A DNA stretch of 64,000 bases from Promethearchaeota archaeon. GTDB lineage: Archaea > Asgardarchaeota > Lokiarchaeia > Sigyniarchaeales > SOKP01. The notes under the pieces were generated by a model, which was not told the origin of the DNA, did not search any database, and saw nothing but the letters and a program-made list of their open reading frames with translations. The stretch is taken from contig JAUVXW010000005.1 in NCBI GenBank assembly GCA_030603385.1, forward strand, positions 64,001 through 128,000, given 5' to 3'. Numbering within the stretch: position 1 is the stretch's first letter; every line of letters begins with the position of its first letter. This document shows positions 1 through 64,000 of the stretch, one piece after another. Made by a program: the position numbers and the translations under genes.

Positions 1-45
1 GTACAATGCTCGGTTATCAACCGACCGTTTCTATACTACGAGAGC
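1..45 (-). tRNA. Possible 5' part of a tRNA gene running off the window edge (isotype not determinable)
   Basis: Minus strand reads GCTCTCG-TA-GTAT-AGAAACGGTC-GGTTGATAACC-GAGCAT-TGTAC: acceptor-stem 5' arm, U8A9, D-arm with GG. GC-richer than its flanks; anticodon would lie outside the window. Confidence 0.3.
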
Positions 46-125
46 CTTTTCTAAGCCTTATAGAAATTTTGTTTGTTTCTTGCTAAATATAATGATTATT
101 GCTAAAAAAGATTTATTCAAATTGT

Positions 126-701
126 TTACTTTTCCATTTTATTCATGATATTAATGATATAATCCAATAATTCATTAATCGCATCATCCAAATCTCCGGT
201 ATTATCTATACAAAAGTCTGCTTCGAGAAATTTCTGATTTTTCTTTGCCCGTTCGATTCTCTCTTTTAATAAATCTTTAGTTTCTCTTTTTCGATCTTTT
301 ATACGTTGTAAGGTTATTTCAAAAGGAACTTCTATAAAAATAACTTTAACATTTTTATACATTTCTCTTGCTTGTTTTACTATCGTACGGCTAACATTTA
401 TGATGACAGGGTGTCCTTTGTTAAGAAAATTCTCTATCTCTGTTAGGATTCCATAGTTTAGACCGTAAATATTCCATTTCAAAGCAAATTTTCCATTTAT
501 TTCCATTTTTTTAAATTCTTCTGGAGTAATTGATATATTTTTTTCAAATTTTGAGGGAGGTCTTGTAATATATCTTTTAGGTGCATAAATTTGCTTTAAA
601 TTCGAAGGATGTTTACTAATAACTCCAAAAATAATTGAATCTTTGCCAGATCCTGAGTTTCCAACTATTAAAAGTAATATACCATCAAAATCTTTAGCCA
701 T
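126..701 (-). CDS. phnN: Ribose 1,5-bisphosphate phosphokinase PhnN-like / guanylate-kinase-family P-loop kinase
   Basis: GNSGSGKDS P-loop, RYITRP, FALKW..YGLNYGI, VIINVSR motifs typical of PhnN. Confidence 0.7.
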   Translation of the reverse strand: MAKDFDGILLLIVGNSGSGKDSIIFGVISKHPSNLKQIYAPKRYITRPPSKFEKNISITPEEFKKMEINGKFALKWNIYGLNYGILTEIENFLNKGHPVIINVSRTIVKQAREMYKNVKVIFIEVPFEITLQRIKDRKRETKDLLKERIERAKKNQKFLEADFCIDNTGDLDDAINELLDYIINIMNKMEK

Positions 702-891
702 TATTTTTCTTATTTACTCGAATTGATTTATATTGTTAGTAGGTTAGGTTAGAATTTAAAGTCTCTAATAATAATTTTTCATTCATAATCGTTATTAGAT
801 ATAAACCTAAAAAAATTAAAATATGAGTGATGTTATCAATCTTACTAGAATAATATTTTTTTTTATTGCATCTAAAATTTTTAATTAAGAA

Positions 892-1314
892 ATGGCGAAA
901 AAAAGCAGTAATGGAAATTCAGAAATATCAGAAATACCTGAGAGTTATCAGAGATATTTAGATGAAATTTATAGTATCTCGAGGAAAAAGAAAGGTGGAT
1001 GGGTAACCAACAAGGAGATTGCAGAAAGCCTAAAAATAGAACCTCCTTCTGTAAGCGGAATGCTGGAAAAATTGAAGCAGAAAGGACTGATTAAATGGGA
1101 ACCAAGGAAATCCATAAGATTGACAGAAAAAGGTAAAAAAATTGCCAAGCAGTTGGGTGAAACCCATAGTTTGCTTTACCAATTTTTCGCGAACGTATTG
1201 AAAATTGAAGATAAAGATGTTATAGAAAATTTATCTTGCGAGATAGAGCATCATATTACACACGATGTCAAGAATTCATTAGAAGAATTTCTCTTAAAAT
1301 ACTTAGATGGATAA
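892..1314 (+). CDS. DtxR/MntR-family metal-dependent transcriptional regulator
   Basis: YLDEIY, EIAESLKIEPPSVSGML HTH, LTEKGKKIA, CEIEHH metal site. Confidence 0.9.
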   Translation: MAKKSSNGNSEISEIPESYQRYLDEIYSISRKKKGGWVTNKEIAESLKIEPPSVSGMLEKLKQKGLIKWEPRKSIRLTEKGKKIAKQLGETHSLLYQFFANVLKIEDKDVIENLSCEIEHHITHDVKNSLEEFLLKYLDG

Positions 1315-1379
1315 GTTTAATTAGTATCTATAATTCATTGAAACAACTAACTTAATAAATTCTTTCATTATGAATTAAG

Positions 1380-2138
1380 ATGTCAGAAGAATTAAAACAT
1401 AAAGTTGAATTGGTACAAAGGCATTTTGAAAATTTTTCTAATTTTATAGAATTACCCGATTTTAGATCTTTTCTACTATTTACTCTAACTAGTCAAATAT
1501 CCTCAAATATTTTAGCTCAAATGGGATTAGGTGGAAATAAAGAGGTAATTAATATACCATATAATCCTATTTTAAAGATATATTACCAGAAGATAAATTT
1601 GATTTCTGCTGGCTCATTAATAATTTATGTTAAAAGTGATCCGATTTCTGAGGAGTTTATTTTAGAAAAAGATAATCCAATTATAAAAAAATTTTTAAAT
1701 CCTAACGAGATGAGCCTTGCTTTTCGAGGAAAAGAAAAATTTTTATTGCCTATGATTAGTGATTGTAGTACTTGTAATGGAGAAAGCAATTCTAAATTAA
1801 TAATTAAAATTGATGATCTATTTCATTCATTACAAAGTTTTCTTGCTGTGGCTGAGCCTAATTTGCTTTTTGTACTTGGAGCTAACAGTGCACAAGAACC
1901 TGATTTATTGTTTACTTTTAATATGATACCAGAGTTGCCAAGTAGATTAGATCGAAAAATTTTAAAGATTGATATCTTCGTGGATAATGAGCATAATACA
2001 AAAGATATTACTTATATAAAGCGAGAAGAGAATTTTATCATCAAGTATCTTAAGGATATTAAAGATGTTAGTCATGCTGATATATACAAATCAGCCTATT
2101 CTTTGTTATTGCACGTTAAATCTTTTAATAAGCCATAA
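1380..2138 (+). CDS. Hypothetical protein
   Basis: 252-aa ORF with coding-like composition and one CxxC; no recognised family. Confidence 0.6.
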   Translation: MSEELKHKVELVQRHFENFSNFIELPDFRSFLLFTLTSQISSNILAQMGLGGNKEVINIPYNPILKIYYQKINLISAGSLIIYVKSDPISEEFILEKDNPIIKKFLNPNEMSLAFRGKEKFLLPMISDCSTCNGESNSKLIIKIDDLFHSLQSFLAVAEPNLLFVLGANSAQEPDLLFTFNMIPELPSRLDRKILKIDIFVDNEHNTKDITYIKREENFIIKYLKDIKDVSHADIYKSAYSLLLHVKSFNKP

Positions 2139-2383
2139 TTTATTTTTTTCCTACTTTTAACGGATCCTGCTTTTTCTTTAAAAGGATTAATAAAATCTCA
2201 GTCTTATTATTGCATTAATATTTGACTTACATTTATGAGAAAATTGAAATTTTCATATTCGTTAGAACTTAAGCGGTTAATACCATTAAAGGATTAATAT
2301 ATTCAATTTATAAACCCTCCGACAAAATATATAAAGTATAGAATTCATTCAAAATAAATTATAATAATTTCCGGTCTAAAGGG

Positions 2384-2599
2384 TTGAACATTATGAAGAT
2401 AATAACAATAAATTTACCAGAAAAATATTTGCAGGCAATTCAGATTCTGAATGATATGGATATTTATCCCTCCCGAAGTGAAGCAATAAGGATCGCATTG
2501 GGTGATTTTTTAGCAAAAGAGCTTAAGATGTATAACGATCTTGAAGATGAGAGCTTTAAAATACTTATTCGAAGTAAAATGAATAAGCTTAATCACTAA
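2384..2599 (+). CDS. Ribbon-helix-helix (CopG/MetJ-type) regulator
   Basis: MKIITINLPEKYL...YPSRSEAIRIAL RHH signature; start may be the internal ATG of MKII. Confidence 0.85.
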   Translation: MNIMKIITINLPEKYLQAIQILNDMDIYPSRSEAIRIALGDFLAKELKMYNDLEDESFKILIRSKMNKLNH

Positions 2600-2602
2600 A
2601 CC

Positions 2603-2618
2603 TTTTTTTTTTTTTTTT
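2603..2618 (+). terminator. Oligo-T archaeal terminator
   Basis: T16 run immediately after the RHH stop codon. Confidence 0.5.
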
Positions 2619-2737
2619 AGTAACCTAAGATTTAGCCATTTAAATCATATAGAAATGCAAATACATTAATTATACTATTAAATAGAATAGAGACATATTT
2701 TTATTTATAAATTTTTTTTTAAAGAGTTTGATGATAT

Positions 2738-4009
2738 ATGAGGAAATTAAAGTCTATACAAATACTTACAATTCTGACACTTTTTAGCAGCGCACTATTT
2801 AGTATAATAACCCCAATGTCTCTTGAGATTTCCTTAGCTTTAAACTTTAATGAAAATCAAGTAACTTTTATAAATTCAATGTTTTTAATGGTTGGTGCGG
2901 TGAGTTCTCTTATGTGGGCAATATTAGGAGATAAATTCCCCCGAAAAAGTTTACTAATCATTTCAACTTTTGAATGGGCATTACTTACATTATTTACGAT
3001 TTTTTCTACTAATTTTCTTTCATTATTAGTTTTCCAATTAATTACAGCAATAGGATTCGGGGCAGCATTGCCTTTAATTTTTTCTTTAATCATAGATCTG
3101 GCTGATCCAGAGAGCAGAGGTAAGCAGTTTGGTGTTTTAAGTGCAGTTTATGTTTTGGGCAATGGTTTAGGGCAGATTCTTTCAGGTTTCTTAATTGATT
3201 ACTATACTTGGCAAGTACCAATTCTAATTATTTCTATCAGTGGATTTGCTTGTACAGGGTTGTTGTTTTTTGTTGCTGAGCCAATGAGAGGTGCTAAAGA
3301 CGGAATTTATAAAACAGTTGATGAGAGCGCCCCTGGACTGGCTTATAAGATCAAATCTGGAGACTTCAAGCAGATCTGGAAAAATAAATCAACTCTATGG
3401 ATATTATTGTTAAATTTCATTATGTTTATCTCAATAGGAGCAATATCTTCATTTTTCATATCAATGCTTAAAAATGATTATAATCTAAGTTCTACTTTAG
3501 CAACGGGATTTCTGATTCTAGTCTTTGGTAGTCAGATCCCTAGTGGCCCTATATTTGGAAAGTTAGGAGACAAAAGATATGAATATGATAAGAAAGGTAG
3601 GATGAAGATTGTATTTTTATGCCTTTTCGGTGGATCTATTTTCTATATTATAGCGTTTTCATTATTCTTTATTTCAACTGATTTACCCTTTTTAATAATG
3701 TTTTTTGCTTTAGTTCTTGGAGGTGCGTTTCTATTCGGGGGTATTGATCCATTAACTCAAGCAACCCTTGGGGACATAAATCTTCCTCAGGTTCGCTCTA
3801 CTATTTATAGTCTTAATTACTTAACATATACTTTTGGTAGGAGTATAAGTCTTTTGATTTTAGGTCAATTCTTTCTTACATTTAACAATTCATATAGTCC
3901 AGGATACTTTATATTATCAATTATGGCATTATCATGCACTCTTATACTTTATCCTATTTTGAAAGTAATACCTCGCGATATTGAAAATATTAAATCTAAA
4001 CAAATTTAA
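2738..4009 (+). CDS. MFS transporter
   Basis: About 12 TM segments; motif A-like WAILGDKFPRK and FGKLGDKR; RGKQFG. Confidence 0.9.
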   Translation: MRKLKSIQILTILTLFSSALFSIITPMSLEISLALNFNENQVTFINSMFLMVGAVSSLMWAILGDKFPRKSLLIISTFEWALLTLFTIFSTNFLSLLVFQLITAIGFGAALPLIFSLIIDLADPESRGKQFGVLSAVYVLGNGLGQILSGFLIDYYTWQVPILIISISGFACTGLLFFVAEPMRGAKDGIYKTVDESAPGLAYKIKSGDFKQIWKNKSTLWILLLNFIMFISIGAISSFFISMLKNDYNLSSTLATGFLILVFGSQIPSGPIFGKLGDKRYEYDKKGRMKIVFLCLFGGSIFYIIAFSLFFISTDLPFLIMFFALVLGGAFLFGGIDPLTQATLGDINLPQVRSTIYSLNYLTYTFGRSISLLILGQFFLTFNNSYSPGYFILSIMALSCTLILYPILKVIPRDIENIKSKQI

Positions 4010-4044
4010 ATCAAAAAGGATTAACCTCCAATAGGGGTATTATT

Positions 4045-4746
4045 GTGGATATTAAAACTGATGTTTGTAATGGTTGCGGACAATGTGTAATTGTTTGTCC
4101 TGTTCAAGCAATACGAATGGTTGATAATAAAGCTGTTATAGATGAAGAATTATGTGTAGAATGTTCAGTTTGTTATAGGAATGCTAATTGCCCTGTCAAT
4201 GCAATTAGAATGAAAAGACTAAAGTGGCCTAGAGTAATACGGGTTCCATTTAGTAATGTGATTGCTACACATAAGGTCACGGGCGTACCTGGGCGTGGAA
4301 CTGAAGAAATGAAAACGAATGATGTTACTAATCGTTTTAACATCGAAGAGATTGGAGTTTCTATTGAATTAGGAAGACCTGGGATAGGAACACGTCTTGA
4401 AAATATTGAATTATTCACAACAAGACTTTCTAAAATTGGTGTAACTTATGAAGAAAAAAGTCCAGTTACAGCATTGATTGTGGACGATAAAGGTCATATA
4501 AATCAAGAAATTAAAGAACAACGTGTACTTTCTGCTATTATAGAATTTAAGATTCCAGACAAGAAATTACCTCAAATTTTAGAAGTAATTAGAAAAGTAG
4601 ATAAAGAAATTGATACTGTTTTTTCTGTGGGGATAGTTTCAAGAATAAAAGATAATAATACAAAAGAAATTATGAATAGAGTATCACAGCTTGGTTTTCA
4701 AGTGAGACCAAATGCAAAAATAAATATTGGGCTAGGCAGGCCATGA
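4045..4746 (+). CDS. 2x[4Fe-4S] ferredoxin-domain protein with uncharacterised C-terminal domain
   Basis: CNGCGQCVIVCP and CVECSVC...CP; PGRGTEEMKTNDVT and ELGRPG motifs. Confidence 0.8.
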   Translation: MDIKTDVCNGCGQCVIVCPVQAIRMVDNKAVIDEELCVECSVCYRNANCPVNAIRMKRLKWPRVIRVPFSNVIATHKVTGVPGRGTEEMKTNDVTNRFNIEEIGVSIELGRPGIGTRLENIELFTTRLSKIGVTYEEKSPVTALIVDDKGHINQEIKEQRVLSAIIEFKIPDKKLPQILEVIRKVDKEIDTVFSVGIVSRIKDNNTKEIMNRVSQLGFQVRPNAKINIGLGRP

Positions 4747-4765
4747 AAATATTGGGGAGAAAAAA

Positions 4766-5356
4766 ATGACTCATTCATTACACAGGAAAGGGATAGAAAA
4801 GGATCTAAAAAAGGATTATGTAGTGTTAGCAATGCTTGCGGCGGGTTTTAATGATAAATATGATGATTCTCGACAAAAGTTAATAAAAATCGGCGAAATC
4901 TTGAAAAAGCATAACCCTGTTAATATTATGCCTGAAATTGGTTGGAGAACATCTCCTACTGTCACGGCTACTTTTAATAATATTAAAACTGTAAAGAAAA
5001 TTATTCGAATTCTTAAAAAAGAAGACTTAGGTCTCTCTATCGTAATTAGTGGATTGATTTCTGAAATAGAAAAGGTTGTTAAGGAAGTTGATTTAGGTGT
5101 TCATACAATACATTTCTCCTTGGGTAATACATTCGGGAGAAAAGAACTATTACCACCAGAGAAAATCCTAGAAATTACTACAATGTGTGGCCATCACACA
5201 ATCTCACCACAATCGATAACCCATTATATTAATTTGATTAAACAAGGAAAATTAACAGTCGAAAAAGCCGCAAAAAAGTTAACAAAACCATGCGTATGCG
5301 GTATTTTTAATACTTCTCGAGCAATTCAGATACTTAATACTTTAGTTAAAGAATAA
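4766..5356 (+). CDS. Conserved hypothetical Cys/His-motif protein, partner of the upstream ferredoxin protein
   Basis: MTHSLHR N-terminus, TTMCGH and CVCGIFN motifs; 19 nt downstream of the ferredoxin gene. Confidence 0.7.
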   Translation: MTHSLHRKGIEKDLKKDYVVLAMLAAGFNDKYDDSRQKLIKIGEILKKHNPVNIMPEIGWRTSPTVTATFNNIKTVKKIIRILKKEDLGLSIVISGLISEIEKVVKEVDLGVHTIHFSLGNTFGRKELLPPEKILEITTMCGHHTISPQSITHYINLIKQGKLTVEKAAKKLTKPCVCGIFNTSRAIQILNTLVKE

Positions 5357-5483
5357 TTCTGATTTTTTCAAAACTTGCCAACATTGCTCAAGATATAAAT
5401 ATCTAACTATTATATTTTTAATTAAACCCTAGAGATTCATAATTTATACTATTTAGATAATATTCGATTTGGAGGTAGATTTA

Positions 5484-6122
5484 ATGAAAGTTGGGATAAT
5501 TGGAACAGGAAGTTTAGGGAGTGCTCTTGGAAAAATTTGGGCAGAAAAGGGCCATATGATTATGTATGGCTCTCGAGATCCTCAGAAAGCAAAAAAGTTA
5601 GCTAATTCAATCGGATCTAATGCAAGTGGAGGAACCTATGAAGAAGCTGCAAAATTTAGTGATGTTGTCATTCTTGCAGTTCCATGGTCAGGAGCAAAAG
5701 AATCAATCAAAGCAGCAGGAGATTTAGATGGTAAGATTATTGTAGATTCTACTACTACTGCTGCACCTCATTTGGGTGGGCCTTTAATAGGACGTACTCC
5801 CTCTGCAGCAGAAAAAGTCGTAAAATGGGCAGTAGGGGCTAAAGTAATAAAAGCAGTTCATACTATTGGTGTAGAAAGTTTAAATAAATTACAGTTTGGT
5901 TCCCAACAAGCAAGTTTATTTATTTGTGGAGACAATTTAGAAGCAAAATCAATTGTTCGTACTTTAGGAGAAGATATCGGTTTTGAAGTAATAGATGCTG
6001 GTCCACTCACAAATGCGAGGCTTACTGAACCCCTCGGGATGCTTTGGATTGAATTAGCTTACAAACAAGGTATGGGTACGGACATAGCGTTCAAATTATT
6101 ACGACGTAGGAAAGCTAAATGA
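5484..6122 (+). CDS. NADPH-dependent F420 reductase family (Fno/NpdG-like)
   Basis: GIIGTGSLG Rossmann motif, GSRDP, ILAVPW, ICGD, DAGPLTNAR; ATG 5484 follows GGAGGT RBS. Confidence 0.85.
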   Translation: MKVGIIGTGSLGSALGKIWAEKGHMIMYGSRDPQKAKKLANSIGSNASGGTYEEAAKFSDVVILAVPWSGAKESIKAAGDLDGKIIVDSTTTAAPHLGGPLIGRTPSAAEKVVKWAVGAKVIKAVHTIGVESLNKLQFGSQQASLFICGDNLEAKSIVRTLGEDIGFEVIDAGPLTNARLTEPLGMLWIELAYKQGMGTDIAFKLLRRRKAK

Positions 6123-6236
6123 AAGATTTATCAAATTAAGTTTTACTACTTTTTTTATTTTATATTTACTTTATTAAGAGATAATATAGCGATACTTTTG
6201 GTATACTTTAATAAGAATGATTATCAGTATAGAATT

Positions 6237-7178
6237 ATGAAAATTTCAAATTTTAATACTAATTCTCCACTTATTCATACTTATTCTATCGTGGCAAGAG
6301 ATCCAAAAACAGGACAAATGGGTGTAGGAGTACAGAGTCATTATTTCTCAGTAGGTTCCGTTGTAGATTGGGGGCGTTCTGGAGTTGGTGTAGTAGCCAC
6401 ACAATCGTTTGTAAACAAATCTTTTGGATTAAGAGGTCTTGATCTAATGGAACAAGGAAAATCACCAGAAGAAGCATTAAAGATATTACTTTCAGATGAC
6501 GAAGGAAAAGATGTAAGACAAGTTGCTTTATTAGATAATCAAGGTAAGACCGCTGTTCATACGGGATCAAAGTGTATTAAATATGCTGGGCATGAAAAAG
6601 GAGAGAATTTTTCAGTTCAAGCAAATATGATGTTAACGGATAAAGTTTGGCCAGCTATGGCTAAGGCTTTTAAAAAAAATAAAAACTTACCTCTACCTGA
6701 GAGAATAGTAAAGACATTGGAGGCAGCAGAAGCAGAAGGAGGAGATATAAGAGGAAAGCAATCAGCAGCCATATTAATTGTAAAAGGTGAGCAAGTCGAA
6801 AACAAATGGGACGATCCTTTTATTGACATTAGGGTTGAAGATCATCCTGAACCTTTAAAAGAACTTAATAGACTATTGAAACTCTGGAGAGCTTATGAAA
6901 ATATGGATAAAGGAGATATTGCTATGGAAAAAGGCGATACAAATAAAGCCCTAGAAGAGTATAACAATGCAAGAGAAATGTTCCCTGACAATCTTGAAAT
7001 GAAATATTGGACAGCCATATCTCTAGCTAATAAAAATCAAATTGAGGCGGCATTACCACTATTAAAAGAAATTTTTGAAAAGGATAATAATTGGCGAATA
7101 CTTACGGAAAGGCTCCCCGAAGTGGAAATATTAAATATATCAGAAAATGATTTGAATAAAATATTAAATTTAACGTGA
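6237..7178 (+). CDS. DUF1028 (Ntn-hydrolase-like) protein with C-terminal TPR-like region
   Basis: TYSIVARD...GVGVQS, VATQS, QANMM, GGDIRGKQSAA, DIRVEDH; helical TPR-like tail. Confidence 0.85.
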   Translation: MKISNFNTNSPLIHTYSIVARDPKTGQMGVGVQSHYFSVGSVVDWGRSGVGVVATQSFVNKSFGLRGLDLMEQGKSPEEALKILLSDDEGKDVRQVALLDNQGKTAVHTGSKCIKYAGHEKGENFSVQANMMLTDKVWPAMAKAFKKNKNLPLPERIVKTLEAAEAEGGDIRGKQSAAILIVKGEQVENKWDDPFIDIRVEDHPEPLKELNRLLKLWRAYENMDKGDIAMEKGDTNKALEEYNNAREMFPDNLEMKYWTAISLANKNQIEAALPLLKEIFEKDNNWRILTERLPEVEILNISENDLNKILNLT

Positions 7179-8233
7179 AAAGTATGAAAGTTGCACGATA
7201 TTATAATAATAATGATATAAGAGAAGACGAAATCCCTAAACCTGTAATTGGTCCAGGAGAAATTTTAGTAAAAGTAAAAAAATCTGGGATTTGTGGTTCA
7301 GATATACTAGAATATTATCGATTTGCTAAAATGAAGAAATTAGGTGTCGATTCTCTAATTTTAGGTCACGAAATAGCAGGCGACATTGTTGAGAAAAGTG
7401 AAACAGTCAAACATTTGAAAGTTGGGGATCGTGTATTTGTTTCTCATCATGTGCCTTGTTTTGAATGTCATTATTGTAAACAAGGGCATCAAACTGCTTG
7501 TAACTTACTCCATAATACTAATTATGATCCTGGTGGCTTTGCTGAATTTGTACGTATACCTAAGATCAATATTGAAAAAAAAGGTGTATATGTTTTAGAT
7601 AGAAGCGTATCTTATGAAGAGGCTGTCTTTATAGAACCACTTGGTTGTGTATGTCGAGCACAACGATTGGCGAATGTGAAGAAAGGATTAACTGTTTTAA
7701 TTTTAGGATGTGGCACATCAGGATTATTACATATACAATTGGCGAAAGTTAGGGGCGTAAAAAATATTATTGCCACCGATATAAATGAGTTTAGACTTCA
7801 GAAAGCAAAAGAATTCGGGGCTGATACTGTATTTCATGCTAATGTAGATCTTACAAGAGAAATTCAAGAAATAAACAAGTTTAGATTAGCCGATATTGTA
7901 ATTGTATGCACTGGGGCTACATCAGCTGCACAACAAGCCTTGGAATGTGCAGCATCAGGGAGCAAGATTATTTTCTTTGCAGTTCCAGAGCCAGGTATTA
8001 ACCTTGAAGTCCCTATTAATAAATATTGGAGAAATGAAATAACAATTATGACATCTTATGGGGCAGCTCCGCAAAATCTTGATGAGGCATATAATTGGAT
8101 TCTCTCAAAAAGAATTAACGTTGTAGATTTAATCACCCATAGATTTCCACTTTCTAAAGCTAAGGAAGCATTTAAAGTTGTATGCGAAGCAAAAGAATCT
8201 ATAAAAGTAATTTTAAAAACAGAAGGGGATTAA
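7175..8233 (+). CDS. Zn-dependent medium-chain alcohol/polyol dehydrogenase
   Basis: GICGSD, GHE, CFECHYC...C structural Zn site, GCGTSG. Confidence 0.9.
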   Translation: MKSMKVARYYNNNDIREDEIPKPVIGPGEILVKVKKSGICGSDILEYYRFAKMKKLGVDSLILGHEIAGDIVEKSETVKHLKVGDRVFVSHHVPCFECHYCKQGHQTACNLLHNTNYDPGGFAEFVRIPKINIEKKGVYVLDRSVSYEEAVFIEPLGCVCRAQRLANVKKGLTVLILGCGTSGLLHIQLAKVRGVKNIIATDINEFRLQKAKEFGADTVFHANVDLTREIQEINKFRLADIVIVCTGATSAAQQALECAASGSKIIFFAVPEPGINLEVPINKYWRNEITIMTSYGAAPQNLDEAYNWILSKRINVVDLITHRFPLSKAKEAFKVVCEAKESIKVILKTEGD

Positions 8234-8245
8234 ACCTTCTCAATA

Positions 8246-8479
8246 TTATCCTATAAATCTTGTTTGGACTTGTTCATATAGATTAGTTCCATAAATGGTC
8301 TTTAAACTGATAAAAGACCCTAAAACTATAAGGATTATTGGTGGTACAATTATATATATGATAGCATTTTGGCCAATTACTACTTTAAATGGCCCATCTC
8401 CCTGAAGAATAGCAGCTAGTGGAAGACTTAAAGGATATCTAAAAATAAATGCCAGTATTATAGCTAATCCGTGATTCAA
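8246..8479 (-). CDS. Small hydrophobic ORF, possibly a membrane-protein remnant
   Basis: Two hydrophobic stretches, TTG start, no recognised family. Confidence 0.3.
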   Translation of the reverse strand: MNHGLAIILAFIFRYPLSLPLAAILQGDGPFKVVIGQNAIIYIIVPPIILIVLGSFISLKTIYGTNLYEQVQTRFIG

Positions 8480-8540
8480 CTCAGTATTGGATAAAAAATA
8501 TGATAAAAATAATAAAATTAGATAGTTGCTTGCTCGAGGT

Positions 8541-9467
8541 TTATTTTAGATCTAATAGCTTAGCTGCATTTCCTCCTAAAATTGCATCAATTTCTTCTTT
8601 TGTAAAACTAATTCCAGGGGGTGCTTCTTTAGGAAGGTTTTTAATTCTTTCAATTAGGTCTTTCACAGGTAGAATAACGTCATAAATAGGACTATCAGAG
8701 CCAAAAAGCACACTTTCAACACCCACATAATCAATAATATCTCTGAGTTCTCGGCAAAATAATTCGAATTTTCCAAAAGCTAAAGGACCCCACATGGCTA
8801 AATCTCCATAGAGATTTGGATGGAATGCGGCAAGTGCAGCCCAAGGTCTCCAATTGATTTGCCCCATGTGAGCCGCAATTATTCTAAGATTAGGAAAGTC
8901 AGCTAAAATATCAGAAAGCAATGAAGGTTCAGTATATTTACTACGTCTATTCTTAAGTGGTCCAGTGTGCGTCAGTAATATTCCATTGTTTTTTTCTAAG
9001 TAATCTAATAATAGGTAGGATTCTGGACTTGTGGGATCAAATCCGTTATCTGGATGATATTTTAAACCTTTCATGCCAAATTCTTCAAAACATTGTTTCA
9101 ACATATCCAAGGCTTCTGGTCGTCTTGGATCGATACCAGCAAAAGCGATCAAGTGATGTTGATGATTATTTGCTATATCACTTATTCTTTTATTAATGAT
9201 TTGATTTACTTCTGGTGTGAGTAATTCATTATCGGCATTATCAACATGACAAACAACTGTAAAATCAATCCCTGCATTATCCATAAGTTTGATTAATTTT
9301 TTTCCATCTTTATCACCATATAACTCGGAGCATTTTTGAATTATCAAATTCTCACTCATCGTTATTCCCATAATTTTAGCCATTCTTAAAAGTTCAGGTA
9401 CCATTGCCTTAGCATTTTCACGTTTGTAATCACCTGGGATAAGATGATAATGGACATCTATTATCAT
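8541..9467 (-). CDS. Amidohydrolase_2 family protein
   Basis: IIDVHYH, GLKYHP, HTG, AAHMG, LFGSDSP, ILGGNAAKLL. Confidence 0.9.
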   Translation of the reverse strand: MIIDVHYHLIPGDYKRENAKAMVPELLRMAKIMGITMSENLIIQKCSELYGDKDGKKLIKLMDNAGIDFTVVCHVDNADNELLTPEVNQIINKRISDIANNHQHHLIAFAGIDPRRPEALDMLKQCFEEFGMKGLKYHPDNGFDPTSPESYLLLDYLEKNNGILLTHTGPLKNRRSKYTEPSLLSDILADFPNLRIIAAHMGQINWRPWAALAAFHPNLYGDLAMWGPLAFGKFELFCRELRDIIDYVGVESVLFGSDSPIYDVILPVKDLIERIKNLPKEAPPGISFTKEEIDAILGGNAAKLLDLK

Positions 9468-9515
9468 TTTTTCTACCTCATTTTCTTATTATAATTTGTT
9501 AAACTCATTAACCTA

Positions 9516-10493
9516 TTAATTTTCTTGTATATTTCGAAAAAATTCACTTCGATGGAGATGTTTTCTTATTATCCATGATTCCCAAAATCTGTATACTTCC
9601 AATACAGCACCCTTCAATTTCTTTTTGGGGAAAAATAAATCCATTTTTAGTAGTTTTTTGACAATCTTATTCTCAGATGTTTCCAATACATCATGAAGTT
9701 TCAGAACTCTATCCACTTTATCTTGGTTATTTTTAATTTTGTGTCTCATATACTCAAATGGGCTTAAATCAGGATTCTTCACGACATAAGAATGGCTTGA
9801 AGTTAGAAATTTTGCGTTTTGTATGAAAAATTTCTCCGCTTTTTTGATATCTTTGATACACTGTGAAATTGAGGCTTCCTTAAATCCATACCATGGTCCA
9901 AAACCTTCGATTTCTGGTTTTGGTTTGTCAAACCCTAGACAGCTGATATGAAATATTTTTTCATCAGGTAAAAAGAACCCAACATGAGCTTTAGAGTGTC
10001 CAGAAAAAGAAATGGAATTAATGTTATAATCTTCAAACTCAAGCGTTTCTCCGGGTTTAAAAGCATTTACATTCTTACACCCTTGATATCCGTTTAATAT
10101 GGCAAATTCCTCAACAATTTCATAATCTAATTCCTCATTAAAACCGAAACCTTGGTAAAAGTTATGTAGATTCAATAAATAATTAGATTCTGGGTAAGGG
10201 GCATGTATAGTTGCTCCAATTTCTTCCCAAGCATGAACATTACATGTATGGTCAAGGTGACCATGAGAGTTAATATAATCGGATATAGGTCCATAAATGT
10301 TATTAAGCAAATTAACATATTTTTGTTCTATATTCAGATCGAGGGATATTGTACTATTATTGCGCTTTTTTTTAGGTAAAATTAAAAGTCCATCACAGCA
10401 AGAAAAAAAATATGGTGGATCTGTTTGATGAACAAGAAGTATATCTTCCGATACTTCTGTGATTTCAAGATTATCTATTTTTGGTAACCGCAT
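9516..10493 (-). CDS. Metallo-beta-lactamase-fold hydrolase
   Basis: SHGHLDH motif, SGHSKAH, TSSH. Confidence 0.85.
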   Translation of the reverse strand: MRLPKIDNLEITEVSEDILLVHQTDPPYFFSCCDGLLILPKKKRNNSTISLDLNIEQKYVNLLNNIYGPISDYINSHGHLDHTCNVHAWEEIGATIHAPYPESNYLLNLHNFYQGFGFNEELDYEIVEEFAILNGYQGCKNVNAFKPGETLEFEDYNINSISFSGHSKAHVGFFLPDEKIFHISCLGFDKPKPEIEGFGPWYGFKEASISQCIKDIKKAEKFFIQNAKFLTSSHSYVVKNPDLSPFEYMRHKIKNNQDKVDRVLKLHDVLETSENKIVKKLLKMDLFFPKKKLKGAVLEVYRFWESWIIRKHLHRSEFFRNIQEN

Positions 10494-10526
10494 AAAGGAT
10501 CTTAAATAAAAAATAATTGTAGAAAA

Positions 10527-11318
10527 TTAGAGTCCAACCGGACCATTTTGATAGATTTCAAATGCATCATCGACTGAAGCACTTTCATGTACTATTGCCC
10601 TAACAGCTTTTATCATCCCTATTGGTTTATCTGATTGGAAAATATTTCGTCCCATGTCTACGCCAACGGCTCCCTTGTCAATTGCATTCTTTGCCATTTG
10701 TAGTGCTTCTTTTTCTGGAGTTTTCTTTCCACCTGCGATTACTATAGGTACAGGGCAAATACTTGTTACATTTTCAAAATCATCGCAATAATAAGTCTTT
10801 ACAAATGTAGCCCCCATTTCTGCTGCCATTCTACTAGCCATACCTAAATATCTATGGTCTCTAACCATTTCTCTACCAACCGCGGTGACTGCTAGTGCCG
10901 GAATACCATATTCTTGCCCCCAATTCACAAGTTTTGATAAATTCATTAAACTTTGTTTCTCAAATTCTCCCCCAACAAAAATGGAGCAAGTAATTGCTGA
11001 AACGTTTAATCTTATAGCATCTTCAATCGTTACATTAATCTCTTCATTAGAAAGTTCTTTTAACATGCTGGCTCCCGCTGATACCCTTAATACAATTGGA
11101 ATATCAAAATCGGGAGAAACACAACTTCTTAACATTCCTCGTGTAAGCATTAAAGCATCTGCATATTGAAATAATGGGTTTAAATCTCCAAAACATTTTA
11201 ATTGGCCCGGTACATTTCCAAAATATCCATGATCTATAGCTAACATTACGCAATGTCCAGATTTTGGTTTAATTATTCTTGATAATCTATTTTGCATTCC
11301 CCAATCCATTCTATTCAC
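10527..11318 (-). CDS. lsrF: LsrF-like class I aldolase/thiolase (DhnA family)
   Basis: MDWGMQNRLSRI, LAIDHGY, FVKTYY Schiff-base Lys, IAGGKK, GVDMGRNIFQ. Confidence 0.85.
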   Translation of the reverse strand: MNRMDWGMQNRLSRIIKPKSGHCVMLAIDHGYFGNVPGQLKCFGDLNPLFQYADALMLTRGMLRSCVSPDFDIPIVLRVSAGASMLKELSNEEINVTIEDAIRLNVSAITCSIFVGGEFEKQSLMNLSKLVNWGQEYGIPALAVTAVGREMVRDHRYLGMASRMAAEMGATFVKTYYCDDFENVTSICPVPIVIAGGKKTPEKEALQMAKNAIDKGAVGVDMGRNIFQSDKPIGMIKAVRAIVHESASVDDAFEIYQNGPVGL

Positions 11319-11414
11319 TATTTTTTGTTTATTTTTGATTTAATCTAACATTGTAAAATAATTTAGGATCATTATTTTACTTTTACTAAAATTTAGAGAT
11401 TAAAAAAAGAGTAC

Positions 11415-12263
11415 TTAAATGATACTTAAAAATTCTCCAACTCTGCTTTTTATTTTTGAAGCAAGAGTTTTAGAGATATTTCTTCGAATATATTCCTTAA
11501 TTAAATTTAAGCGATAATTACTAATCGTTTTAATTTTTAAATTTTTAGATAATTGTTCAATTAATTCATCCTCATATATTTTCTTAATATCTTGGAGGAT
11601 ATATGTAGCATGGTTAGCCTCATTTATAAGTCTTCCAATATCTTGTTGAAGAAGTTTAAGTTGTTCTTGTTCATCAATGATCTCTAAAGCTCGTTTTACA
11701 ATTCCTTCTTCAAACTTCATTTTCACATTCCAAGGAGTTTGAAAAATATGTTGCTGTGTGTCCATTATTAATGCATCCTTGTCTTTAATATTCAATTTGT
11801 TTAAAGAAGGTCCATCAAGTAAATAGATTGTTTTACTTCCACTAAAACTCTCTGGTAATATCATATCACCAACAGTGTTAAGTATTTCTTCGCTATATTC
11901 AAAATTCTTATCTTTTATGATATAGGAGGGATAATTAAATATTTTGGCATGGATCAGACTAAATATACCATAGATTCCAAACAATTGAATTAATTTTCTG
12001 AGATTGAGTCTTCTTTCCACTTCTTTATCGGTTTCAGGAGTAATTATCGCCATCTGTATATCTATTTTTTCATAGCCCCTAACAACTCCTTTTGTGTCAA
12101 CAAAAACTATAAACTGGTGCTCTGGACATACAGCATTAACGGGTACTTGAATTTTTACTGTGCCAAACTTTTTTTGTGAAAATATAGCTACTGGAATATT
12201 AATATTCTTCGTTTCTCCGCATACTGGACAAGATACTTCAAGTACTTTAAAGGTTTCACTCAT
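11415..12263 (-). CDS. Hypothetical protein with N-terminal Zn-ribbon-like motif
   Basis: CPVCG...CPEHQF..FVD...VRGYEKID, a pattern typical of Lokiarchaeia hypotheticals. Confidence 0.7.
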   Translation of the reverse strand: MSETFKVLEVSCPVCGETKNINIPVAIFSQKKFGTVKIQVPVNAVCPEHQFIVFVDTKGVVRGYEKIDIQMAIITPETDKEVERRLNLRKLIQLFGIYGIFSLIHAKIFNYPSYIIKDKNFEYSEEILNTVGDMILPESFSGSKTIYLLDGPSLNKLNIKDKDALIMDTQQHIFQTPWNVKMKFEEGIVKRALEIIDEQEQLKLLQQDIGRLINEANHATYILQDIKKIYEDELIEQLSKNLKIKTISNYRLNLIKEYIRRNISKTLASKIKSRVGEFLSII

Positions 12264-12392
12264 TTTACTATGTATATATTATTTAATAATACTAATAATA
12301 ATACAATAAAACTACATAAAAATTTTAACACATTTTTATCTTAAAGTAAAAATCATCAATAATGTGGATTTTTACTTCTATATAAAAGATAG

Positions 12393-13100
12393 CTACATTA
12401 AAAGTCTAACAAACGAACTTATCCACTTTTCATAGGCCATAACGTAATTATATCCACAAACTTTTTCTAATTCGCTATTCTCGATAATACTATATAATTT
12501 TTTTGCTCCTTCTATTGTTAAATCCTCTGGACCATATGGGTTTAAAACTAAATTTTCGTCTTTAAGAAATACATAATCACAAATAAAGAGTACATCCTCA
12601 AAAACAAAAAATGTAAACCCTGGTGTATGCCCGTTAATATGGAATGCTTTAATGTCGAATAATTTAAAATTTTCTTTAAATTTCTTATCAAATGGATGTT
12701 TTCTCGCAAGAACATGGTTGGAATCTTCTTTATGTATCCATATAAACGCTGTATAATATTCCCTATAAAGATTAGACGCTCCTAGAAAATGGTGATGAGT
12801 AAACAAAATTTTATCCATGGGTTCAAGATCTTTTGAAAATGTAGAAGGGCAATCAATCCAAATTTTTTTCTCACTTATCTCAATACAATATGCTGCATGT
12901 TCAAGTCCTAAGTTTGGATACGAGTTTAATCGTGCTACATTATCTTTTACTTTAGTACTTGTTATTTTATATTTTTGAGAACACTCCTTAGCCGTAATAA
13001 AATTTGTTTTAGATGATCCACAAAAAGGACACTCTTCTGGATAATAATCAATCATATTGTAGCCGCAGATCTTACAAACATATTGAGATTGGTCTAACAT
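12393..13100 (-). CDS. Rubredoxin-like Zn finger fused to MBL-fold hydrolase
   Basis: CKICGY...CPFCG; THHHFLG, GHTPG, ICD. Confidence 0.8.
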   Translation of the reverse strand: MLDQSQYVCKICGYNMIDYYPEECPFCGSSKTNFITAKECSQKYKITSTKVKDNVARLNSYPNLGLEHAAYCIEISEKKIWIDCPSTFSKDLEPMDKILFTHHHFLGASNLYREYYTAFIWIHKEDSNHVLARKHPFDKKFKENFKLFDIKAFHINGHTPGFTFFVFEDVLFICDYVFLKDENLVLNPYGPEDLTIEGAKKLYSIIENSELEKVCGYNYVMAYEKWISSFVRLLM

Positions 13101-13129
13101 TCTTAAAACTGAAGGTTTATCAACTAAAT

Positions 13130-14770
13130 TTATAACTTTATTATTGGTATTCCTGATAATGAACCTGTAAAGCTTCCGTTTTTTAGGGCTAATTCTCCAT
13201 TTACAAAAACATATTCAATACCTTCGGAATATAACCTTGGATTTTCATAAGTAGCCTTATCTATTATATTATCAGGATCAAATATTGTGATATCTGCACA
13301 ATATCCTTCCCTCAATAGACCACGATCCTTTAATCCTAATTTTTGAGCGGGATAAGATGTCATTCTTCTAATTGCGTCTTCTAGAATAAGTAAATTCTTT
13401 TCACGAACATATTTACCTAAAACTTGTGTGAAGCAGCCATTAGCATACGGATTGGGAAAATAATTTGGATCATTTTCTGGAATAATTCTCCCATCAGAAG
13501 CAAACATCGTAAGTGGATGAGTAATCGTTATTATATTATCCTCCTCCGTCATGGAGAGATAGGTTCCATTAACAGACCCTTCTTGTTCAATTAAAACATC
13601 AATGATAACTTGTTTTGGCTTACAATCTTTTTCAATTGCATTCTGATATACTGTTTTGCCATTGTATTGTTTACTTCCGGGTGCGTTTATATATACCTTT
13701 TTCCAATCTTCATGTTGATTGATTTTTAGAAAACTTTTACTGATTAGGTCCATATCTTTATATATTTTATTCCTTAGAGCTTCATCAGTTTTAGATTGTT
13801 TTAGCGTTTCAATAGCACCAGGAATATCTATTTTATCATTTGAGAGATATACCCATGGGGGGACTAACACAAATAAAAATGTTGAGTTTGATGCATGAGG
13901 AAAAACATCAAAGGTAACATCTAAATTGTTCGCACGAGCTTTTTCCACATATTTATATGCTTTTCTTATATCTCCTGGCCAAAATCCAAATGGTTTAAAG
14001 TGACTAATCTCTACCGATATCCCAGATCTAGCAATTTCAATAGCTTCTTTTGTAGCTCTTACGAGTCCGTTGGGAAAGCCTCTAAAGTGAGTAGTATATA
14101 TCCCATTATATTTTTTAACAACTTCACAGAGTTCAATAATCTCATCTGTTTTTGCGAATGATCCTGGGGGATAATCTAAACCAGTGGACATACCAAAAGC
14201 TCCAGCTTTCATTTCTTCTTCAAGTACCCCCTTCATCTCTTTCATTTCAATTTCAGTTGGTAATTTGTTTTCTAACCCTAATGTGTATATCCTTAATGTT
14301 GAATGGCCGATTAATGGAATTATATTAATCGGGATACCTTTCTTTTTTAAACCCTCCAGATAATCATGTAAACTATAAAAGCTAAATTCAGAATCCATCA
14401 TAGAAAGCATTGATTTGAATTGCTCATATGCCTCATCATCCTTACTTGTGTTTGGGTTTATCGGCGTCATAGAAAATCCACAGTTTCCTACTACATGGGT
14501 TGTTACTCCTTGTGTTAATATATTTTCACCACGACTGAACAGCACGGTAAAATCTGAATGTGTGTGAATATCAATAAAGCCTGGTGAAACGATAAGATTA
14601 GATGCATCAATAATTTCATCTACGTCTTTATTTGACATGTCTTGAGAAATTTCCTTTATATATCCGTTATCAATTAAGATATCTGCTTTAAACCAAGGAT
14701 TACCTGTCCCATCAATGATTTTACCATGTTTGATTAAAAATGATTTGCTAGATGATGTATTTTCCTTCAT
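13130..14770 (-). CDS. N-acyl-D-amino-acid deacylase (D-aminoacylase)
   Basis: PGFIDIHTHSD, GNCGFS, STGLDYPPG, ASDG, MTSYPA, DITIFDP. Confidence 0.9.
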   Translation of the reverse strand: MKENTSSSKSFLIKHGKIIDGTGNPWFKADILIDNGYIKEISQDMSNKDVDEIIDASNLIVSPGFIDIHTHSDFTVLFSRGENILTQGVTTHVVGNCGFSMTPINPNTSKDDEAYEQFKSMLSMMDSEFSFYSLHDYLEGLKKKGIPINIIPLIGHSTLRIYTLGLENKLPTEIEMKEMKGVLEEEMKAGAFGMSTGLDYPPGSFAKTDEIIELCEVVKKYNGIYTTHFRGFPNGLVRATKEAIEIARSGISVEISHFKPFGFWPGDIRKAYKYVEKARANNLDVTFDVFPHASNSTFLFVLVPPWVYLSNDKIDIPGAIETLKQSKTDEALRNKIYKDMDLISKSFLKINQHEDWKKVYINAPGSKQYNGKTVYQNAIEKDCKPKQVIIDVLIEQEGSVNGTYLSMTEEDNIITITHPLTMFASDGRIIPENDPNYFPNPYANGCFTQVLGKYVREKNLLILEDAIRRMTSYPAQKLGLKDRGLLREGYCADITIFDPDNIIDKATYENPRLYSEGIEYVFVNGELALKNGSFTGSLSGIPIIKL

Positions 14771-14913
14771 AAAATCACTATTTCCATTTTTATATGTATA
14801 TGTTTCTTTTTTTTTGTATATAAATATTGTATTTTCTTTTCTTCTAAACGTTTCTTAAGTTTTATATGTGTTAATACTGAATAATAACTTAATTCACTTA
14901 GTTGGTGTAAAAA

Positions 14914-16038
14914 ATGATATATTCTGAACCTAAAGAAATTGGAAAGGTTTTAATAAAGAATAGATTTGTTCGATCTGCTACTTATATGAGAATGGCTAAA
15001 GAAGATGGTGATATTTCAAATGAACTTCTGGAGATGTATAAAACATTAGCTAAAGGAGGTGTTGGTTTAATAATAACTGGATACGCTTATGTGCAAAAAA
15101 GCGGTATACCTTTTCCAGGTCAATTAGGCGCAGATAGAGATAGTTCAATACCAAGTTTGAAAAAGATTGCGAAAACAATACATAATAATGGTGATGGTTG
15201 TAAAGTATTTCTTCAATTGGCACACTGTGGTAGACAATCATATTTTGTTGATGAGATTGTAGCCCCTTCTGCCGTCCTTGAACCAATAACAAACAGGATG
15301 CCAAGAGAAATGACAATTGAGGAAATTGAAGAAACTGTAAATGCGTTTGCTGAAGCTTCAAGGAGAGCAATGGAAGCTAATTTCCATGGTGTGCAATTAC
15401 ATTCAGCACATGGGTATTTACTGAGCGAATTTTTATCTCCGCATACAAATAGAAGAACGGATAAATATGGAGGAAACATGAACAATAGGGTTAGAATTTT
15501 AGAAGAAATCTATAAAAAAACCACAAAATTAGTCGGCAGGGATTTTCCAATTTCAATAAAAATGAATGCTGACGATTTTCTAGAGGGAGGGTTAAAGTTA
15601 GATGAATCTAAAAAAATTGCTGAAATTTTTTCAAAGATTGGATATGCCTCGATAGAAGTAAGTGGAGGCATGTGGGAAGTATTAATGCGAAATAAGAAAG
15701 ATCTTGGGTGGCAGCCAGCAATGATACCAGAAAGTCGTTTAAATATTAACACTAGGGAAAAAGAAGCTTATCATAGGACTTATGCAAAAGAAATTAAAAA
15801 GCTAATTGATAAACCATTAATTTTAGTAGGGGGAATAAAATCACTAGATATTATTGAAGAATTATTAACTCGAGGAATTACTGATTTTGTTTCACTTAGT
15901 AGACCTTTAATTCGTGATCCAGATCTTCCGAATAAATGGTTAAAAGGAACTGGAGAAAATACTTGTAAATGTATCTCATGTAATGGATGTGTCGGTGCAG
16001 CAATGACTGGACCAGTTCATTGTACTCAAGAGAAGTAG
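14914..16038 (+). CDS. NADH:flavin oxidoreductase (Old Yellow Enzyme family) with C-terminal Fe-S motif
   Basis: NRFVRSAT, QLAHCGR, HSAHGYLLSEFLSP..NRRTDKYGG, CISCNGC. Confidence 0.92.
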   Translation: MIYSEPKEIGKVLIKNRFVRSATYMRMAKEDGDISNELLEMYKTLAKGGVGLIITGYAYVQKSGIPFPGQLGADRDSSIPSLKKIAKTIHNNGDGCKVFLQLAHCGRQSYFVDEIVAPSAVLEPITNRMPREMTIEEIEETVNAFAEASRRAMEANFHGVQLHSAHGYLLSEFLSPHTNRRTDKYGGNMNNRVRILEEIYKKTTKLVGRDFPISIKMNADDFLEGGLKLDESKKIAEIFSKIGYASIEVSGGMWEVLMRNKKDLGWQPAMIPESRLNINTREKEAYHRTYAKEIKKLIDKPLILVGGIKSLDIIEELLTRGITDFVSLSRPLIRDPDLPNKWLKGTGENTCKCISCNGCVGAAMTGPVHCTQEK

Positions 16039-16113
16039 TGAATAATTTAAGATGTTCCAAAATACTATAACATGGAAGTAAGATATTAAAAAAAAGTAAT
16101 ACAAAGTTTGAAA

Positions 16114-18693
16114 TTATATTTTCTTGTCTTTAAACAACACTTTTACTAAAAAGATTGTAACTAACGTCGGAAAAACACCTATACCTAAAATTGCAAATAA
16201 TGAAGTACTGAGAAGATTTGCGAATTCACCCATTAAGAATATTTTTCCAAAAGAATCAAATAAATAATGAATTAAAATGCAGGGAAGTAAGTTCCTTGTT
16301 TTTATATATAGATATGCCATACCAATCCCGAAACAGCTCGCATATATAACCTGCAAAAGAGTGCCATACAAATTAGATCCCCATATCAAATTAGTAAAAT
16401 GAAATAAACCAAAAATTATACCATTCAGGATAACTGTAGTAGTGATTGAATATCTCCTTAATTGTAAATTTAAAATAACTCCTCTAAAAGATATTTCTTC
16501 CCATATTCCTGGTATGAGCATAAAAATAAATAGAAACCATCCTAGATTGATTGGAAATGGTTGATCAGGATTAGGATTCTCGAAATACCAATGATCAAAT
16601 TTAATATCTCCAAAAATAAAAGTAAAGAATAAAAGAGAGGAGAAGTAAATACTAGTAATTCCGATACCAAGAGAAAAATTACGCCAAAAGTGTTTTTTCC
16701 TTCCTAATCCAATTGTTTGAGTAAATTCTATAAAAGATTCTTTCTTCGGAAGTTTTAACCCAAGCGGAACTGCTACTAGCCATAGTAATGCTAAAAATCC
16801 AAAATTTAAAATGAAATCAATGAATATTGCTACGGAAAATGGAAGATTAGTAATAAGTGGAGATATAAGAAATGCAATGGGGATTAGCAAAAATCCCCAA
16901 ATAAAGTATAAAACCAACAAAACAATAGTTCCTATATTTACGTGTTCTCTTAAAAAACCTCCCGTCTTGAATTTTGCTATTTTCTCTACTTTTGGAAACA
17001 TACGAGTGAGCGCAAATATCAAAATTGATAACCCTGTTATTCCTATGATCATTAAAATTAACATTGTGGTATAAATACCAAAAGAAAAAATTAATTGACT
17101 GCCTACAATCAAAATCGTAACATATATACCACCCTCAATTAAGATCATAAGTATCCATTTTGCAATTTTATGTTCTTTGTTTAACTCCTCAAGGATATAT
17201 TTATACTTCATTTTCCCAAAGAAGTGAATCTTCATCTCAAACATAACTAACAAAAAACTCCAAGCGATCGGTAGAGTAACCACAAATAGTACTAACACTA
17301 AAATTGAATTAGTTAACAATGTCAGAAGAATAGCTATAAACGTGAGTGAAATTCCCTGGATTGACAACATCAAAATGATTTTTGCTTTTGCCTGATCACG
17401 AGGGATTAAAGGTAATGATGCCTTAATAGAAGAACCAGATTCTTCAAGATTCAAGAATCCTATAATTAACATTGGTGGAATAAATAAATATATACCAACA
17501 ACTGCAGACCATAATATTAGTATACCCTCTATTGTGGTAACTTCGTTGATAATTGGGCCTTGTAGAGTAAAAACTAATACTAGAGGATAAAATATTGGGA
17601 GAAAGATAAACATAAAGGATTGCATATCACGAGTAGTTGAGACTAAATCTTTTCGAATATATGCCTTAATTGTTGAGGTCGGTTTTATTTCAATGATAAC
17701 ATCCTTTTTCTTTACTTTATCAACTATGATCTCAGTAGAAATCGTGGTACGTAGAGCTCGTTGAGCAGATTTGAATAACCCCCATACTACAAATATGAAT
17801 AAAGCAAATCCAATAAGTGTACTTAGTAATAATCCTGAAGGAAATTGGTTTGGTATGGTACTTAATGCGATTAAATATGCAGGAGCAAGTGCGAATGGAA
17901 TTAAACTTAAAATAAGGTTTAAGAAAATGGGAGGTTCGCTTGTTTTGAACATAATAAGAAATCTATCAACAGAACTAAAGCCCAAGCTGAAAATTAATCC
18001 AGATCCAAAAGCAATTGTGAAATAACCAATCATAGTTATCAATCTGACTAAATTCACTCTTTTCGATGTACCTTTTGATTCTGAGAAGAGGAAGCTTAAT
18101 TTCTCCCCTATAATAATAAGTAAGCTAAAATTGAAAACAACATTAAGAAAAGATACTAAGAGTGAGGTAATAAAAATTAAGAAATTCTGAGTACCAATTA
18201 ACATTATAATTGGAAATGCTGCGATTAGTATAATTAGCGGGATGTCGAGATTTCGAAATAATGTCATAAATCCAATCTTTCTCATGTCCTTTTTAGAGAA
18301 TGGGAGCGTTTGCAGCCATTTGAATGAGTTTCCCGACATGAAAGAGCTGGTTGAAACCAACCCAAACATTATCATATATAAAAAAGTTATCCCAAAGTAA
18401 ATTGCAAACATAAAACTAGATATAAACGCGATCGAATTTGATGTATAGGAACCAAGAGAGTTGTCGATTTCTAAGTAGGTAAATAGTGGCAAAATAGGTA
18501 AAAAAGCAAAAAGGAACGCAAAAACTAATTTAAGAGCCAAAAATTGATGATTTATATAATTCTTGTTTTTCTTAAATTTTTCGAAAAGTCTCGCTTGATG
18601 GGCACCAGCGCTTGCTATCTGTCCTTCCATTAAGATTTCGTGTGTTGTAAACTTAGCTAAGGAATAGAAAGATTTCTGTTTGTTTTCTTCCAT
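16114..18693 (-). CDS. ABC-2-type permease-like membrane protein fused to C-terminal CPBP (CAAX/Abi) intramembrane metalloprotease
   Basis: Polytopic N-region adjacent to an ABC ATPase; C-terminal EEISFRG, FGLFH, HYLFD CPBP motifs. Confidence 0.8.
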   Translation of the reverse strand: MEENKQKSFYSLAKFTTHEILMEGQIASAGAHQARLFEKFKKNKNYINHQFLALKLVFAFLFAFLPILPLFTYLEIDNSLGSYTSNSIAFISSFMFAIYFGITFLYMIMFGLVSTSSFMSGNSFKWLQTLPFSKKDMRKIGFMTLFRNLDIPLIILIAAFPIIMLIGTQNFLIFITSLLVSFLNVVFNFSLLIIIGEKLSFLFSESKGTSKRVNLVRLITMIGYFTIAFGSGLIFSLGFSSVDRFLIMFKTSEPPIFLNLILSLIPFALAPAYLIALSTIPNQFPSGLLLSTLIGFALFIFVVWGLFKSAQRALRTTISTEIIVDKVKKKDVIIEIKPTSTIKAYIRKDLVSTTRDMQSFMFIFLPIFYPLVLVFTLQGPIINEVTTIEGILILWSAVVGIYLFIPPMLIIGFLNLEESGSSIKASLPLIPRDQAKAKIILMLSIQGISLTFIAILLTLLTNSILVLVLFVVTLPIAWSFLLVMFEMKIHFFGKMKYKYILEELNKEHKIAKWILMILIEGGIYVTILIVGSQLIFSFGIYTTMLILMIIGITGLSILIFALTRMFPKVEKIAKFKTGGFLREHVNIGTIVLLVLYFIWGFLLIPIAFLISPLITNLPFSVAIFIDFILNFGFLALLWLVAVPLGLKLPKKESFIEFTQTIGLGRKKHFWRNFSLGIGITSIYFSSLLFFTFIFGDIKFDHWYFENPNPDQPFPINLGWFLFIFMLIPGIWEEISFRGVILNLQLRRYSITTTVILNGIIFGLFHFTNLIWGSNLYGTLLQVIYASCFGIGMAYLYIKTRNLLPCILIHYLFDSFGKIFLMGEFANLLSTSLFAILGIGVFPTLVTIFLVKVLFKDKKI

Positions 18694-18707
18694 AGATAAT
18701 TACCTCA

Positions 18708-19502
18708 TTAATTTTTCACTTTAAAAGAAGCTCTGAGTTTCTTTATTATTTCATTAACTGAAGTATCTTGCTCAGTTAATCGTAAGAAAACATCTTCTAA
18801 GCTTGCACCTACTTTATCAGCTTGTTGTCGAAGTTCTTCAATTGTACCAATCCCTACTATCTTTCCTTTATTAATTATCCCTATTCGGTCACATAATTCT
18901 TGTGCGATTTCCATAATATGTGTAGAAAAAAGAACTGTTCCCCCTCTCTGAGTGTGAAGTTCTATAATGGATTTGACAACTCTTACAGATTTCGCATCAA
19001 GACCTGCAATGGGTTCATCCAAAATAAGCAAATCTGGCTCATGAAGTATTGCAGCAATAATTTGTAATTTTTGTTTATTTCCATGAGATAGAGTTGCAAT
19101 TAATTGATCATAATATTCAATTGCGTCCAGACTTTCCAGATATTCCTTTGCAAGATTGGTAGTTTTATTCGCATCTAAACCTCTGACTGATGCTACAAAA
19201 TTAAAGAGGTCTTTTGGCGTTAAGGACTTGAAGATTAAAGGTTCTTCACTAACATATCCAATACGACGTTTAATTGCAACTTCATTTCGTTCGGGATTTA
19301 ACCCAAATACACTCATTTCACCTTCATTTGGTTCAAGTAATCCTAAAAGGAGTTTGATCGTTGTCGTTTTACCAGCACCATTAGGTCCTAATAATCCAAA
19401 AACCTCTCCCTGTTGAACTTCAAATGAGATACCATTTACTGCTTTTACTTCCCCAAAAAATTTCTTCAAACTTTTAATGATAATTATTTCATTATTTGAC
19501 AT
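18708..19502 (-). CDS. ABC transporter ATP-binding protein
   Basis: GPNGAGKTT, LSHGNKQK, LILDEP, STH. Confidence 0.95.
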   Translation of the reverse strand: MSNNEIIIIKSLKKFFGEVKAVNGISFEVQQGEVFGLLGPNGAGKTTTIKLLLGLLEPNEGEMSVFGLNPERNEVAIKRRIGYVSEEPLIFKSLTPKDLFNFVASVRGLDANKTTNLAKEYLESLDAIEYYDQLIATLSHGNKQKLQIIAAILHEPDLLILDEPIAGLDAKSVRVVKSIIELHTQRGGTVLFSTHIMEIAQELCDRIGIINKGKIVGIGTIEELRQQADKVGASLEDVFLRLTEQDTSVNEIIKKLRASFKVKN

Positions 19503-19740
19503 ATCTATCCCATAGAATTGATTCTTTTCTCATAAATCTTATCTTAGAAGATGACCATAACTTAATATATTTCTTTATATACTTATATATATTATTATAT
19601 TTAAATGTTTTGGAAGTCTATAAAATTAAGCGAATAGTAACTCTATCTACACATTACTAATGTTAATTAAGTATATACAGATATATATAGACATGAATTC
19701 ATTAAGAACCTTGGTGATCTTTCTATGTAAAGAATATTAT

Positions 19741-20676
19741 TTAATCTATTTTCTGATTTACAATAACTATTATAGATACTATAACTAAAAAAATTCCGAT
19801 TAAATGGTAAATTGTGAAATTCTCACCTAAAATAAAACTAGCAAATATAGCTGAAATTATCGGCGTTGGAGCAAATATTATAGTTGCTTTAGAAACATCT
19901 AAATAAGAGAGAGTCTTGTACCAACACACTAATCCAGAGCCATAAACTGTGCCCATTATTAGAAAAAAGAATAGATTGTCGGGATCAAGCCACATTTTAT
20001 AATCTATGGGAAAAAAAATAAAATACGTAAAAATTAGAATAAAACCTGAAAGTAAATTCCTAATAAAAACCATTTGTATGGGAGTAACTTCTTTTTTGTT
20101 AAAAATAGGTTTTGTCAATGTATGTCCAATCATCCATAAAAATGATATTGCTAATATTATTGCAACCCCTATTAAAATGGTACTATTAAATTTAACAAGA
20201 GAAAAAAATTGAGTAATTCCTATCGTTAAACCAAAGAATAATACTATTGAAAAAATTAATTGTAATTTTGTTATTTTTTCTTTAAGAATCAAATACCCTA
20301 AAAGCATTGAGAAGAACACCGTTGTTTTTTGTGTTATAGAGCCATTGATAGCACCAGCCATATCATATCCTATGAAGAAAAAGATTTGATTAACCCCAAA
20401 AATGAACCCTATGAAAATAAGTAGCCATAGATTATTTTTCCACCCCTGCAATATAGAATGGGCACTGATATCATGGTTATGAGTATTTTTTTTGTTCTTT
20501 TTCAACTCTATTAACATTAAAGGAAAAAAAATAGCTGTTTCTACTAAACAAGTCATAGCAGCAGAAATGTGAGCATTTACCATTGAGGGTTTTGAAATCG
20601 CAATAATAGGTTGCAACCCTACAAAAATTATCCCAATAAATCCAAATATTAGTCCTTTTTTAGTATGATTAGCCAA
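19741..20676 (-). CDS. DMT/EamA family transporter
   Basis: About 10 TM, duplicated EamA pattern, ILKEK / ILGE. Confidence 0.85.
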   Translation of the reverse strand: MANHTKKGLIFGFIGIIFVGLQPIIAISKPSMVNAHISAAMTCLVETAIFFPLMLIELKKNKKNTHNHDISAHSILQGWKNNLWLLIFIGFIFGVNQIFFFIGYDMAGAINGSITQKTTVFFSMLLGYLILKEKITKLQLIFSIVLFFGLTIGITQFFSLVKFNSTILIGVAIILAISFLWMIGHTLTKPIFNKKEVTPIQMVFIRNLLSGFILIFTYFIFFPIDYKMWLDPDNLFFFLIMGTVYGSGLVCWYKTLSYLDVSKATIIFAPTPIISAIFASFILGENFTIYHLIGIFLVIVSIIVIVNQKID

Positions 20677-20867
20677 GTTAATTATAAAAAGAAGTTTAGG
20701 GATTAAAAAATTTTAGACAACAAAATTTATATCACATTTCTAGTTCCAAATTCCTTTAATATAAAATAAAATATCGAATTAACTCTTAGATAACTCATAA
20801 AACTTTTTTTATTAGAAAAATTTAAAGAAAATTAATCAAGCAAATAGAAAAATAGCTTGAAATTTGG

Positions 20868-21701
20868 ATGTGTATAAAAATTTCAGAAAATTATGCAATA
20901 ATAACAAATAACCTCACTAAAAATTTCGGAAATATTGTGGCTGTTAATAATTTAAACTTAAAAATCCCTTATGGCTTAACTTTTGGGTTACTTGGTCCCA
21001 ACGGAGCCGGAAAAACTACGACGGTAAGAATGTTAAATTCAATTATTTCACCAACATCAGGTACTGCTAAAGTTGTCGGTTATGATCTCATATCTCAAAG
21101 TCAACAAGTTAAAATTAATTCCGGGTTCCTTCCTGAAACACCTGGCTTATATCAAAAATTAACAGCAAAAGAATTTTTAGAATTTGTAGGGGAGCTATAT
21201 TATTTACCAAAAGAGATTATTTCTAATCGCATAGAGGAATTAATTGATATTTTTAATTTAGAAGGACGTGAAAATGATCTTTTAGAGGGATATAGTAGAG
21301 GAATGAAACAAAAGGTGTGTTTATGCGCAGCCTTAATTCATGATCCGAAAATTATTTTTTTAGATGAACCAACTTCTAATCTAGATCCTGCTGCTGCAAG
21401 AATGGTTAAAGATCTAATATCTGATCTTGCTAAGAAAGCAGATAAAACTATCTTTATATGTACTCATCTTCTTGATGCGGCAGAAGAATTATGTGATTTG
21501 ATAGGAATAATTGATAACGGAGTAATAAAAGTAGAAGGGAGCCCAAAAGAAATAATAGAATCGACGGAAACAAAAGATCTAGAGGAGGCATATCTCAAAA
21601 TAATGGGTGCTACTCGTATTGAAGACTTATTAGCTTGGAGGGAAGAACTTCCAAAAAACCTTGAAAAGAAAAAGAAAACAAAAAAAAAGAAAAGAAGCTG
21701 A
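20868..21701 (+). CDS. ABC transporter ATP-binding protein
   Basis: GPNGAGKTT, YSRGMKQK, FLDEPT, CTH. Confidence 0.95.
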   Translation: MCIKISENYAIITNNLTKNFGNIVAVNNLNLKIPYGLTFGLLGPNGAGKTTTVRMLNSIISPTSGTAKVVGYDLISQSQQVKINSGFLPETPGLYQKLTAKEFLEFVGELYYLPKEIISNRIEELIDIFNLEGRENDLLEGYSRGMKQKVCLCAALIHDPKIIFLDEPTSNLDPAAARMVKDLISDLAKKADKTIFICTHLLDAAEELCDLIGIIDNGVIKVEGSPKEIIESTETKDLEEAYLKIMGATRIEDLLAWREELPKNLEKKKKTKKKKRS

Positions 21702-21711
21702 TAAGGGTAGG

Positions 21712-23313
21712 ATGGCTCTTTGGAAATCAATAGCTAAAAATGAGATACGGTTAAGAACAAGTCTTTTTCGCAATAACAGAGTGTTATTTTTAATCATTTT
21801 GTATAGTTTGCTACTAATATGGGCATTTTTTCTATGTCCCGCTATTTTTGATCTTTTTATGCCGACTTTAGTGGATATAGTAGGTTCTGAAATCTTAATG
21901 GCTGTTTCTCTTCTAATTGAATTTGGTATGATGGCTTTTTTTCTTATTATCTTAATTTATCCACTAAATACGGTATATAGAAAAACTGAAATTGGCTTTA
22001 AAGAAATTTTATTAGCATCTCCTGCTACCTCTGGAGATATATTTTTAGGTGAATTTGTAGGAAAATTTCCTATTTATACTGCTATTATTTTAATTATAAC
22101 TCCCCTCATAATAGGAATGCTAAATCCTATTATTAACTTTAATACATTCCAATATAGTATCATATATGTATGCATATTTGGGATGGTACTTTTTGCTGCT
22201 TTACTTGGCTCTATTATTTCATCTTGGCTCGAACATAAAATAGCGAGAAATGAACGTGCTCGAGATTTAGGTAAGGTTCTAATGTTTCTTCTTTCAATTG
22301 CAATGGTTGCATTAATTTATACTTTACAGTTTTTATTTAATTATCTTATAAATAATCCACAATTAAGGAATTGGGTTAGTTTCTATCCCTCGATATGGTT
22401 TTCGAATATTATTTTATACTTTATAGAACCAAACTTGATAAACACCTATTTTTTAAATATATGGTATAGTAGTTTACTTGCTATAACTATTCCCGCATTT
22501 ATTATGTATATAGCTTATAAAAAAGCAGAGGTTTTTTTTACAGTAGAAGGTGGTATTGAAAAAATTACTTCAGTAATTGAAACAGAGAATGTATTTTATT
22601 TACTGATTAGAAGACTTACAGGTCATAAATGGGAAGGATTAATAATTGCTCAATTAAAAGACTTTTTAAGAAAAAGAGAAACAATTATGAAAATCATTTA
22701 TGTATGTGGGATAGTGAGTGTTTTGGGAGTCATATTTTCCTTTACCTTGGGTACAGAAGATTTAATGAGTCAATCAATGATTATTATAATGATTATTGTC
22801 ATGGGAGGAATTATGTATGGATTACTTTTTGGTAGTTATATTTTTGTTGGGACTAAAGATTTAATTTGGGTTTATAAAAGGAGTCCCAGAAATGTTCGAG
22901 CATTAGTTTATTCATATATGTTAGCAATGTTAATACTTAATATAATAATTACATTAGGGCTCACAATTTTTTTTACGATATATTTTGAATTTAATTTCTT
23001 CACTGTTATATTTTTCTTTGCTTTTTATTTAATCTATAATCAATTAGTTATATTTCAAGCTATTGGAATTCAATGTTTTAGCCCCTCATTTGAAGAAAAA
23101 GGTCGAGCTATGACTACTAATAATTTAATACTGATGGTTCTACAAATGGTTCCATTTCAATTTATTCTAATAGTACTCTTAATAGTTTTTACCCCACCTT
23201 CATCTCCTGACCTTATGAAATTCTACTTTTTAAGTCCAATATTACTATTATCGGCATCTATTGCAATACCAATATTAATTTTTGGTATTAACAAAATAAG
23301 CAGAATTGAATAA
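21712..23313 (+). CDS. ABC exporter permease-like membrane protein
   Basis: Polytopic, directly after the ATPase; ATG 21712 preferred to the overlapping TTG 21661. Confidence 0.75.
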   Translation: MALWKSIAKNEIRLRTSLFRNNRVLFLIILYSLLLIWAFFLCPAIFDLFMPTLVDIVGSEILMAVSLLIEFGMMAFFLIILIYPLNTVYRKTEIGFKEILLASPATSGDIFLGEFVGKFPIYTAIILIITPLIIGMLNPIINFNTFQYSIIYVCIFGMVLFAALLGSIISSWLEHKIARNERARDLGKVLMFLLSIAMVALIYTLQFLFNYLINNPQLRNWVSFYPSIWFSNIILYFIEPNLINTYFLNIWYSSLLAITIPAFIMYIAYKKAEVFFTVEGGIEKITSVIETENVFYLLIRRLTGHKWEGLIIAQLKDFLRKRETIMKIIYVCGIVSVLGVIFSFTLGTEDLMSQSMIIIMIIVMGGIMYGLLFGSYIFVGTKDLIWVYKRSPRNVRALVYSYMLAMLILNIIITLGLTIFFTIYFEFNFFTVIFFFAFYLIYNQLVIFQAIGIQCFSPSFEEKGRAMTTNNLILMVLQMVPFQFILIVLLIVFTPPSSPDLMKFYFLSPILLLSASIAIPILIFGINKISRIE

Positions 23314-23351
23314 AATATATTAATAATAATCTTTTGAAACTATAAAGAAAT

Positions 23352-25169
23352 TTATTTTGCATAACTTCCAAATTGTGGGAATGTTTTCAATTGCTCTGAA
23401 TTGAATATTGGGCCATCTTTGCAAACAGAAATGTCATTATCTACACCTATGCAACATGAACCGCATAAACCTACTCCACATTTCATTTTTCTCTCGAGAG
23501 AAGCCTGAATTTTAATGTTTTTTGATTCAGCTAGATCTAGTACTTTTTTCATCATAACTTCTGGACCACACGTAATAATTAAATCTATATTATCATTGGT
23601 TATAATATCTTCAATAGTGTCTGTTACATAACATTTTCTCCCAAAAGAACCGTCATCCGTAGTACAGGTCGTATTTGGAATAAGTTCTATCAATCTATCT
23701 GCAAAAATTAAAGAGGTTTTATCTTGAGCTCCAATTGTTACATTTACATTTTTTCGATTATGTTTTAACGGCTCTATTAATGATGTTATAGCAGCGATCC
23801 CCATACCTCCTCCGACAATAAGAATATTAGAAGCATCTTCGTAATTCCATGACTTTCCAAAAGGACCTCTTATACCCATACTATCCCCTACTTTAAGATC
23901 AAATAATTTAGCAGTACCTTCACCAATCTTCTGGACTGTAATTTCAATAAGACTCCCTTCTATTTTTGAAATTGACATTGGTAAAAAATCTATATCTGGA
24001 AGCCATAGGATCACAAACATGCCAGGTCTATAACCCCTCGCAATCTTTTCGTTCCTAACTATAAAGCTTTTAATTTCTGATGAATGGTTTATTATAGATT
24101 CAATTTTCACAATGTCAGTTTTACACCGAGTAATATCTAATACCAGTTCTTCATTAGTTTTAGTTAGAGGTTTAGTTTCAAGAAATCCCTTCTCTACCGC
24201 CAAATCATAAATCTCTTTTCCTCTATAAGTCCTAATAATTATAGTTTTCCAACCATTATCGCTTCCGATATTACCAATAGAAATATCTGCAAATGAAGCT
24301 GTATAATCAGAACATGAAAAGCATGCATTTCGAATAGATTTATCATAAATATAATTTAGTGGAATCTCCTTAATGCTTGAATTCGTATGTATTTTCATTT
24401 TAAATGTTCCCTTATCATTATTAATTTTAATAATTTCATCGCTTTTGATGTCATATTCATTAAAACATTGATCAATTAGTTGATTATAATAAGTTCCAAA
24501 ACAAAAGGTACCTATTGCTAGAGAGACTAGATCATATGCCTCAAAATCGAATATATGATGATTCTGTATCTTACGTAAAGCTTGAATTTGACAGGGAGTA
24601 CCAACTACAGCAATATTTGTAAATTCTCTATTAATTGCATCCCCAACTAATGATAATGTTGGGCTCTGGCTTGGCTTATAACCTATTCCTTTGAAAATCT
24701 CTTTTTTACTTGCTGCAATTATAGGAAATGGTACAAATTTTTCATCTTTATCTGTAATTATTGTAGCATCTATTAAACCCGCCTCCATTGCTGTAAATAA
24801 TAAGGAAGTAATGGGACCAGCTTCGTTAGGTAGGTGCTCTTTAGCTTTATCTGTTAGTTTAATAGATAAAATATCTATATAATGTCCTAAAATTTGATCT
24901 TTTTCTTTTCCAAAAACCCATTTATCTAACAAAGAGAGGGATATTTGATCTGTCCCAGTTTTTGGACATAAATTATAACATAAGCCAAACCCATCCCTAC
25001 ATGTATTACTATCTTTGCATGAACCATCTTCAATTGGAATCTCTTTTAAGGTATCAAATTTTATATCCGCACAAAACGCTCCACATGCCCCACAATATAC
25101 GCATTTACCCGTTTTAATGATTTCAGTTTCTAATTCCTGCCAACCTTTTTTTATTTTTTCAACATACAT
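23352..25169 (-). CDS. Fusion: FrhB/FdhB-type F420-binding Fe-S flavodomain + PyrK-type FAD/NAD/[2Fe-2S] electron-transfer domain
   Basis: CVYCGACGAFC, GTPCQIQALRK, IGTFC, CFSCSDY..FADISIG (FrhB); RGPFG, GGGMGIA, CGPEVMM, MKCGVGLCGSC..CKDGP (PyrK). Confidence 0.85.
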   Translation of the reverse strand: MYVEKIKKGWQELETEIIKTGKCVYCGACGAFCADIKFDTLKEIPIEDGSCKDSNTCRDGFGLCYNLCPKTGTDQISLSLLDKWVFGKEKDQILGHYIDILSIKLTDKAKEHLPNEAGPITSLLFTAMEAGLIDATIITDKDEKFVPFPIIAASKKEIFKGIGYKPSQSPTLSLVGDAINREFTNIAVVGTPCQIQALRKIQNHHIFDFEAYDLVSLAIGTFCFGTYYNQLIDQCFNEYDIKSDEIIKINNDKGTFKMKIHTNSSIKEIPLNYIYDKSIRNACFSCSDYTASFADISIGNIGSDNGWKTIIIRTYRGKEIYDLAVEKGFLETKPLTKTNEELVLDITRCKTDIVKIESIINHSSEIKSFIVRNEKIARGYRPGMFVILWLPDIDFLPMSISKIEGSLIEITVQKIGEGTAKLFDLKVGDSMGIRGPFGKSWNYEDASNILIVGGGMGIAAITSLIEPLKHNRKNVNVTIGAQDKTSLIFADRLIELIPNTTCTTDDGSFGRKCYVTDTIEDIITNDNIDLIITCGPEVMMKKVLDLAESKNIKIQASLERKMKCGVGLCGSCCIGVDNDISVCKDGPIFNSEQLKTFPQFGSYAK

Positions 25170-25173
25170 AGTT

Positions 25174-25770
25174 TTAGTTTTCCTCTTTTAATTTCCTAAT
25201 AAAATCTAGAGCCTCTTTTTTTCCAAGTTCAAATGCTTCCAGATTTTTTTCTAATGTAGAACTAGGTACAAATTTTTTCAGAGTTTCTATAGCTGATTCT
25301 TCAGAAATTATCCCAGAAAGGATTGTAAAAGCCCCAAAAAGGATTGAATTACCAAATACAATATTCCCAAATTTTTCAACAGCTATTTTCTGAACAGGAA
25401 TACTTAAAGCTTTTTTGATATTTCTCACAGCTCCAAACTTCTGTATAGTTGATGGATCCCAAAGTAAATATCCTGTATTTTCACCTTTCTTAATATAATC
25501 AGGATTAACACTGGCAGCAGATTCCCCAGAAAGTATTATTAAAAAATCATATGGTCTTAAAGCTTGAGGATAATCAATAGTTTCAATATTTTTATCTAAT
25601 TCTACTATAACTTCTGCCCAGCATCGACCTCCTCTAGCTGAAGCAGAATAGGCTTCTGTTTGAGTTGCCGCTAGATTTTCATATAATGATACAGCAGTTA
25701 TTATCATCTTTGAAAGAGTAATTACTCCTTGCCCACCAAATCCCGCTATACGTATTTCATATCGAACCAT
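25174..25770 (-). CDS. 2-oxoacid:ferredoxin oxidoreductase gamma subunit
   Basis: EIRIAGFGGQGVI, Y...ARGG, N..AFELG. Confidence 0.9.
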   Translation of the reverse strand: MVRYEIRIAGFGGQGVITLSKMIITAVSLYENLAATQTEAYSASARGGRCWAEVIVELDKNIETIDYPQALRPYDFLIILSGESAASVNPDYIKKGENTGYLLWDPSTIQKFGAVRNIKKALSIPVQKIAVEKFGNIVFGNSILFGAFTILSGIISEESAIETLKKFVPSSTLEKNLEAFELGKKEALDFIRKLKEEN

Positions 25771-25773
25771 TTA

Positions 25774-26691
25774 TTATTTTCCCTCCATTGCGATTTTCTT
25801 AATTTTAGCGTATTCTTCTGAGTATTCTGGTTTGTTAGGATCTATTTTAAACTCTCCAATAACATATTTATTTAATAATTCCTCTTCTGTCATGAATTTT
25901 GCTTGGTTAATACGTATACTGTTCCTTTTTATCCAATCAATCATTATGCCAGTGTTTTCCATTTTTTGTCCTTCTATACCTAAATTTTCAGCTCCTAAAT
26001 TATCCAGATTTTTTCTCCCAAAATATGTAACGCATGGAGTAATTACTTCTATTACTGAAGTACCTTTATGCTTTAGTGCCTTTCTAAAATATTTCATTAA
26101 CGTACGAGGATGTGCTACTGTTGTTCGTGTAACATAAGTCGCTCCAGCAGTTAGAGCAAGCTTTATTCCATCAATCCTATTTTCAAACATTTTATATGGT
26201 GTGGTAGTGCTCATAGCTCCAAATAAAGTCGTTGGTGCTCCTTGCCCTCCAGTCATTGCATAAATACTATTATTAAAAATGAAAATTATGCAATCAAGGT
26301 TTCTTCGGCAAATATGCATAAAATGGTTCCCCCCTATTCCAAGACAATCACCATCTCCAGAAAATATTATAGGCTTCATTTTTGGATTTGCCATTTTCAT
26401 ACCAGTAGCAAGTCCAGGTGCTCGACCATGCAGTGCTAGGATTCTTTGAGTAGCATGATGTAGTGTTAATAATATTTGGCCATAACAACCGATCCCGATA
26501 ACCATAGGATATAATTTTGGATCTAGTTTTTCATCTTCAAAAACACGATTAAAAAGATGACCAATGATTCCATAACCACATCCTGCGCAGAAAAGAGAGA
26601 AATAACTATTGAAGTATTTACCTGGCATAGATATTGAAAGATATGGATGTTCTGGTTTTTCACTTGGATACATAGGTGGTAATCCTGACAT
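25774..26691 (-). CDS. 2-oxoacid:ferredoxin oxidoreductase beta subunit
   Basis: FCAGCGYG, GIGC, HGRA, GDGD TPP motif, NNSIYAMTGGQ. Confidence 0.92.
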   Translation of the reverse strand: MSGLPPMYPSEKPEHPYLSISMPGKYFNSYFSLFCAGCGYGIIGHLFNRVFEDEKLDPKLYPMVIGIGCYGQILLTLHHATQRILALHGRAPGLATGMKMANPKMKPIIFSGDGDCLGIGGNHFMHICRRNLDCIIFIFNNSIYAMTGGQGAPTTLFGAMSTTTPYKMFENRIDGIKLALTAGATYVTRTTVAHPRTLMKYFRKALKHKGTSVIEVITPCVTYFGRKNLDNLGAENLGIEGQKMENTGIMIDWIKRNSIRINQAKFMTEEELLNKYVIGEFKIDPNKPEYSEEYAKIKKIAMEGK

Positions 26692-27863
26692 TATTTTACC
26701 ACCTCCCTTATCTTTTCTAAAATATCGTTTGGATGGTGAAAATCACAAACCTTTGGGATCCGTATGATCGGTGTTTCTAATTTAGTTACTCTTTCGACTT
26801 GTTCAGCAATGATCCCTGTATAATTTAGTTCAGGCACAATTACAGCTTTGGCATCCTTAACTACTTTTTTTACTTTTTCATCTGGAAATGGCCATACTGT
26901 TATAAGCCTAAAAATTCCTACTTTAATTCCTTCCTTACGTGCTATATCAACAGCCCGATAACTTGTTCTTACAGGTAATCCATAAGAAATGATGACTATC
27001 TCAGCATCTTCTAATTTATATTCTTCAGTAAGAGAAATTTTATCCATATTTGATTTAATTTTATCAATTAACATCTGAGTAAAGGGTAATGCCAATCTGC
27101 GGGAAGACATTCCATTAGGGTTATGAGCTTGATGAAGAAACATTAGTGGAACATAATCAGTACCCATGATTGGTGCTTTAGGAGTTATATATTTGTTTGT
27201 AGTTGGATCCATATATGTAAATTTGTTTTCAAAATTATTAGGCAGTTCACGTGGAATAACTTTCTTCATAATTTCTTCTTTTGGTGGGATATAAATTGCT
27301 TCATGAAGGTGTCCCAAGTAAGCGTCGGAGATAATGAAGACAGGACAACGATAAGTTTCAGCAAAATTAAATGCTGTAATTGTTAAATCAAAAAGTTCTT
27401 GACAGTTCATTGGTGCTAATGCTATAACTCCAAATTCACCATTACCAGCAAAGCGCATTAATCCCAAATCATTATGGTGTGGTTCAGTTACAAAACCTGT
27501 ACCTGGACCGTTCCTTTGAACATCACAAAATACAAAGGGGATCTCTAGACAAGCTGCCATACTTATTGTTTCCACCATCAAGGAAAAACCTGGACCTGAT
27601 GTCGCGGTCATTGATTTTGCTCCAACAAGAGAAGCACCCATAATAGCATTAATCGAGGCTAATTCATCCTCCATTTGCATACAAACTCCACCAACCTCAG
27701 GCATTCTTTTAGCTAAATGCTCAATAACCTCTGTGCTTGGAGTAATTGGATAACCCCCAAAGAATTCGAGACCCGCAGCTAAAGCACCTTCTGACATTGC
27801 TACATTACCCATCATTACATATTTACCTTCCGGTAAAAATCTTTTATTATTTTCTTTACTCAT
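26691..27863 (-). CDS. 2-oxoacid:ferredoxin oxidoreductase alpha subunit
   Basis: GYPITPSTE, QMEDE, TATSGPGFSL; ATG 27863 follows GGAGGT RBS. Confidence 0.92.
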   Translation of the reverse strand: MSKENNKRFLPEGKYVMMGNVAMSEGALAAGLEFFGGYPITPSTEVIEHLAKRMPEVGGVCMQMEDELASINAIMGASLVGAKSMTATSGPGFSLMVETISMAACLEIPFVFCDVQRNGPGTGFVTEPHHNDLGLMRFAGNGEFGVIALAPMNCQELFDLTITAFNFAETYRCPVFIISDAYLGHLHEAIYIPPKEEIMKKVIPRELPNNFENKFTYMDPTTNKYITPKAPIMGTDYVPLMFLHQAHNPNGMSSRRLALPFTQMLIDKIKSNMDKISLTEEYKLEDAEIVIISYGLPVRTSYRAVDIARKEGIKVGIFRLITVWPFPDEKVKKVVKDAKAVIVPELNYTGIIAEQVERVTKLETPIIRIPKVCDFHHPNDILEKIREVVK

Positions 27864-27876
27864 TATATTTACCTCC

Positions 27877-28149
27877 TTAAGTTTTAGCTTTCTCACTAGA
27901 CGTCTCTTTTTCGTCTAAAACATAGATACACCAGTCTGGACATAAATACTCACAACGTCTGCATCCAGTGCAATATTTTTCCTTACCTTCCTTTACTTTT
28001 GGGATATATGCAATCCTGTAATTTAATTCATCACTCATTTCTAAAATACCAGTGGGGCATATGGCGATACACGCTCTACAACCACCACATCTACCCTTAT
28101 TTAAAAATAATGAAAACTTATTTTCTTTATTCTCGATTAATTTCGGAAT
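27877..28149 (-). CDS. 2x[4Fe-4S] ferredoxin (delta subunit of the 2-oxoacid oxidoreductase); absent from ORF track, apparent ATT start
   Basis: Hand translation: (I/M)PKLIENKENKFSLFLNKGRCGGCRACIAICPTG...KYCTGCRRCEYLCPDWCIYVLDEKETSSEKAKT*; no ATG/GTG/TTG before the first Cys motif. Confidence 0.85.
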   Translation of the reverse strand: MPKLIENKENKFSLFLNKGRCGGCRACIAICPTGILEMSDELNYRIAYIPKVKEGKEKYCTGCRRCEYLCPDWCIYVLDEKETSSEKAKT

Positions 28150-28313
28150 ATTCTATCAACTTCCTATTTTTTCAATTATAATTAGAAAATATTCTAATAA
28201 TTATAAATCTCAATCAATTTTGTATTAAGTTTTTCTTTAATATCGCAAATAATATAAAAAGACAAATAAGTTTATTTATAATATTTGAATTTATTGATAA
28301 AGGACTTAATAAT

Positions 28314-29030
28314 ATGCCTCTTAAACCAATGGAACCTTTAGGGTTAGCTCTAAAAGAATTCTATGAAGGAAATAAACAGGCTAAAGTAATTTTCCATAGA
28401 GATGATGGGTTAAGAGATAATCACTATGTTTTTCATTATTTTCACACTGAAAAAGAATTTTCTTTAATAGAAAAATAAGCAATTGCATTATGTCGTGGAA
28501 AGGTTTTAGATATTGGGGCAGGTGTAGGCCCTCATAGCCTCGAACTTCAAAAAAGGGGATTAGAAGTATATGCCATTGATATTTCTCTCAACGCATGTGA
28601 AATTATGAAAAAGATAGGTATTAAAAATGTTAGATGCTTGATAGTTTATGATTTAGATGAAAGAAATTTTAACACGATATTATTAATGGGAAGGGCTATT
28701 GGATTTGTTGAGGATTTATTAGGATTAAAGAAATTTTTGAACTTCTGTAAGAGTTTACTAACCCCAGATGGATATATCTTATTGGATTCATTAGATGTAC
28801 GATCAACCACAGTTCCAGAACATTTAGTATATCAAGAGAGAAATCAAAAATTAGGACGTTATATCGGAGTAATAGGGCTTCAAATGGAATATAAAGGTAA
28901 GTTAGGGGAAAAATTCAAACTCTTACATGTTGATCCTCAAACATTAAAAGAGTTTGCTAAAGAAACGGGTTGGTCATGTGAAATTTTGAATAATGAAAAT
29001 GGAAATTATTTAGCTAAAATCTTCAAATAA
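28314..29030 (+). pseudogene. Class I SAM-dependent methyltransferase with premature TAA
   Basis: ATG 28314 is in frame with ORF 28605; TAA at 28476-28478 lies just before motif I VLDIGAGVG. Confidence 0.8.
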
Positions 29031-29035
29031 CTTCT

Positions 29036-29557
29036 TTATTTCTTTAATTCTTCAATGATTTGTTTTTCTAGACCTCCAGCTTTAAGAAGATTTAAAAGAA
29101 TTGGGTGAACTTTTGTTCCTTTGAATTTTTTACCAGTAGTTAAGTTTGAGGCTTCCGCATTAGGAATATTAATTTCAATTTCGTCTCCCGTCTTGAATTC
29201 CTTAGAAATATCATTAATTTCCAATAGAGGGAGAGCGAGAGCAAATGAGGATCGATAAAAAATCCTGGCAAACGATTCCGCTATTATAGCAACAATTCCT
29301 TTTTGTTGAAGAATTGAGGGTGCTGTTTCTCGACTTGAGCCACAACCAAAATTTCTACCTGCTACAATGATATCACCATCTTGCACTTTATATGCAAAAT
29401 CCTTGTTGATCGTTTCACAAGTATGTTTTGCCATTTCTTTTGGATCATTTATATATTGACTAGGTGAAATGGCATCAGTATCAACATTATCAGGAAAAAC
29501 CCAAACTTTTCCTTTTAAAACATCGCTATATTTTTTATCTTTTCGTGAAATTTTCAA
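29036..29557 (-). CDS. leuD: 3-isopropylmalate dehydratase/homoaconitase small subunit
   Basis: DNVDTDAISP, NFGCGSSRE, ESFARIFYR. Confidence 0.85.
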   Translation of the reverse strand: MKISRKDKKYSDVLKGKVWVFPDNVDTDAISPSQYINDPKEMAKHTCETINKDFAYKVQDGDIIVAGRNFGCGSSRETAPSILQQKGIVAIIAESFARIFYRSSFALALPLLEINDISKEFKTGDEIEINIPNAEASNLTTGKKFKGTKVHPILLNLLKAGGLEKQIIEELKK

Positions 29558-29564
29558 TCACCTT

Positions 29565-30833
29565 TTAAAAATCTCTTGGATCTGTTATCTCTCCTTTTAA
29601 TGCAGAAGCAGCTACGGTTGCTGGCGATCCTAAATAAACTTTTGAATTAATACTTCCCATTCGACCCTGAAAATTTCTATTTGAGCTAGATATACATGTT
29701 TCACCCGGAGCAAGAATTCCTCCTTGACCTCCAAAACAAGCACCACAACTAGGATTTGTAATAATTGCTCCTGCATTTATTAAAATTTTAAAAATGCCCG
29801 ATTTTGATGCTTCTAACCAAATCCTTTTTGAAGCGGGTGTTACAATCAATCGAACATCTCTATGAATTTCTTCTCCCTCTAATATCTTTGCAGCTATTTC
29901 CAAGTCTTCATACCTTCCATTTGTACAAGATCCTAGAAATGCTTGGTTAATTTTTGTACCTTCTACATCAGAAACAGTTTTTACATTATCTATTGTATGT
30001 GGGCAAGAAACTTGAGGCTCTAAATCGTTAACTTCCATTTCATAAATCTTTTCATATATCGCATCATAACCAGGTTTTACTAACTTGAAGGGTTCTTTAG
30101 TTCTCTCTTTAATCCAATGAACCACTTTCTGATCAGGAACTCCAAATGCAAATTTTGCTCCTAATTCTAAGGCAAAATTAGACATTGTCATTCTTGAGGC
30201 AATACTTAATTTTTCCATAGTTTTTCCAGTAAATTCTATTGACTTATAACTAGCAACTTCAGCCGTATAATCTCCAGCAATTTTGATGATAATATCTTTA
30301 CTCATCACATTATGAGGAAGATTGCCAGAGATATTGAATTTTATAGTATGGGGTATCTTAAACCATAATTCTCCCTTCAAGTATGCATAAAAAAGATCAG
30401 TATTCCCAACACCACAACTTGCTGCATTGAAAGCCCCATATGTTGTTGTATGGCTATCTCCTCCTACTATTAGCATACCTGGTCTGACATGACCTTTTTC
30501 AGGTAGAACTTGATGACAAATACCTTCTCTAATATCATAAAAATTAGCTATTCCTTGCTTCTTTACAAATTTTCGAATCAAATCATGAATAGCAGCCCAT
30601 CTTTCGGTTGGAGCGGGATTATAGTGGTCAAATAATATTACAATTTTATTTGGATCAAATACCTTTCTTTTCTTCAAGGGTTTAATTTTGTTAAAATCTA
30701 AAGAAACCTTTGCTGTACCAAAATGGCTCATAATCAGATCGATTTTTGCATTTATAATGTCCCCCGGTTTGATGTTATTTTCTGAAAGATTATGTGCTAA
30801 TAAAATTTTTTCTGCAATTGTTTTTCCAATCAT
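29565..30833 (-). CDS. leuC: 3-isopropylmalate dehydratase/homoaconitase large subunit
   Basis: GICHQV, DSHTTTYG, GSCTNGR, CGACFG, NRNFQGRMG. Confidence 0.88.
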   Translation of the reverse strand: MIGKTIAEKILLAHNLSENNIKPGDIINAKIDLIMSHFGTAKVSLDFNKIKPLKKRKVFDPNKIVILFDHYNPAPTERWAAIHDLIRKFVKKQGIANFYDIREGICHQVLPEKGHVRPGMLIVGGDSHTTTYGAFNAASCGVGNTDLFYAYLKGELWFKIPHTIKFNISGNLPHNVMSKDIIIKIAGDYTAEVASYKSIEFTGKTMEKLSIASRMTMSNFALELGAKFAFGVPDQKVVHWIKERTKEPFKLVKPGYDAIYEKIYEMEVNDLEPQVSCPHTIDNVKTVSDVEGTKINQAFLGSCTNGRYEDLEIAAKILEGEEIHRDVRLIVTPASKRIWLEASKSGIFKILINAGAIITNPSCGACFGGQGGILAPGETCISSSNRNFQGRMGSINSKVYLGSPATVAASALKGEITDPRDF

Positions 30834-30920
30834 TTAATAACATCTAATAAGAATTGTATAAAATTAATTATTCCACAAAATAAATAAAATGCAATTTTTC
30901 ATATATTTCTCCAAAATGAT

Positions 30921-32348
30921 TTATTTTACATACGTTGAAGCGATTTTATCTAACTCGTTCTGAAGTGATACTTCAATAGGTTTTACAGGAGGCTTATCAA
31001 GTAATTTAGTAGCTTCCTCTTTTGCCCTTTTTCTCGCTGATTTGGATCCCTGTTTTCTCCATGAATCCCGAGTCATTCTGTCTATTATTGGGCTTGGAAG
31101 AAACAGTTCTTTTCTAAAATATTTCAAAGTAGATGGGTGAGAAAGTAATTCTTCTTTATCTTCATAATCTTTTAAAATTTCTGAAGCAAATGGTGTCCCA
31201 TAATCCTCAATTCCCTTAATAAACCTTTGTACCATACCCACTATTTCATTATCAATTATTAATTTTTCTATACTTTGAGTAGATTCGAAGTCAAGCATTC
31301 CTGGACCTGAAATCATATTAATCCCTGCGAGACCCCCAAGCAAAGCACCCATTCCTGCTTCAAAGCCAGCCTGACAATCAGGAATTTTAGAGTCACTGAG
31401 CGACATATAAGCGTGTGTTGGTAATTTTAAGAATTTGCCCATTTCAACATCTCCAAGATTAATCATCATTGTTTCAATAGCACCCATTGGAGTTGTCCCA
31501 TATTTCATATCAAATACAGCAGGAGAACCACCCCAAATTAATGGAGCTCCTTCCTTTGCTAATTGAACAATTACTACTCCTGCAAGGCATTCAGCACAAT
31601 GTTGAGTAATAGAGCCAATCAGAGTAATTGGAGCACTCGCTCCCGCTAATGGCATTGACACAAATTCAGAAGGTATCATGCTTTTTGCAGCATCAATTAG
31701 TGATTGTGTAGTTAGATCAGACCATTTTAACGGTGGACTGGGACAAGCATCAAATATAGCTAATGGTTTTCGAGCTAAATCATCTTCCGAGGTTCTACAT
31801 GCTAATAAGATCTCTTTCATAATAGAAAAACTTTCTTTTCTAAATGTCCCGGTCACTATTGGTTTATAACAATTGGATAATGCTAAATATAAACGATGCC
31901 AATCTTGAGCATTATTCGGAACATCTTGATAGATCAATGCTGTGCTTTGAGCATCAATATATTTTAATTGTTCAACAACCTTAGAAAATCGAATAAAATC
32001 TTTAGATTGTCCATCTCTTATTTTTCCGGTATTTTCGTCAAGTATGAAAATAGCAGCTGAACCAGGATCAAAATGAACTTGATCATCTCTTAAGGTAATA
32101 TGCTCCTCTCCATCTCTATCGAATAGGGTAATTTGATGAGGAACCGAATCTAAGCATTTGTCTATCAAATCTGGGGGAAGTAAATAACGCGCACCCCCAT
32201 GATTTAAACCTTTTTGTTCAAACATTTCGATTGCTTGCTGATTTTCAATGAAAACTCCTTGAGTTCCTAAAATTGATTTGGCTTCATCTAATATTAATTT
32301 CTTGTGTTCATCATCTAATACGTTAATTTTTGGTCTTAATATTGGCAT
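30921..32348 (-). CDS. Non-pyrrolysine MttB-superfamily (trimethylamine/quaternary amine) methyltransferase
   Basis: SPPLKW, MPLAGASAPITL.G, LSDSKIPDCQAGFE (Leu where Pyl would sit), GMLDF; no in-frame TAG. Confidence 0.9.
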   Translation of the reverse strand: MPILRPKINVLDDEHKKLILDEAKSILGTQGVFIENQQAIEMFEQKGLNHGGARYLLPPDLIDKCLDSVPHQITLFDRDGEEHITLRDDQVHFDPGSAAIFILDENTGKIRDGQSKDFIRFSKVVEQLKYIDAQSTALIYQDVPNNAQDWHRLYLALSNCYKPIVTGTFRKESFSIMKEILLACRTSEDDLARKPLAIFDACPSPPLKWSDLTTQSLIDAAKSMIPSEFVSMPLAGASAPITLIGSITQHCAECLAGVVIVQLAKEGAPLIWGGSPAVFDMKYGTTPMGAIETMMINLGDVEMGKFLKLPTHAYMSLSDSKIPDCQAGFEAGMGALLGGLAGINMISGPGMLDFESTQSIEKLIIDNEIVGMVQRFIKGIEDYGTPFASEILKDYEDKEELLSHPSTLKYFRKELFLPSPIIDRMTRDSWRKQGSKSARKRAKEEATKLLDKPPVKPIEVSLQNELDKIASTYVK

Positions 32349-32372
32349 ATAATTACCTTTTTATTTGTATTT

Positions 32373-33263
32373 TTAAATTAGATCAATAATTTTTCGAATT
32401 TCGCTAATAGTCTCAGGTGTCGTACCACAACAACCACCTACTATTTTTATACCTAAATTTATCATTTCTTGAATATCTCGAACAAATTCTTCAATGGGTT
32501 GATCATAATATGTCTTAGTACCTTCTATCCTCGGTTGTCCAGCATTAGGTTTTACGGAGATTGGTATATCCGTCATATTGACAGCTTGTTTTACTAAATC
32601 TAGCATTTCACTCGAACCAAGTGTACAGTTCGCTCCAATTACGTCTACATTTTCATTTTCTAACGTATTAATACATTTTTCTAAAGAGTCTCCCATTATT
32701 GTGAAGAATCCTCTCTTTGTTTTTTTATATGTTATTGAGGCAATGATAGGTTTATTTGAGACCTCCTTTACTGCCCGAACAGCACTTAGCATTTCTTCTA
32801 AATCTGAAACGGTTTCAATGTGAAACAGATCAACTCCTTTTTCTAATAATTTTGTCTGAGTAGCAAAACTAGAATACCATTCTTCACTTGAAGCATTTCC
32901 TACTGGTGGACGAAATTCACCAGTTGGACCAATATCACCAACGACTAAACGTCCTGGAGGACATGCTTTTTGAATGTTACCTAACGCTTTTTCTACAATT
33001 TCATTAATTCTTTCCTCAAGGTTGTGAATTCTTAAATTTAAGGGTGTTGAGCCAAAAGTATTTGATTGGCACATATCTGAACCTGCATCATAATAAGATT
33101 TGTGAATTTCTACAATCGTATCTGGTTTTTCTATATTTAACATATCTGGAACCTTCCCTGGTTCTAATCCCCTTTTAATAAGTTCACTTCCAAAACCCCC
33201 ATCAAAGAGCACAATCTTCGAATCATCTTTTAACCAATCGTGAAATAACATATGTCTCTTCAC
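32373..33263 (-). CDS. Homocysteine S-methyltransferase domain protein (MetH N-terminal-type)
   Basis: FDGGFGSEL, SNTFG, GDIGPTG, GANC, PNAG, GGCCGTTP Zn ligands. Confidence 0.92.
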   Translation of the reverse strand: MKRHMLFHDWLKDDSKIVLFDGGFGSELIKRGLEPGKVPDMLNIEKPDTIVEIHKSYYDAGSDMCQSNTFGSTPLNLRIHNLEERINEIVEKALGNIQKACPPGRLVVGDIGPTGEFRPPVGNASSEEWYSSFATQTKLLEKGVDLFHIETVSDLEEMLSAVRAVKEVSNKPIIASITYKKTKRGFFTIMGDSLEKCINTLENENVDVIGANCTLGSSEMLDLVKQAVNMTDIPISVKPNAGQPRIEGTKTYYDQPIEEFVRDIQEMINLGIKIVGGCCGTTPETISEIRKIIDLI

Positions 33264-33280
33264 TTCTCTATATTATATTT

Positions 33281-33937
33281 TTATTTATTAAGTAAAGATT
33301 TAACTAATTTTACAGCATCTATAGCATTTTCTGCGAATCCATCAGCGTTACATTCCTTAACCCATGAACTTGTTACTGGAGCACCTCCTAAAATAACCTT
33401 GAACCTATTAAGTAAATTTCGTTCCTTTAAAATTTCAATGATCTTTTTCTGGCCAAACATAGTAGTTGTTAAAAGTGCAGAAACTCCAATAACATCTACT
33501 TCTTTTTCGATTGCGAAATCAACGATTTTTTCAGCAGGAATATCAGCACCTAAATCAAAGACTGTAAAACCATAAGCTCTTAGCATTGTACCAACAATAG
33601 TTTTTCCGATAGAATGAATATCTCCCTCTATTGTAGCAATTACGACCTTTCCACGTGAAATTCCCTCAGAACCTTCCTGTAGATGAGGAATAAGCAAATC
33701 TAAACAATTTTGCATAATTTGTGCCCCTCTCATTAATTCCGGGAGGAAATACTCACCTTCTTCCCATAATTCTCCGACTTTTCGAATACCTGCCGCATAA
33801 CCTTTTTCAACGACATCCATTAAATTCATCTTATCATTTATTGCTTTGTTTGCTAATTCTATTGCTGTTTCTTCATCTAAGTTAACAATAGAATCTACCA
33901 TATCTTTATAACTCTTTTCATGAGACAATAGCATCAC
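33281..33937 (-). CDS. Cognate corrinoid (B12-binding) protein, MttC-like
   Basis: GEYFLPEL cap, GDIHSIGK cobalamin motif, SALLTTT, GGAP. Confidence 0.92.
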   Translation of the reverse strand: MMLLSHEKSYKDMVDSIVNLDEETAIELANKAINDKMNLMDVVEKGYAAGIRKVGELWEEGEYFLPELMRGAQIMQNCLDLLIPHLQEGSEGISRGKVVIATIEGDIHSIGKTIVGTMLRAYGFTVFDLGADIPAEKIVDFAIEKEVDVIGVSALLTTTMFGQKKIIEILKERNLLNRFKVILGGAPVTSSWVKECNADGFAENAIDAVKLVKSLLNK

Positions 33938-34079
33938 TCTAAAAATGTAGTTAAATCATAAAAATTATTATTTAATTTCATCAAGGAAATAAGAAAAACC
34001 TTATTGTTAAATAGAAAAAAATATTTGTTAACCTTCCTTTTAGATTTTAATAATAGATATTAAGAATACAAGTGATTTA

Positions 34080-35432
34080 ATGTCAAAGAAATTTTCAAAA
34101 GAACCACTTAGAGGAATGAAAGATTATTATCCTTCAGATTTGAGGGAATATAACTGGATTATTGATACATTAAGAGATGTGGCAGAGAGATACGGCTATG
34201 AAGAATATGAAACACCACAAATAGAACCCATTGAAATTTTTGCTGCAAAATCTTCTCAAGAATTAGTTAATGAACAATCCTTTATTGTAGAAAAGAAAAA
34301 AGGCGAGAGACTTATTTTAATCCCAGAACTTACTCCTTCTTTAGCTCGAATGGTGGCAAAAAAAAGTCAAGAACTTAAAAAGCCTATTAGATGGTTTTGT
34401 ATTCCAACATGTTTCAGATATGAAAGACCTCAAAGAGGGCGCCTTAGAGGATTTAAACAACCTAATTTCGACATTTTAGGTGAAGAGAGTCTTTATGCTG
34501 ATCTTGAAATATTTAATATAATTATAGACATCTTCTCTGAATTTGGAGCATCCCCAGCGCAATTTCAGATTTACTATAACAGTCGACGTTTCATCGATTC
34601 AGTTCTTACCATTATACTTAAAATAAGTGAAGAGAAATTACCTTTAGCTTACAAAGTACTTGATAAATCTGATAAAATGGAAGAAGATGAATTTGATAAG
34701 TTCTTATTTGACACGTTTCAGAATGATGTAAATAGACAAGGTATATTGAAACTGAAAGATGCGAAGAGTATAGATGAGGTGTTGAAGCGATTTGATTCAA
34801 TTCCTGATGAATTTTTTGATTCTGAGGGATATCTTGAGTTTATTAAATTTGAAAAGCTACTAATGGAGGCGGGCATATCTGATTACTGTACTTTTTCTTC
34901 AAGTACAGTAAGAGGTCTTGATTATTATACAGGAATTATTTACGAAGTGTTTGATACTGGAAAAGAGAATATAAGAAGTATATTTGGAGGGGGAAGATAT
35001 GATGACCTTCTATCATTATTCTCAGATGAGAAAATTACAGGTACTGGATTTGGTATGGGGGTCTATATGCTTTCTTTATTTCTAAGATCATATAATTTAA
35101 TCCCTGAGGATATCGCAGAGAAAGACTATTCAGATACAATTTATATAGCATCTGTAAATGAAGATGTATCCATATATGCAATTGAACTTGCCCGTATCAT
35201 ACGAGAAGACGATTTTCCATGTATTATAGATTATAGATTTAAAAATCTAAAAAATCAATTAAAAAAGGCAAATGAATTAGGAGTCTTGGTCACCTTAATT
35301 GTTGGACCAGATGAAATGGAAAAGAATCGAGTAACTATAAAAAATATGGTCTCAGAAGAACAGAAATCAGTTTATTTCGAAGATGTTATTGATGAGATCT
35401 ACTCTATTCTTGATGAACTGGAGGAGTCTTAA
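34080..35432 (+). CDS. hisS: Histidine--tRNA ligase
   Basis: RGMKDY, PELTPSLAR, FRYERPQRGR, RGLDYYTG, GGGRYD, anticodon-binding C-terminal domain. Confidence 0.97.
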   Translation: MSKKFSKEPLRGMKDYYPSDLREYNWIIDTLRDVAERYGYEEYETPQIEPIEIFAAKSSQELVNEQSFIVEKKKGERLILIPELTPSLARMVAKKSQELKKPIRWFCIPTCFRYERPQRGRLRGFKQPNFDILGEESLYADLEIFNIIIDIFSEFGASPAQFQIYYNSRRFIDSVLTIILKISEEKLPLAYKVLDKSDKMEEDEFDKFLFDTFQNDVNRQGILKLKDAKSIDEVLKRFDSIPDEFFDSEGYLEFIKFEKLLMEAGISDYCTFSSSTVRGLDYYTGIIYEVFDTGKENIRSIFGGGRYDDLLSLFSDEKITGTGFGMGVYMLSLFLRSYNLIPEDIAEKDYSDTIYIASVNEDVSIYAIELARIIREDDFPCIIDYRFKNLKNQLKKANELGVLVTLIVGPDEMEKNRVTIKNMVSEEQKSVYFEDVIDEIYSILDELEES

Positions 35433-35849
35433 TTCAATCGATAACATTTTAATTTTGATTTTAAGATAATATAATAAGGATAAGCTACTTATGTAACTTT
35501 CAATAATAAAGAGACTTAAAGCCTTAATTTTTTAAAATCTATTGCTAATTTTAAATCTTCACTTTCAGAAATAAATGAGAAAAGTGGGTTCAGTTAGGTA
35601 AAGAAAATGAATTAGGAAGGTTAGAAAAGTATAGAATTGGTATAGAATTAAAATCTATTTAATTTAAACATGCAAGTTATTTTCTGATTATTTATCTTGA
35701 TTTCTATTATCTGATTACTAATTAAAACTATAGATTGATTTCATTTATTTTTAAAGATAAACTCTCATACTATATATATTTTCCATTTAAATTTGATCAT
35801 AATTGTGCTATTCTCAAAAACGTTTTAGATTTCTTTCTATAATTAGTTC

Positions 35850-36215
35850 TCAAATTAGGTATTTTTTCTCTATATTTTTATATATTTCATAATGGGTGAA
35901 TTTTCCTTTCTTAACACCAAAAATTAATCCTGCTTGTTCTAATATTTTTATATGATGAGAAATTGCGGGTTGAGATAAATTTAAAATTGCTGTCAACTCG
36001 CATACACACATTTCTTTTTTTCCTATTAAGTTATAAATTAAAAATCTAACTTTATTTCCCAGTGCTTTAAAATAATTAACTTTTTCATTAAAATTTCTTT
36101 TAGATAATATTTCATCTTTATTTCTTTCTAAATCTTCAATATATTCATAAATATCCCTATCTACTCCAAAGCATTTAATTAAACTTTCTATTTCTTTTTT
36201 GTTCTTTAGATCCAT
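35850..36215 (-). CDS. arsR: ArsR/SmtB regulator (CVC As(III)-type site)
   Basis: FKALGNKVRF, EMCVCEL, SQPAISHH. Confidence 0.88.
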   Translation of the reverse strand: MDLKNKKEIESLIKCFGVDRDIYEYIEDLERNKDEILSKRNFNEKVNYFKALGNKVRFLIYNLIGKKEMCVCELTAILNLSQPAISHHIKILEQAGLIFGVKKGKFTHYEIYKNIEKKYLI

Positions 36216-36380
36216 ATTTAAATATCAAAATTGTTTTTTAAATGGTTAAAAGATATAGATTACATAAAAATTTTCTATTTCTATGTGCAATCTATTATTT
36301 TATTTTACCAAATCTCTTCATAAATCTATGATAATAATTTTTTTTATTTTTTTAATATTGTATTTTTCAGATATTATTTG

Positions 36381-36824
36381 TCATACAAAATTAAATAATT
36401 CAAAGAATTTTTCAAAATTCTGTACATATTTCTGAAATTGTTCTTTAATTAATTCATAATGAGTAAAATAACCTCTTTTTATACCTCTTATTATTTTCAT
36501 GCGTTCAAGTATTTTTAAATGATGAGAAATTGAGGATTGTGCTTTATCTAGAATTGCTTCCAATTCACATACACAATAATCTTTATCATTTAACAACTGC
36601 ACAATTTTAAAGCGGGTTTCATTTCCTAAAACATTGGAGAATCTCGTAAGATCTATTATACTTTTATTTTTATTTAATTTAATACCAATTTCTCTTAAGG
36701 TTTTAAAATAAGGTTCTATATCTTGATCTTGAAGATCAAAACATAGTTTCAGACTATTAATTATTTCAGCTTTTCTTTCGCTTTTAATTTGTATCACTTT
36801 CAAAATTTTACATATCGTATTCAA
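36381..36824 (-). CDS. arsR: ArsR/SmtB regulator (CVC As(III)-type site)
   Basis: LGNETRF, YCVCEL, QSSISHHL; divergent from acr3. Confidence 0.88.
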   Translation of the reverse strand: MNTICKILKVIQIKSERKAEIINSLKLCFDLQDQDIEPYFKTLREIGIKLNKNKSIIDLTRFSNVLGNETRFKIVQLLNDKDYCVCELEAILDKAQSSISHHLKILERMKIIRGIKRGYFTHYELIKEQFQKYVQNFEKFFELFNFV

Positions 36825-36950
36825 TATTTATAATGAACAAATCTATAAAAATATATTTAAATTGAATTTAGTCAAAATAAATCGAATTATTTAAATTTAG
36901 ATAATCATTTTCAAGTTATAATACATAATTAAAACAAAAAAAAATAAAAA

Positions 36951-38012
36951 ATGAGTCAAAAAGAGAAAAAATTAGGTGTCTTCGAGAAGTTTCTTCCCAT
37001 ATGGATTGCCTTATGTATAGTGTTTGGAATTTTTCTTTCTCAGGTTGTCCCAGGTATAAGTGAGGTTATTGATGCTTTACAAATTGGTGGGATCTCAATA
37101 CCTATTGGTATATGTTTATTTCTAATGATGTATCCTGCAATGTTGAATCTTCAAGCATCAGAATTGAAAAAATTGGGGAAAACCCCCAAACCGATTATAC
37201 TAACTCTTTTTTCAAATTGGATTATTGCACCATTTGTTGGATTAGCGATGGCGCGAATATTTTTACAAGGAAATGAGCAATTAATAGTAGCAATTATACT
37301 TCTTTCAAGTTCACCTTGTACAGCTATGGTTTTAGTTTGGGGATGGCTCGCAAAGGGAAATCAAGAACAAAATGTGATTAATACTAGTCTAAATACGGTT
37401 ACCATTATTTTCTTATACGTTCCAATGGTAACATTATTGACTGGGATTCAAAATATTCCCATTAATTGGGTTCTTCTACTAATATCTCTATTTTATTTCA
37501 TTGGTCTTCCCTTAATATTAGGAATAATTACGAAAAAAATAATTATTGCAAGAAAAGGAGAAAGTTGGTTTTATGACACTTATGTCCCTCTAGTTGGAAA
37601 AATTTCTATAGTTGCTTTATTAACAACGTTAGTGGTATTATTTTCTCTAAATGGAAAAGCGTTAATAAATAATCCTAATCTATTATTACTTGTTTCCGTC
37701 CCACTCTTAGTGGGCTTTGTAATCGTATTGGGCTATAATATTCTAATAACTAAGATTTTTAAATTGAAATATCGGCAAGCAATAATTACAGTTATTATTG
37801 GGTCGTCCAGCCATTTCGAGATTGCAATTGCAACTGCTATAGCCTTATATGGGATTGGTTCAATAGCAGCTTTAGGAACTACAATGGGATTATTTTGGGA
37901 AGTTCCAGTAATGTTATCAATGGTGTATTTAGGAAGATACTTGGGTAAAATTGGTTTCTGGAAAGATTATAAAGAAGCAAATGAAGTCTATGGAAAACGT
38001 AATAAAGAATAA
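36951..38012 (+). CDS. acr3: Acr3 arsenite efflux permease
   Basis: FEKFLPIWI, MMYP, SPCTAMVLVW, SSHFEIAIA, EVPVML. Confidence 0.95.
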   Translation: MSQKEKKLGVFEKFLPIWIALCIVFGIFLSQVVPGISEVIDALQIGGISIPIGICLFLMMYPAMLNLQASELKKLGKTPKPIILTLFSNWIIAPFVGLAMARIFLQGNEQLIVAIILLSSSPCTAMVLVWGWLAKGNQEQNVINTSLNTVTIIFLYVPMVTLLTGIQNIPINWVLLLISLFYFIGLPLILGIITKKIIIARKGESWFYDTYVPLVGKISIVALLTTLVVLFSLNGKALINNPNLLLLVSVPLLVGFVIVLGYNILITKIFKLKYRQAIITVIIGSSSHFEIAIATAIALYGIGSIAALGTTMGLFWEVPVMLSMVYLGRYLGKIGFWKDYKEANEVYGKRNKE

Positions 38013-38078
38013 TTCAATAGGAATTTAATATAAATTAAAATTTTTTTATTTATTAAAATCAACAGGGGGTGAGTAGAG

Positions 38079-38435
38079 TTAAAAAACTTAAAATTTAAAA
38101 TATCTATTCCGATAAAAGGTCTACAAAGTGGAAAGTTATATGATATCAAGGCAAAGGATGATGCAAATTTTATTGAAGCTTTGGCATTAGTAGATAAAAA
38201 AGAGATGGAAAGTTTGAATAAACAAATATTTCCTCTCTATGAGGGATATATCCATAATTATCTTCAACTATTTGTAAATATAGAAGATGAGGTTATTTAT
38301 GATGATGTCGGCTTATCTCCATATGCTCCTGACGAGGAAGGTCTTTATCGAAAATTCAACCCAATAAGGGAAAATATCCATTTCAATTTATATCCTGACA
38401 CGATTATTGATTTACAACAAGATGTTGGATGTTGA
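38079..38435 (+). CDS. Hypothetical, MoaD/ubiquitin-like (beta-grasp) pattern ending Gly-Cys; possible Sec read-through of UGA 38433/38436 up to TAA 38543
   Basis: Frame is open from 38073 after a GGGGTGA RBS; ...DANFIEALALVD...LQLFVN...LYPDTIIDLQQDVGC-TGA-TGA; SECIS-like element downstream. Start codon uncertain. Confidence 0.6.
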   Translation, partial: LKNLKFKISIPIKGLQSGKLYDIKAKDDANFIEALALVDKKEMESLNKQIFPLYEGYIHNYLQLFVNIEDEVIYDDVGLSPYAPDEEGLYRKFNPIRENIHFNLYPDTIIDLQQDVGC

Positions 38436-38566
38436 TGAGAAAAAGTGAAAAGTAGATTAGACTTTGGTAAATTTAAAACAATAATTCGCACAAAATATGG
38501 TAAAAATAATGAATATTTTGCACATTATTTCAAAAGTAAATAAATAAAAAAGGAATAATTAAAAAA

Positions 38567-38625
38567 ATTGAATGAAATCTTTTAAAAAATGCTAGTGAAA
38601 GATGAACAATAGGATTGCGTCCTAT
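38567..38625 (+). promoter_or_regulatory. SECIS-like element (copy 2)
   Basis: ATTGA-ATGA-A-ATCTTTTA-AAAAATGCTAG-TGAAAGAT-GA-ACAAT: AUGA/GA core, 8-bp stem, 11-nt A-rich loop, then hairpin ATAGGA-TTGCG-TCCTAT; closely similar to the element after mvhD. Confidence 0.6.
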
Positions 38626-38676
38626 ATATTCCTAATTATTTTACAATTTTTAAAATCCATAAATTATTATAATTAG

Positions 38677-39717
38677 ATGAAAGAAATTCAAAATAAATCT
38701 TTAATCTATATAATAGAGAATAGTAATGATGAAAATAAGAGGTATAAGTCATTAAAAGCATTACAAAATGATTTTAATTGTACAAATAGAGGTTTTACAT
38801 TTTTAGAAAACCTTTTAATCTCAGATTTAAATCCAAAAATTCGTAAAAAAGCTGCAGAGGTTCTGGCAGAATATCATTTTCCAAAAGCACTACACCCGAT
38901 TAAATGGGTATTACAAATTGATAATTCTCTAAACTGTGTAATAAAATATATAGAATTAATAAAAAATTATAATAAAACATTTCTTAATCTTTTTTTAATC
39001 AATGAAATCGAGCATTATGTAAGTAAGTATAAAAATTTTCAATCAAAACTAGCAAAATGTAAATTTTATAAAAATGATCTTAATGATTTGATTGAAATTT
39101 ACTTGAATTATAAAGTTTTAAATAATTTAATAATAGTTTTTTCAAATCTAAATAACGAGAATAAAAATGTTATAATACAGGAAGGAAAAATAAAAAAGTT
39201 AGTGCTTACAAATTATAAAATAAAGAACATTAAAGATATTGAGGGATTAGATATGCTAAAACATTTAGAGAATTTAAACCTAAGCTTTAATGATATCTCT
39301 GAAATTAATGGGCTAAATGGTTTATTAAAATTGCGGAATTTAAACCTTTCTCATAATAAGATAACTAAAATTGAAAATCTTGAAAATCTTACTGAGTTAA
39401 GTTCACTAAATTTAGGATTCAATAAAATTGAGAAAATAACAGGTTTAACAAATAAAAAAAAATTAAAAAATCTAAACCTCTTGCACAATAAGATTATAGA
39501 ATTCAATGGTTTAATCCCGCTTCAATCATTAGAAACTATTAATTTATCAAAAAATTTAATTTCTGAGATAAATGATTTAGATAATTTTATAAATTTGAAA
39601 TATCTTGATTTAACCCTAAATAACATACCAGATATAAGTAAATATGATAAATATAAGAAAAAAATCAGCCTTATAATCTATGGAAATCCCTTTAATACCT
39701 ATGATCCTGGTCTATAA
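38677..39717 (+). CDS. Leucine-rich repeat protein (SDS22-like) with N-terminal HEAT-like region
   Basis: Repeated LxxLNLSxNxIxxIxGL units; LLISDLNPKIRKKAA HEAT-like segment. Confidence 0.9.
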   Translation: MKEIQNKSLIYIIENSNDENKRYKSLKALQNDFNCTNRGFTFLENLLISDLNPKIRKKAAEVLAEYHFPKALHPIKWVLQIDNSLNCVIKYIELIKNYNKTFLNLFLINEIEHYVSKYKNFQSKLAKCKFYKNDLNDLIEIYLNYKVLNNLIIVFSNLNNENKNVIIQEGKIKKLVLTNYKIKNIKDIEGLDMLKHLENLNLSFNDISEINGLNGLLKLRNLNLSHNKITKIENLENLTELSSLNLGFNKIEKITGLTNKKKLKNLNLLHNKIIEFNGLIPLQSLETINLSKNLISEINDLDNFINLKYLDLTLNNIPDISKYDKYKKKISLIIYGNPFNTYDPGL

Positions 39718-39840
39718 AAAATTTTTTTATTAAAATCTATAATTCCTCGTATTTAATAATATAAATAATTTTAAAAACAAGGTTTAAATTTAGAATTAAT
39801 ATATTTTATTTATTTATAATCAAATAAAATCTATTTTAAA

Positions 39841-40179
39841 ATGAATTCATTCAAAAAACGAGACTACTATGAGGTACTGGGTATAGGTCGAAATGCCACT
39901 AAAATCCAGATCAAATTAGCATATCGACGACTGGCAAAAAAGTATCATCCTGATAAGAATAAAAAAGATCTAAAAGCAAAAGAAAAATTTATTGAGATTC
40001 ATGAAGCATATGAAATTTTAAATGATCCAGAACGAAGAGCACATTATGATCATTTAGGTTTCAGCAAGATATTTTTTGATAAAGAATCTAAATCAACTCA
40101 TTCAAATACAGATTTTAAAGATTATGATTTTGGGAGCAATTTTGTAAATTATATTTCTAAATATTTTAAAGGAAAATAA
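39841..40179 (+). CDS. J-domain protein (short DnaJ-like)
   Basis: [29 protein letters not shown]; lacks the Zn-finger and substrate-binding domains. Confidence 0.9.
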
Positions 40180-40257
40180 ATTTCTTATAGCAGTTTTTAG
40201 TTTTTGATTAATTATGTTATAATCCTTTTTTTTAAGAAAAAGTTTTAAAATTATATA

Positions 40258-40734
40258 TTAATTTTCATCGAATTTATCAATGTCAAGACCTTGTTTCTTT
40301 AATACTTGAAGTACAGACTCAATTACCTTTCTTATATCCTCCTCTTTAATTTCGCTTAATTTAGGGAGATTTTTAAAAGTATTGAGATCATTTAAATTCA
40401 TACGTTGCTTAGGGATGATATCTTGGACTGAAATAATCAAATCTGGTACAATACTAAGATGTTTATATATTGTACTTGCACAGGCTGTATTACATCCGAT
40501 AATAATAAGAATAAAGGAATGTTTGAGATGATTTTTAGTAATTTCAACTAATTGTTGTTTTTCTAATAATACATTTTTAAGAAAAATAGTGGAGCATGTC
40601 ATTGAGCTAATAGAAGCTATTTTACTTTTCTCTGCCAATCGTATTGCGACCTGTCGTGCTAATTCACCATGATATTCTGAACCTGAACATGTTATTAAGA
40701 CAATGTTTTCTACCTGGATTTCCTTTTTACTCAA
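40258..40734 (-). CDS. DGC-domain-like putative Zn-binding protein
   Basis: ITCSG...GELARQVA...MTC...IIGCNTACA. Confidence 0.75.
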   Translation of the reverse strand: MSKKEIQVENIVLITCSGSEYHGELARQVAIRLAEKSKIASISSMTCSTIFLKNVLLEKQQLVEITKNHLKHSFILIIIGCNTACASTIYKHLSIVPDLIISVQDIIPKQRMNLNDLNTFKNLPKLSEIKEEDIRKVIESVLQVLKKQGLDIDKFDEN

Positions 40735-40735
40735 A

Positions 40736-41029
40736 TTAAATCAAACCTTTTGCCTTCAATATTTCTGGTAGCTTTTTCTTCAGAGCAAATGAAGTCGTAA
40801 CGATTTCATTTCCATCAATAACTATACTATTACCATGCAAATTCAATCTTCTTGCTTCTTCAGAATCTAAATTTTTTGTATCGAATGATATATACTTATT
40901 ATAGGGTGTAATTACCTGAAAAACGAGATTCATAAATCTTTCCCATTGGCAAGCGCATACATTTAAAGGTACATAAATTTCTACTTTAAGTTTATTTTCC
41001 TTTTGAACTTCACTTTCTTGTTGACTCAT
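40736..41029 (-). CDS. Small thioredoxin-fold-like protein (CxC)
   Basis: KVEIYVP..VCAC...SIVIDG. Confidence 0.55.
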   Translation of the reverse strand: MSQQESEVQKENKLKVEIYVPLNVCACQWERFMNLVFQVITPYNKYISFDTKNLDSEEARRLNLHGNSIVIDGNEIVTTSFALKKKLPEILKAKGLI

Positions 41030-41044
41030 TTTAACACCTTCATT

Positions 41045-41365
41045 TTATATTTTTTGCTGGAGTTCTACAATTTTTTTAAATTTTTCATTTCTTTTAATTA
41101 AATTATCTACTATTGCCAATAACTTGAAAATTTGGGTATCTTTTACTTTAAACAATTTTTTATTTCCTTCCCTTCTACTTTCAAGGATATCCGCTTCAGT
41201 AAGAGTTTTTAAATGTCTAGATAATGTAGATTGAGTTTTATCAAACACTTTTTCAATGTCGCAAACACAAATCTCATTTCCATGCCTTAGAAACTCTAAA
41301 AGTTTTAATCTAGTTTCATCGGAGAGAGCTCTTAATAAATCCAATCTTAAATTTTCAAGTTTCAT
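41045..41365 (-). CDS. arsR: ArsR/SmtB regulator
   Basis: RALSDETRL, EICVCDI, QSTLSRHL. Confidence 0.9.
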   Translation of the reverse strand: MKLENLRLDLLRALSDETRLKLLEFLRHGNEICVCDIEKVFDKTQSTLSRHLKTLTEADILESRREGNKKLFKVKDTQIFKLLAIVDNLIKRNEKFKKIVELQQKI

Positions 41366-41499
41366 ATTTTTTTATGCATTTATGCGTATTAATACATATA
41401 CTTATAAACGAATTTTCTATTTAAATCTTGTGTTAATAGTAATTAAACTAAATTAAAATTGAGATAATAAGTTCAAGATTAATAGATGGTGCTAATAAA

Positions 41500-41886
41500 T
41501 TGAACAATACAAAAAAAGAAATTGGATTCATTATGTGTGTTTGTACTGGAAAATGCCCTGGATTTGCTAAAATGGATATATGGGATTTTATTAATCGTAT
41601 AAGAATTGAACTTCCTGTAGAATATGGATTTATTCATCCTCAATTGTGTGAAGAAGATGGCGATAGATTTTTAGATGATTATTTAAGTTCTGGTCGAAAA
41701 TATATGGTGGCAGGATGTGCTCCAAACATGCAATATAAGTTATTTAGAGACGCTTTTAAGAAAGCAGGATTAGATATAAAAACAGATTTAATTCCCTTGG
41801 ATATTCGCGAAATGACTACAGATGAAGCTGTTAATTTAGTTGAAAAGAGCCTGGAGAAATTAGAGGAGGATATTAAAAATGAGTAA
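41500..41886 (+). CDS. Stand-alone HdrA N-terminal-domain-like Fe-S protein
   Basis: IGFIMCVC...QLC...VAGCAP...FRD...AGLD...DIRE aligns with HdrA N-terminus IAVFICQU...SLU...VSCTP...NIRE. Confidence 0.7.
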   Translation: MNNTKKEIGFIMCVCTGKCPGFAKMDIWDFINRIRIELPVEYGFIHPQLCEEDGDRFLDDYLSSGRKYMVAGCAPNMQYKLFRDAFKKAGLDIKTDLIPLDIREMTTDEAVNLVEKSLEKLEEDIKNE

Positions 41887-42181
41887 GAGTTATGATGCTG
41901 AAAAAGAAACGTTTATGGGAGTTCCAAGAAAAAAGATTCCCTGGTGGCCTATAATAGATTATGATAAATGCAACTTTTGCATGGAATGTGATAAATTTTG
42001 CCCACATAATGTATATGCAAAGAATAATGATGAAAAACAACAGCTAATAGTTAAAAATCCATACAATTGTGTAGTATTTTGTCGTGCGTGCGCTAAGACT
42101 TGCGCTCCTGATGCTTTATCATTCCCAGATAAGCGGGAAACGACTAATCTAATAAAGAAGCTTAGAAGTGAAAATAAGTAG
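41879..42181 (+). CDS. 2x[4Fe-4S] ferredoxin
   Basis: CNFCMECDKFCP and CVVFCRACAKTCA. Confidence 0.9.
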   Translation: MSKSYDAEKETFMGVPRKKIPWWPIIDYDKCNFCMECDKFCPHNVYAKNNDEKQQLIVKNPYNCVVFCRACAKTCAPDALSFPDKRETTNLIKKLRSENK

Positions 42182-42193
42182 ATGTGATGCATA

Positions 42194-43078
42194 ATGGATA
42201 AACAGTTATGTGTTTTACCTTGCAACGGTCTAGATAAATCACTAGGGGTAATTGCGAGAGCAGTAGCACTTAATCTAATTGAAAAAAAACTTGATTTTAA
42301 TTTAATTTGTCCAGTTTTGCTGAATACGGGCGATGAGAAATATGAATCTAATTTAAGAGAATCTAGAACTATTGTAATCGATGGTTGTATGACTAGATGT
42401 GCTACAAAACTAATCGAAGAACGAAATCAAAAAATTTACAAACGAATATTTATCCCCGATATGTCAAAAAAATTAAAAATAAAACCTGGGACGAGTTTAA
42501 AATTGAGTGAAAATGCCAAGAAATTAGCTGAAATGATTGCTAAGGGGTTTTTAGAAGAACTAAAAGTAAGCGAAAAAGAAGATATAGTTATCGTAGCTAA
42601 GACAGAAAGGATGGATTTTTTTGATATTACTGTGGACAAATTCTATTTTCAAGTTCCTAAAGAGGGATATTTCTTCAATGAAAACGATTGTTGGATCAAA
42701 CCAGATAGTAATAGAGCTCTAATTGGTATTACAGATTATCTGCAGAATCAGTCAAGTGATATAATGTTTGTAGAATTACCCGAAATTGGTCAAGAAATTG
42801 AACAATTCGATGATGTTGGTTCTTTTGAATCTGTTAAAACAGTATTGCAATTAATATCTCCTGGTTCAGGAAAAATTGTTGCTGTCAATAAAGCGTTAGA
42901 AGAACATCCTGAATGGATGAATCAGGATTGTTATCAGCAAGGATGGTTTGCAGAATTAGAGTTAAAAGATTTTGAGGAGGATAAAGAATTACTTATGGAT
43001 GGTCCAGAATATTTTGAATATATGAAAGAAAAAATATTAAACGAAAAGGAATTATTAGATAAAGAAAAAGAGGATTAA
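42194..43078 (+). CDS. DGC-domain / glycine cleavage H (lipoyl carrier) fusion
   Basis: LPCNG...LIC...IDGCMTRCA (DGC); IGITDY, FVELPEIG, ESVKT lipoyl-Lys, SPGSGKI.AVN, GW (GcvH). Confidence 0.85.
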   Translation: MDKQLCVLPCNGLDKSLGVIARAVALNLIEKKLDFNLICPVLLNTGDEKYESNLRESRTIVIDGCMTRCATKLIEERNQKIYKRIFIPDMSKKLKIKPGTSLKLSENAKKLAEMIAKGFLEELKVSEKEDIVIVAKTERMDFFDITVDKFYFQVPKEGYFFNENDCWIKPDSNRALIGITDYLQNQSSDIMFVELPEIGQEIEQFDDVGSFESVKTVLQLISPGSGKIVAVNKALEEHPEWMNQDCYQQGWFAELELKDFEEDKELLMDGPEYFEYMKEKILNEKELLDKEKED

Positions 43079-43079
43079 G

Positions 43080-43502
43080 ATGAATGAAAAGAAAGTTTAT
43101 ATTGTTCCGTGTAGCGGAATTGGAAAAGTTTTTGGAAGCATTGGTAGAAAAACAGCATATATAGTCGTTAACGAATTAGCGAAGGATAAGACCACTTTAG
43201 AATGCTTACCTTTAATAGTAAATGGTAAAAAGGAAGTCATTGAGGCAATAAAGGAAAATAAAGTAATCGCCTTAGATGGCTGCCCCTTAAAATGTTCTTA
43301 TAATGATTTAATGGAAGCTGTTGGAAAAGTAGATGCTCAGTTTTTGACTACTGATATTGTAAAGGAAAATAAAGATTTAAAACCAGAACCTTCAATTATT
43401 CCAGTTGGAGAAAATACTAAGCAATTGTCGATAAAATTAGCAGAAAAGGTGGCTGCTGAAGTTGATAAATTATTAGAAGAAAACATGGAGAGGGACGATT
43501 AA
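43080..43502 (+). CDS. DGC-domain putative Zn-binding protein
   Basis: VPCSGIG...ECL...ALDGCPLKCS. Confidence 0.85.
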   Translation: MNEKKVYIVPCSGIGKVFGSIGRKTAYIVVNELAKDKTTLECLPLIVNGKKEVIEAIKENKVIALDGCPLKCSYNDLMEAVGKVDAQFLTTDIVKENKDLKPEPSIIPVGENTKQLSIKLAEKVAAEVDKLLEENMERDD

Positions 43503-43922
43503 ATGAAAAAAAAGGTTGGAATTATTGCTTGTAGTGGTGAAAAATTAGTTGGAGGCACTTTAAGTCGCGCAGCTGCGAGAATAGTTGTTGAAAAATTACG
43601 ACCAAATAATACGATTATTTTATGTCAACCCTTATTTATGGCAGGTGGGTTAGAAAGGCATGGTGGGCAACAGGAGAGGGACTTTGCAAAAAATCATCCA
43701 ACGATAACAATAGAAGGATGTGAAGAGGAATGTGCTAAAATTGCTGTTGATAAGTATAGTGGTAAGCCTGCAGCAACCATATATATTCAAGAGATTGCGG
43801 AAACATATCCTGAACTAAAGCCAAAATCCCGTGAAGATTTAGGAGAGGATGGTATGAAACTTGCTGAAATAATTGCTGAAGAAATAGCGAAAAAAGTGGA
43901 TGAATTATTTCAAAGTAAATAA
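43503..43922 (+). CDS. DGC-domain putative Zn-binding protein
   Basis: IACSG...ILCQ...IEGCEEECA. Confidence 0.8.
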   Translation: MKKKVGIIACSGEKLVGGTLSRAAARIVVEKLRPNNTIILCQPLFMAGGLERHGGQQERDFAKNHPTITIEGCEEECAKIAVDKYSGKPAATIYIQEIAETYPELKPKSREDLGEDGMKLAEIIAEEIAKKVDELFQSK

Positions 43923-43962
43923 TAATGAATTGATAAAAATTAAAATTTTTTAGAGTATTTAA

Positions 43963-44688
43963 ATGGAAAGGGATAAAAGTAAAATTAAGATTGGAATTGT
44001 ATCTGATGGAAAATATGGTGAAAGAGCTTTTGAAAACACTAAAAAGCATTTTGATGTAGAATGGATATTAGTCCCAGATATCCCTCCAACAGTTATGTTA
44101 GATGATGACCTTTACTTTGATATCCCGGAGTGCGAGCTTTATTTATCATATGTTCGGCATCCAGATATCATTTTGGAACTAGCTGGACTCCAAAAACCAT
44201 TAATCTTAGGCATAACACCTGGTCTTGGTTTATTAAAGCAAGCTAGAAATATTAATCCTAAAGTAGTTGGTCCTCGAACCATGTGTTCTTTAGAACCGTA
44301 TACAGGAATTCCAGAGATTGATACTTTCGCAAAATATTTTGGAAAACCTCTTTTTGAATTAAATTTAGACAAGGAGACGAAAATTTTAAATGTAACGGTT
44401 TTAAGATCATCCCCATGCGGCTCCTCAGCTGTGGGAGCAAATTTCATGTTAAATAAAAAGTTAAGTAAAAAAATTTTTCAGGATTATGCTTTAATAGTAT
44501 GTCATGAATGTAGAGCTCCTCGTTTTGGTCATACTTGCGATAAAGAAGTATCAGGAATCATTCACATTCTTTCCTTTATAAATTGTATTGATCCTGAAAA
44601 AAGATCCATGTTCAATAATGAGTTGCAAGAATTTATTAAAAATTTGAATCAAGAATACAAAAATAAAACTGAAATGAAAATATTGTGA
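43963..44688 (+). CDS. DUF166-like Cys-rich protein
   Basis: GKYGERA, HPDI, P.TMCSLE, FGKP, VLRSSPCGS, C.A. Confidence 0.7.
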   Translation: MERDKSKIKIGIVSDGKYGERAFENTKKHFDVEWILVPDIPPTVMLDDDLYFDIPECELYLSYVRHPDIILELAGLQKPLILGITPGLGLLKQARNINPKVVGPRTMCSLEPYTGIPEIDTFAKYFGKPLFELNLDKETKILNVTVLRSSPCGSSAVGANFMLNKKLSKKIFQDYALIVCHECRAPRFGHTCDKEVSGIIHILSFINCIDPEKRSMFNNELQEFIKNLNQEYKNKTEMKIL

Positions 44689-44883
44689 AATAAAGTGAGA
44701 GAAGGATTACAGATTTTATATGATTATTTATTAATCAATTATCCAAAATAAAAAGTCGAGAAACTTATTCAGGGCATTTCGAATCCTACTCGATACAGTT
44801 GGATCGTGGAGGAAATAAAAGACTGTCTAAAAAAATTGAAAACACACACAAATCTAAATTTACCTTCTAATTTTCTGTTATTT

Positions 44884-45687
44884 TTATTTGAATTTTTTTT
44901 TCATCCTCATCATTTTAGGAACACCACCTGATTCTGAGAATCTCTTCGGCATCGTTATCCTATGTAATAAATAGTTTAAAGTGAATAATACTAAAATCCA
45001 GACAATTAAGATAACTAGACTTAGTTCGATTGGAATTAGATTGCTTTTATCAATATTATTTCTTAAAAGTTCAGTTAAAAATATAAGTGGTGATAAAAAA
45101 TAGATGAAAGTTACGATAAGAGGGACTTTACTAAGAGGAATGAAAATTCCACTAATAAACAAAATAGGGAATTTTACTAAATTCACAGTGACCATTACAT
45201 CGGACGTCATATCAGTGGGATTTGCTGATATTAAAAGCCCTAAGAGAGAGCCAAGTATTGCCATTAATGAAATTCTAATGAAGATCAGTATCATCGGCAG
45301 AGTAGAAGTTATCAATATGGGGAAGAGAATTAGAAAAATTGTCGTAATAATTGAGGTAACTATGACGGAATATAATGTGGATGCGATAAGGATGCAGAAA
45401 AGTATTTCATTTAAAGAAAGTGGAGCACTTAGTAGTCGTTCCAAGGATTTTTCACGTGTTTCTATGGGTAGTATTACAAGACTAACTGCTGTTGAGGTAA
45501 AAAACGATGTCATTGCGATGATACCAATATATATTTGATTTAGAACCAGATCTCTTCCAAGAATCCAAGATAGCACCATAAAAAAGGGAAACATTAATCC
45601 AAAGATTAAGACAGGTCCCTTTTTCACCTAGAGTGTTAGATTCTTTTTTGATAACATCCAAATGTTTCTTATACTGTTATATTTCAT
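44884..45687 (-). pseudogene. ABC-2 permease, interrupted by TAG at 45628-45630
   Basis: MKYNSIRNIWMLSKKNLTL*VKKGP... is in frame with ORF 45627; ERLLSAPL and FISGIFIP ABC-2 motifs. Confidence 0.7.
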
Positions 45688-45765
45688 ATTGCATCCCTCT
45701 TATTAGATTTTGAATCTTTTTCTATTAAATGAATAAATACATCTTCTAAGGCGGTTTCCTTATTT
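45684..45765 (-). pseudogene. C-terminal remnant of an ABC ATPase
   Basis: KETALEDVFIHLIEKD...* with ATGA overlap onto the permease start; the rest of the gene is missing. Confidence 0.55.
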
Positions 45766-45926
45766 TACGTTGTACGTTAAAATATTTGGATGCTGAACAA
45801 CCTAATCAATAACCAGCTTTATATTTTTAGCCTTTCTTACAAAAAGCCATATTGTAGATTTATCGACTAAAGATTAGAAGTCATATTATAAATAATAATA
45901 AAAAAAAAGTAAATTTAGCTTATTTT

Positions 45927-46223
45927 TTATATGTTGATAATACTATCATTTGCTAAAACGATATCAATGAGTTCTCCATAATCCTTCAATTCTACATTAT
46001 CGAAGACAACTTTATTTAATCCACGAATATTGACATCATCTTTACATGCAATTACTTTTATCCCTTGATTTAGCGCGTCTGATGTTTCTTTCACGGTTTT
46101 ATTAGCTAAATAAACTGCATTTTGTAGTAAACATATGGTTTTATCATCTTCTTTATTCTCTAAAACAAGCTCCAATCCTGTTTTATCTTGACTAGTTATA
46201 AAATAAACTATTTTTTTCCCCAT
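45927..46223 (-). CDS. DsrH/TusB-like sulfur-relay protein
   Basis: LLQNAVY, DDVNIRG, DYGELID; third gene of a DsrEFH-like triad. Confidence 0.8.
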   Translation of the reverse strand: MGKKIVYFITSQDKTGLELVLENKEDDKTICLLQNAVYLANKTVKETSDALNQGIKVIACKDDVNIRGLNKVVFDNVELKDYGELIDIVLANDSIINI

Positions 46224-46235
46224 TTTTTTTCCCTC

Positions 46236-46580
46236 TTAAAATGTAATTGCTAAATCACAATCTGCGAGTATTTTTAGAACCTCATCGTGTTCTTTTACAC
46301 TCACATCTTCAATCAAATCGTCTGTAGAGAGAGCTCGGTCATCAAGAGATTTTTTATCGATAATTATATCTAAGTCAATACTTTTTAGAAAATCCATATG
46401 TGGTTGATACATAGTTTTATCAACGTCTTTTATAAAAGCAAATACCGCATCATTAATTACTAACGTTATTGGCTCAAAATCACCACTAACAGCGACAGAC
46501 ATTCTTAACCCTTCAACAGGATATAAAGTTCCATGAGGTGGTTGCTTTAAAATTATAATTACATTTTTTTCTTCCGACAT
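46236..46580 (-). CDS. DsrF/TusC-like protein
   Basis: PPHGT..PVEGLR, DAVF, SL.DR.L. Confidence 0.8.
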   Translation of the reverse strand: MSEEKNVIIILKQPPHGTLYPVEGLRMSVAVSGDFEPITLVINDAVFAFIKDVDKTMYQPHMDFLKSIDLDIIIDKKSLDDRALSTDDLIEDVSVKEHDEVLKILADCDLAITF

Positions 46581-46594
46581 TTATTTTTCACCTT

Positions 46595-46966
46595 TTAAGA
46601 AACCACAATTAATTTATCAGTAAGCTCAATTATCTTAGCTAAGTCAGGGGTTCCCGCTCGTTTAATATCCGCATCACCACATTCTTTTCTATCTAAGCAA
46701 TTCTTCATGGTACCTCTTACAAGTAAGCATAAATTACACAACCTTACTACGGCGCCTTTATCGAGGATTTCTCTAAAGCCCTCTTCGATATTATAAATGC
46801 CTTCTATTTTTTTCTGATTACGCAAAACTGCATTCACCGCATCCATATAGCAAAAAATCCGAACATCATGACCTTTATCTAAAGCAGCATTAGCTAGTTT
46901 ACACACAGTTTCAGCTGCTTGAGTTTGATATGGCCCAGAAAAAAATAAGATACCTAATTTTGCCAT
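46595..46966 (-). CDS. DsrE/TusD-like sulfurtransferase
   Basis: SGPY, AALDKGH, FCYMDAV, LCNLCLLVRG. Confidence 0.85.
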   Translation of the reverse strand: MAKLGILFFSGPYQTQAAETVCKLANAALDKGHDVRIFCYMDAVNAVLRNQKKIEGIYNIEEGFREILDKGAVVRLCNLCLLVRGTMKNCLDRKECGDADIKRAGTPDLAKIIELTDKLIVVS

Positions 46967-46984
46967 CTGATTTCATCTCTTATA

Positions 46985-48043
46985 TTATTTCCGCATAAAA
47001 AGTAAATAAGCCATCAACCAACAACCTAGGATAATGAATGCACCAGATAATAGGCTTCCGAGAGAAAGCTGTGGAAAACCGCTTAAAATGTTACCTATAT
47101 TGCATCCCATAGCTATGATTGCTCCAATTCCCATCGCTAATCCACCAATAAATTGAATCAAGATAGTTTTTGCCTGTTTAGGGGTTCTCAACTTGAATTC
47201 TTTTGCAATAATCGCACTAATAAAAGCACCAATAACAATCCCTATTACTAACCATGTTTCCCAACCTAATGCTGAATTAACACCTGTATTCCAGAATTTA
47301 TTCCAGCCGACCCAACCACCTGTAATCCCTAAAGGATAATTTCGACCAGCTGCCGCTGAAGTCACATAAGCAAACAATGCTATTATTCCTATTGCAACTG
47401 CAGTTACAGCCCAATGCCATCCTTGTTTGAAAGTTTTTTGCCCAAAATTGGAAAAATCAAGCATGGGTTTATTTTCTCTTTTTTTTGCTCGTAATTCACG
47501 CCATATCCAAAAATAAGCAATTAAAGCAATTCCTGCTATACCAATGATTAACATAAATATTGGTGTGAGATCTCCAAAAAGTGTAAGTGCAGTGTTATCT
47601 GAGTAGGTAATTTTTGTACTATCTTGTAATTCTTTAGCTATGGGGTTAAGTGCTCCAACTTTCGTAAAATAAGCACCACCTGCAAACCCTAATAAAGCAA
47701 CTAGTGAACCCATCATACCTTCTCCTACTCGATATGTAGTTCCACTTGCGCATCCAGCGGCTAAGACCATTCCGACTCCGAAAATTAACCCTCCGATAAT
47801 GTTAGCACCCCATGCAAAATGCTTAGGATTTAAGGTAATTATGTCCGCAAATGACATTATTGCAAAACCTAACATTGACACAAGTATTGCTAGTGCTACT
47901 GATTTTGCTAATTTGTACTCTTTTAATAATATAATATCTCTAAAAGCAGAATTCATGCAAAACCTTCCTCGCTGTAATACAAATCCAAAAATAATTCCTA
48001 AAATTAATCCAGGAATTAACGCATACTCTATATCTATTGCCAT
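46985..48043 (-). CDS. YeeE/YedE family thiosulfate/sulfur(selenium) transporter
   Basis: LQRGRFCM, GMVLAAGCASG, AMGCNIG: three conserved Cys loops. Confidence 0.92.
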   Translation of the reverse strand: MAIDIEYALIPGLILGIIFGFVLQRGRFCMNSAFRDIILLKEYKLAKSVALAILVSMLGFAIMSFADIITLNPKHFAWGANIIGGLIFGVGMVLAAGCASGTTYRVGEGMMGSLVALLGFAGGAYFTKVGALNPIAKELQDSTKITYSDNTALTLFGDLTPIFMLIIGIAGIALIAYFWIWRELRAKKRENKPMLDFSNFGQKTFKQGWHWAVTAVAIGIIALFAYVTSAAAGRNYPLGITGGWVGWNKFWNTGVNSALGWETWLVIGIVIGAFISAIIAKEFKLRTPKQAKTILIQFIGGLAMGIGAIIAMGCNIGNILSGFPQLSLGSLLSGAFIILGCWLMAYLLFMRK

Positions 48044-48056
48044 TTTTTCTTTTCAC

Positions 48057-48290
48057 CTATTTTATTTTAACTAATATTTTCCATTCAGAAGCTCCAACTT
48101 TGTCAGTTGAAAGAACTTCATTTCCCATTGATTTCATTGTTTCAGGAATTCTTTCTGCTGAAAGAGGATAATCTATCAAGATTTCTAGAACTTCTCCTGA
48201 ATTCATTTTTTTAGCTTTCCTCTTACTTTTGACATCAGGGTAGGGACAAACCTCCCCTCTACAATCTAATGTTTCTGTAACATCAACCAT
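48057..48290 (-). CDS. tusA: TusA/SirA/YeeD sulfur carrier
   Basis: LDCRGEVCPYP, GEVLEILID. Confidence 0.9.
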   Translation of the reverse strand: MVDVTETLDCRGEVCPYPDVKSKRKAKKMNSGEVLEILIDYPLSAERIPETMKSMGNEVLSTDKVGASEWKILVKIK

Positions 48291-48328
48291 TTTTTTTCAC
48301 TTTTTTATACTTTTTTATCAATTTTTAG

Positions 48329-48549
48329 TTACAATTTGTAAATTGATAAAATAAACAATATTAAGAAATTTATAAAGATTTCTTAATATTGAGTATGGTG
48401 GTAAAAGTAGCGTATATATCTAGTAATATATCTTTTTTAAATCTTTACATTTCTTAATGTATTCGTATAAATTCACTTACAAAATGTAACATCATAATCA
48501 AAATTTTGAATATAAGGGATCCATTAATAAATTATATTACAATTTGTAA
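48329..48549. promoter_or_regulatory. Three palindromic TTACA-N3-TGTAA operators plus a 14-bp inverted repeat in the divergent tusA/lrp promoter
   Basis: TTACAATTTGTAA 48329-48341, TTACAAAATGTAA 48477-48489, TTACAATTTGTAA 48537-48549; CAATATTAAGAAAT/ATTTCTTAATATTG 48356-48391. Confidence 0.75.
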
Positions 48550-48578
48550 CTTAAATAAAAAGAAATTCTTATGGAAAA

Positions 48579-49187
48579 ATGGATGAAATTAAGCAATTTA
48601 AAAAAATTTTAAAGCTAGATAAAATGAACATTGAAATTTTCAAGTCTTTAACTGAAGATGGAAAGATAAATTATTCAAGAATCGGAAAAAAATTTGGTGT
48701 ATCTCATGTTGCTATAAAAAACCGGTATGAAAACCTAATAAAAAAAAATATTATTAAACCAAGCCTGTTAGTTAATTTTTCAAAGTTAGATTTCAAATTA
48801 GCAATTTTATTATTAGAATTAGAAACTGAGAGTCATGACAAAATAAAAGATACCTATTCTAAATGTCCCAGAGTTTTATTCTCTTTTAATTTAATAGGTG
48901 AATATAATCATCTTTTAGTATTTTTTGCTGAAAATTTAGGAACTATAGAAACAATTTTTAATTCCTGTATGCTATATAATTTGAAGGGTGTGAGAAAGTC
49001 GAATATCCTAATATTTGGAAGTTTAAAAGAGGATCTCTTTTTACCTTTAAATTTATCTCAACTTGCCCAACAAAATGAAAATACTCCATGTGGAACTTGT
49101 TGCAAGTTTTGTAAATCTTTTATTCAAGGTCAATGCATTGGTTGTCCAGCATCAAAATATTACAAGGGACCATTAAAAATAATCTAA
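48579..49187 (+). CDS. Lrp/AsnC regulator with C-terminal Cys-rich motif
   Basis: LDKMN.EI...DGKINYS.IG..FGVS HTH; RAM-like domain GEYN; CGTCCKFC...CIGCP. Confidence 0.85.
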   Translation: MDEIKQFKKILKLDKMNIEIFKSLTEDGKINYSRIGKKFGVSHVAIKNRYENLIKKNIIKPSLLVNFSKLDFKLAILLLELETESHDKIKDTYSKCPRVLFSFNLIGEYNHLLVFFAENLGTIETIFNSCMLYNLKGVRKSNILIFGSLKEDLFLPLNLSQLAQQNENTPCGTCCKFCKSFIQGQCIGCPASKYYKGPLKII

Positions 49188-49283
49188 TTCAGATAAAAAA
49201 TTGTTTATTTAAACAAAAAAATTAAACCTTTAGGATTAAAACCTATATATTTTTTGTTAGGTAAAGCTGTTTTTACTTTTTTG

Positions 49284-50003
49284 TTAAACGTTTTTATTTT
49301 TTAATCTTTTTTTCTTTACTGCTCGAATCTTATACAATTCAACATATAAATGACGACCCATTATCTTCCTATATTTACATTTCACTACTCCTTTTTGTAT
49401 TAAATCATCAGGTATGCTTTCTTTTGTAATTATTCCCTTATTATCATCTTTTTTATGAACATATTCATAAATCCATAAAGGAATCTTTTTTGCAGTTCCA
49501 TACCCTAATTTATCATATACTAAATCGATAAATTCCTTTCTATCTGTACCTTGAATTTCACACGAGGCATTGACAAGTTTATTAATCGCTAATTGCCCTG
49601 GTTGAAATTTATTATATATTTTTTTTACTTCAACATTGTAATTTTTGACAGATGGAGAGTTATTGCATTGTTCAACAATAGCATCCCTCAGTATATTAGT
49701 AAATTTTTTGCTTAATTTTAATACTCTATAAACTTTTACGACTCGAGAATTACTATCCACTAACACTAATTTCAGCTTTTTTGGATAATTTTTCTGTAAA
49801 TTTATTTGATTCTTATTGTGTTCTATTTCTTGATAGAGACAATTTGAATATGTAACATCACTCCAATCCAAATTTCCGATTTTAAATACAAGAAAAATTA
49901 CATGTGGTCTTACAATAAGTTTAAGTATTATTTTCCCTGATTTATATGCTTTAATTTCTTGTTTTGTTGGATATTTCATACCAACAATTAGATTACTATT
50001 CAT
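49284..50003 (-). CDS. Hypothetical protein
   Basis: 239-aa ORF, no recognised motif. Confidence 0.55.
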   Translation of the reverse strand: MNSNLIVGMKYPTKQEIKAYKSGKIILKLIVRPHVIFLVFKIGNLDWSDVTYSNCLYQEIEHNKNQINLQKNYPKKLKLVLVDSNSRVVKVYRVLKLSKKFTNILRDAIVEQCNNSPSVKNYNVEVKKIYNKFQPGQLAINKLVNASCEIQGTDRKEFIDLVYDKLGYGTAKKIPLWIYEYVHKKDDNKGIITKESIPDDLIQKGVVKCKYRKIMGRHLYVELYKIRAVKKKRLKNKNV

Positions 50004-50175
50004 GTAATCTAATTCTATAAAATTTTTATACCAAGGAAGGTTCCTATGAATTTCTTCAATTGAATTATCCTCTATTATCCATCACTTTCTAGGCTCTATA
50101 TTAAATGAGTAATATTCATTTAAATAATGGCAAATCTGATGCTTTTTAGCTTAGAATATTATACTCATTTATAAT

Positions 50176-50190
50176 GTTACAAAATGTAAC
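50176..50190. promoter_or_regulatory. Fourth TTACA-N3-TGTAA operator
   Basis: GTTACAAAATGTAAC about 100 nt upstream of the 50288 operon. Confidence 0.7.
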
Positions 50191-50287
50191 TTAAATGCTT
50201 AATATTCTTACAAATTAATAAAATATAAATTTAGATTTAAATTAAATATTTTTATATAATACTAATTACAAATATGGTTTTGTAGTT

Positions 50288-50617
50288 ATGAATGTGTCCT
50301 TTTCAAATAAAGCAAAGGAATATACTAAAAAAAAAAGAATTATCAATCTTTTAGTAAAAATTTCATTTTTTACACAAGGTTGCATTCATATTTATGAACC
50401 CAAATTGGAACCAATTCCAAATGATAAATTAGGAAATTTTCAGAAAAATAAAAGACTTGTAGTTAATGGAATTAATATATATTTCTCAGATCAGTATATA
50501 GAGACATATAACACCCAAAAAGAGCTCTATATAGATTTACAGAAATTCCCAAAACAAAAACTTATATTGAAAAATCTCGAGCCAATTATAATTCAGACAT
50601 GCAAATTGGATAAATAA
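50288..50617 (+). CDS. Small HesB/IscA-like-fold hypothetical protein
   Basis: MNVSFSNKAKEY...QGC...P...VNGINIYF pattern. Confidence 0.5.
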   Translation: MNVSFSNKAKEYTKKKRIINLLVKISFFTQGCIHIYEPKLEPIPNDKLGNFQKNKRLVVNGINIYFSDQYIETYNTQKELYIDLQKFPKQKLILKNLEPIIIQTCKLDK

Positions 50618-50642
50618 ATAAGAACAATTAAAAACCCATAAA

Positions 50643-51314
50643 ATGTCAACAGAAGATAATAACTTGAATCAAAATACTGAAAATCATAGAAGAGTGCACT
50701 ATAGGCTCGTCCGTTATAAAAAAGTACCAAAAAGTTATAAAAAATTTATAAATTTATCTATCGTGATTTTCCCTGTTAGTATAATACTTGTTTTTTTAAT
50801 TTCAGGAGGAGTTTTTGAAAATATGTTTAATGAGGGGGAGCCTAATACCACCACGATCCCTGATAACCCTACTGAACCTCCCACGGAACCTTATCAGTCC
50901 GATATAACTTTAACAACAATTTATGGTCAAACAATTCGATTAGCAAATCATCAAGGCAAAGTAGTAATTATATTCTTTTTTGGCACTCACTGCCCTGGAT
51001 GTCCAGAACAATCTAGTATTTTAGCAGATATAGATAATATTTTCACTAGTAATCAATTATATATAGTTCCAATTTGTCTTGATACGACTGCTGATACATC
51101 TAATAGTGAATTAGATGATTGGTTAGAAGGATATAATCCTAATTGGCCAATTATACGGGATAATGTTCAATATACCTATGCAAGTTATTTTAATATAGCA
51201 TACAAGCCAACTGTGAAAATATTAGATAAAAACGGAAATATTGAAGCTACCATGGTGGGTCCAGCACAGGGTAGTTTCAATAATATTAAAACAGAAGTGG
51301 ATGCCTTATTATAA
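50643..51314 (+). CDS. Membrane-anchored TlpA/ResA-like thioredoxin
   Basis: TM helix, P/T linker, GKVVIIFFFGTHCPGC, PT..ILDKNG. Confidence 0.88.
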   Translation: MSTEDNNLNQNTENHRRVHYRLVRYKKVPKSYKKFINLSIVIFPVSIILVFLISGGVFENMFNEGEPNTTTIPDNPTEPPTEPYQSDITLTTIYGQTIRLANHQGKVVIIFFFGTHCPGCPEQSSILADIDNIFTSNQLYIVPICLDTTADTSNSELDDWLEGYNPNWPIIRDNVQYTYASYFNIAYKPTVKILDKNGNIEATMVGPAQGSFNNIKTEVDALL

Positions 51315-51338
51315 AAATATAACTCTTAAATTTTAAAA

Positions 51339-52061
51339 ATGATTGATCCTGGATTATTTTTCATCTCAATTGGTGGGGGAATATTGTCATTTTTAGCACC
51401 TTGTAATATTGGTACACTACCAACATTTATAGCATATATTCAAGGCCAAACAAATACAAGTAAAAAGGCAATATTCATGAGTTTGGCATTTTCGATTGGT
51501 TTTATTGCAGTATTTACTATTATTGCATCTCTATTTATTGTTATTTCGGGTTTTATACAATATATTTTTTGGATAAAAATGATATCTGGTATCGTTATAA
51601 TGTTAATGGCATTTTATCTTTTCTTCAGCAAATTTAGTAAAAAAGATCTTCAAAATTACAAACCAACACAAATTGAGGAGAAAAATTTAAAGAATATTTA
51701 TGGTATTAAACATGAAAAAAAAGAACATCAAGGAATTTTAGGTGCAATAATTCTTGGATTTTCTATGGGTTCACCTTGGATCGCCTGCATTACACCAATA
51801 TACTTATCCATCGTTACCATTGCTATGAATCAAGAAACATTTATTTTAGGATTTTTATTATTTTCTTTTTACGCGTTAGGATTAATGATACCTTATATTC
51901 TTATAGGAGCCGCATTAGGAATAATTAACCAGCGCGTAATTGTTAAATTCATTAAAATCAGTTCATGGCTACAAATAATATTTGCGCTTATATTAATTTG
52001 GATAGGAGCTGAATTTTTTCTATCAGCATTTGGTATTGGGGGGTTGTTACCTTTTATTTGA
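51339..52061 (+). CDS. ccdA: CcdA/DsbD transmembrane electron carrier
   Basis: SFLAPCNIG.LP and PWIACITP Cys pair, about 6 TM. Confidence 0.88.
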   Translation: MIDPGLFFISIGGGILSFLAPCNIGTLPTFIAYIQGQTNTSKKAIFMSLAFSIGFIAVFTIIASLFIVISGFIQYIFWIKMISGIVIMLMAFYLFFSKFSKKDLQNYKPTQIEEKNLKNIYGIKHEKKEHQGILGAIILGFSMGSPWIACITPIYLSIVTIAMNQETFILGFLLFSFYALGLMIPYILIGAALGIINQRVIVKFIKISSWLQIIFALILIWIGAEFFLSAFGIGGLLPFI

Positions 52062-52087
52062 GTTTTTAAGGTGTTCTTTTAAATATT

Positions 52088-52639
52088 AATGTTAACATAA
52101 TTATTGCTTTTGTTTCTGGATTAACTATCGGTGCTATTCCATGTATTTTATTAATGGTTAGTGCTTTTAGTAGATTACTCGTTTAAATAGAAGAAAAATT
52201 AAAATTTATAGAAATCACTATGGGGTTAATCTCTGGTCTAATCTTTGCTGATACTCGAATCTCCACATTTTTTTTATTTTTCAGTCCTCTTTTAGATGAA
52301 TTTTACTAATATAGGTATTTTTTTTCGTGTATTTTAATTTTTATAGGGATCTGGCAAATATTTGAGTATAAAAAAGAAAGAAGTACGATATTTGGAACTC
52401 CTAAAGGTAAAGAGCGTAATAAAAAACTTTATTAAAAAAATTCTGCATTATATGCTTTTCTAGTAGGAATCTTATATATTATTATCAAATTACCTTGTTT
52501 TGGAGGAGTTTATTTAGTGCCAATATATCAAATTAATACCAACGCCTCACTTTATGTATTTATCATTATTTTTTTAGTAGGTGTGTTTATTCCGATAATA
52601 ACCATTCTTATTCTTCTTAAATTTATAGAACGTAATTAA
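52088..52639 (+). pseudogene. Degraded second CcdA-like gene
   Basis: IIIAFVSGLTIGAIPCILLMV... and ...IKLPCFGGVYL... with several in-frame stops and a frameshift; boundaries approximate. Confidence 0.7.
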
Positions 52640-52826
52640 GAATCTTAAATGGAAGAATAATAATTTTAGTTGCTTTTTATTTATTAATACTTGATGATTT
52701 AATTAATATATTCTTAATTTAAAAAATGAAGATCTATGTACAAGTTAAATAAACTTAAAAAGGATATCTGGTATGGAATTTCCAAAAAAGAAATACATTT
52801 AAAATACACAGATAATATGAAGAATT

Positions 52827-53747
52827 ATGTATTTTATTGAACACCTAATTCAATTAATCAAAGAAAAAAGAAGCGTAATCTCCATGGGATTAGATCCTAG
52901 AATGGATAAGGAAGGTGAAATCCCCCAATATCTTATTAATGAAATAGATAATCCCGATAAAATAATTTTAGAATTTAATAAAACCTTAATTGATAATACT
53001 TATGAATTAATCCCTGTTATTAAACCTCAGATTGCCTTTTACGAAAAATATGAAGCTCTAAGTGCTTTAAAAGAAACAATTAAATATGCTCACAATAAAG
53101 ACCTATTAGTAATACTTGATGCAAAACGAAATGACATCGGTTCTACTTCAAAGGCTTACGCCTATTCGATGTTTAAAATTTATGGTGCAGATGCATGTAC
53201 AATAAATGCATATATAGGTATTGATGGAGTTCAACCTTTTCTTAATTATAAAGAAAAAGGAATATTTGTTCTTGTAAAGACATCAAACCCAAGTAGCTCT
53301 GATTTTCAAGATTTATTCAGTACTAAGATAATAGGTATATCTAATGATATTTCTGAATATAGATGTAGTGAGCAAATTCTAAAAAGAAACTATATCTTAA
53401 TGACTCAATTGGTTCAAGATTGGGCATCTGGTCTAGCTAAATTTTCAGATTTTACTAATCTGGGGGCCGTTGTTGGTGCAACATACCCTATAGAATTGAA
53501 AAAGATTAGAGAAATTATAAAAAATTCATTTATATTAATTCCTGGTTATGGTACCCAAGGAGCTCAAGCAAAAGACATTAAATACGGATTCTATGAAAAT
53601 GGATTAGGAGGGATAGTTAATTCTTCACGAGGAATAATTTACGCTTATAATAAGAAAGAAAAATATACTCAACATGATTTTGGTAAGGCAGCTAAAGATG
53701 AGATTATTGAAATAAATAAGATAATCAACAGAGAAATCGGTATATAA
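52827..53747 (+). CDS. pyrF: Orotidine-5'-phosphate decarboxylase
   Basis: GLDP, KPQIAFYE, DAKRNDIGST, KTSNP, VVGAT, PGYGTQG, NSSRGI. Confidence 0.95.
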   Translation: MYFIEHLIQLIKEKRSVISMGLDPRMDKEGEIPQYLINEIDNPDKIILEFNKTLIDNTYELIPVIKPQIAFYEKYEALSALKETIKYAHNKDLLVILDAKRNDIGSTSKAYAYSMFKIYGADACTINAYIGIDGVQPFLNYKEKGIFVLVKTSNPSSSDFQDLFSTKIIGISNDISEYRCSEQILKRNYILMTQLVQDWASGLAKFSDFTNLGAVVGATYPIELKKIREIIKNSFILIPGYGTQGAQAKDIKYGFYENGLGGIVNSSRGIIYAYNKKEKYTQHDFGKAAKDEIIEINKIINREIGI

Positions 53748-53762
53748 TGGAATATAGGGATT

Positions 53763-54203
53763 TTACATAACATTCCCAATATTGCTAAATATTAAAACAT
53801 TGGCTCCAATAATTGGACCCAAAATTAATAATGTTAATATGAATGAACGTGCTAACCCTGGTTTATGAATAATATTTATAAGATTTAGAACTAAAAAAGT
53901 GGAAAAAATAACGGATAATCCTATTAACCCTCCATCAGTTTCATAATAACAATCATCCCCCATACATTCCATCTCAAATAAAAACATATCGAGAAGCATG
54001 GGAGTGCTTACGAATAAGGTTACCCCATATAGGATAAGGTAACTTATAGCAACCCATTTAAAATTGGTTTTCGATTCAGCTTTAGTAATAGCTAAACCAA
54101 TCTTTAGAATAATAATACCGCCAAATATCATAATAGCAGCGATAATGAAAGGTCCAAATTTCTCCATTTCCGTTAAATTATCTTGAAAAAACATAAATAT
54201 CAA
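53763..54203 (-). CDS. Hypothetical membrane protein
   Basis: Four hydrophobic segments. Confidence 0.65.
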   Translation of the reverse strand: MIFMFFQDNLTEMEKFGPFIIAAIMIFGGIIILKIGLAITKAESKTNFKWVAISYLILYGVTLFVSTPMLLDMFLFEMECMGDDCYYETDGGLIGLSVIFSTFLVLNLINIIHKPGLARSFILTLLILGPIIGANVLIFSNIGNVM

Positions 54204-54398
54204 TTATTGATTAAATGTATTTGTAGATTTTAACAACTAAATTTATTTTTAAAATGATTTTTAACTCATAATATTATAAAAGATATAAGAAACATTTTTG
54301 ATTTAAATTTATTTAATTAAAATAGAATATTTACATTTTCAATAAATATATTATATTATAATGGAGGCAATTACAAAAATAGAAAGGTAAGATATGCA

Positions 54399-56381
54399 AT
54401 GGTAGAGACAAAAAGTGATACTATTCAAAAAGACGATGACATTCCAAGGATTGCTGTGTTTATATGCCAATGAGGTTTAAATATAGCAGAAATAATTGAC
54501 ACAAAAAAATTAGGAGAATTCACAAAAACTCTTCCGAATGTAGTTGAGGCTATAGACTATATAAGTTTGTGAACTGAGCCTGGAGCAGAGTTTATAAAGG
54601 AAAAAATGATTGAAACCAACGCAAATAGACTAGTGGTTGTTTCATGTACTCCAAAAACCCACGAACCCGTCTTTAAAAGCGTATTGGAATCAATGAATAT
54701 AGATCCATCTTATTTGGAATTTGCTAACATACGTGAGCATTCTAGCTTTGTGCATAGGCAAGATAAAATAGGTGCCCAGAAAGTTGCTGAAGACGCTACT
54801 CGATCTGCTGTCGCAAGAGCTGCAGTCTTAGAGAAGATCTTAATTAAAGAAGTTGATATAACAAAAAAAGCTCTTATAATTGGTGGAGGAGTTGCGGGAT
54901 TATCTGCGGGAATCGATTTAGCTGAAGAAGGATTCGAAGTATATTTAGTAGAGAAAAAACCTACAATAGGTGGCAAAATGGCACAATTAGATCGTACTTT
55001 TCCTACAGATGATTGTAGTATATGAATATTAGGTCCTGTTATGCTTCAAGCTGCGAGGACTCCAGGGCTGAATCTATATACATATAGTGAAGTAGAGGAT
55101 GTACAAGGATTTGTCGGGAATTTTACTGTAAAAGTTCGTAAGAGAGCACGATATGTAAATAATGACTGTAATGGTTGTGGAGCATGTTGGGAGGTATGTC
55201 CTGCTTATGGATACAATGAATTTAATGAAGGATTAGATTCAAGAAAAGCTATATATTCGGCATTTGCACAAGCAGTTCCTTCACTAGCTCAAATTGATAT
55301 GGATAGGTGTATAAAATGTGAGCTTTGTAAGGCTGCGTGTGAAGTAGATGCGATTGATTTTGATCAAAAAGATGAAATAATAGAAATAAACGTAGGATCG
55401 ATTGCTGTTGCTACTGGTTGGGACGAATTTGAGCCACCAACTGGATATTTAGGTTATAATAAATATCCAAATGTAATTACACAATTAAAACTTGAGAGAA
55501 TACTTGCACCAAATGGCCCCACTCTTGGACACCTTGTACGGCCATCAGATGGGAAAGAACCAAAAAAAATTCTATTTATTCAATGCGTAGGATCTAGAGA
55601 TTTAAATATGAATACCTACTGTAGCTCTGGTGTTTGTTGTATGATCTCAATAAAGAATAGCAAATTGATTAAACAACATTCCCCTGATGCTAATATTACT
55701 GTAGCTTATATGGATATGAGAGCAGCAGGCAAAGATTACGAAGAATATTTTACACTTTCACGAAAAGAAGGTATAAAATACATTAGAACGAATGTTAGCA
55801 GGATAAAAGAAGATCCAAAAACCCATAATCTTAAAATTGTCATGCAAAATACATTAAGCTCAGGGGGGTTAAAGGAACTAGAATTTGACATGGTTGTACT
55901 CTCAGCAGCAATGGTGCCCGCAAAAGGAGTAGAAAGTATTCAAAAACTATTAAAACTTGAGATGAGCCAAGATGGTTTTTTTAAAGAATTCCATGCGAGA
56001 TTAAATCCTATTGACACAAAAATACCGGGTATAGTCCTTTCAGGGGCGAGTCAAGGTCCAAAATCGATTGTTGAGTCTATTGCCCATGGACGAGCAGCAG
56101 CATCTTCATTAGCTCGACTTATGGGTAAAGATAAATATCGAATACTTTTAATCCGAGCGGCTGTAGAAGACAAGGATAAATGCGCAAAATGCGGGTTATG
56201 TGAATTAAATTGTCCGTATAATGCCATAACTATAAACGATGATGGTGCTGAAGTAAATGAGATACTATGCAGAGGTTGTGGGACTTGTTTGGCTAATTGC
56301 CCTTCAGAAGCAATTACCTTGAGATACTATAGAGAACCTCATTATGAAAAACAAATCGACGCAATTTTGGAGGAGATTTAG
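54399..56381 (+). CDS. hdrA: Heterodisulfide reductase subunit A, selenoprotein (660 aa; Sec at codons 25, 58, 209)
   Basis: One frame from ATG 54399 with TGA at 54471, 54570 and 55023 in CQUG, SLUTEPG, DCSIUILGP, all conserved HdrA Cys sites; GGGVAG FAD motif; multiple CxxCxxC; QCVGSRD. Confidence 0.93.
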
Positions 56382-56394
56382 AGGGGTGGATGAA

Positions 56395-56868
56395 ATGGCT
56401 AGTGAGTCAAATAATGATATTAAAATTTTAGCTTTTCTCTGTTGGAAATGAGGTTATGGAGCAGGAGATATGGCTGGAACAATTCGTGCTCAATATCCTG
56501 CAACATTAAGACCTGTCAGAATAAATTGTACGGGAAGAGTAACACCCTCTCTGATGATGAGAGCGATAGGGAAGGGAGCTGATGGTGTAGTCGTGGGTGC
56601 TTGATATCCTGGAGAATGTGATTATGAAACAGGTAATTTAGTTGCTGAGAGAAACGTACAATATGTAAAAGAAATTTTAAAAACAACAGGTATCTCTCCA
56701 GAGAGAGTACAAATGTTTCATTGCAGTGCTGCTGAAGGACAAAAATTTCAAATTGAAGCTACAAGAATTTCAGAAGTAATTAAAAATTTAGGCAATAATC
56801 CCATTAAGGATTCAAAAAAATCTAACATTAAATCTAATGATCCAGTAGTTAAGAAAAAGAAAAATTAA
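56395..56868 (+). CDS. mvhD: MvhD/VhuD/FlpD [2Fe-2S] subunit, selenoprotein (157 aa; Sec at codons 19, 70)
   Basis: FLCWKUGYGAGDMAG..., INCTGRV, GADGVVVGAUYPGECDY.TGN, SAAEG; TGA at 56449 and 56602. Confidence 0.93.
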
Positions 56869-56872
56869 ACCG

Positions 56873-56933
56873 ATTGAATGAATCTTATGAGAAAATATTA
56901 GTCATATGATGACAGACCATATTGTAATGGTTT
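56873..56933 (+). promoter_or_regulatory. Eukaryote-like SECIS element in the 3' UTR of hdrA-mvhD
   Basis: ATTGA-ATGA-ATCTTATGA-GAAAATATTAG-TCATATGAT-GA-C: AUGA/GA tandem G.A core, 9-bp helix (one U.U), A-rich loop; then AGACCAT-ATTGTA-ATGGTTT hairpin. Confidence 0.75.
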
Positions 56934-57158
56934 CGGCTAATAATAATTTTTAATAAAGTTAATATCAATTAATTTGTACTCATTTTTTCATAATTATAAT
57001 CTTATTAAAATTTCCTTTAAGAAATTTCATTTAAGAGTTAAGTAAAAAGAAATTCAATAATAATTTTTATTTAAAACATTAACCAATCCAAAAAATACTC
57101 ATTCATAAAGAAAAAAAAAAAATTGTTTTTAATTTAATAATAAAAAATCGTTAATTAT

Positions 57159-57599
57159 CTATTCTTTGCCAATAAATTTATCAACAGCAAATGCTCCAAT
57201 GCCAATAATCCCAGCGATAATAATGAAGATGCCTCCGATGGGTATTGCATCCTCTGTTGCTTCCAAAACAAGGGCTAAGATTGGAAAGATTAACATAGCA
57301 ATTCCAGATAGTATATAGATTAACCAATCCCACTTCCATTCCATACCTTTCCATGTACTAATACCTATTAAAAATAGGGCTGCAATTGACATACATGTTA
57401 AACCAAATGTCCATAATTTTAATCCATCTCCAGCCCAAGCATCTACAGGATCACCCGCATATTGTACGTAGCCATTAAGCCATCCGTAAACATCAATACC
57501 AAATGACTCGACATAACCCCATGGGACTAGTATTCCAATAAGAGCTAAAATTGCGGCTATTAAGGCATAAAGCCAAGCGTCTTTCTTAAAATCTACCAT
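57159..57599 (-). CDS. Hypothetical membrane protein
   Basis: Four TM segments. Confidence 0.7.
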   Translation of the reverse strand: MVDFKKDAWLYALIAAILALIGILVPWGYVESFGIDVYGWLNGYVQYAGDPVDAWAGDGLKLWTFGLTCMSIAALFLIGISTWKGMEWKWDWLIYILSGIAMLIFPILALVLEATEDAIPIGGIFIIIAGIIGIGAFAVDKFIGKE

Positions 57600-58173
57600 T
57601 TTTTTTTCACACTCTTTATTTAAATTATAATTGATTTTCGTAAATTATTTTGTTAATTTCTTCTTTCTTCTCAAAATATTTAAATTTTATCTAAAAAACT
57701 CCTTTATTAATTTTTCAAAATAAAATATAATAAAAGAAATCTATTCAATAAAATAATTGAATCCTTGATCTTAGCATAAATTGGTAATGATTTTAAATTG
57801 GTTTATCCAAACTTATGAATTTCTATAAAAAGATATACGAAATTTGAATATTTTCCACTTTTTTATGAGCATATTAAGGTTTTAATAAGGAGCTAATAAT
57901 AACAAAATGTAATATTAATAAAAGCAGATTATAATAAATCATATCGTTACTCTAATAACAAAATGAGAATTAATTACTCAAATATTTTCTAATTTTAAAT
58001 AAAAATTTATCATAAATCACCATCTTGTTCAGAACTTTTTAGGATTTGAATCCTATTCATAATCTAATTAAAAGTAACTAGATGTTTTTATACTTGTTCT
58101 CCCCTTATTTTAATCAAATTTCAATTTAATTGAAATTGGTATATAATCTCTAAAAAAAATAAAGTGGTTATTT

Positions 58174-58917
58174 ATGGGAGAAACTGATAAATTAGTTCGG
58201 TTTGATGAAGAAACCTCACCATCTAAATTCATTGCACTCATCGGAGTTCTATTTATGATTTTCGAAGCTATTGCTTTTTTTTATTCCTCAGACCCTGAAT
58301 CAATTTTCATACTATATGGTATTTTTGAAATATTATTCGCTGCGGTGATCTTTTTATCACTAAGTCTTATTGGTTTGTGGAAAATAAAAATACCATACTT
58401 TTGGTGGCTTTTACTTGTTTTCGGTTTACTATTAGTAATCTTTGACGTTTTTGCTGCGGATAAGGGTTTTGTATTCCGTTTTTTATTCATATTTGATTTT
58501 AACTATTTTCCTGCAATCCTAATTCTATTCGCAGGTCTATATGAATTGCTTCAACAGAAAAAGGAATGGAAAGCTTCAATGATTCTAACTCTTGTTGGTG
58601 CTGGTTTTGCTATATACGACTGTATTTTAGTATTCAGTTATTATGGAGACCCCAACTGGGGCGATAAAGATGGACAATTCTTTACATTTGCATTTTTTGG
58701 ATTAATAGCCGTAATAATTTTATTACTAACAATTCAAGATTGGGTTGATATTAAAATACCTTTTACATGGTGGGGACTTTTTGCGGTTGGATTTATCATA
58801 TTAGCTATGGTATCCCCGCTTGCGAATGTATATGGACAAAGTGAAGATTTTGCTGCAGCTGGTTTTGGTGGTGTAATTCTTTTAATCGCGTTTATATTGC
58901 ATTCAAAGGATTATTAA
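58174..58917 (+). CDS. Hypothetical membrane protein with internal duplication
   Basis: About 8 TM; repeated KIKIPYFWW / DIKIPFTWW motif. Confidence 0.7.
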   Translation: MGETDKLVRFDEETSPSKFIALIGVLFMIFEAIAFFYSSDPESIFILYGIFEILFAAVIFLSLSLIGLWKIKIPYFWWLLLVFGLLLVIFDVFAADKGFVFRFLFIFDFNYFPAILILFAGLYELLQQKKEWKASMILTLVGAGFAIYDCILVFSYYGDPNWGDKDGQFFTFAFFGLIAVIILLLTIQDWVDIKIPFTWWGLFAVGFIILAMVSPLANVYGQSEDFAAAGFGGVILLIAFILHSKDY

Positions 58918-58930
58918 ATTTATAACTAAA

Positions 58931-58943
58931 TTTTTTTTTTTTT
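58931..58943 (+). terminator. Oligo-T terminator
   Basis: T13 run after the stop codon. Confidence 0.45.
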
Positions 58944-59023
58944 AAATCGTCTAATTCTTTGCTTAATTTTTAATTTTAAAATTAATTAATAGAAATAATA
59001 TCATTTATCTTAGTGAGATTAAA

Positions 59024-60322
59024 ATGGTCAAAGACATCGAAAAACAATTCAAAAAAGCTGAGAAACTCTATAAAGCTATGCAGTATAAAAGAGCAGCAAA
59101 ACTATATGATTCTGTAGGGGATTCTTATTTAACTCTAGGCAATTTTGAACTTGCTAGAGATTGTTATTTTGATGCTGCGAAATGTTGTATGAACGAGGAT
59201 AAATATTTAATTGGAATAGATTTCTTAAGAAAAGCGGGAAATGCATCACTAATTCATAATCAGGTTTTAGAGGCCAATCAATTCTTTAGAGAAGCCGTAA
59301 AATACATCCCTAATTTAAGAAGTACTTCGGATCGAAATCATTACTTCATTTTATTCTCATGCTTATCATACCTATGTTTTTTCGTTAAAGGAGAACAAGA
59401 GGAAGGTCTAAAATTAGTTAAAAAAATAAAAAATTATGTCGATGATACTTATTTTAAAGAAAATCCATTAATTCGTCTTATTACAAATTTAACTATGGTA
59501 AGAAAAGAGAAAAATGAAAAATATGTTGAAAGAATCAAAAAAGATTTTACTAATTTAAAGTTTCGTGAAGCTGAAACCCATCTTGTAAAACAGGCATTAG
59601 TAATAGCAAAAACTTATACCTCATTAATTATCAATTTAAATTTCGATAAAGAAGTTTACACTACAAATGAACCAATTAATTTATCATTGAATATCGATAC
59701 AGAACCTTTATTAGAAATTTCAAAACAAGATTTTTATAATTATGATTTGAAAGAATTAAAAATATCTAAAATTGGGATTACACTTTCTGATAATCTAACT
59801 TCTCCGAAAAACCCCGAACTTCCAATTTTGATAGAAGTAGGTCAAAAACGGCGGATTAACCTTTTGATAAAACCTCATTTTCAAATGGAAAATCCTTTTG
59901 TTGGGCCGATTTTGATAACAGCTGAATTGAATGAGAATTTAATTTTTATGTATGAAATCTCTCAACTTTTAAAGCCAAATTTAATATCTCCTCCCCCTTC
60001 ACTAGAAATTTCCATAAAAAATTTAAGACCTCCCCTTATCGATCAAACTTTTCCACTTGAAATCCTAATTGAGAATAAAAGTCAGGGGGATGCGCTTAAT
60101 CTTAATATAGACGTTGAATTTCCCGAACAAATCAAAGTAATGAGAGGTACGTTAAAGAAACAGATATACTCACTAAGATCAAACGAAAATATCAAATGGG
60201 AAATAAACCTTAAACCCACTGAAGCAGGAGATTATATAATTAAAGTTATCAGCAAGTTTAATGATCCTGATCAGAATCTTATTGAAGATACTAAAGAATT
60301 CCCATTATCTATAAAATTGTAG
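59024..60322 (+). CDS. Hypothetical protein: N-terminal SNAP/TPR-like helical repeats + C-terminal Ig-like beta domains
   Basis: AAKLYDSVGDSY..GNFELARDCYFDAAKC repeats; C-terminal LEILIENKS.GDA.N..IDVEFP...LKPTEAGDY. Confidence 0.65.
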   Translation: MVKDIEKQFKKAEKLYKAMQYKRAAKLYDSVGDSYLTLGNFELARDCYFDAAKCCMNEDKYLIGIDFLRKAGNASLIHNQVLEANQFFREAVKYIPNLRSTSDRNHYFILFSCLSYLCFFVKGEQEEGLKLVKKIKNYVDDTYFKENPLIRLITNLTMVRKEKNEKYVERIKKDFTNLKFREAETHLVKQALVIAKTYTSLIINLNFDKEVYTTNEPINLSLNIDTEPLLEISKQDFYNYDLKELKISKIGITLSDNLTSPKNPELPILIEVGQKRRINLLIKPHFQMENPFVGPILITAELNENLIFMYEISQLLKPNLISPPPSLEISIKNLRPPLIDQTFPLEILIENKSQGDALNLNIDVEFPEQIKVMRGTLKKQIYSLRSNENIKWEINLKPTEAGDYIIKVISKFNDPDQNLIEDTKEFPLSIKL

Positions 60323-60383
60323 ATAAATTACATTAATCAATTTCTTTATTTAAGGTAAGAAGCATAAGAAAAATTTAAAAAGA

Positions 60384-61535
60384 TTATATTAATATTGGTT
60401 CTTTATGATTGTATGTTACTTTTTCACACTTGTCTTTCCCGATTATTATATCATCCTCTAATCTTATCCCCCATTCCCCTTTCCAATATAAACCCGGCTC
60501 ACTTGTGTATACCATATTTTCTACAAGCTTTAATTCATCAGATACTTTCCAACTAACTCTAGGGCCGATATCATGCGCTTCAAAACCGAGTGAATGTCCA
60601 AAACCATGAAAGAATAATTTTTCATGGTCATAACCTTTTTCTGCTAAAAATTCACGACATTTTATAGCAGGAAGATTAGCTGGAGTATTATCAACAAAAT
60701 ATTTATTTGCAATTTCTTTCGATTCATAAAGAGCAATATAAGCTTTAAGAAAATCATCAGACGGCTTTTTACCAACCCAAAGAGTCCATGTTATATCAGA
60801 ACACATTTGGTCGATTTGTAATCCTGTATCTATTAATAACACCCCTTCCTCAATTTTTTTCTCAGAAGTATTATGGTGAGGATCGGCTGAATGAGCCCCA
60901 GAACCTACGATTGCAGGAAATGATGGTCGACCTAATTTCATGTATCTACACTCTATTTCTGCTTTTACATCATTCTCACTCATTCCTCTTTTAATTAAAT
61001 CTGGGAGTGTTTCCAATATTTCAAGAGTTGCTTTACAGACATTCCGTAGATCCTTTAACTCCTCTTGACTTTTTACACTTCTCAATCCATATATGATTGG
61101 TGCTGCTGAGAAAAATTCTGTTTGTGGGGCTAGTTCTTTGACAGAAAAATAATCACCTGCCCTGATATAATCCGCAAAAGGAGTCCCTTTTTCATTAAAA
61201 ATATTTTCTCCAAAATTCAGTGCGATTCGAGGTTTGTTAATGATAGATTTTAATTTAGGTACTAATTCTTTTAATGAATTATATGATTCTACCTTTGATT
61301 TAATATTCATGCTTTCTAATGAGCGTTTGATCATTGGTGCTTCCATTTCAACAGCAAGAACTTTATGTTCACCATTTGCTGCTACATAAATGTAATGTCG
61401 AGCATGAGACCCTACTCCTAATAAAAAACGAGAATTTACATCGCTGTCCTCATTACAGATTATTAACCAACCATCTCCATTTAATTCACGTAATATTTCT
61501 TGTGCTCTTTCAAATTTATTCATATTACCAAACAC
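60384..61535 (-). CDS. M24 family Xaa-Pro peptidase
   Basis: DPHH, IDTG, SDITWT, HGFGHSLG.EAHD, EPGLY, GIRLEDD. Confidence 0.92.
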   Translation of the reverse strand: MFGNMNKFERAQEILRELNGDGWLIICNEDSDVNSRFLLGVGSHARHYIYVAANGEHKVLAVEMEAPMIKRSLESMNIKSKVESYNSLKELVPKLKSIINKPRIALNFGENIFNEKGTPFADYIRAGDYFSVKELAPQTEFFSAAPIIYGLRSVKSQEELKDLRNVCKATLEILETLPDLIKRGMSENDVKAEIECRYMKLGRPSFPAIVGSGAHSADPHHNTSEKKIEEGVLLIDTGLQIDQMCSDITWTLWVGKKPSDDFLKAYIALYESKEIANKYFVDNTPANLPAIKCREFLAEKGYDHEKLFFHGFGHSLGFEAHDIGPRVSWKVSDELKLVENMVYTSEPGLYWKGEWGIRLEDDIIIGKDKCEKVTYNHKEPILI

Positions 61536-61845
61536 TAAAATTTATTTTCTTAATTTTATCTAAATATTATCATACTTATTTTAATTTTGATTTTTCGTCC
61601 CTATTTAATCTATTTCTGGTACAATCTAATTATTAGGGCAATTTGTAAAGTATTTTAAACATTTATTGCAATGTTCATATCTCACACAAAGATTAGAATT
61701 GATACTAATTGGAAATGACGTATCATTCAACTGCTAATTGTCTTAAAGAATCTATTTAAATTATATTAACAAATTACTTTCTTGTAAGCTGCATTGCCGT
61801 CTGCTTTTTACCTATATTGTTTAGAATTCAAATTAATAATATAGG

Positions 61846-62037
61846 TTAATTTTTTAACTTCGCGAAGCAATCTTCACAAAAAAAAATCCTTCGGATTTTA
61901 GTAGCATCCCAAACCATATGACCTGACTTATGCTTCGTTTCACAACCCCAACACAGCTTAAATACTTTAGTATCAACAAAATATTCGTTTGTCGCATTAA
62001 AAGTATCGTCTTTTATTATTTCTTTATAACTTTTCAA
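61846..62037 (-). CDS. Small Zn-finger-like protein
   Basis: CWGC...CEDC. Confidence 0.55.
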   Translation of the reverse strand: MKSYKEIIKDDTFNATNEYFVDTKVFKLCWGCETKHKSGHMVWDATKIRRIFFCEDCFAKLKN

Positions 62038-62243
62038 TTTGTATACATCTCAATTTTATAATGATTTTGAATAGTTATTCATTATTTATAAGCTATATAA
62101 TAAGTATCTACATACCAATTTAAGTATTTTGAATATTTATTCAAAACAAAATCTCAAGCAATTCCAAAAGAAATTAAAACCCTACGCTTATTATTAGACA
62201 AATTCTTTTAATAAGTACATAATAATATAAAAGTTATTTAAAA

Positions 62244-63812
62244 ATGAAATTATCAGTTAAAGAAATCAATTTTGAAACAGGAAATACTAAAAATATTGTT
62301 TTAAACATTAAAGATGCACAAGAATTAGGACAAAAAGCAGGAGAGCGTATATTTATCAAAAATCTGCATTCTAAAACTATAGAAGATAAATTTTGGACAG
62401 CTATTATACAAATAGATTATTCAAGCACAATAGTAAAATCCGGTGAAATTGGGATCTTCTTAGATATATTACGAGAAAAAAAGAGTTTGAAAAATAGCAT
62501 TATGGTATCTGTGAAACCAGCTGATCCACCTGAATCTTTCAAATTTATTCAAAAGAAAATTAAAGGAAATAAGTTGAAAAGTGAGGAAATTAATGCTATT
62601 ATCTCTGATGCAGTTTCAGGGTCATTATCTCGAATTGATCTAGCAGCGTTTATCACAGGAGTCTCTATTATCGGAATGGATAAAGAAGAGATGACAGCAT
62701 TAACCTTAGCAGAAACTAAGAGTGGGGAGATATTTTATTTCGGGATGGATGTCTATGATAAGCACAGTACAGAAATTTACATTTAGTAAGTTTTGCTGAT
62801 TGGTGGCGTCCCAGGGAATAAGGTTTCTCTTATTATTGTTCCAATTGTAGCAGCAGCGGGCCTAACTATTCCAAAATCTTCAACCAGAGCAATAACATCA
62901 CCTTCAGGGACGGCAGATTCAATGGAAGTATTAGCACCAGTTGCATTTAACCCAAATGAACTAAATGAAATCGTGTCTAAAGAAAATGCATGCATAATTT
63001 GGGGTGGAGCGCTTGAAACCGCGCCAGCAGATAATATTTTAATCGAGATTGAACGACCTTTACATATGGATCCAGTAGGCCTTATGATTCCTTCAATACT
63101 CACTAAAAAACTTTCATTAGGTGTTAAAAAACTTGTTCTTGATATCCCTGTTGGAGAAGGCACTAAATTTCCAACTCCCGCTAATGGAAAACAATTTGCT
63201 TATTTATTTAAAGAAATTGCCGCTAATGTAGGAATTGAAGCAGAATGTGCATTAACATTAGCTCATCAACCAATTGGCCATGCTGTAGGACCAGCGATAG
63301 AAGCAAGGGAAGCTTTAAATTTACTAATGGATTATTCTGCTGGACCGAATTCTTTGGTAGAAAAATCTACTGATTTAGCCGGAATTATTCTTGAAATGAG
63401 TGGAAAAGCTCAGAAAGGTATGGGTCAAAGTCTAGCGAAAGATATTCTGCGTTCTGGTAAAGCTTATGAGAAAATGAAAAGAATTATTGATGCTCAAGGT
63501 GGTAATCCTGATATAAAATCTGATGAAATTGAGCTTGGACCATATATGAAAGAATTTTTTGCCGCAAAAGAAGGATATATAGTCGAAGTAAATAACTCAA
63601 TAATAAATCAAATAGCAAAAACAGCTGGATGTCCTAGCTCGAAGAGTTCTGGTGTGGAAATAATAAAAAAACAAGGAGCAAAGGTAAAAGAGGGAGATAT
63701 TGTTTTCAGGATTTATTCTCATAGCCAATCCAAACTAAGAAAAGCAGAAAAAATCTACAATTCTACTGGTGGCCCAATTCGTCTTGGAGGAATGATCATC
63801 GAACGTATTTAA
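62244..63812 (+). CDS. deoA: AMP phosphorylase (thymidine phosphorylase family), split by a 30-nt putative intron; 512 aa when joined
   Basis: Two same-frame ORFs; N-terminal extension, KKIKG, DKHS[insert]GGVPGNK, KSSTRAITSPSGTAD.MEVL, DIPVG.GTK, QPIG.AVGP. Confidence 0.9.
62771..62800 (+). other. Putative bulge-helix-bulge-type mRNA intron (30 nt)
   Basis: CAGT/GCTG 4-bp helix, bulges ACA and ATT, inner 9-bp stem GAAATTTAC/GTAAGTTTT; contains TAG-TAA; removal gives KHSTGGVPGNK. Confidence 0.7.
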
Positions 63813-63872
63813 ATTTTTACAGACATTTCAGCAAAAGTTTATTTTAAAATTTAATTTTTCTAAAATAATTGT

Positions 63873-64000
63873 ATGCCCCTAACCCCAAAAGCAATTTATA
63901 AGGATTTAGTAAATAAGGATCTAGATAAACCATTTGCGATAGAACTGTTGCTAACTCTTATAGATAATGCAGAAAATGTTGAAACACGTATAGAAAGCAT
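63873..64000 (+). CDS. 5' part of a hypothetical (HEAT/LRR-type N-terminus) protein, truncated by the window end
   Basis: MPLTPKAIYKDLVNKDLDKPFAIELLLTLIDNAENVETRIES... open to the edge. Confidence 0.6.
   Translation, partial: MPLTPKAIYKDLVNKDLDKPFAIELLLTLIDNAENVETRIES

Follow-up and report, generated by a model that had tools for sequence, protein, structure and literature searches.

INTRODUCTION

Lipoic acid is the classic target of arsenic, and we know of no described arsenic-resistance (ars) operon that includes a lipoyl carrier, a free HdrA N-terminal domain, or a dedicated ferredoxin. The closest described systems are of two kinds. The first are ars operons with thiol accessories, such as those in which ArsR and Acr3 or ArsP stand with ArsC and a thioredoxin, those with ArsD and ArsA, and the arsR5-arsP-arsE(PF13192)-DGC(PF08859) operon of Pseudodesulfovibrio mercurii ND132, which is up-regulated by arsenic (bioRxiv 10.1101/2022.10.17.512643). 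The second are thiol redox systems, namely the heterodisulfide reductase protein HdrA of methanogens, ferredoxin:thioredoxin reductase and the HdrB-type [4Fe-4S] disulfide reductases, and the sHdr-LbpA system, for which PMC11094781 places the GcvH-like LbpA proteins in sulfur oxidation.

Here, we describe a gene cassette of a Loki-type Asgard archaeon that lies at positions 40258 to 44688 of the window, i.e., the whole 64,000-nucleotide stretch of DNA that was analyzed. The gene set is real and tightly packed, and our literature search found no published description of it. We propose, with a probability of roughly 0.55, that it is an accessory, ArsR-controlled dithiol relay, powered by ferredoxin, for defense against arsenic or antimony.

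RESULTS

Two divergent operons encode nine proteins

The first-pass annotation had listed nine genes with their domains, and Pfam and NCBIfam scores confirmed all of these at the same positions, together with the tight spacing that it had noted (gaps between genes of 1, 15, −8, 12, 1, 0, and 40 nt). On the reverse strand, an ArsR/SmtB repressor gene (41045–41365) is followed by the genes for a 97-aa CxC protein (40736–41029) and, as the final gene of the arsR operon, a 158-aa DGC-domain protein (DGC1; 40258–40734; Pfam DGC, PF08859, 43.4 bits versus a cut-off of 27). On the forward strand, the second operon opens with HdrAN, a 128-aa free homologue of the HdrA [4Fe-4S] N-terminal domain (41500–41886), whose gene overlaps by 8 nt that of a 100-aa protein with Fer4_10 and Fer4 matches, a predicted 2x[4Fe-4S] ferredoxin (41879–42181). 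It continues with a DGC-GcvH fusion, the putative lipoyl carrier (42194–43078; GCV_H 113.2 bits, DGC 59.5 bits versus 27), a DGC3-type protein (43080–43502; DGC 56.4 bits versus 27) and a DGC4-type protein (43503–43922; DGC 46.9 bits versus 27), and it ends with a DUF166 protein that is a Loki-type accessory (43963–44688; DUF166 100.9 bits). The genome has four DGC genes, every one of them inside this cluster. The flanks were also as previously annotated: an Acr3 gene (TIGR00832, 285 bits versus a cut-off of 282.8) and two further ArsR genes lie 2.2–4.4 kb from the cassette, and a tusA-yeeE-dsrE-dsrF-dsrH operon lies 1.2 kb downstream.

A candidate ArsR operator is private to the cassette

The repressor combines a winged-helix HTH_5 domain (51 bits; NF033788, 81.8 versus a cut-off of 55) with a CVC motif in helix alpha-3, of which C33 and C35 are invariant in 16 of 16 aligned ArsR-family proteins (14 from genes adjoining the cassette, plus the two acr3-side ArsR proteins of the window). 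A 27-bp imperfect palindrome at 41373–41399, the candidate ArsR operator, recurs in the corresponding intergenic regions of 17 Loki-type loci (13 distinct regions). Upon scanning the window and the genome with a position weight matrix built from the 13 distinct sites, we found that this site scored 36.5 bits, that no other site in the window reached 8 bits except its own reverse strand (23.6 bits), and that the next best site in the genome scored 17.6 bits; the operator thus occurs once, and no copy shared with the acr3 promoter was found in either scan. Since the operator is unique in the genome and separate from acr3, co-regulation with the pump is not supported here. Two A/T boxes at 41402–41426, TTATAAAC and TATTTAAAT, are conserved in the aligned intergenic regions and, as read from the sequence, are candidate TATA boxes of the two operons. 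The CxC-type ArsR would repress both divergent operons via the single palindromic operator.

HdrAN is a free homologue of one HdrA domain

HdrAN matches no Pfam family. Its profile matches the HdrA N-terminal domain in the structures 7bkb, 9sfi, 5odc, and 8rvu (E from 4e-4 to 0.5) over ~90 residues (about 3–93), with C13, C15, C50, and C73 aligned to HdrA cysteines, and the NCBIfam HdrA model covers it only at model positions 1–101 of 771. We rejected its assignment as a full HdrA: within its 128 residues, the FAD-binding thioredoxin-reductase-like core and the same-chain ferredoxin domains of HdrA are missing, and the homology extends to one HdrA domain only. A fifth cysteine, C19 in the motif CVCTGKC, is also invariant. 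The protein is strongly conserved, with 42 invariant columns among 15 sequences and an identity of 65% between Loki and Eubacterium (65–90% across domains). The ferredoxin gene adjoins HdrAN in every locus examined, and the best NCBIfam matches of its product are HgcB-like, under the cut-off.

The core recurs in archaea and bacteria

We found the core order HdrAN-Fd-DGC/GcvH-DGC3-DGC4 preserved at 38 loci of Loki, Heimdall, Jord, Frey, and Bathy archaea and of Eubacterium and other Bacillota, a count that, like the other locus counts here, includes related genomes and is not one of independent cases. In an independent bacterial sample of 401 genomes from the phylum to which Eubacterium callanderi belongs, 22 genomes encoded HdrAN. 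Full cassettes were found in nine bacterial loci, all of which have an ArsR-family gene no more than about 7 kb away, whereas 10 of the 20 Bacillota loci fetched from this sample consist of arsR-Fd-HdrAN only, with all five HdrAN cysteines retained. The conserved engine is the HdrA-N-like protein with its ferredoxin, not the DGC set. Because the core order is found in 38 loci of distant lineages and again in an independent bacterial sample, its conservation is more than chance, and the co-conservation for which the first-pass annotation had proposed a gene-neighborhood survey holds across archaea and bacteria. The distribution is patchy and accessory: the cassette is present in 52 of 301 Asgard genomes and in 2 of 23 genomes of its own genus.

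The lipoyl carrier and the DGC proteins supply conserved cysteines

In the DGC-GcvH fusion, whose homologues number about 1000 clusters, C10, C65, C69, and the putatively lipoylated lysine K215 are invariant in 18 homologues, of which 16 also retain C41 and two have Ser in its place. Its TIGR00527 score of 111.4 falls just below the equivalog cut-off of 115.85, and the protein is therefore H-like rather than a housekeeping GcvH, the gene for which lies on contig C4, adjoining GcvT. A search of the 94%-complete assembly gave no match to PF03099, the lipoate ligase family; given that all 25 of 25 relatives searched have a member of this family, the missing ligase is probably an assembly gap.

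Across 24 DGC paralogues, C10, C41, C73, and C77 are invariant, the DGC motif included, and DGC3-type proteins share an invariant PCSGxGK...R...C...GCxxxC pattern. The AF2 model of DGC4 (pLDDT 93.5) has a flavodoxin-like fold, and the fold matches of DGC are generic; its cysteines may hold Zn, Fe-S, As, or no ligand at all. Structure prediction of complexes, another check that had been proposed, yielded a DGC3:DGC4 pair with an ipSAE of 0.66 versus 0.00 for the best control, a mark attained by 58 of 80 solved complexes and by 2 of 110 mismatched pairs. The runs agreed in at least 86% of contacts, with a partner pLDDT of at least 83, and the predicted interface consists of the Cys loops, which would bring the two free DGC proteins together face to face. 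Natural DGC-DGC tandem fusions carry the DGC3-type domain first and the DGC4-type domain second, the same order as in the cassette.

Four invariant cysteines per DGC domain would also suit defense against another soft metal (Hg, Cd, Zn, or Cu), with the DGC proteins as plain metal buffers and ArsR as the metal sensor. CxC sites of ArsR/SmtB proteins can respond to several soft metals, zinc is Pfam's guess for DGC, and the subthreshold matches of the ferredoxin are to HgcB-like proteins. However, the neighbors are Acr3, ArsP_1, ArsC-type LMWPc, ArsD, and ArsA rather than mer, czc, or cop genes, and a redox engine with three Fe-S clusters would be unneeded for buffering, which makes this reading improbable.

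Three genes are lineage-specific additions to the core

Sequence searches of Pfam and the PDB returned no match for the 97-aa CxC protein. Its AF2 model (pLDDT 83) returned 14 thioredoxin/glutaredoxin matches in Foldseek at E ≤ 1e-3 and displays the beta-alpha-beta ... beta-beta-alpha arrangement, in which helix 1 begins at the active-site Cys and the invariant C25-x-C27 takes the place of the thioredoxin CxxC. Among named Atlas clusters, the nearest have Thioredoxin_3 at 0.86–0.88, and a natural fusion of DGC with Thioredoxin_3 exists (P0190). The protein, as modeled, has a thioredoxin fold. Its gene and that of DGC1 occur together in 18 loci, and a DUF166 gene follows DGC4 in 15 loci; all three are lineage-specific add-ons outside the core. 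Of the multi-subunit system that had been postulated for the whole cluster, the co-conserved Fe-S and dithiol proteins stand, while DGC1, the CxC protein, and DUF166 fall outside.

The cassette is linked to arsenic-resistance genes across domains

Of the 38 core loci, 32 have ArsR and 13 have Acr3 within 8 kb, and 14 have at least one ars structural gene; the other 24 had none within that distance, some of them lying on short contigs. The cassette often stands with acr3, arsP, arsC, or arsD/arsA. In a Bacillota MAG (L036), the order on one strand is arsR-acr3-DGCx4-HdrAN-Fd-DGC/GcvH-arsP-arsC; since ArsC-type genes co-occur with the cassette there, it is not a simple ArsC replacement. In E. 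callanderi (L039), the order is ArsR, DUF2703, cassette, ArsD, ArsA, ArsR, and only ArsR adjoins the second copy of this species (L041). For the two-gene module (arsR-Fd-HdrAN), arsC and acr3 lie close by in at least 8 of 10 loci, and a ninth (L118) has a weak acr3 match only, with the arsC match absent. The metalloid link drawn by the first-pass annotation is thus real, as seen in L036, in E. callanderi, and in the 13 of 38 loci with Acr3, but it is seen mainly in genomes other than that of the window.

The many loci where ArsR is present but ars structural genes are missing within 8 kb could be read differently, as a general thiol-redox, Fe-S, or lipoyl repair module under a thiol-sensing ArsR, with the proximity to ars genes reflecting shared variable stress islands. 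The flanking genes in L039 (a NifS-like desulfurase and an Fe-S domain protein) and in L036 (OsmC and DsbD_2) would fit such a role, as would an operator private to the cassette in this genome. Yet the cassette sits inside ars operons on a single strand in L036, the frequency of arsC and acr3 beside the two-gene module far exceeds chance for a pump present at one or two per genome, and the patchy distribution suits a resistance trait. We consider a repair function unlikely.

The tusA-yeeE-dsrEFH operon downstream of the cassette raises the further alternative of a sulfur or persulfide relay akin to sHdr-LbpA, in which TusA, DsrE, and YeeE would hand protein-bound sulfane sulfur to the lipoyl carrier and the Fe-S proteins for processing. 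Such genes are also near the cassette in three other loci (L009, L013, and L022), and in one bacterial locus (L114) the distance from YeeE and TusA to the two-gene module is about 4 kb. These are, however, only close relatives and a single bacterial case, while ars genes recur beside the cassette across domains, and Pfam and NCBIfam searches of the nine proteins found no HdrB, no HdrC (CCG domain), and no flavin-bearing HdrA. Hence, the loose sHdr parallel that had been drawn was correct as to the absence of HdrB and HdrC and is otherwise weak, and we regard a sulfur relay as a poor prospect.

DISCUSSION

In the arsenic or antimony defense that we favor, ferredoxin and HdrAN would act in the manner of ferredoxin:thioredoxin reductase, with low-potential electrons reducing a disulfide. 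The acceptors would be the lipoyl arm of the DGC-GcvH fusion and the four-cysteine sites of DGC3 and DGC4, paired face to face, and, in Loki-type genomes, also the thioredoxin-fold CxC protein with DGC1, and DUF166. The reduced dithiols would then bind or reduce arsenicals and hand As(III) to Acr3 or ArsP for efflux. As the core is also found among the arsenic-resistance genes of other archaea and of bacteria, lipoic acid may counter arsenic here; if so, the classic target of arsenic may be turned against it.

Compared with HdrA of the methanogen heterodisulfide reductase, HdrAN aligns at the CxC and at both single Cys positions, but it stands alone, outside any flavoprotein, and has, besides its fifth invariant Cys, numerous polar residues that are invariant and particular to it. 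The resemblance to ferredoxin:thioredoxin reductase and to HdrB-type [4Fe-4S] disulfide reductases lies in the pairing of a ferredoxin with a small CxC protein (HdrAN), in a cysteine beyond the four putative cluster ligands, and in thiol/disulfide proteins as likely acceptors; there is no sequence relationship to either, and the comparison is a working analogy from motifs and gene context.

With sHdr-LbpA, the cassette shares a GcvH-like lipoyl carrier outside glycine cleavage, a piece of Hdr, and, in the window, TusA, DsrE, and YeeE as neighbors. It differs in that HdrA is represented by its Fe-S N-domain alone (roughly 125 aa), with the FAD domain, HdrB/HdrC, and lipoate-assembly genes absent from the cluster, and in that its regulator and recurrent neighbors are those of ars operons, not sulfur-oxidation genes. 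Compared with the ars operons that carry thiol accessories, the acr3 of the window forms a unit apart that has ArsR genes of its own, and no operator shared between it and the cassette was found. What the cassette has in common with these operons is an ArsR with a CxC site and, in several lineages, a position adjoining or inside them, and the arsE-DGC pair of ND132 is mirrored by the thioredoxin-fold protein and DGC on the arsR strand of the window.

Gene layout of the cassette and its flanks

We read the gene cluster at 40258-44688 of the window as an ArsR-controlled, transferable metalloid-defense module, a reading to which we assign a probability of roughly 55%. The cluster, which belongs to a Loki-type Asgard archaeon of ~30% G+C, consists of two divergent operons whose open reading frames start and end exactly where the first-pass annotation had placed them. 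On the minus strand, arsR (41045-41365; an ArsR/SmtB metalloregulator by NCBIfam) is the first gene, followed by the gene for a 97-amino-acid protein (40736-41029), hereafter the CxC protein, and by DGC1 (40258-40734; Pfam DGC, PF08859). The plus-strand operon comprises six genes: HdrAN (41500-41886), for which NCBIfam returned a faint HdrA match and nothing more, a ferredoxin (41879-42181; Pfam Fer4), DGC-GcvH (42194-43078; Pfam DGC and GCV_H), DGC3 (43080-43502) and DGC4 (43503-43922; both Pfam DGC), and DUF166 (43963-44688; Pfam DUF166). The intergenic gaps within the two operons amount to 1, 15, -8, 12, 1, 0, and 40 nt. The DGC, GcvH, ArsR, ferredoxin, and DUF166 domains that had been read from the sequence were all borne out by Pfam (four DGC, GCV_H, HTH_5, Fer4, and DUF166), and the 3.9-Mb genome has no DGC gene other than the four in this cluster. 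The sole functional datum on DUF166, that a Methanococcus homolog is required for CODH/ACS-dependent autotrophy, leaves its role in the cassette unexplained.

The flanks, too, were as annotated, with two further ArsR genes, an Acr3 that scored barely over the TIGR00832 cut-off, and a tusA-yeeE-dsrEFH operon. The YeeE/TusA-type sulfur-transport genes lie at 45927-48290, a few kilobases from the cassette, and such genes are found at a likewise short distance from the module in a bacterial locus (L114:4963-5725). This proximity hints, if weakly, at a possible part for thio-arsenic or sulfur species. That the cassette itself would act as a sulfur relay appears improbable to us; the genes that accompany the putative metalloid-defense module across lineages are described below.

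A conserved core is shared by Asgard archaea and Firmicutes

Scanning one genome per species yielded 78 loci, for which synteny was evaluated by script. HdrAN was present in 38 of them, spread over Loki, Heimdall, Jord, and Frey archaea, Bathyarchaeia, Eubacterium, and one Bacillota MAG, and wherever the contig permitted, these loci displayed the same order of HdrAN, ferredoxin, DGC/GcvH, DGC3, and DGC4. The DGC-GcvH fusion has ~1000 homologous clusters, mostly from Asgard archaea, and in the Bathyarchaeia loci GcvH has a gene of its own. DGC1 with the CxC protein, and also DUF166, were nearly confined to Loki-type loci and are therefore regarded as accessories. Between Loki and Eubacterium, HdrAN (65% identity) and the ferredoxin (60%) were the best conserved proteins, and DGC3 and DGC4 the least (33-45%). 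Because the two former proteins are so alike in Asgard archaea and Firmicutes, the sequence comparison points to gene transfer between the two domains.

The cassette occurred in 52 of 301 Asgard genomes and in 2 of the 23 genomes of its own genus, and its flanking genes were variable among relatives as well, a pattern that fits an accessory island. A search for the insertion site in same-genus genomes without the cassette gave no clean border, because these genomes also lack the flanking J-domain and ABC-permease genes. The J-domain gene, located immediately upstream of the cassette (39841-40179, plus strand), encodes a near-bare 112-aa protein (DnaJ, 92.8 bits); it accompanies the cassette in two related loci (L005 and L006) and in another genome (G191), and this copy is absent from the cassette-less genomes of the genus. 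Three contigs with related loci, L008 (DATKTW010000027.1), L023, and L044, are labeled Nanopelagicaceae, Deferrimicrobium, and Isosphaeraceae, respectively. The first of these appears to be an Asgard contig that ended up in a bacterial MAG during binning, since its gene order and sequence are near those of the window (67-97% identity, LRR gene included); for L023 and L044 the case is less clear-cut.

The cassette is linked to arsenic genes

The CxC motif of helix alpha-3 was kept in all 16 ArsR-family proteins that we aligned, 14 of them encoded beside the cassette and two being the acr3-side ArsR proteins of the window. Within 8 kb of the cassette, 32 of 38 loci contained ArsR, 13 contained Acr3, and 14 contained some ars structural gene. 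In locus L036, arsR-acr3-DGC-DGC-DGC-DGC-HdrAN-Fd-DGC/GcvH-ArsP_1-ArsC-type LMWPc run on one strand; L050 has acr3-GcvH-DGC-DGC on one strand, and the E. callanderi locus L039 combines ArsR, DUF2703, the cassette, ArsD, ArsA, and ArsR. Defense against another soft metal we consider unlikely next to these arsenic genes.

As an independent test sample we used 401 genomes from the phylum of E. callanderi, in which HdrAN was found in 22, and fetched 20 regions. The full cassette was present in nine of these, each time with an ArsR-family gene within ~7 kb. Ten further regions (L109-L118) held a divergent HdrAN (40% identity, all five cysteines retained) with ferredoxin and ArsR alone, and no DGC or GcvH gene was detected within 10 kb of these two-gene loci (e.g., L113:8049-10977, which was examined gene by gene). 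Eight of the ten nevertheless had both an ArsC-type gene and Acr3 within 10 kb, and a ninth, L118, gave a weak acr3 match only; in at least eight, arsR-Fd-HdrAN was convergent with or adjoined arsR-arsC(LMWPc)-acr3. As HdrAN and ferredoxin are thus tied to ars genes even without DGC or GcvH, we take this pair as the engine of the system.

Two other families recur near the bacterial loci. DUF2703 genes, whose products NCBIfam places below cut-off as "DF family (seleno)protein", occur within a few kilobases of the cassettes of L039 (6683-7228), L102, L103, L104, and L108, and a C_GCAxxG_C_C "putative redox-active protein" (PF09719) lies at most ~3.5 kb from arsR-Fd-HdrAN in 4 of the 10 two-gene loci (L111, L113, L116, and L117). 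A full-text literature search found no description of the cassette. In P. mercurii ND132, an arsR5-arsP-arsE(PF13192)-DGC(PF08859) operon is reported to be up-regulated by arsenic (bioRxiv 10.1101/2022.10.17.512643).

The cassette has a candidate operator of its own

When 17 Loki-type arsR/HdrAN intergenic regions were footprinted, a 27-bp imperfect palindrome emerged, at 41373-41399 in the window, that is followed by two conserved A/T boxes; longer intergenic regions show, by an unscored reading by eye, an apparent second, looser copy near arsR. Scoring 36.5 bits versus 17.6 for the next best site, this candidate operator occurs only once in the window and in the genome as a whole, and hence the cassette ArsR is a local regulator. 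No operator common to the cassette and acr3 was found in either search, and co-regulation of the two was accordingly not seen in this genome. In Heimdall- and Bathy-type loci (L025, L030, L032-L035, and L047), the Loki-type operator is replaced by another conserved palindrome, which takes the form ATAACAATATTTAAATATTGTTAT, and judging from these intergenic regions, it seems that the regulator was exchanged along with its site.

HdrAN and the CxC protein resemble known redox modules

A profile built from 15 HdrAN sequences matched the HdrA N-terminal domain in four solved structures (E values of 4e-4 for 7bkb, 5e-4 for 9sfi, 0.02 for 5odc, and 0.5 for 8rvu). In the profile alignment, C13, C15, C50, and C73 of this free 128-aa protein line up with HdrA cysteines, and C19 is an extra, invariant one; from Loki to Eubacterium, 42 of ~124 columns are invariant. 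Among longer proteins we found no credible HdrAN fusion. The CxC protein adopts a thioredoxin/glutaredoxin fold in its AF2 model (pLDDT 83), with the invariant C25-x-C27 at the position of the thioredoxin CxxC. It had no sequence match in Pfam or PDB, and a protein atlas led, as a lead only, to Thioredoxin_3 clusters. A comparison with DUF2703 yielded no relation.

DGC3 and DGC4 are predicted to pair through their cysteine loops

The AF2 model of DGC4 (pLDDT 93.5) has a flavodoxin-like alpha/beta fold, in which the four invariant DGC cysteines are found behind strands 1, 2, and 3 and where the following helix begins. The DGC profile found nothing among PDB sequences and thus no solved relative, and fold searches with the model gave generic flavodoxin-like matches only (best Foldseek E of 0.02; best VIA Z of 8.9 for 3pu6, then 8.8 for a transketolase C-domain). 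ArsC/LMW-PTP chains reached merely Z ~6.5 or E ~0.08, and we therefore claim no kinship with them. The family is small, with 841 representatives at E<=1e-3 among 1.84 billion. Profile-profile comparison of DGC with HdrAN (P of 0.0014, probability 17.6%), which aligned the first cysteine and the GC motif, is no more than suggestive of a relationship.

The predicted DGC3-DGC4 complex reached an ipSAE of 0.66 (versus 0.00 for the best control), a mark attained by 58 of 80 solved complexes and by 2 of 110 mismatched pairs, with at least 86% contact agreement between runs and a partner pLDDT of at least 83. The interface, formed by DGC3 residues 10-15, 40-45, and 70-73 and DGC4 residues 9-15, 41-44, and 75-78, is built from the cysteine loops of both proteins, so that the two four-cysteine sites are predicted to face each other. 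Natural tandem DGC-DGC proteins, with a DGC3-type N-half and a DGC4-type C-half, support this arrangement. One natural fusion joins a DGC4-type protein to Thioredoxin_3, an arrangement mirrored in the window, where the CxC-protein gene adjoins DGC1. Many DGC4-type proteins (230-255 aa) carry a ~100-aa C-terminal extension without a Pfam family, as in L036:5357-6058 and L036:6557-7261.

Lipoate and ArsC genes elsewhere in the genome

Outside the cassette, the genome encodes a normal glycine-cleavage GcvH and GcvT, for a total of three GcvH-like genes and one GcvT. Neither the lipoate ligase family (BPL_LplA_LipB, PF03099) nor Biotin_lipoyl was matched in the 94%-complete assembly, and a LipA search gave a weak radical-SAM match only. 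The missing ligase is probably an assembly gap, because a ligase-family gene (~261 aa) was present in 25 of 25 relatives searched. The cassette could conceivably serve general thiol or cofactor repair, which we regard as unlikely. A Grx-type ArsC was not found in the genome. We reject a simple replacement of ArsC by the putative metalloid-defense module in view of two LMWPc genes in the genome and of the ArsC-type gene in the L036 operon.

Proposed mechanism and comparison with known arsenic systems

We infer the cofactors, electron path, and chemistry of the cassette throughout. Ferredoxin and the free HdrA-type [4Fe-4S] protein with its fifth cysteine would pass electrons to dedicated dithiols, namely, a lipoyl arm and the two DGC sites predicted to pair, to which Loki archaea would add the thioredoxin-fold and DUF166 proteins; the reduced dithiols would then bind or reduce arsenicals for export. 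More tentatively, the cassette may constitute a new arsenic enzyme system, in which electrons would run from ferredoxin through HdrAN, with a catalytic fifth cysteine, to a lipoyl arm attached to a protein and to a paired DGC site with eight cysteines, both of which might then act on arsenate, thio-arsenic, or organo-arsenic species by reduction or chelation so that these can be exported. If so, lipoate would for the first time be seen to serve as a detoxification cofactor, and both the DGC domain and the free-standing N-terminal module of HdrA would gain a first function. Eubacterium callanderi and E. limosum, which carry the cassette in two copies and are growable and engineerable, make a direct test possible.

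Textbook ArsC chemistry relies on NADPH-thioredoxin or glutathione systems, which strict anaerobes often do without, and how such organisms reduce or handle arsenic is poorly known; the cassette, being widespread and transferable, is a candidate for this task. Arsenite has lipoate as its classic target, and in the cassette this role may be reversed, with lipoate serving as a tool against arsenite.

What the first reader, a model, noticed from the sequence alone, without database searches (positions are those of the whole stretch)
62760..62810. Probable bulge-helix-bulge intron inside a protein-coding gene (AMP phosphorylase)
Seen: the two AMP phosphorylase ORFs are in the same frame, separated by exactly 30 extra nt carrying TAG-TAA, in the middle of the motif DKHS[T/I]GGVPGNK. 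The RNA can fold as a 4-bp helix CAGU(62765-68)/GCUG(62795-98), 3-nt bulge ACA(62769-71), inner 9-bp stem GAAAUUUAC/GUAAGUUUU with loop AUUUA, and a second bulge AUU(62799-801). The outer helix is weak, so this is a relaxed BHB/BHL form. Established: archaeal splicing endonuclease EndA cuts after the second nucleotide of each bulge; BHB introns in mRNA are known mainly from crenarchaeal cbf5. Applying that rule removes 62771-62800 and gives AGT-ACT-GGT-GGC = KHSTGGVPGNK and a 512-aa full-length enzyme. Inference: tRNA-type mRNA splicing of a metabolic gene in an Asgard archaeon, possibly a regulatory switch, conceptually like eukaryotic HAC1/XBP1 non-spliceosomal splicing. Both halves are otherwise undamaged, which argues against a decaying pseudogene.
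Basis: partly seen in the sequence, partly recalled or inferred. Interest (0 to 1): 0.92.

Follow-up and report, generated by a model that had tools for sequence, protein, structure and literature searches.

The report
tRNA-type mini-intron in Asgard AMP phosphorylase
The only AMP phosphorylase gene of this Lokiarchaeial (Asgard) archaeon is interrupted in its active-site motif by a 30-base hairpin shaped like an archaeal tRNA intron; 35 related species keep the insert with compensating mutations, so the mRNA almost certainly has to be cut and rejoined by the tRNA-splicing enzymes before the enzyme can be made.

Summary
Window 62244-62786 and 62799-63812 are two in-frame halves of one AMP phosphorylase gene (TIGR03327 positions 2-165 and 166-500). 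They are separated by 30 nt (62771-62800) carrying TAG-TAA inside DKHS-T-GGVPGNK.

The decisive evidence is comparative:
- 35 distinct genes from at least 10 genera of one Promethearchaeota (Lokiarchaeia) family carry a 29-, 30- or 31-nt insert at exactly this site.
- 97.9% of base-pair cells are kept, and 10 of 13 pairs show compensatory double changes. One of these is an exon/intron swap in the central helix.
- Cutting after the second base of each bulge always gives ACN (Thr).
- Both exons are under the same purifying selection as in intronless relatives (dN/dS about 0.08-0.14).
- 14 of the 33 distinct insert sequences leave no start codon for exon 2, and 29/31-nt inserts shift the frame.
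- The genome encodes a two-subunit (alpha-beta) EndA and RtcB.

Pseudogene, split protein, readthrough, ribosomal hopping and assembly error are rejected. The HAC1-like "regulatory switch" idea has no support, because the intron was lost precisely many times.

This scan has already followed up the same intron in other genomes. I found no paper describing it.

The parts
62244..62770 (+). Exon 1 of AMP phosphorylase: Met1 to Ser175 plus the first two bases (AC) of the Thr176 codon
   Evidence: ORF list. Pfam Glycos_trans_3N. TIGR03327 positions 2-165. dN/dS 0.137 among intron-bearing genes.
62765..62768 (+). Central helix H, 5' strand (exon, CAGU: last base of the His codon plus the Ser codon)
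   Evidence: Pairs with 62795-98. Paired in 100% of 33 sequences, with a UA (24) to CG (9) double change. Ser is AGY in all 35 intron-bearing genes but TCN in 33 of 69 intronless ones.
62769..62771 (+). 5' bulge ACA; predicted cut after 62770
   Evidence: ACA in 30 and ACU in 3 of 33 sequences. The rule of cutting after the second bulge base is established knowledge of EndA, not tested here.
62771..62800 (+). The 30-nt intron (1 nt + 23-nt hairpin + 4 nt + 2 nt), containing in-frame TAG TAA
   Evidence: Orthologous inserts of 29, 30 or 31 nt occur at the same site in 35 genes, and the length change lies in the loop.
62772..62794 (+). Intron hairpin h': 9-bp stem (62772-80 / 62786-94) with loop 62781-85
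   Evidence: 97% of cells paired. 8 of 9 pairs show changes on both sides, and L049, L052 and L016 have entirely different stem sequences.
62795..62798 (+). Central helix H, 3' strand (intron, GCUG)
62799..62801 (+). 3' bulge AUU; predicted cut after 62800, so U62801 becomes the third base of the Thr codon
   Evidence: The bulge is AAA in 26 of 33 sequences, otherwise AUU, ACU, AAC, AAU, AAG or ACA. The junction codon is ACN in all of them.
62801..63812 (+). Exon 2: third base of Thr176, Gly177 to the end, and the stop codon (63810-63812)
   Evidence: Pfam Glycos_transf_3 + PYNP_C. TIGR03327 positions 166-500. dN/dS 0.080 among intron-bearing genes.

Best explanation
Positions 62771-62800 are a bulge-helix-bulge (HBh' class) intron inside the coding sequence of the genome's single AMP phosphorylase gene.

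Proposed mechanism:
1. In the pre-mRNA, the last four exon bases before the break (CAGU) pair with four intron bases (GCUG). This forms the 4-bp central helix.
2. A 9-bp intron hairpin stacks on the helix, and a 3-nt bulge follows each strand of it.
3. The heterotetrameric (alpha-beta)2 splicing endonuclease EndA cuts after the second base of each bulge.
4. RtcB joins the exons, and probably circularises the 30-nt intron.
5. The junction reads AGU-ACU-GGU. This restores DKHSTGGVPGNK and a 512-aa enzyme.

Unspliced mRNA can only give a 180-aa N-terminal fragment.

The intron most likely entered once, at the base of this Lokiarchaeial family, was inherited vertically and was lost precisely many times.

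What is shown: the structure, its conservation and covariation, selection on both exons, the impossibility of translating exon 2 otherwise in many species, and the presence of the enzymes. What is inferred: the cleavage and ligation themselves, the exact cut positions, and the history.
For: Distribution:
- Inserts of 29, 30 or 31 nt lie at the identical site in 35 distinct genes from at least 10 genera of one family.
- All four other-family loci and the remaining 65 genes are uninterrupted, with exactly 0 extra bases.

Structure:
- 97.9% of 429 pair cells form standard pairs.
- 10 of 13 pairs have changes on both sides.
- 0 of 500 shuffles reach the observed values, and slid registers pair in 49% of cells or fewer.
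- RNAalifold finds the same structure unaided.
- The central helix covaries between exon and intron: UA in 24 sequences, CG in 9.

Splice product:
- The junction codon under the EndA rule is ACN = Thr in all 33 distinct sequences.
- The two exons abut at TIGR03327 positions 165|166.

The gene is functional:
- dN/dS is 0.137 (exon 1) and 0.080 (exon 2), against 0.115 and 0.068 in intronless genes.
- No spliced CDS has any other stop.
- It is the only copy in G000.
- A RuBisCO large-subunit homologue (probably form III) and an adjacent ribose-1,5-bisphosphate isomerase-like gene are present.

Machinery:
- There are two EndA paralogues of about 200 aa.
- One has the Tyr/His/Lys catalytic residues. 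It is closest to chain B of solved EndA entries 3p1z, 3ajv and 2zyz, which I recall as crenarchaeal catalytic subunits.
- The other lacks the His and matches the N-terminal, structural half of the two-unit EndA model.
- RtcB is intact.

Host context:
- ARAGORN finds only 18 tRNAs, 7 of them with introns.
- At least four other protein genes in G000 carry inserts of the same layout.
Against: There is no RNA evidence.

The exon-exon outer helix is missing, so the 3' bulge is not closed. Cleavage therefore depends on a broad-specificity EndA, which is inferred from sequence only.

The single-sequence fold of the window's copy is not better than shuffles, and its minimum-energy structure uses another register.

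A genome-wide scan for the motif joined to open frames gave no excess over a mirror-image control (1920 versus 1906 hits). Geometry alone is therefore weak evidence; the case rests on the comparative data.

A cut one base later on both sides would give the same protein, so the exact cut sites cannot be fixed from sequence.
Confidence: 0.88

Rival explanations
1. The hairpin is removed from the RNA, but by a nuclease other than EndA, or by an unknown ribonucleoprotein that recognises the hairpin and bulges. The BHB likeness would then be only partial.
For: The 3' bulge lacks an outer helix. No cleavage assay exists for any Asgard EndA. All mini-introns seen share a very narrow size (29-33 nt) and a terminal AA, which EndA alone does not obviously require.
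Against: The 4-bp helix, the two 3-nt bulges on opposite strands and the flanking helix are exactly the HBh' class, and the EndA cut rule gives Thr in every species. The genome has the two-subunit EndA type, which the literature links to relaxed motifs and to the cbf5 mRNA intron (PMC5829648; title of Yoshinari 2006, cited there). No IRE1-type nuclease domain was found, although that search had no positive control.
Confidence: 0.05
2. Translational recoding: the ribosome bypasses (hops over) the insert, reads through it or frameshifts, so no RNA splicing is needed.
For: A stable hairpin next to a stop codon recalls phage T4 gene 60 bypassing (my own knowledge). In the window's copy an AUU precedes the UAG and another AUU precedes GGU.
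Against: There are no matched take-off and landing codons across species: ACA/ACU before the insert, mostly AAA at its end. The AUU...AUU pair exists only in L003 and L004, and using it would insert TEIY into an invariant motif. Readthrough would have to pass one to several stops and would add 10 residues to the phosphate loop. Inserts of 29 and 31 nt shift the frame. Covariation between four exon bases and four intron bases is not explained.
Confidence: 0.03
3. The gene is dead or split. Either it is a pseudogene, or the two halves are made as separate polypeptides that assemble.
For: Standard gene calling gives two ORFs. In genus g1 a TTG lies three codons before exon 2.
Against: Both exons evolve under dN/dS 0.08-0.14, the same as intronless orthologues, with no other lesion in 35 genes. 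In 14 of the 33 distinct insert sequences a TAG lies two codons before exon 2 with no start codon after it. The break falls inside the invariant phosphate-binding motif. The insert itself is conserved as a structure. The gene has persisted across at least 10 genera.
Confidence: 0.02
4. Splicing occurs as in the best explanation but is conditional: a HAC1/XBP1-like switch that sets the level of AMP phosphorylase.
For: The intron has been retained for a long time in many lineages, and it sits in the only copy of the gene.
Against: The intron state needs 19 changes on the gene tree, at least 11 of them forced by well-supported branches, and close relatives differ. Selection on the gene is the same with and without it. 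Unrelated genes (uvrB, an AAA ATPase, dodecin, a LOR-like protein) carry similar inserts, which suggests a general genomic population rather than a gene-specific device. No sensor is known.
Confidence: 0.08
5. The insert is an assembly or sequencing artefact.
For: None beyond the fact that the window comes from a metagenome-assembled genome (6.99% contamination).
Against: The insert is present, with divergent sequences, in 35 genes recovered from many assemblies belonging to several projects.
Confidence: 0.005

Closest known systems
BHB intron in the cbf5 (pseudouridine synthase) pre-mRNA of Crenarchaeota (Watanabe 2002; Yoshinari 2006; Yokobori 2009, PMC2738675)
   Same: Both are short BHB-type introns inside a protein-coding sequence, in hosts with a hetero-oligomeric EndA. 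Both are old in a clade and were lost secondarily in some lineages. Both make gene callers split the gene.
   Different: The gene differs (a metabolic enzyme, interrupted in its active-site motif) and so does the phylum (Asgard, Lokiarchaeia). Losses are far more numerous (at least 11, against at least 2). This intron is one of several coding-sequence introns in the same genome, whereas cbf5 is described as the only one. Splicing of cbf5 was shown experimentally; splicing here was not.
Non-canonical (HBh') introns of archaeal pre-tRNAs, abundant in Thermoproteales and Asgard archaea (Marck and Grosjean 2003; bioRxiv 10.64898/2026.10.13.758758; PMC11291895)
   Same: The motif class is the same: 4-bp helix made of exon and intron, 3-nt bulges, intron helix. 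The predicted enzymes are the same (alpha-beta EndA, RtcB), and so is the intron-rich host group.
   Different: The substrate is an mRNA. The surrounding RNA offers no tRNA body, and the product must keep a reading frame.
BHB intron in the 5' UTR of Haloferax volcanii HVO_1309 mRNA (PMC7714728)
   Same: An mRNA cleaved by EndA at a BHB motif.
   Different: That intron lies in the untranslated leader and does not interrupt the protein.
HAC1/XBP1 unconventional mRNA splicing in eukaryotes (IRE1 nuclease; RtcB ligase in animals)
   Same: Non-spliceosomal, protein-catalysed excision of a short intron from a coding sequence, with the ends joined by a tRNA ligase.
   Different: IRE1 cuts in two 7-nt loops, not in 3-nt bulges. 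No IRE1-type nuclease domain was found here (no positive control). HAC1/XBP1 splicing is a stress switch, and nothing here points to regulation.

Membership tests
Archaeal bulge-helix-bulge (BHB) intron | [quoted passage not shown] | tested here: met
   62765-68 pairs with 62795-98. The helix is paired in 100% of 33 distinct orthologous sequences, with a compensatory UA/CG change.
Archaeal bulge-helix-bulge (BHB) intron | Two 3-nt bulges on opposite strands, each 3' of its strand of the central helix | tested here: met
   The bulges are ACA 62769-71 and AUU 62799-801. Both are exactly 3 nt in all 33 sequences; the length variation (29-31 nt) lies only in the hairpin loop. The 3' bulge is not closed by an outer helix.
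Archaeal bulge-helix-bulge (BHB) intron | At least one flanking helix of 2 bp or more (h or h') | tested here: met
   The intron helix h' has 9 bp, 97% paired, and 8 of 9 pairs covary. The exon helix h is absent: an A.G mismatch, then C-G and one pair kept in 28 of 33. The class is therefore HBh'.
Archaeal bulge-helix-bulge (BHB) intron | Excision at the bulges restores a functional sequence | tested here: met
   The junction codon is ACN = Thr in all sequences. The exons abut at positions 165|166 of TIGR03327. The spliced CDS is open in all 35 genes.
Archaeal bulge-helix-bulge (BHB) intron | The host has an EndA type able to cut relaxed motifs ((alpha-beta)2 or epsilon2) | tested here: met
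   There are two paralogues. L001 has the Tyr/His/Lys catalytic residues and best matches chain B of 3p1z, 3ajv and 2zyz. L002 lacks the His and matches the N-terminal half of the two-unit model. The subunit roles are inferred from sequence.
Archaeal bulge-helix-bulge (BHB) intron | Actual cleavage by EndA and ligation by RtcB in vivo or in vitro | not testable with these tools
The RtcB gene is present.
HAC1/XBP1-type unconventional splicing | IRE1 kinase-nuclease and cut sites in two 7-nt loops | tested here: not met
   The cut sites lie in 3-nt bulges. No Ribonuc_2-5A domain was found in G000, but the search had no positive control and the genome is 94% complete.
Programmed translational bypassing (T4 gene 60 type) | Matching take-off and landing codons flanking the gap | tested here: not met
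   The gap is flanked by ACA/ACU on the 5' side and mostly AAA on the 3' side. No conserved match exists across the 33 sequences.
AMP phosphorylase (TIGR03327, DeoA-like, archaeal AMP pathway) | Full-length match to the equivalog model above its cut-off | tested here: inconclusive
   Exon 1 scores 107 bits (positions 2-165) and exon 2 scores 450.4 bits (positions 166-500). A simple sum of 557 exceeds the cut-off of 535, but the joined protein was not scored as one sequence. A RuBisCO large-subunit homologue and an isomerase-like partner gene are present.

The most novel reading that the evidence does not exclude
The AMP phosphorylase intron may be the oldest visible member of a population of 29-33-nt mini-introns that colonise protein-coding genes of Lokiarchaeia. 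I checked uvrB, an AAA ATPase, dodecin and a LOR-like gene here; earlier notes of this scan flag histones, alba, rpoA' and iorB. These introns would be gained repeatedly, perhaps by reverse splicing and retro-insertion, and lost precisely. If so, these relatives of eukaryotes routinely splice mRNAs with the tRNA machinery. They would then need some way to keep ribosomes off unspliced transcripts, which is a form of uncoupling of transcription and translation.
Probability: 0.35. Interest if true: 0.92.

Novelty: new member of a known kind. Interest (0 to 1): 0.78.

Why it matters
BHB introns inside archaeal protein-coding sequences are documented, in the papers I could search, for a single gene (cbf5 of Crenarchaeota), plus one 5'-UTR case in Haloferax (PMC7714728).

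This case differs in several ways:
- It is a well-supported second gene family, in the archaeal group closest to eukaryotes.
- The intron sits in the active site of a metabolic enzyme, so expression must depend on mRNA splicing.
- It is kept across a whole family yet lost again and again.
- At least four further genes of the same genome carry inserts of the same layout.

Practical consequence: gene callers split or truncate these genes, so metabolic reconstructions of Asgard genomes will wrongly score them as broken.

Conceptual consequence: routine protein-catalysed mRNA splicing in Asgard archaea bears on how intron-containing genes and translation could coexist before the nucleus. The question is directly testable with RT-PCR on cultured or enriched Lokiarchaeia.

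Tried and rejected

**Single-sequence folding**. It was not informative: z = -0.16, and the minimum-energy structure uses another register.

**Genome-wide count of such introns from structure alone.** I scanned both strands of G000 for H (4 bp) + 3-nt bulge + stem, joined to open frames on both sides. A mirror-image geometry served as the control.
- Hits were 1920 versus 1906.
- No clear excess appeared after filtering by stem length, intron length, codon-usage score or bulge sequence.
- The number of mRNA introns therefore cannot be estimated this way.
- True cases had to be picked out by motif restoration and homology.
- One high-ranking hit (C8:39130-39168) was simply two adjacent genes.

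**Sequence relatives of the AMPpase intron.** The covariance model R1 finds only the intron itself in G000 (53.4 bits; the next hit has E about 1). Only 150 of about 10,400 candidates were scored.

**Known RNA families.** Rfam has no match in 62500-63100.

**Rejected readings.**
- Pseudogene, split protein, readthrough, frameshift, hopping and assembly error: see the rival explanations.
- Intein, group I intron or group II intron: 30 nt is far too short, and there is no ORF or ribozyme.
- The shorter open frames (about 420 aa) of genus g12 looked like a second intron. They are only homologues that lack the N-terminal 95 residues or so.
Full report
**What is in the window.**

The sequence reads GAT AAG CAC AGT ACA GAA ATT TAC ATT TAG TAA GTT TTG CTG ATT GGT GGC GTC CCA GGG AAT AAG. 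Two ORFs in one frame flank it: 62244-62786 (180 aa) and 62793/62799-63812.
- The first carries the Glycos_trans_3N helical bundle.
- The second carries Glycos_transf_3 and PYNP_C.
- Against NCBIfam they match the AMP phosphorylase equivalog TIGR03327 at positions 2-165 and 166-500. They are therefore two abutting pieces of one gene.
- It is the only such gene in the assembly.
- The assembly also holds a RuBisCO large-subunit homologue (probably form III) next to a ribose-1,5-bisphosphate isomerase-like gene. These are the partners of the archaeal AMP pathway.

The geometry is correct for a splicing-endonuclease substrate: each 3-nt bulge lies 3' of its strand of the 4-bp helix. The exon supplies the 5' strand and the intron the 3' strand, as in pre-tRNAs. 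The definition is restated in bioRxiv 10.64898/2026.10.13.758758.

**Is it more than chance?**

On the single sequence, no. The 66-nt fold is no better than shuffles (z = -0.16), and the minimum-energy structure slips to another register because CAG occurs twice.

A scan of the whole genome for this geometry joined to open frames gave as many hits as a mirror-image control: 1920 versus 1906. Geometry alone would not carry the claim.

**Comparative evidence.**

Searching the C-terminal exon in relatives showed that the open frame stops at about 338-340 aa in many species and runs to about 512-530 aa in others. I fetched the loci, which gave 104 distinct complete genes.
- 35 genes, from at least 10 genera of one family, carry an insert at exactly this site.
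- The other 69 have exactly zero extra bases. They include all loci from other families of the order.

Record titles name the organisms Promethearchaeota / Promethearchaeia, among them Loki_b31 and the ABR, YT and Hel_238 MAGs. The Asgard assignment therefore holds.

Insert lengths are 30 nt in most genes, 29 nt in two and 31 nt in three. The difference always lies in the hairpin loop.

On the alignment of 33 distinct sequences:
- 97.9% of 429 pair cells form standard pairs.
- 10 of 13 pairs show changes on both sides.
- None of 500 shuffles reaches any of the five observed measures.
- Sliding the 3' partners by 1-3 columns drops pairing to 28-49%.

RNAalifold, given only the alignment, returns the same H + bulge + h' structure. 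Several species have entirely different stems: AUAGCA/UGCUAU in L049, UAUAUUGAA/UUCAAUAUA in L052, CCUAU/AUAGG in L016.

The central helix is paired in every sequence. It covaries between exon and intron: the His codon's third base is U opposite intron A in 24 sequences and C opposite intron G in 9. All 35 intron-bearing genes use AGY for the Ser of DKHS, as the helix requires. Of the 69 intronless genes, 33 use TCN. That contrast is suggestive, although relatedness confounds it.

**What the cut must be.**

The second bulge is AAA, AUU, ACU, AAC, AAU, AAG or ACA. Kept as a codon it would read K, I, T or N at an invariant Thr. Cutting after the second base of each bulge gives ACN in all 33 sequences. 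Cuts one base later on both sides would give the same protein. In this window the two options differ at the RNA level (ACU versus ACA), so RNA-seq could tell them apart.

**The gene is alive and needs the insert removed.**
- Pairwise dN/dS among intron-bearing genes is 0.137 for exon 1 and 0.080 for exon 2. Intronless genes give 0.115 and 0.068.
- No spliced CDS has another stop.
- Every insert has a stop in the exon-1 frame.
- In 14 of the 33 distinct insert sequences a TAG lies two codons before exon 2 with no start codon after it.
- Inserts of 29 and 31 nt shift the frame.

This excludes a pseudogene, a split protein, readthrough and simple frameshifting. Hopping lacks matched take-off and landing codons. 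The number of independent assemblies excludes an artefact.

**Machinery.**

G000 encodes two EndA paralogues of about 200 aa.
- One has the Tyr, His and Lys of the catalytic site (...FVTYRLGPGLEHS...SVRKK...). It is closest to chain B of solved entries 3p1z, 3ajv and 2zyz. It matches the C-terminal half of the two-unit EndA model.
- The other lacks the His and matches the N-terminal half.

[quoted passage not shown] It was also reported in 44 of 60 Asgard genomes.

RtcB is intact. ARAGORN finds only 18 tRNA genes in a 94%-complete genome, 7 of them with introns. That fits the heavy, often non-canonical interruption of Asgard tRNA genes reported in PMC11291895 and in the 2026 preprint.

**History.**

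On a protein tree of 100 genes, the presence or absence of the intron needs 19 changes, at least 11 of them forced by well-supported branches.
- The outgroup families lack the intron.
- The deepest branches of the family carry it.
- Intron sequence types follow the gene clades.

One gain at the base of the family followed by many precise losses is the simplest reading. The tree cannot formally separate gain from loss. The window's nearest intronless relative (L005, 96% identical in the C-terminal exon) sits inside a clade of intron-bearing genes.

**Not a one-off.**

That layout is 1 nt + hairpin + 4 nt complementary to the exon + 2 nt, usually AA.
- A MadB/MoxR-like AAA ATPase has a 32-nt insert at C26:16566-16597(-). 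Its removal restores DEIDKAD|IEFPNDLL. Of 29 relatives with a hit spanning this site, 28 are continuous at about 285-300 aa, and G020 shares the insert.
- uvrB has a 30-nt insert at C4:251907-251936(+). Its removal restores YYDYYQPE|AY. None of the 54 other family genomes with a hit appears to carry it.
- A zinc-ribbon/LOR-like protein has a 30-nt insert at C55:17369-17398(+).
- Dodecin has a 32-nt insert at C11:21076-21107(+).

These inserts share no sequence with the AMPpase intron.

Earlier notes of this scan flag histones, alba, rpoA', iorB and a mutase subunit in the same genome. They also record that the same AMPpase intron was followed up in other genomes with the same conclusion. I treated those notes as leads only.

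**Compared with what is known.**

In the searchable literature the only BHB intron inside an archaeal coding sequence is that of crenarchaeal cbf5. One further BHB intron lies in a Haloferax 5' UTR (PMC7714728, PMC2738675). Five searches found nothing on BHB introns in Asgard mRNAs or in AMP phosphorylase. The mechanism is a known kind. The gene, the phylum, the scale of loss and the company of other mRNA introns are new.

**Limits.**

EndA subunit roles and specificity are inferred from sequence. The number of mRNA introns in the genome is unknown.

Noticed in passing
G000 C26:16566-16597 (-) = L146:967-998: A MadB/MoxR-like AAA ATPase is split by a 32-nt HBh' insert: helix GCAG/CUGU, bulges AUA and AAA, perfect 9-bp stem. 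Its removal restores DEIDKAD|IEFPNDLL. Of 29 relatives with a hit spanning this site, 28 are uninterrupted. G020 shares an insert identical at 30 of 32 bases, although closer relatives lack it.
   Followed up: yes
G000 C4:251907-251936 (+) = L189:408-437: uvrB is split by a 30-nt insert: helix CCAG/CUGG, bulges AAA and AAG, stem with one mismatch. Its removal restores the motif YYDYYQPE|AY. None of the 54 other family genomes with a hit appears to carry it, so it looks like a young gain.
   Followed up: partly
G000 C55:17369-17398 (+) = L147:770-799: A zinc-ribbon plus LURP-one-related (LOR/scramblase-like) protein is split by a 30-nt insert: helix UGGG/CCCA, bulges AUA and AAU, 8-bp stem. Exon 2 matches Pfam LOR positions 32-186.
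   Followed up: partly
G000 C11:21076-21107 (+) = L190:177-208: A dodecin-like small gene is split by a 32-nt frame-shifting insert: helix GGUU/AACU, both bulges AAA.
   Followed up: partly
G000, whole genome: ARAGORN finds only 18 tRNA genes, 7 of them with introns, in a 94%-complete genome. Most tRNA genes are probably interrupted at positions that the program cannot model.
   Followed up: no
L060-L063 (genus g12 of the same family): The AMP phosphorylase homologues of this genus start at about residue 95 of the window's protein (MSSISYD...). They lack the N-terminal domain and carry no intron at the DKHSTGG site.
   Followed up: partly
G097 C103:5011-6018 and C128:7402-8409: One MAG (9% contamination) holds two AMP phosphorylase genes, one intronless (93% identical to the window's) and one intron-bearing (86%). 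This could be two strains binned together or a real duplication.
   Followed up: no
G000 C10:140881-141723 (-), about 13 kb beyond the window's end on the same contig: A second, more divergent RuBisCO large-subunit homologue (167.6 bits, against 311.7 for the copy on C27) lies on the same contig as AMP phosphorylase.
   Followed up: no
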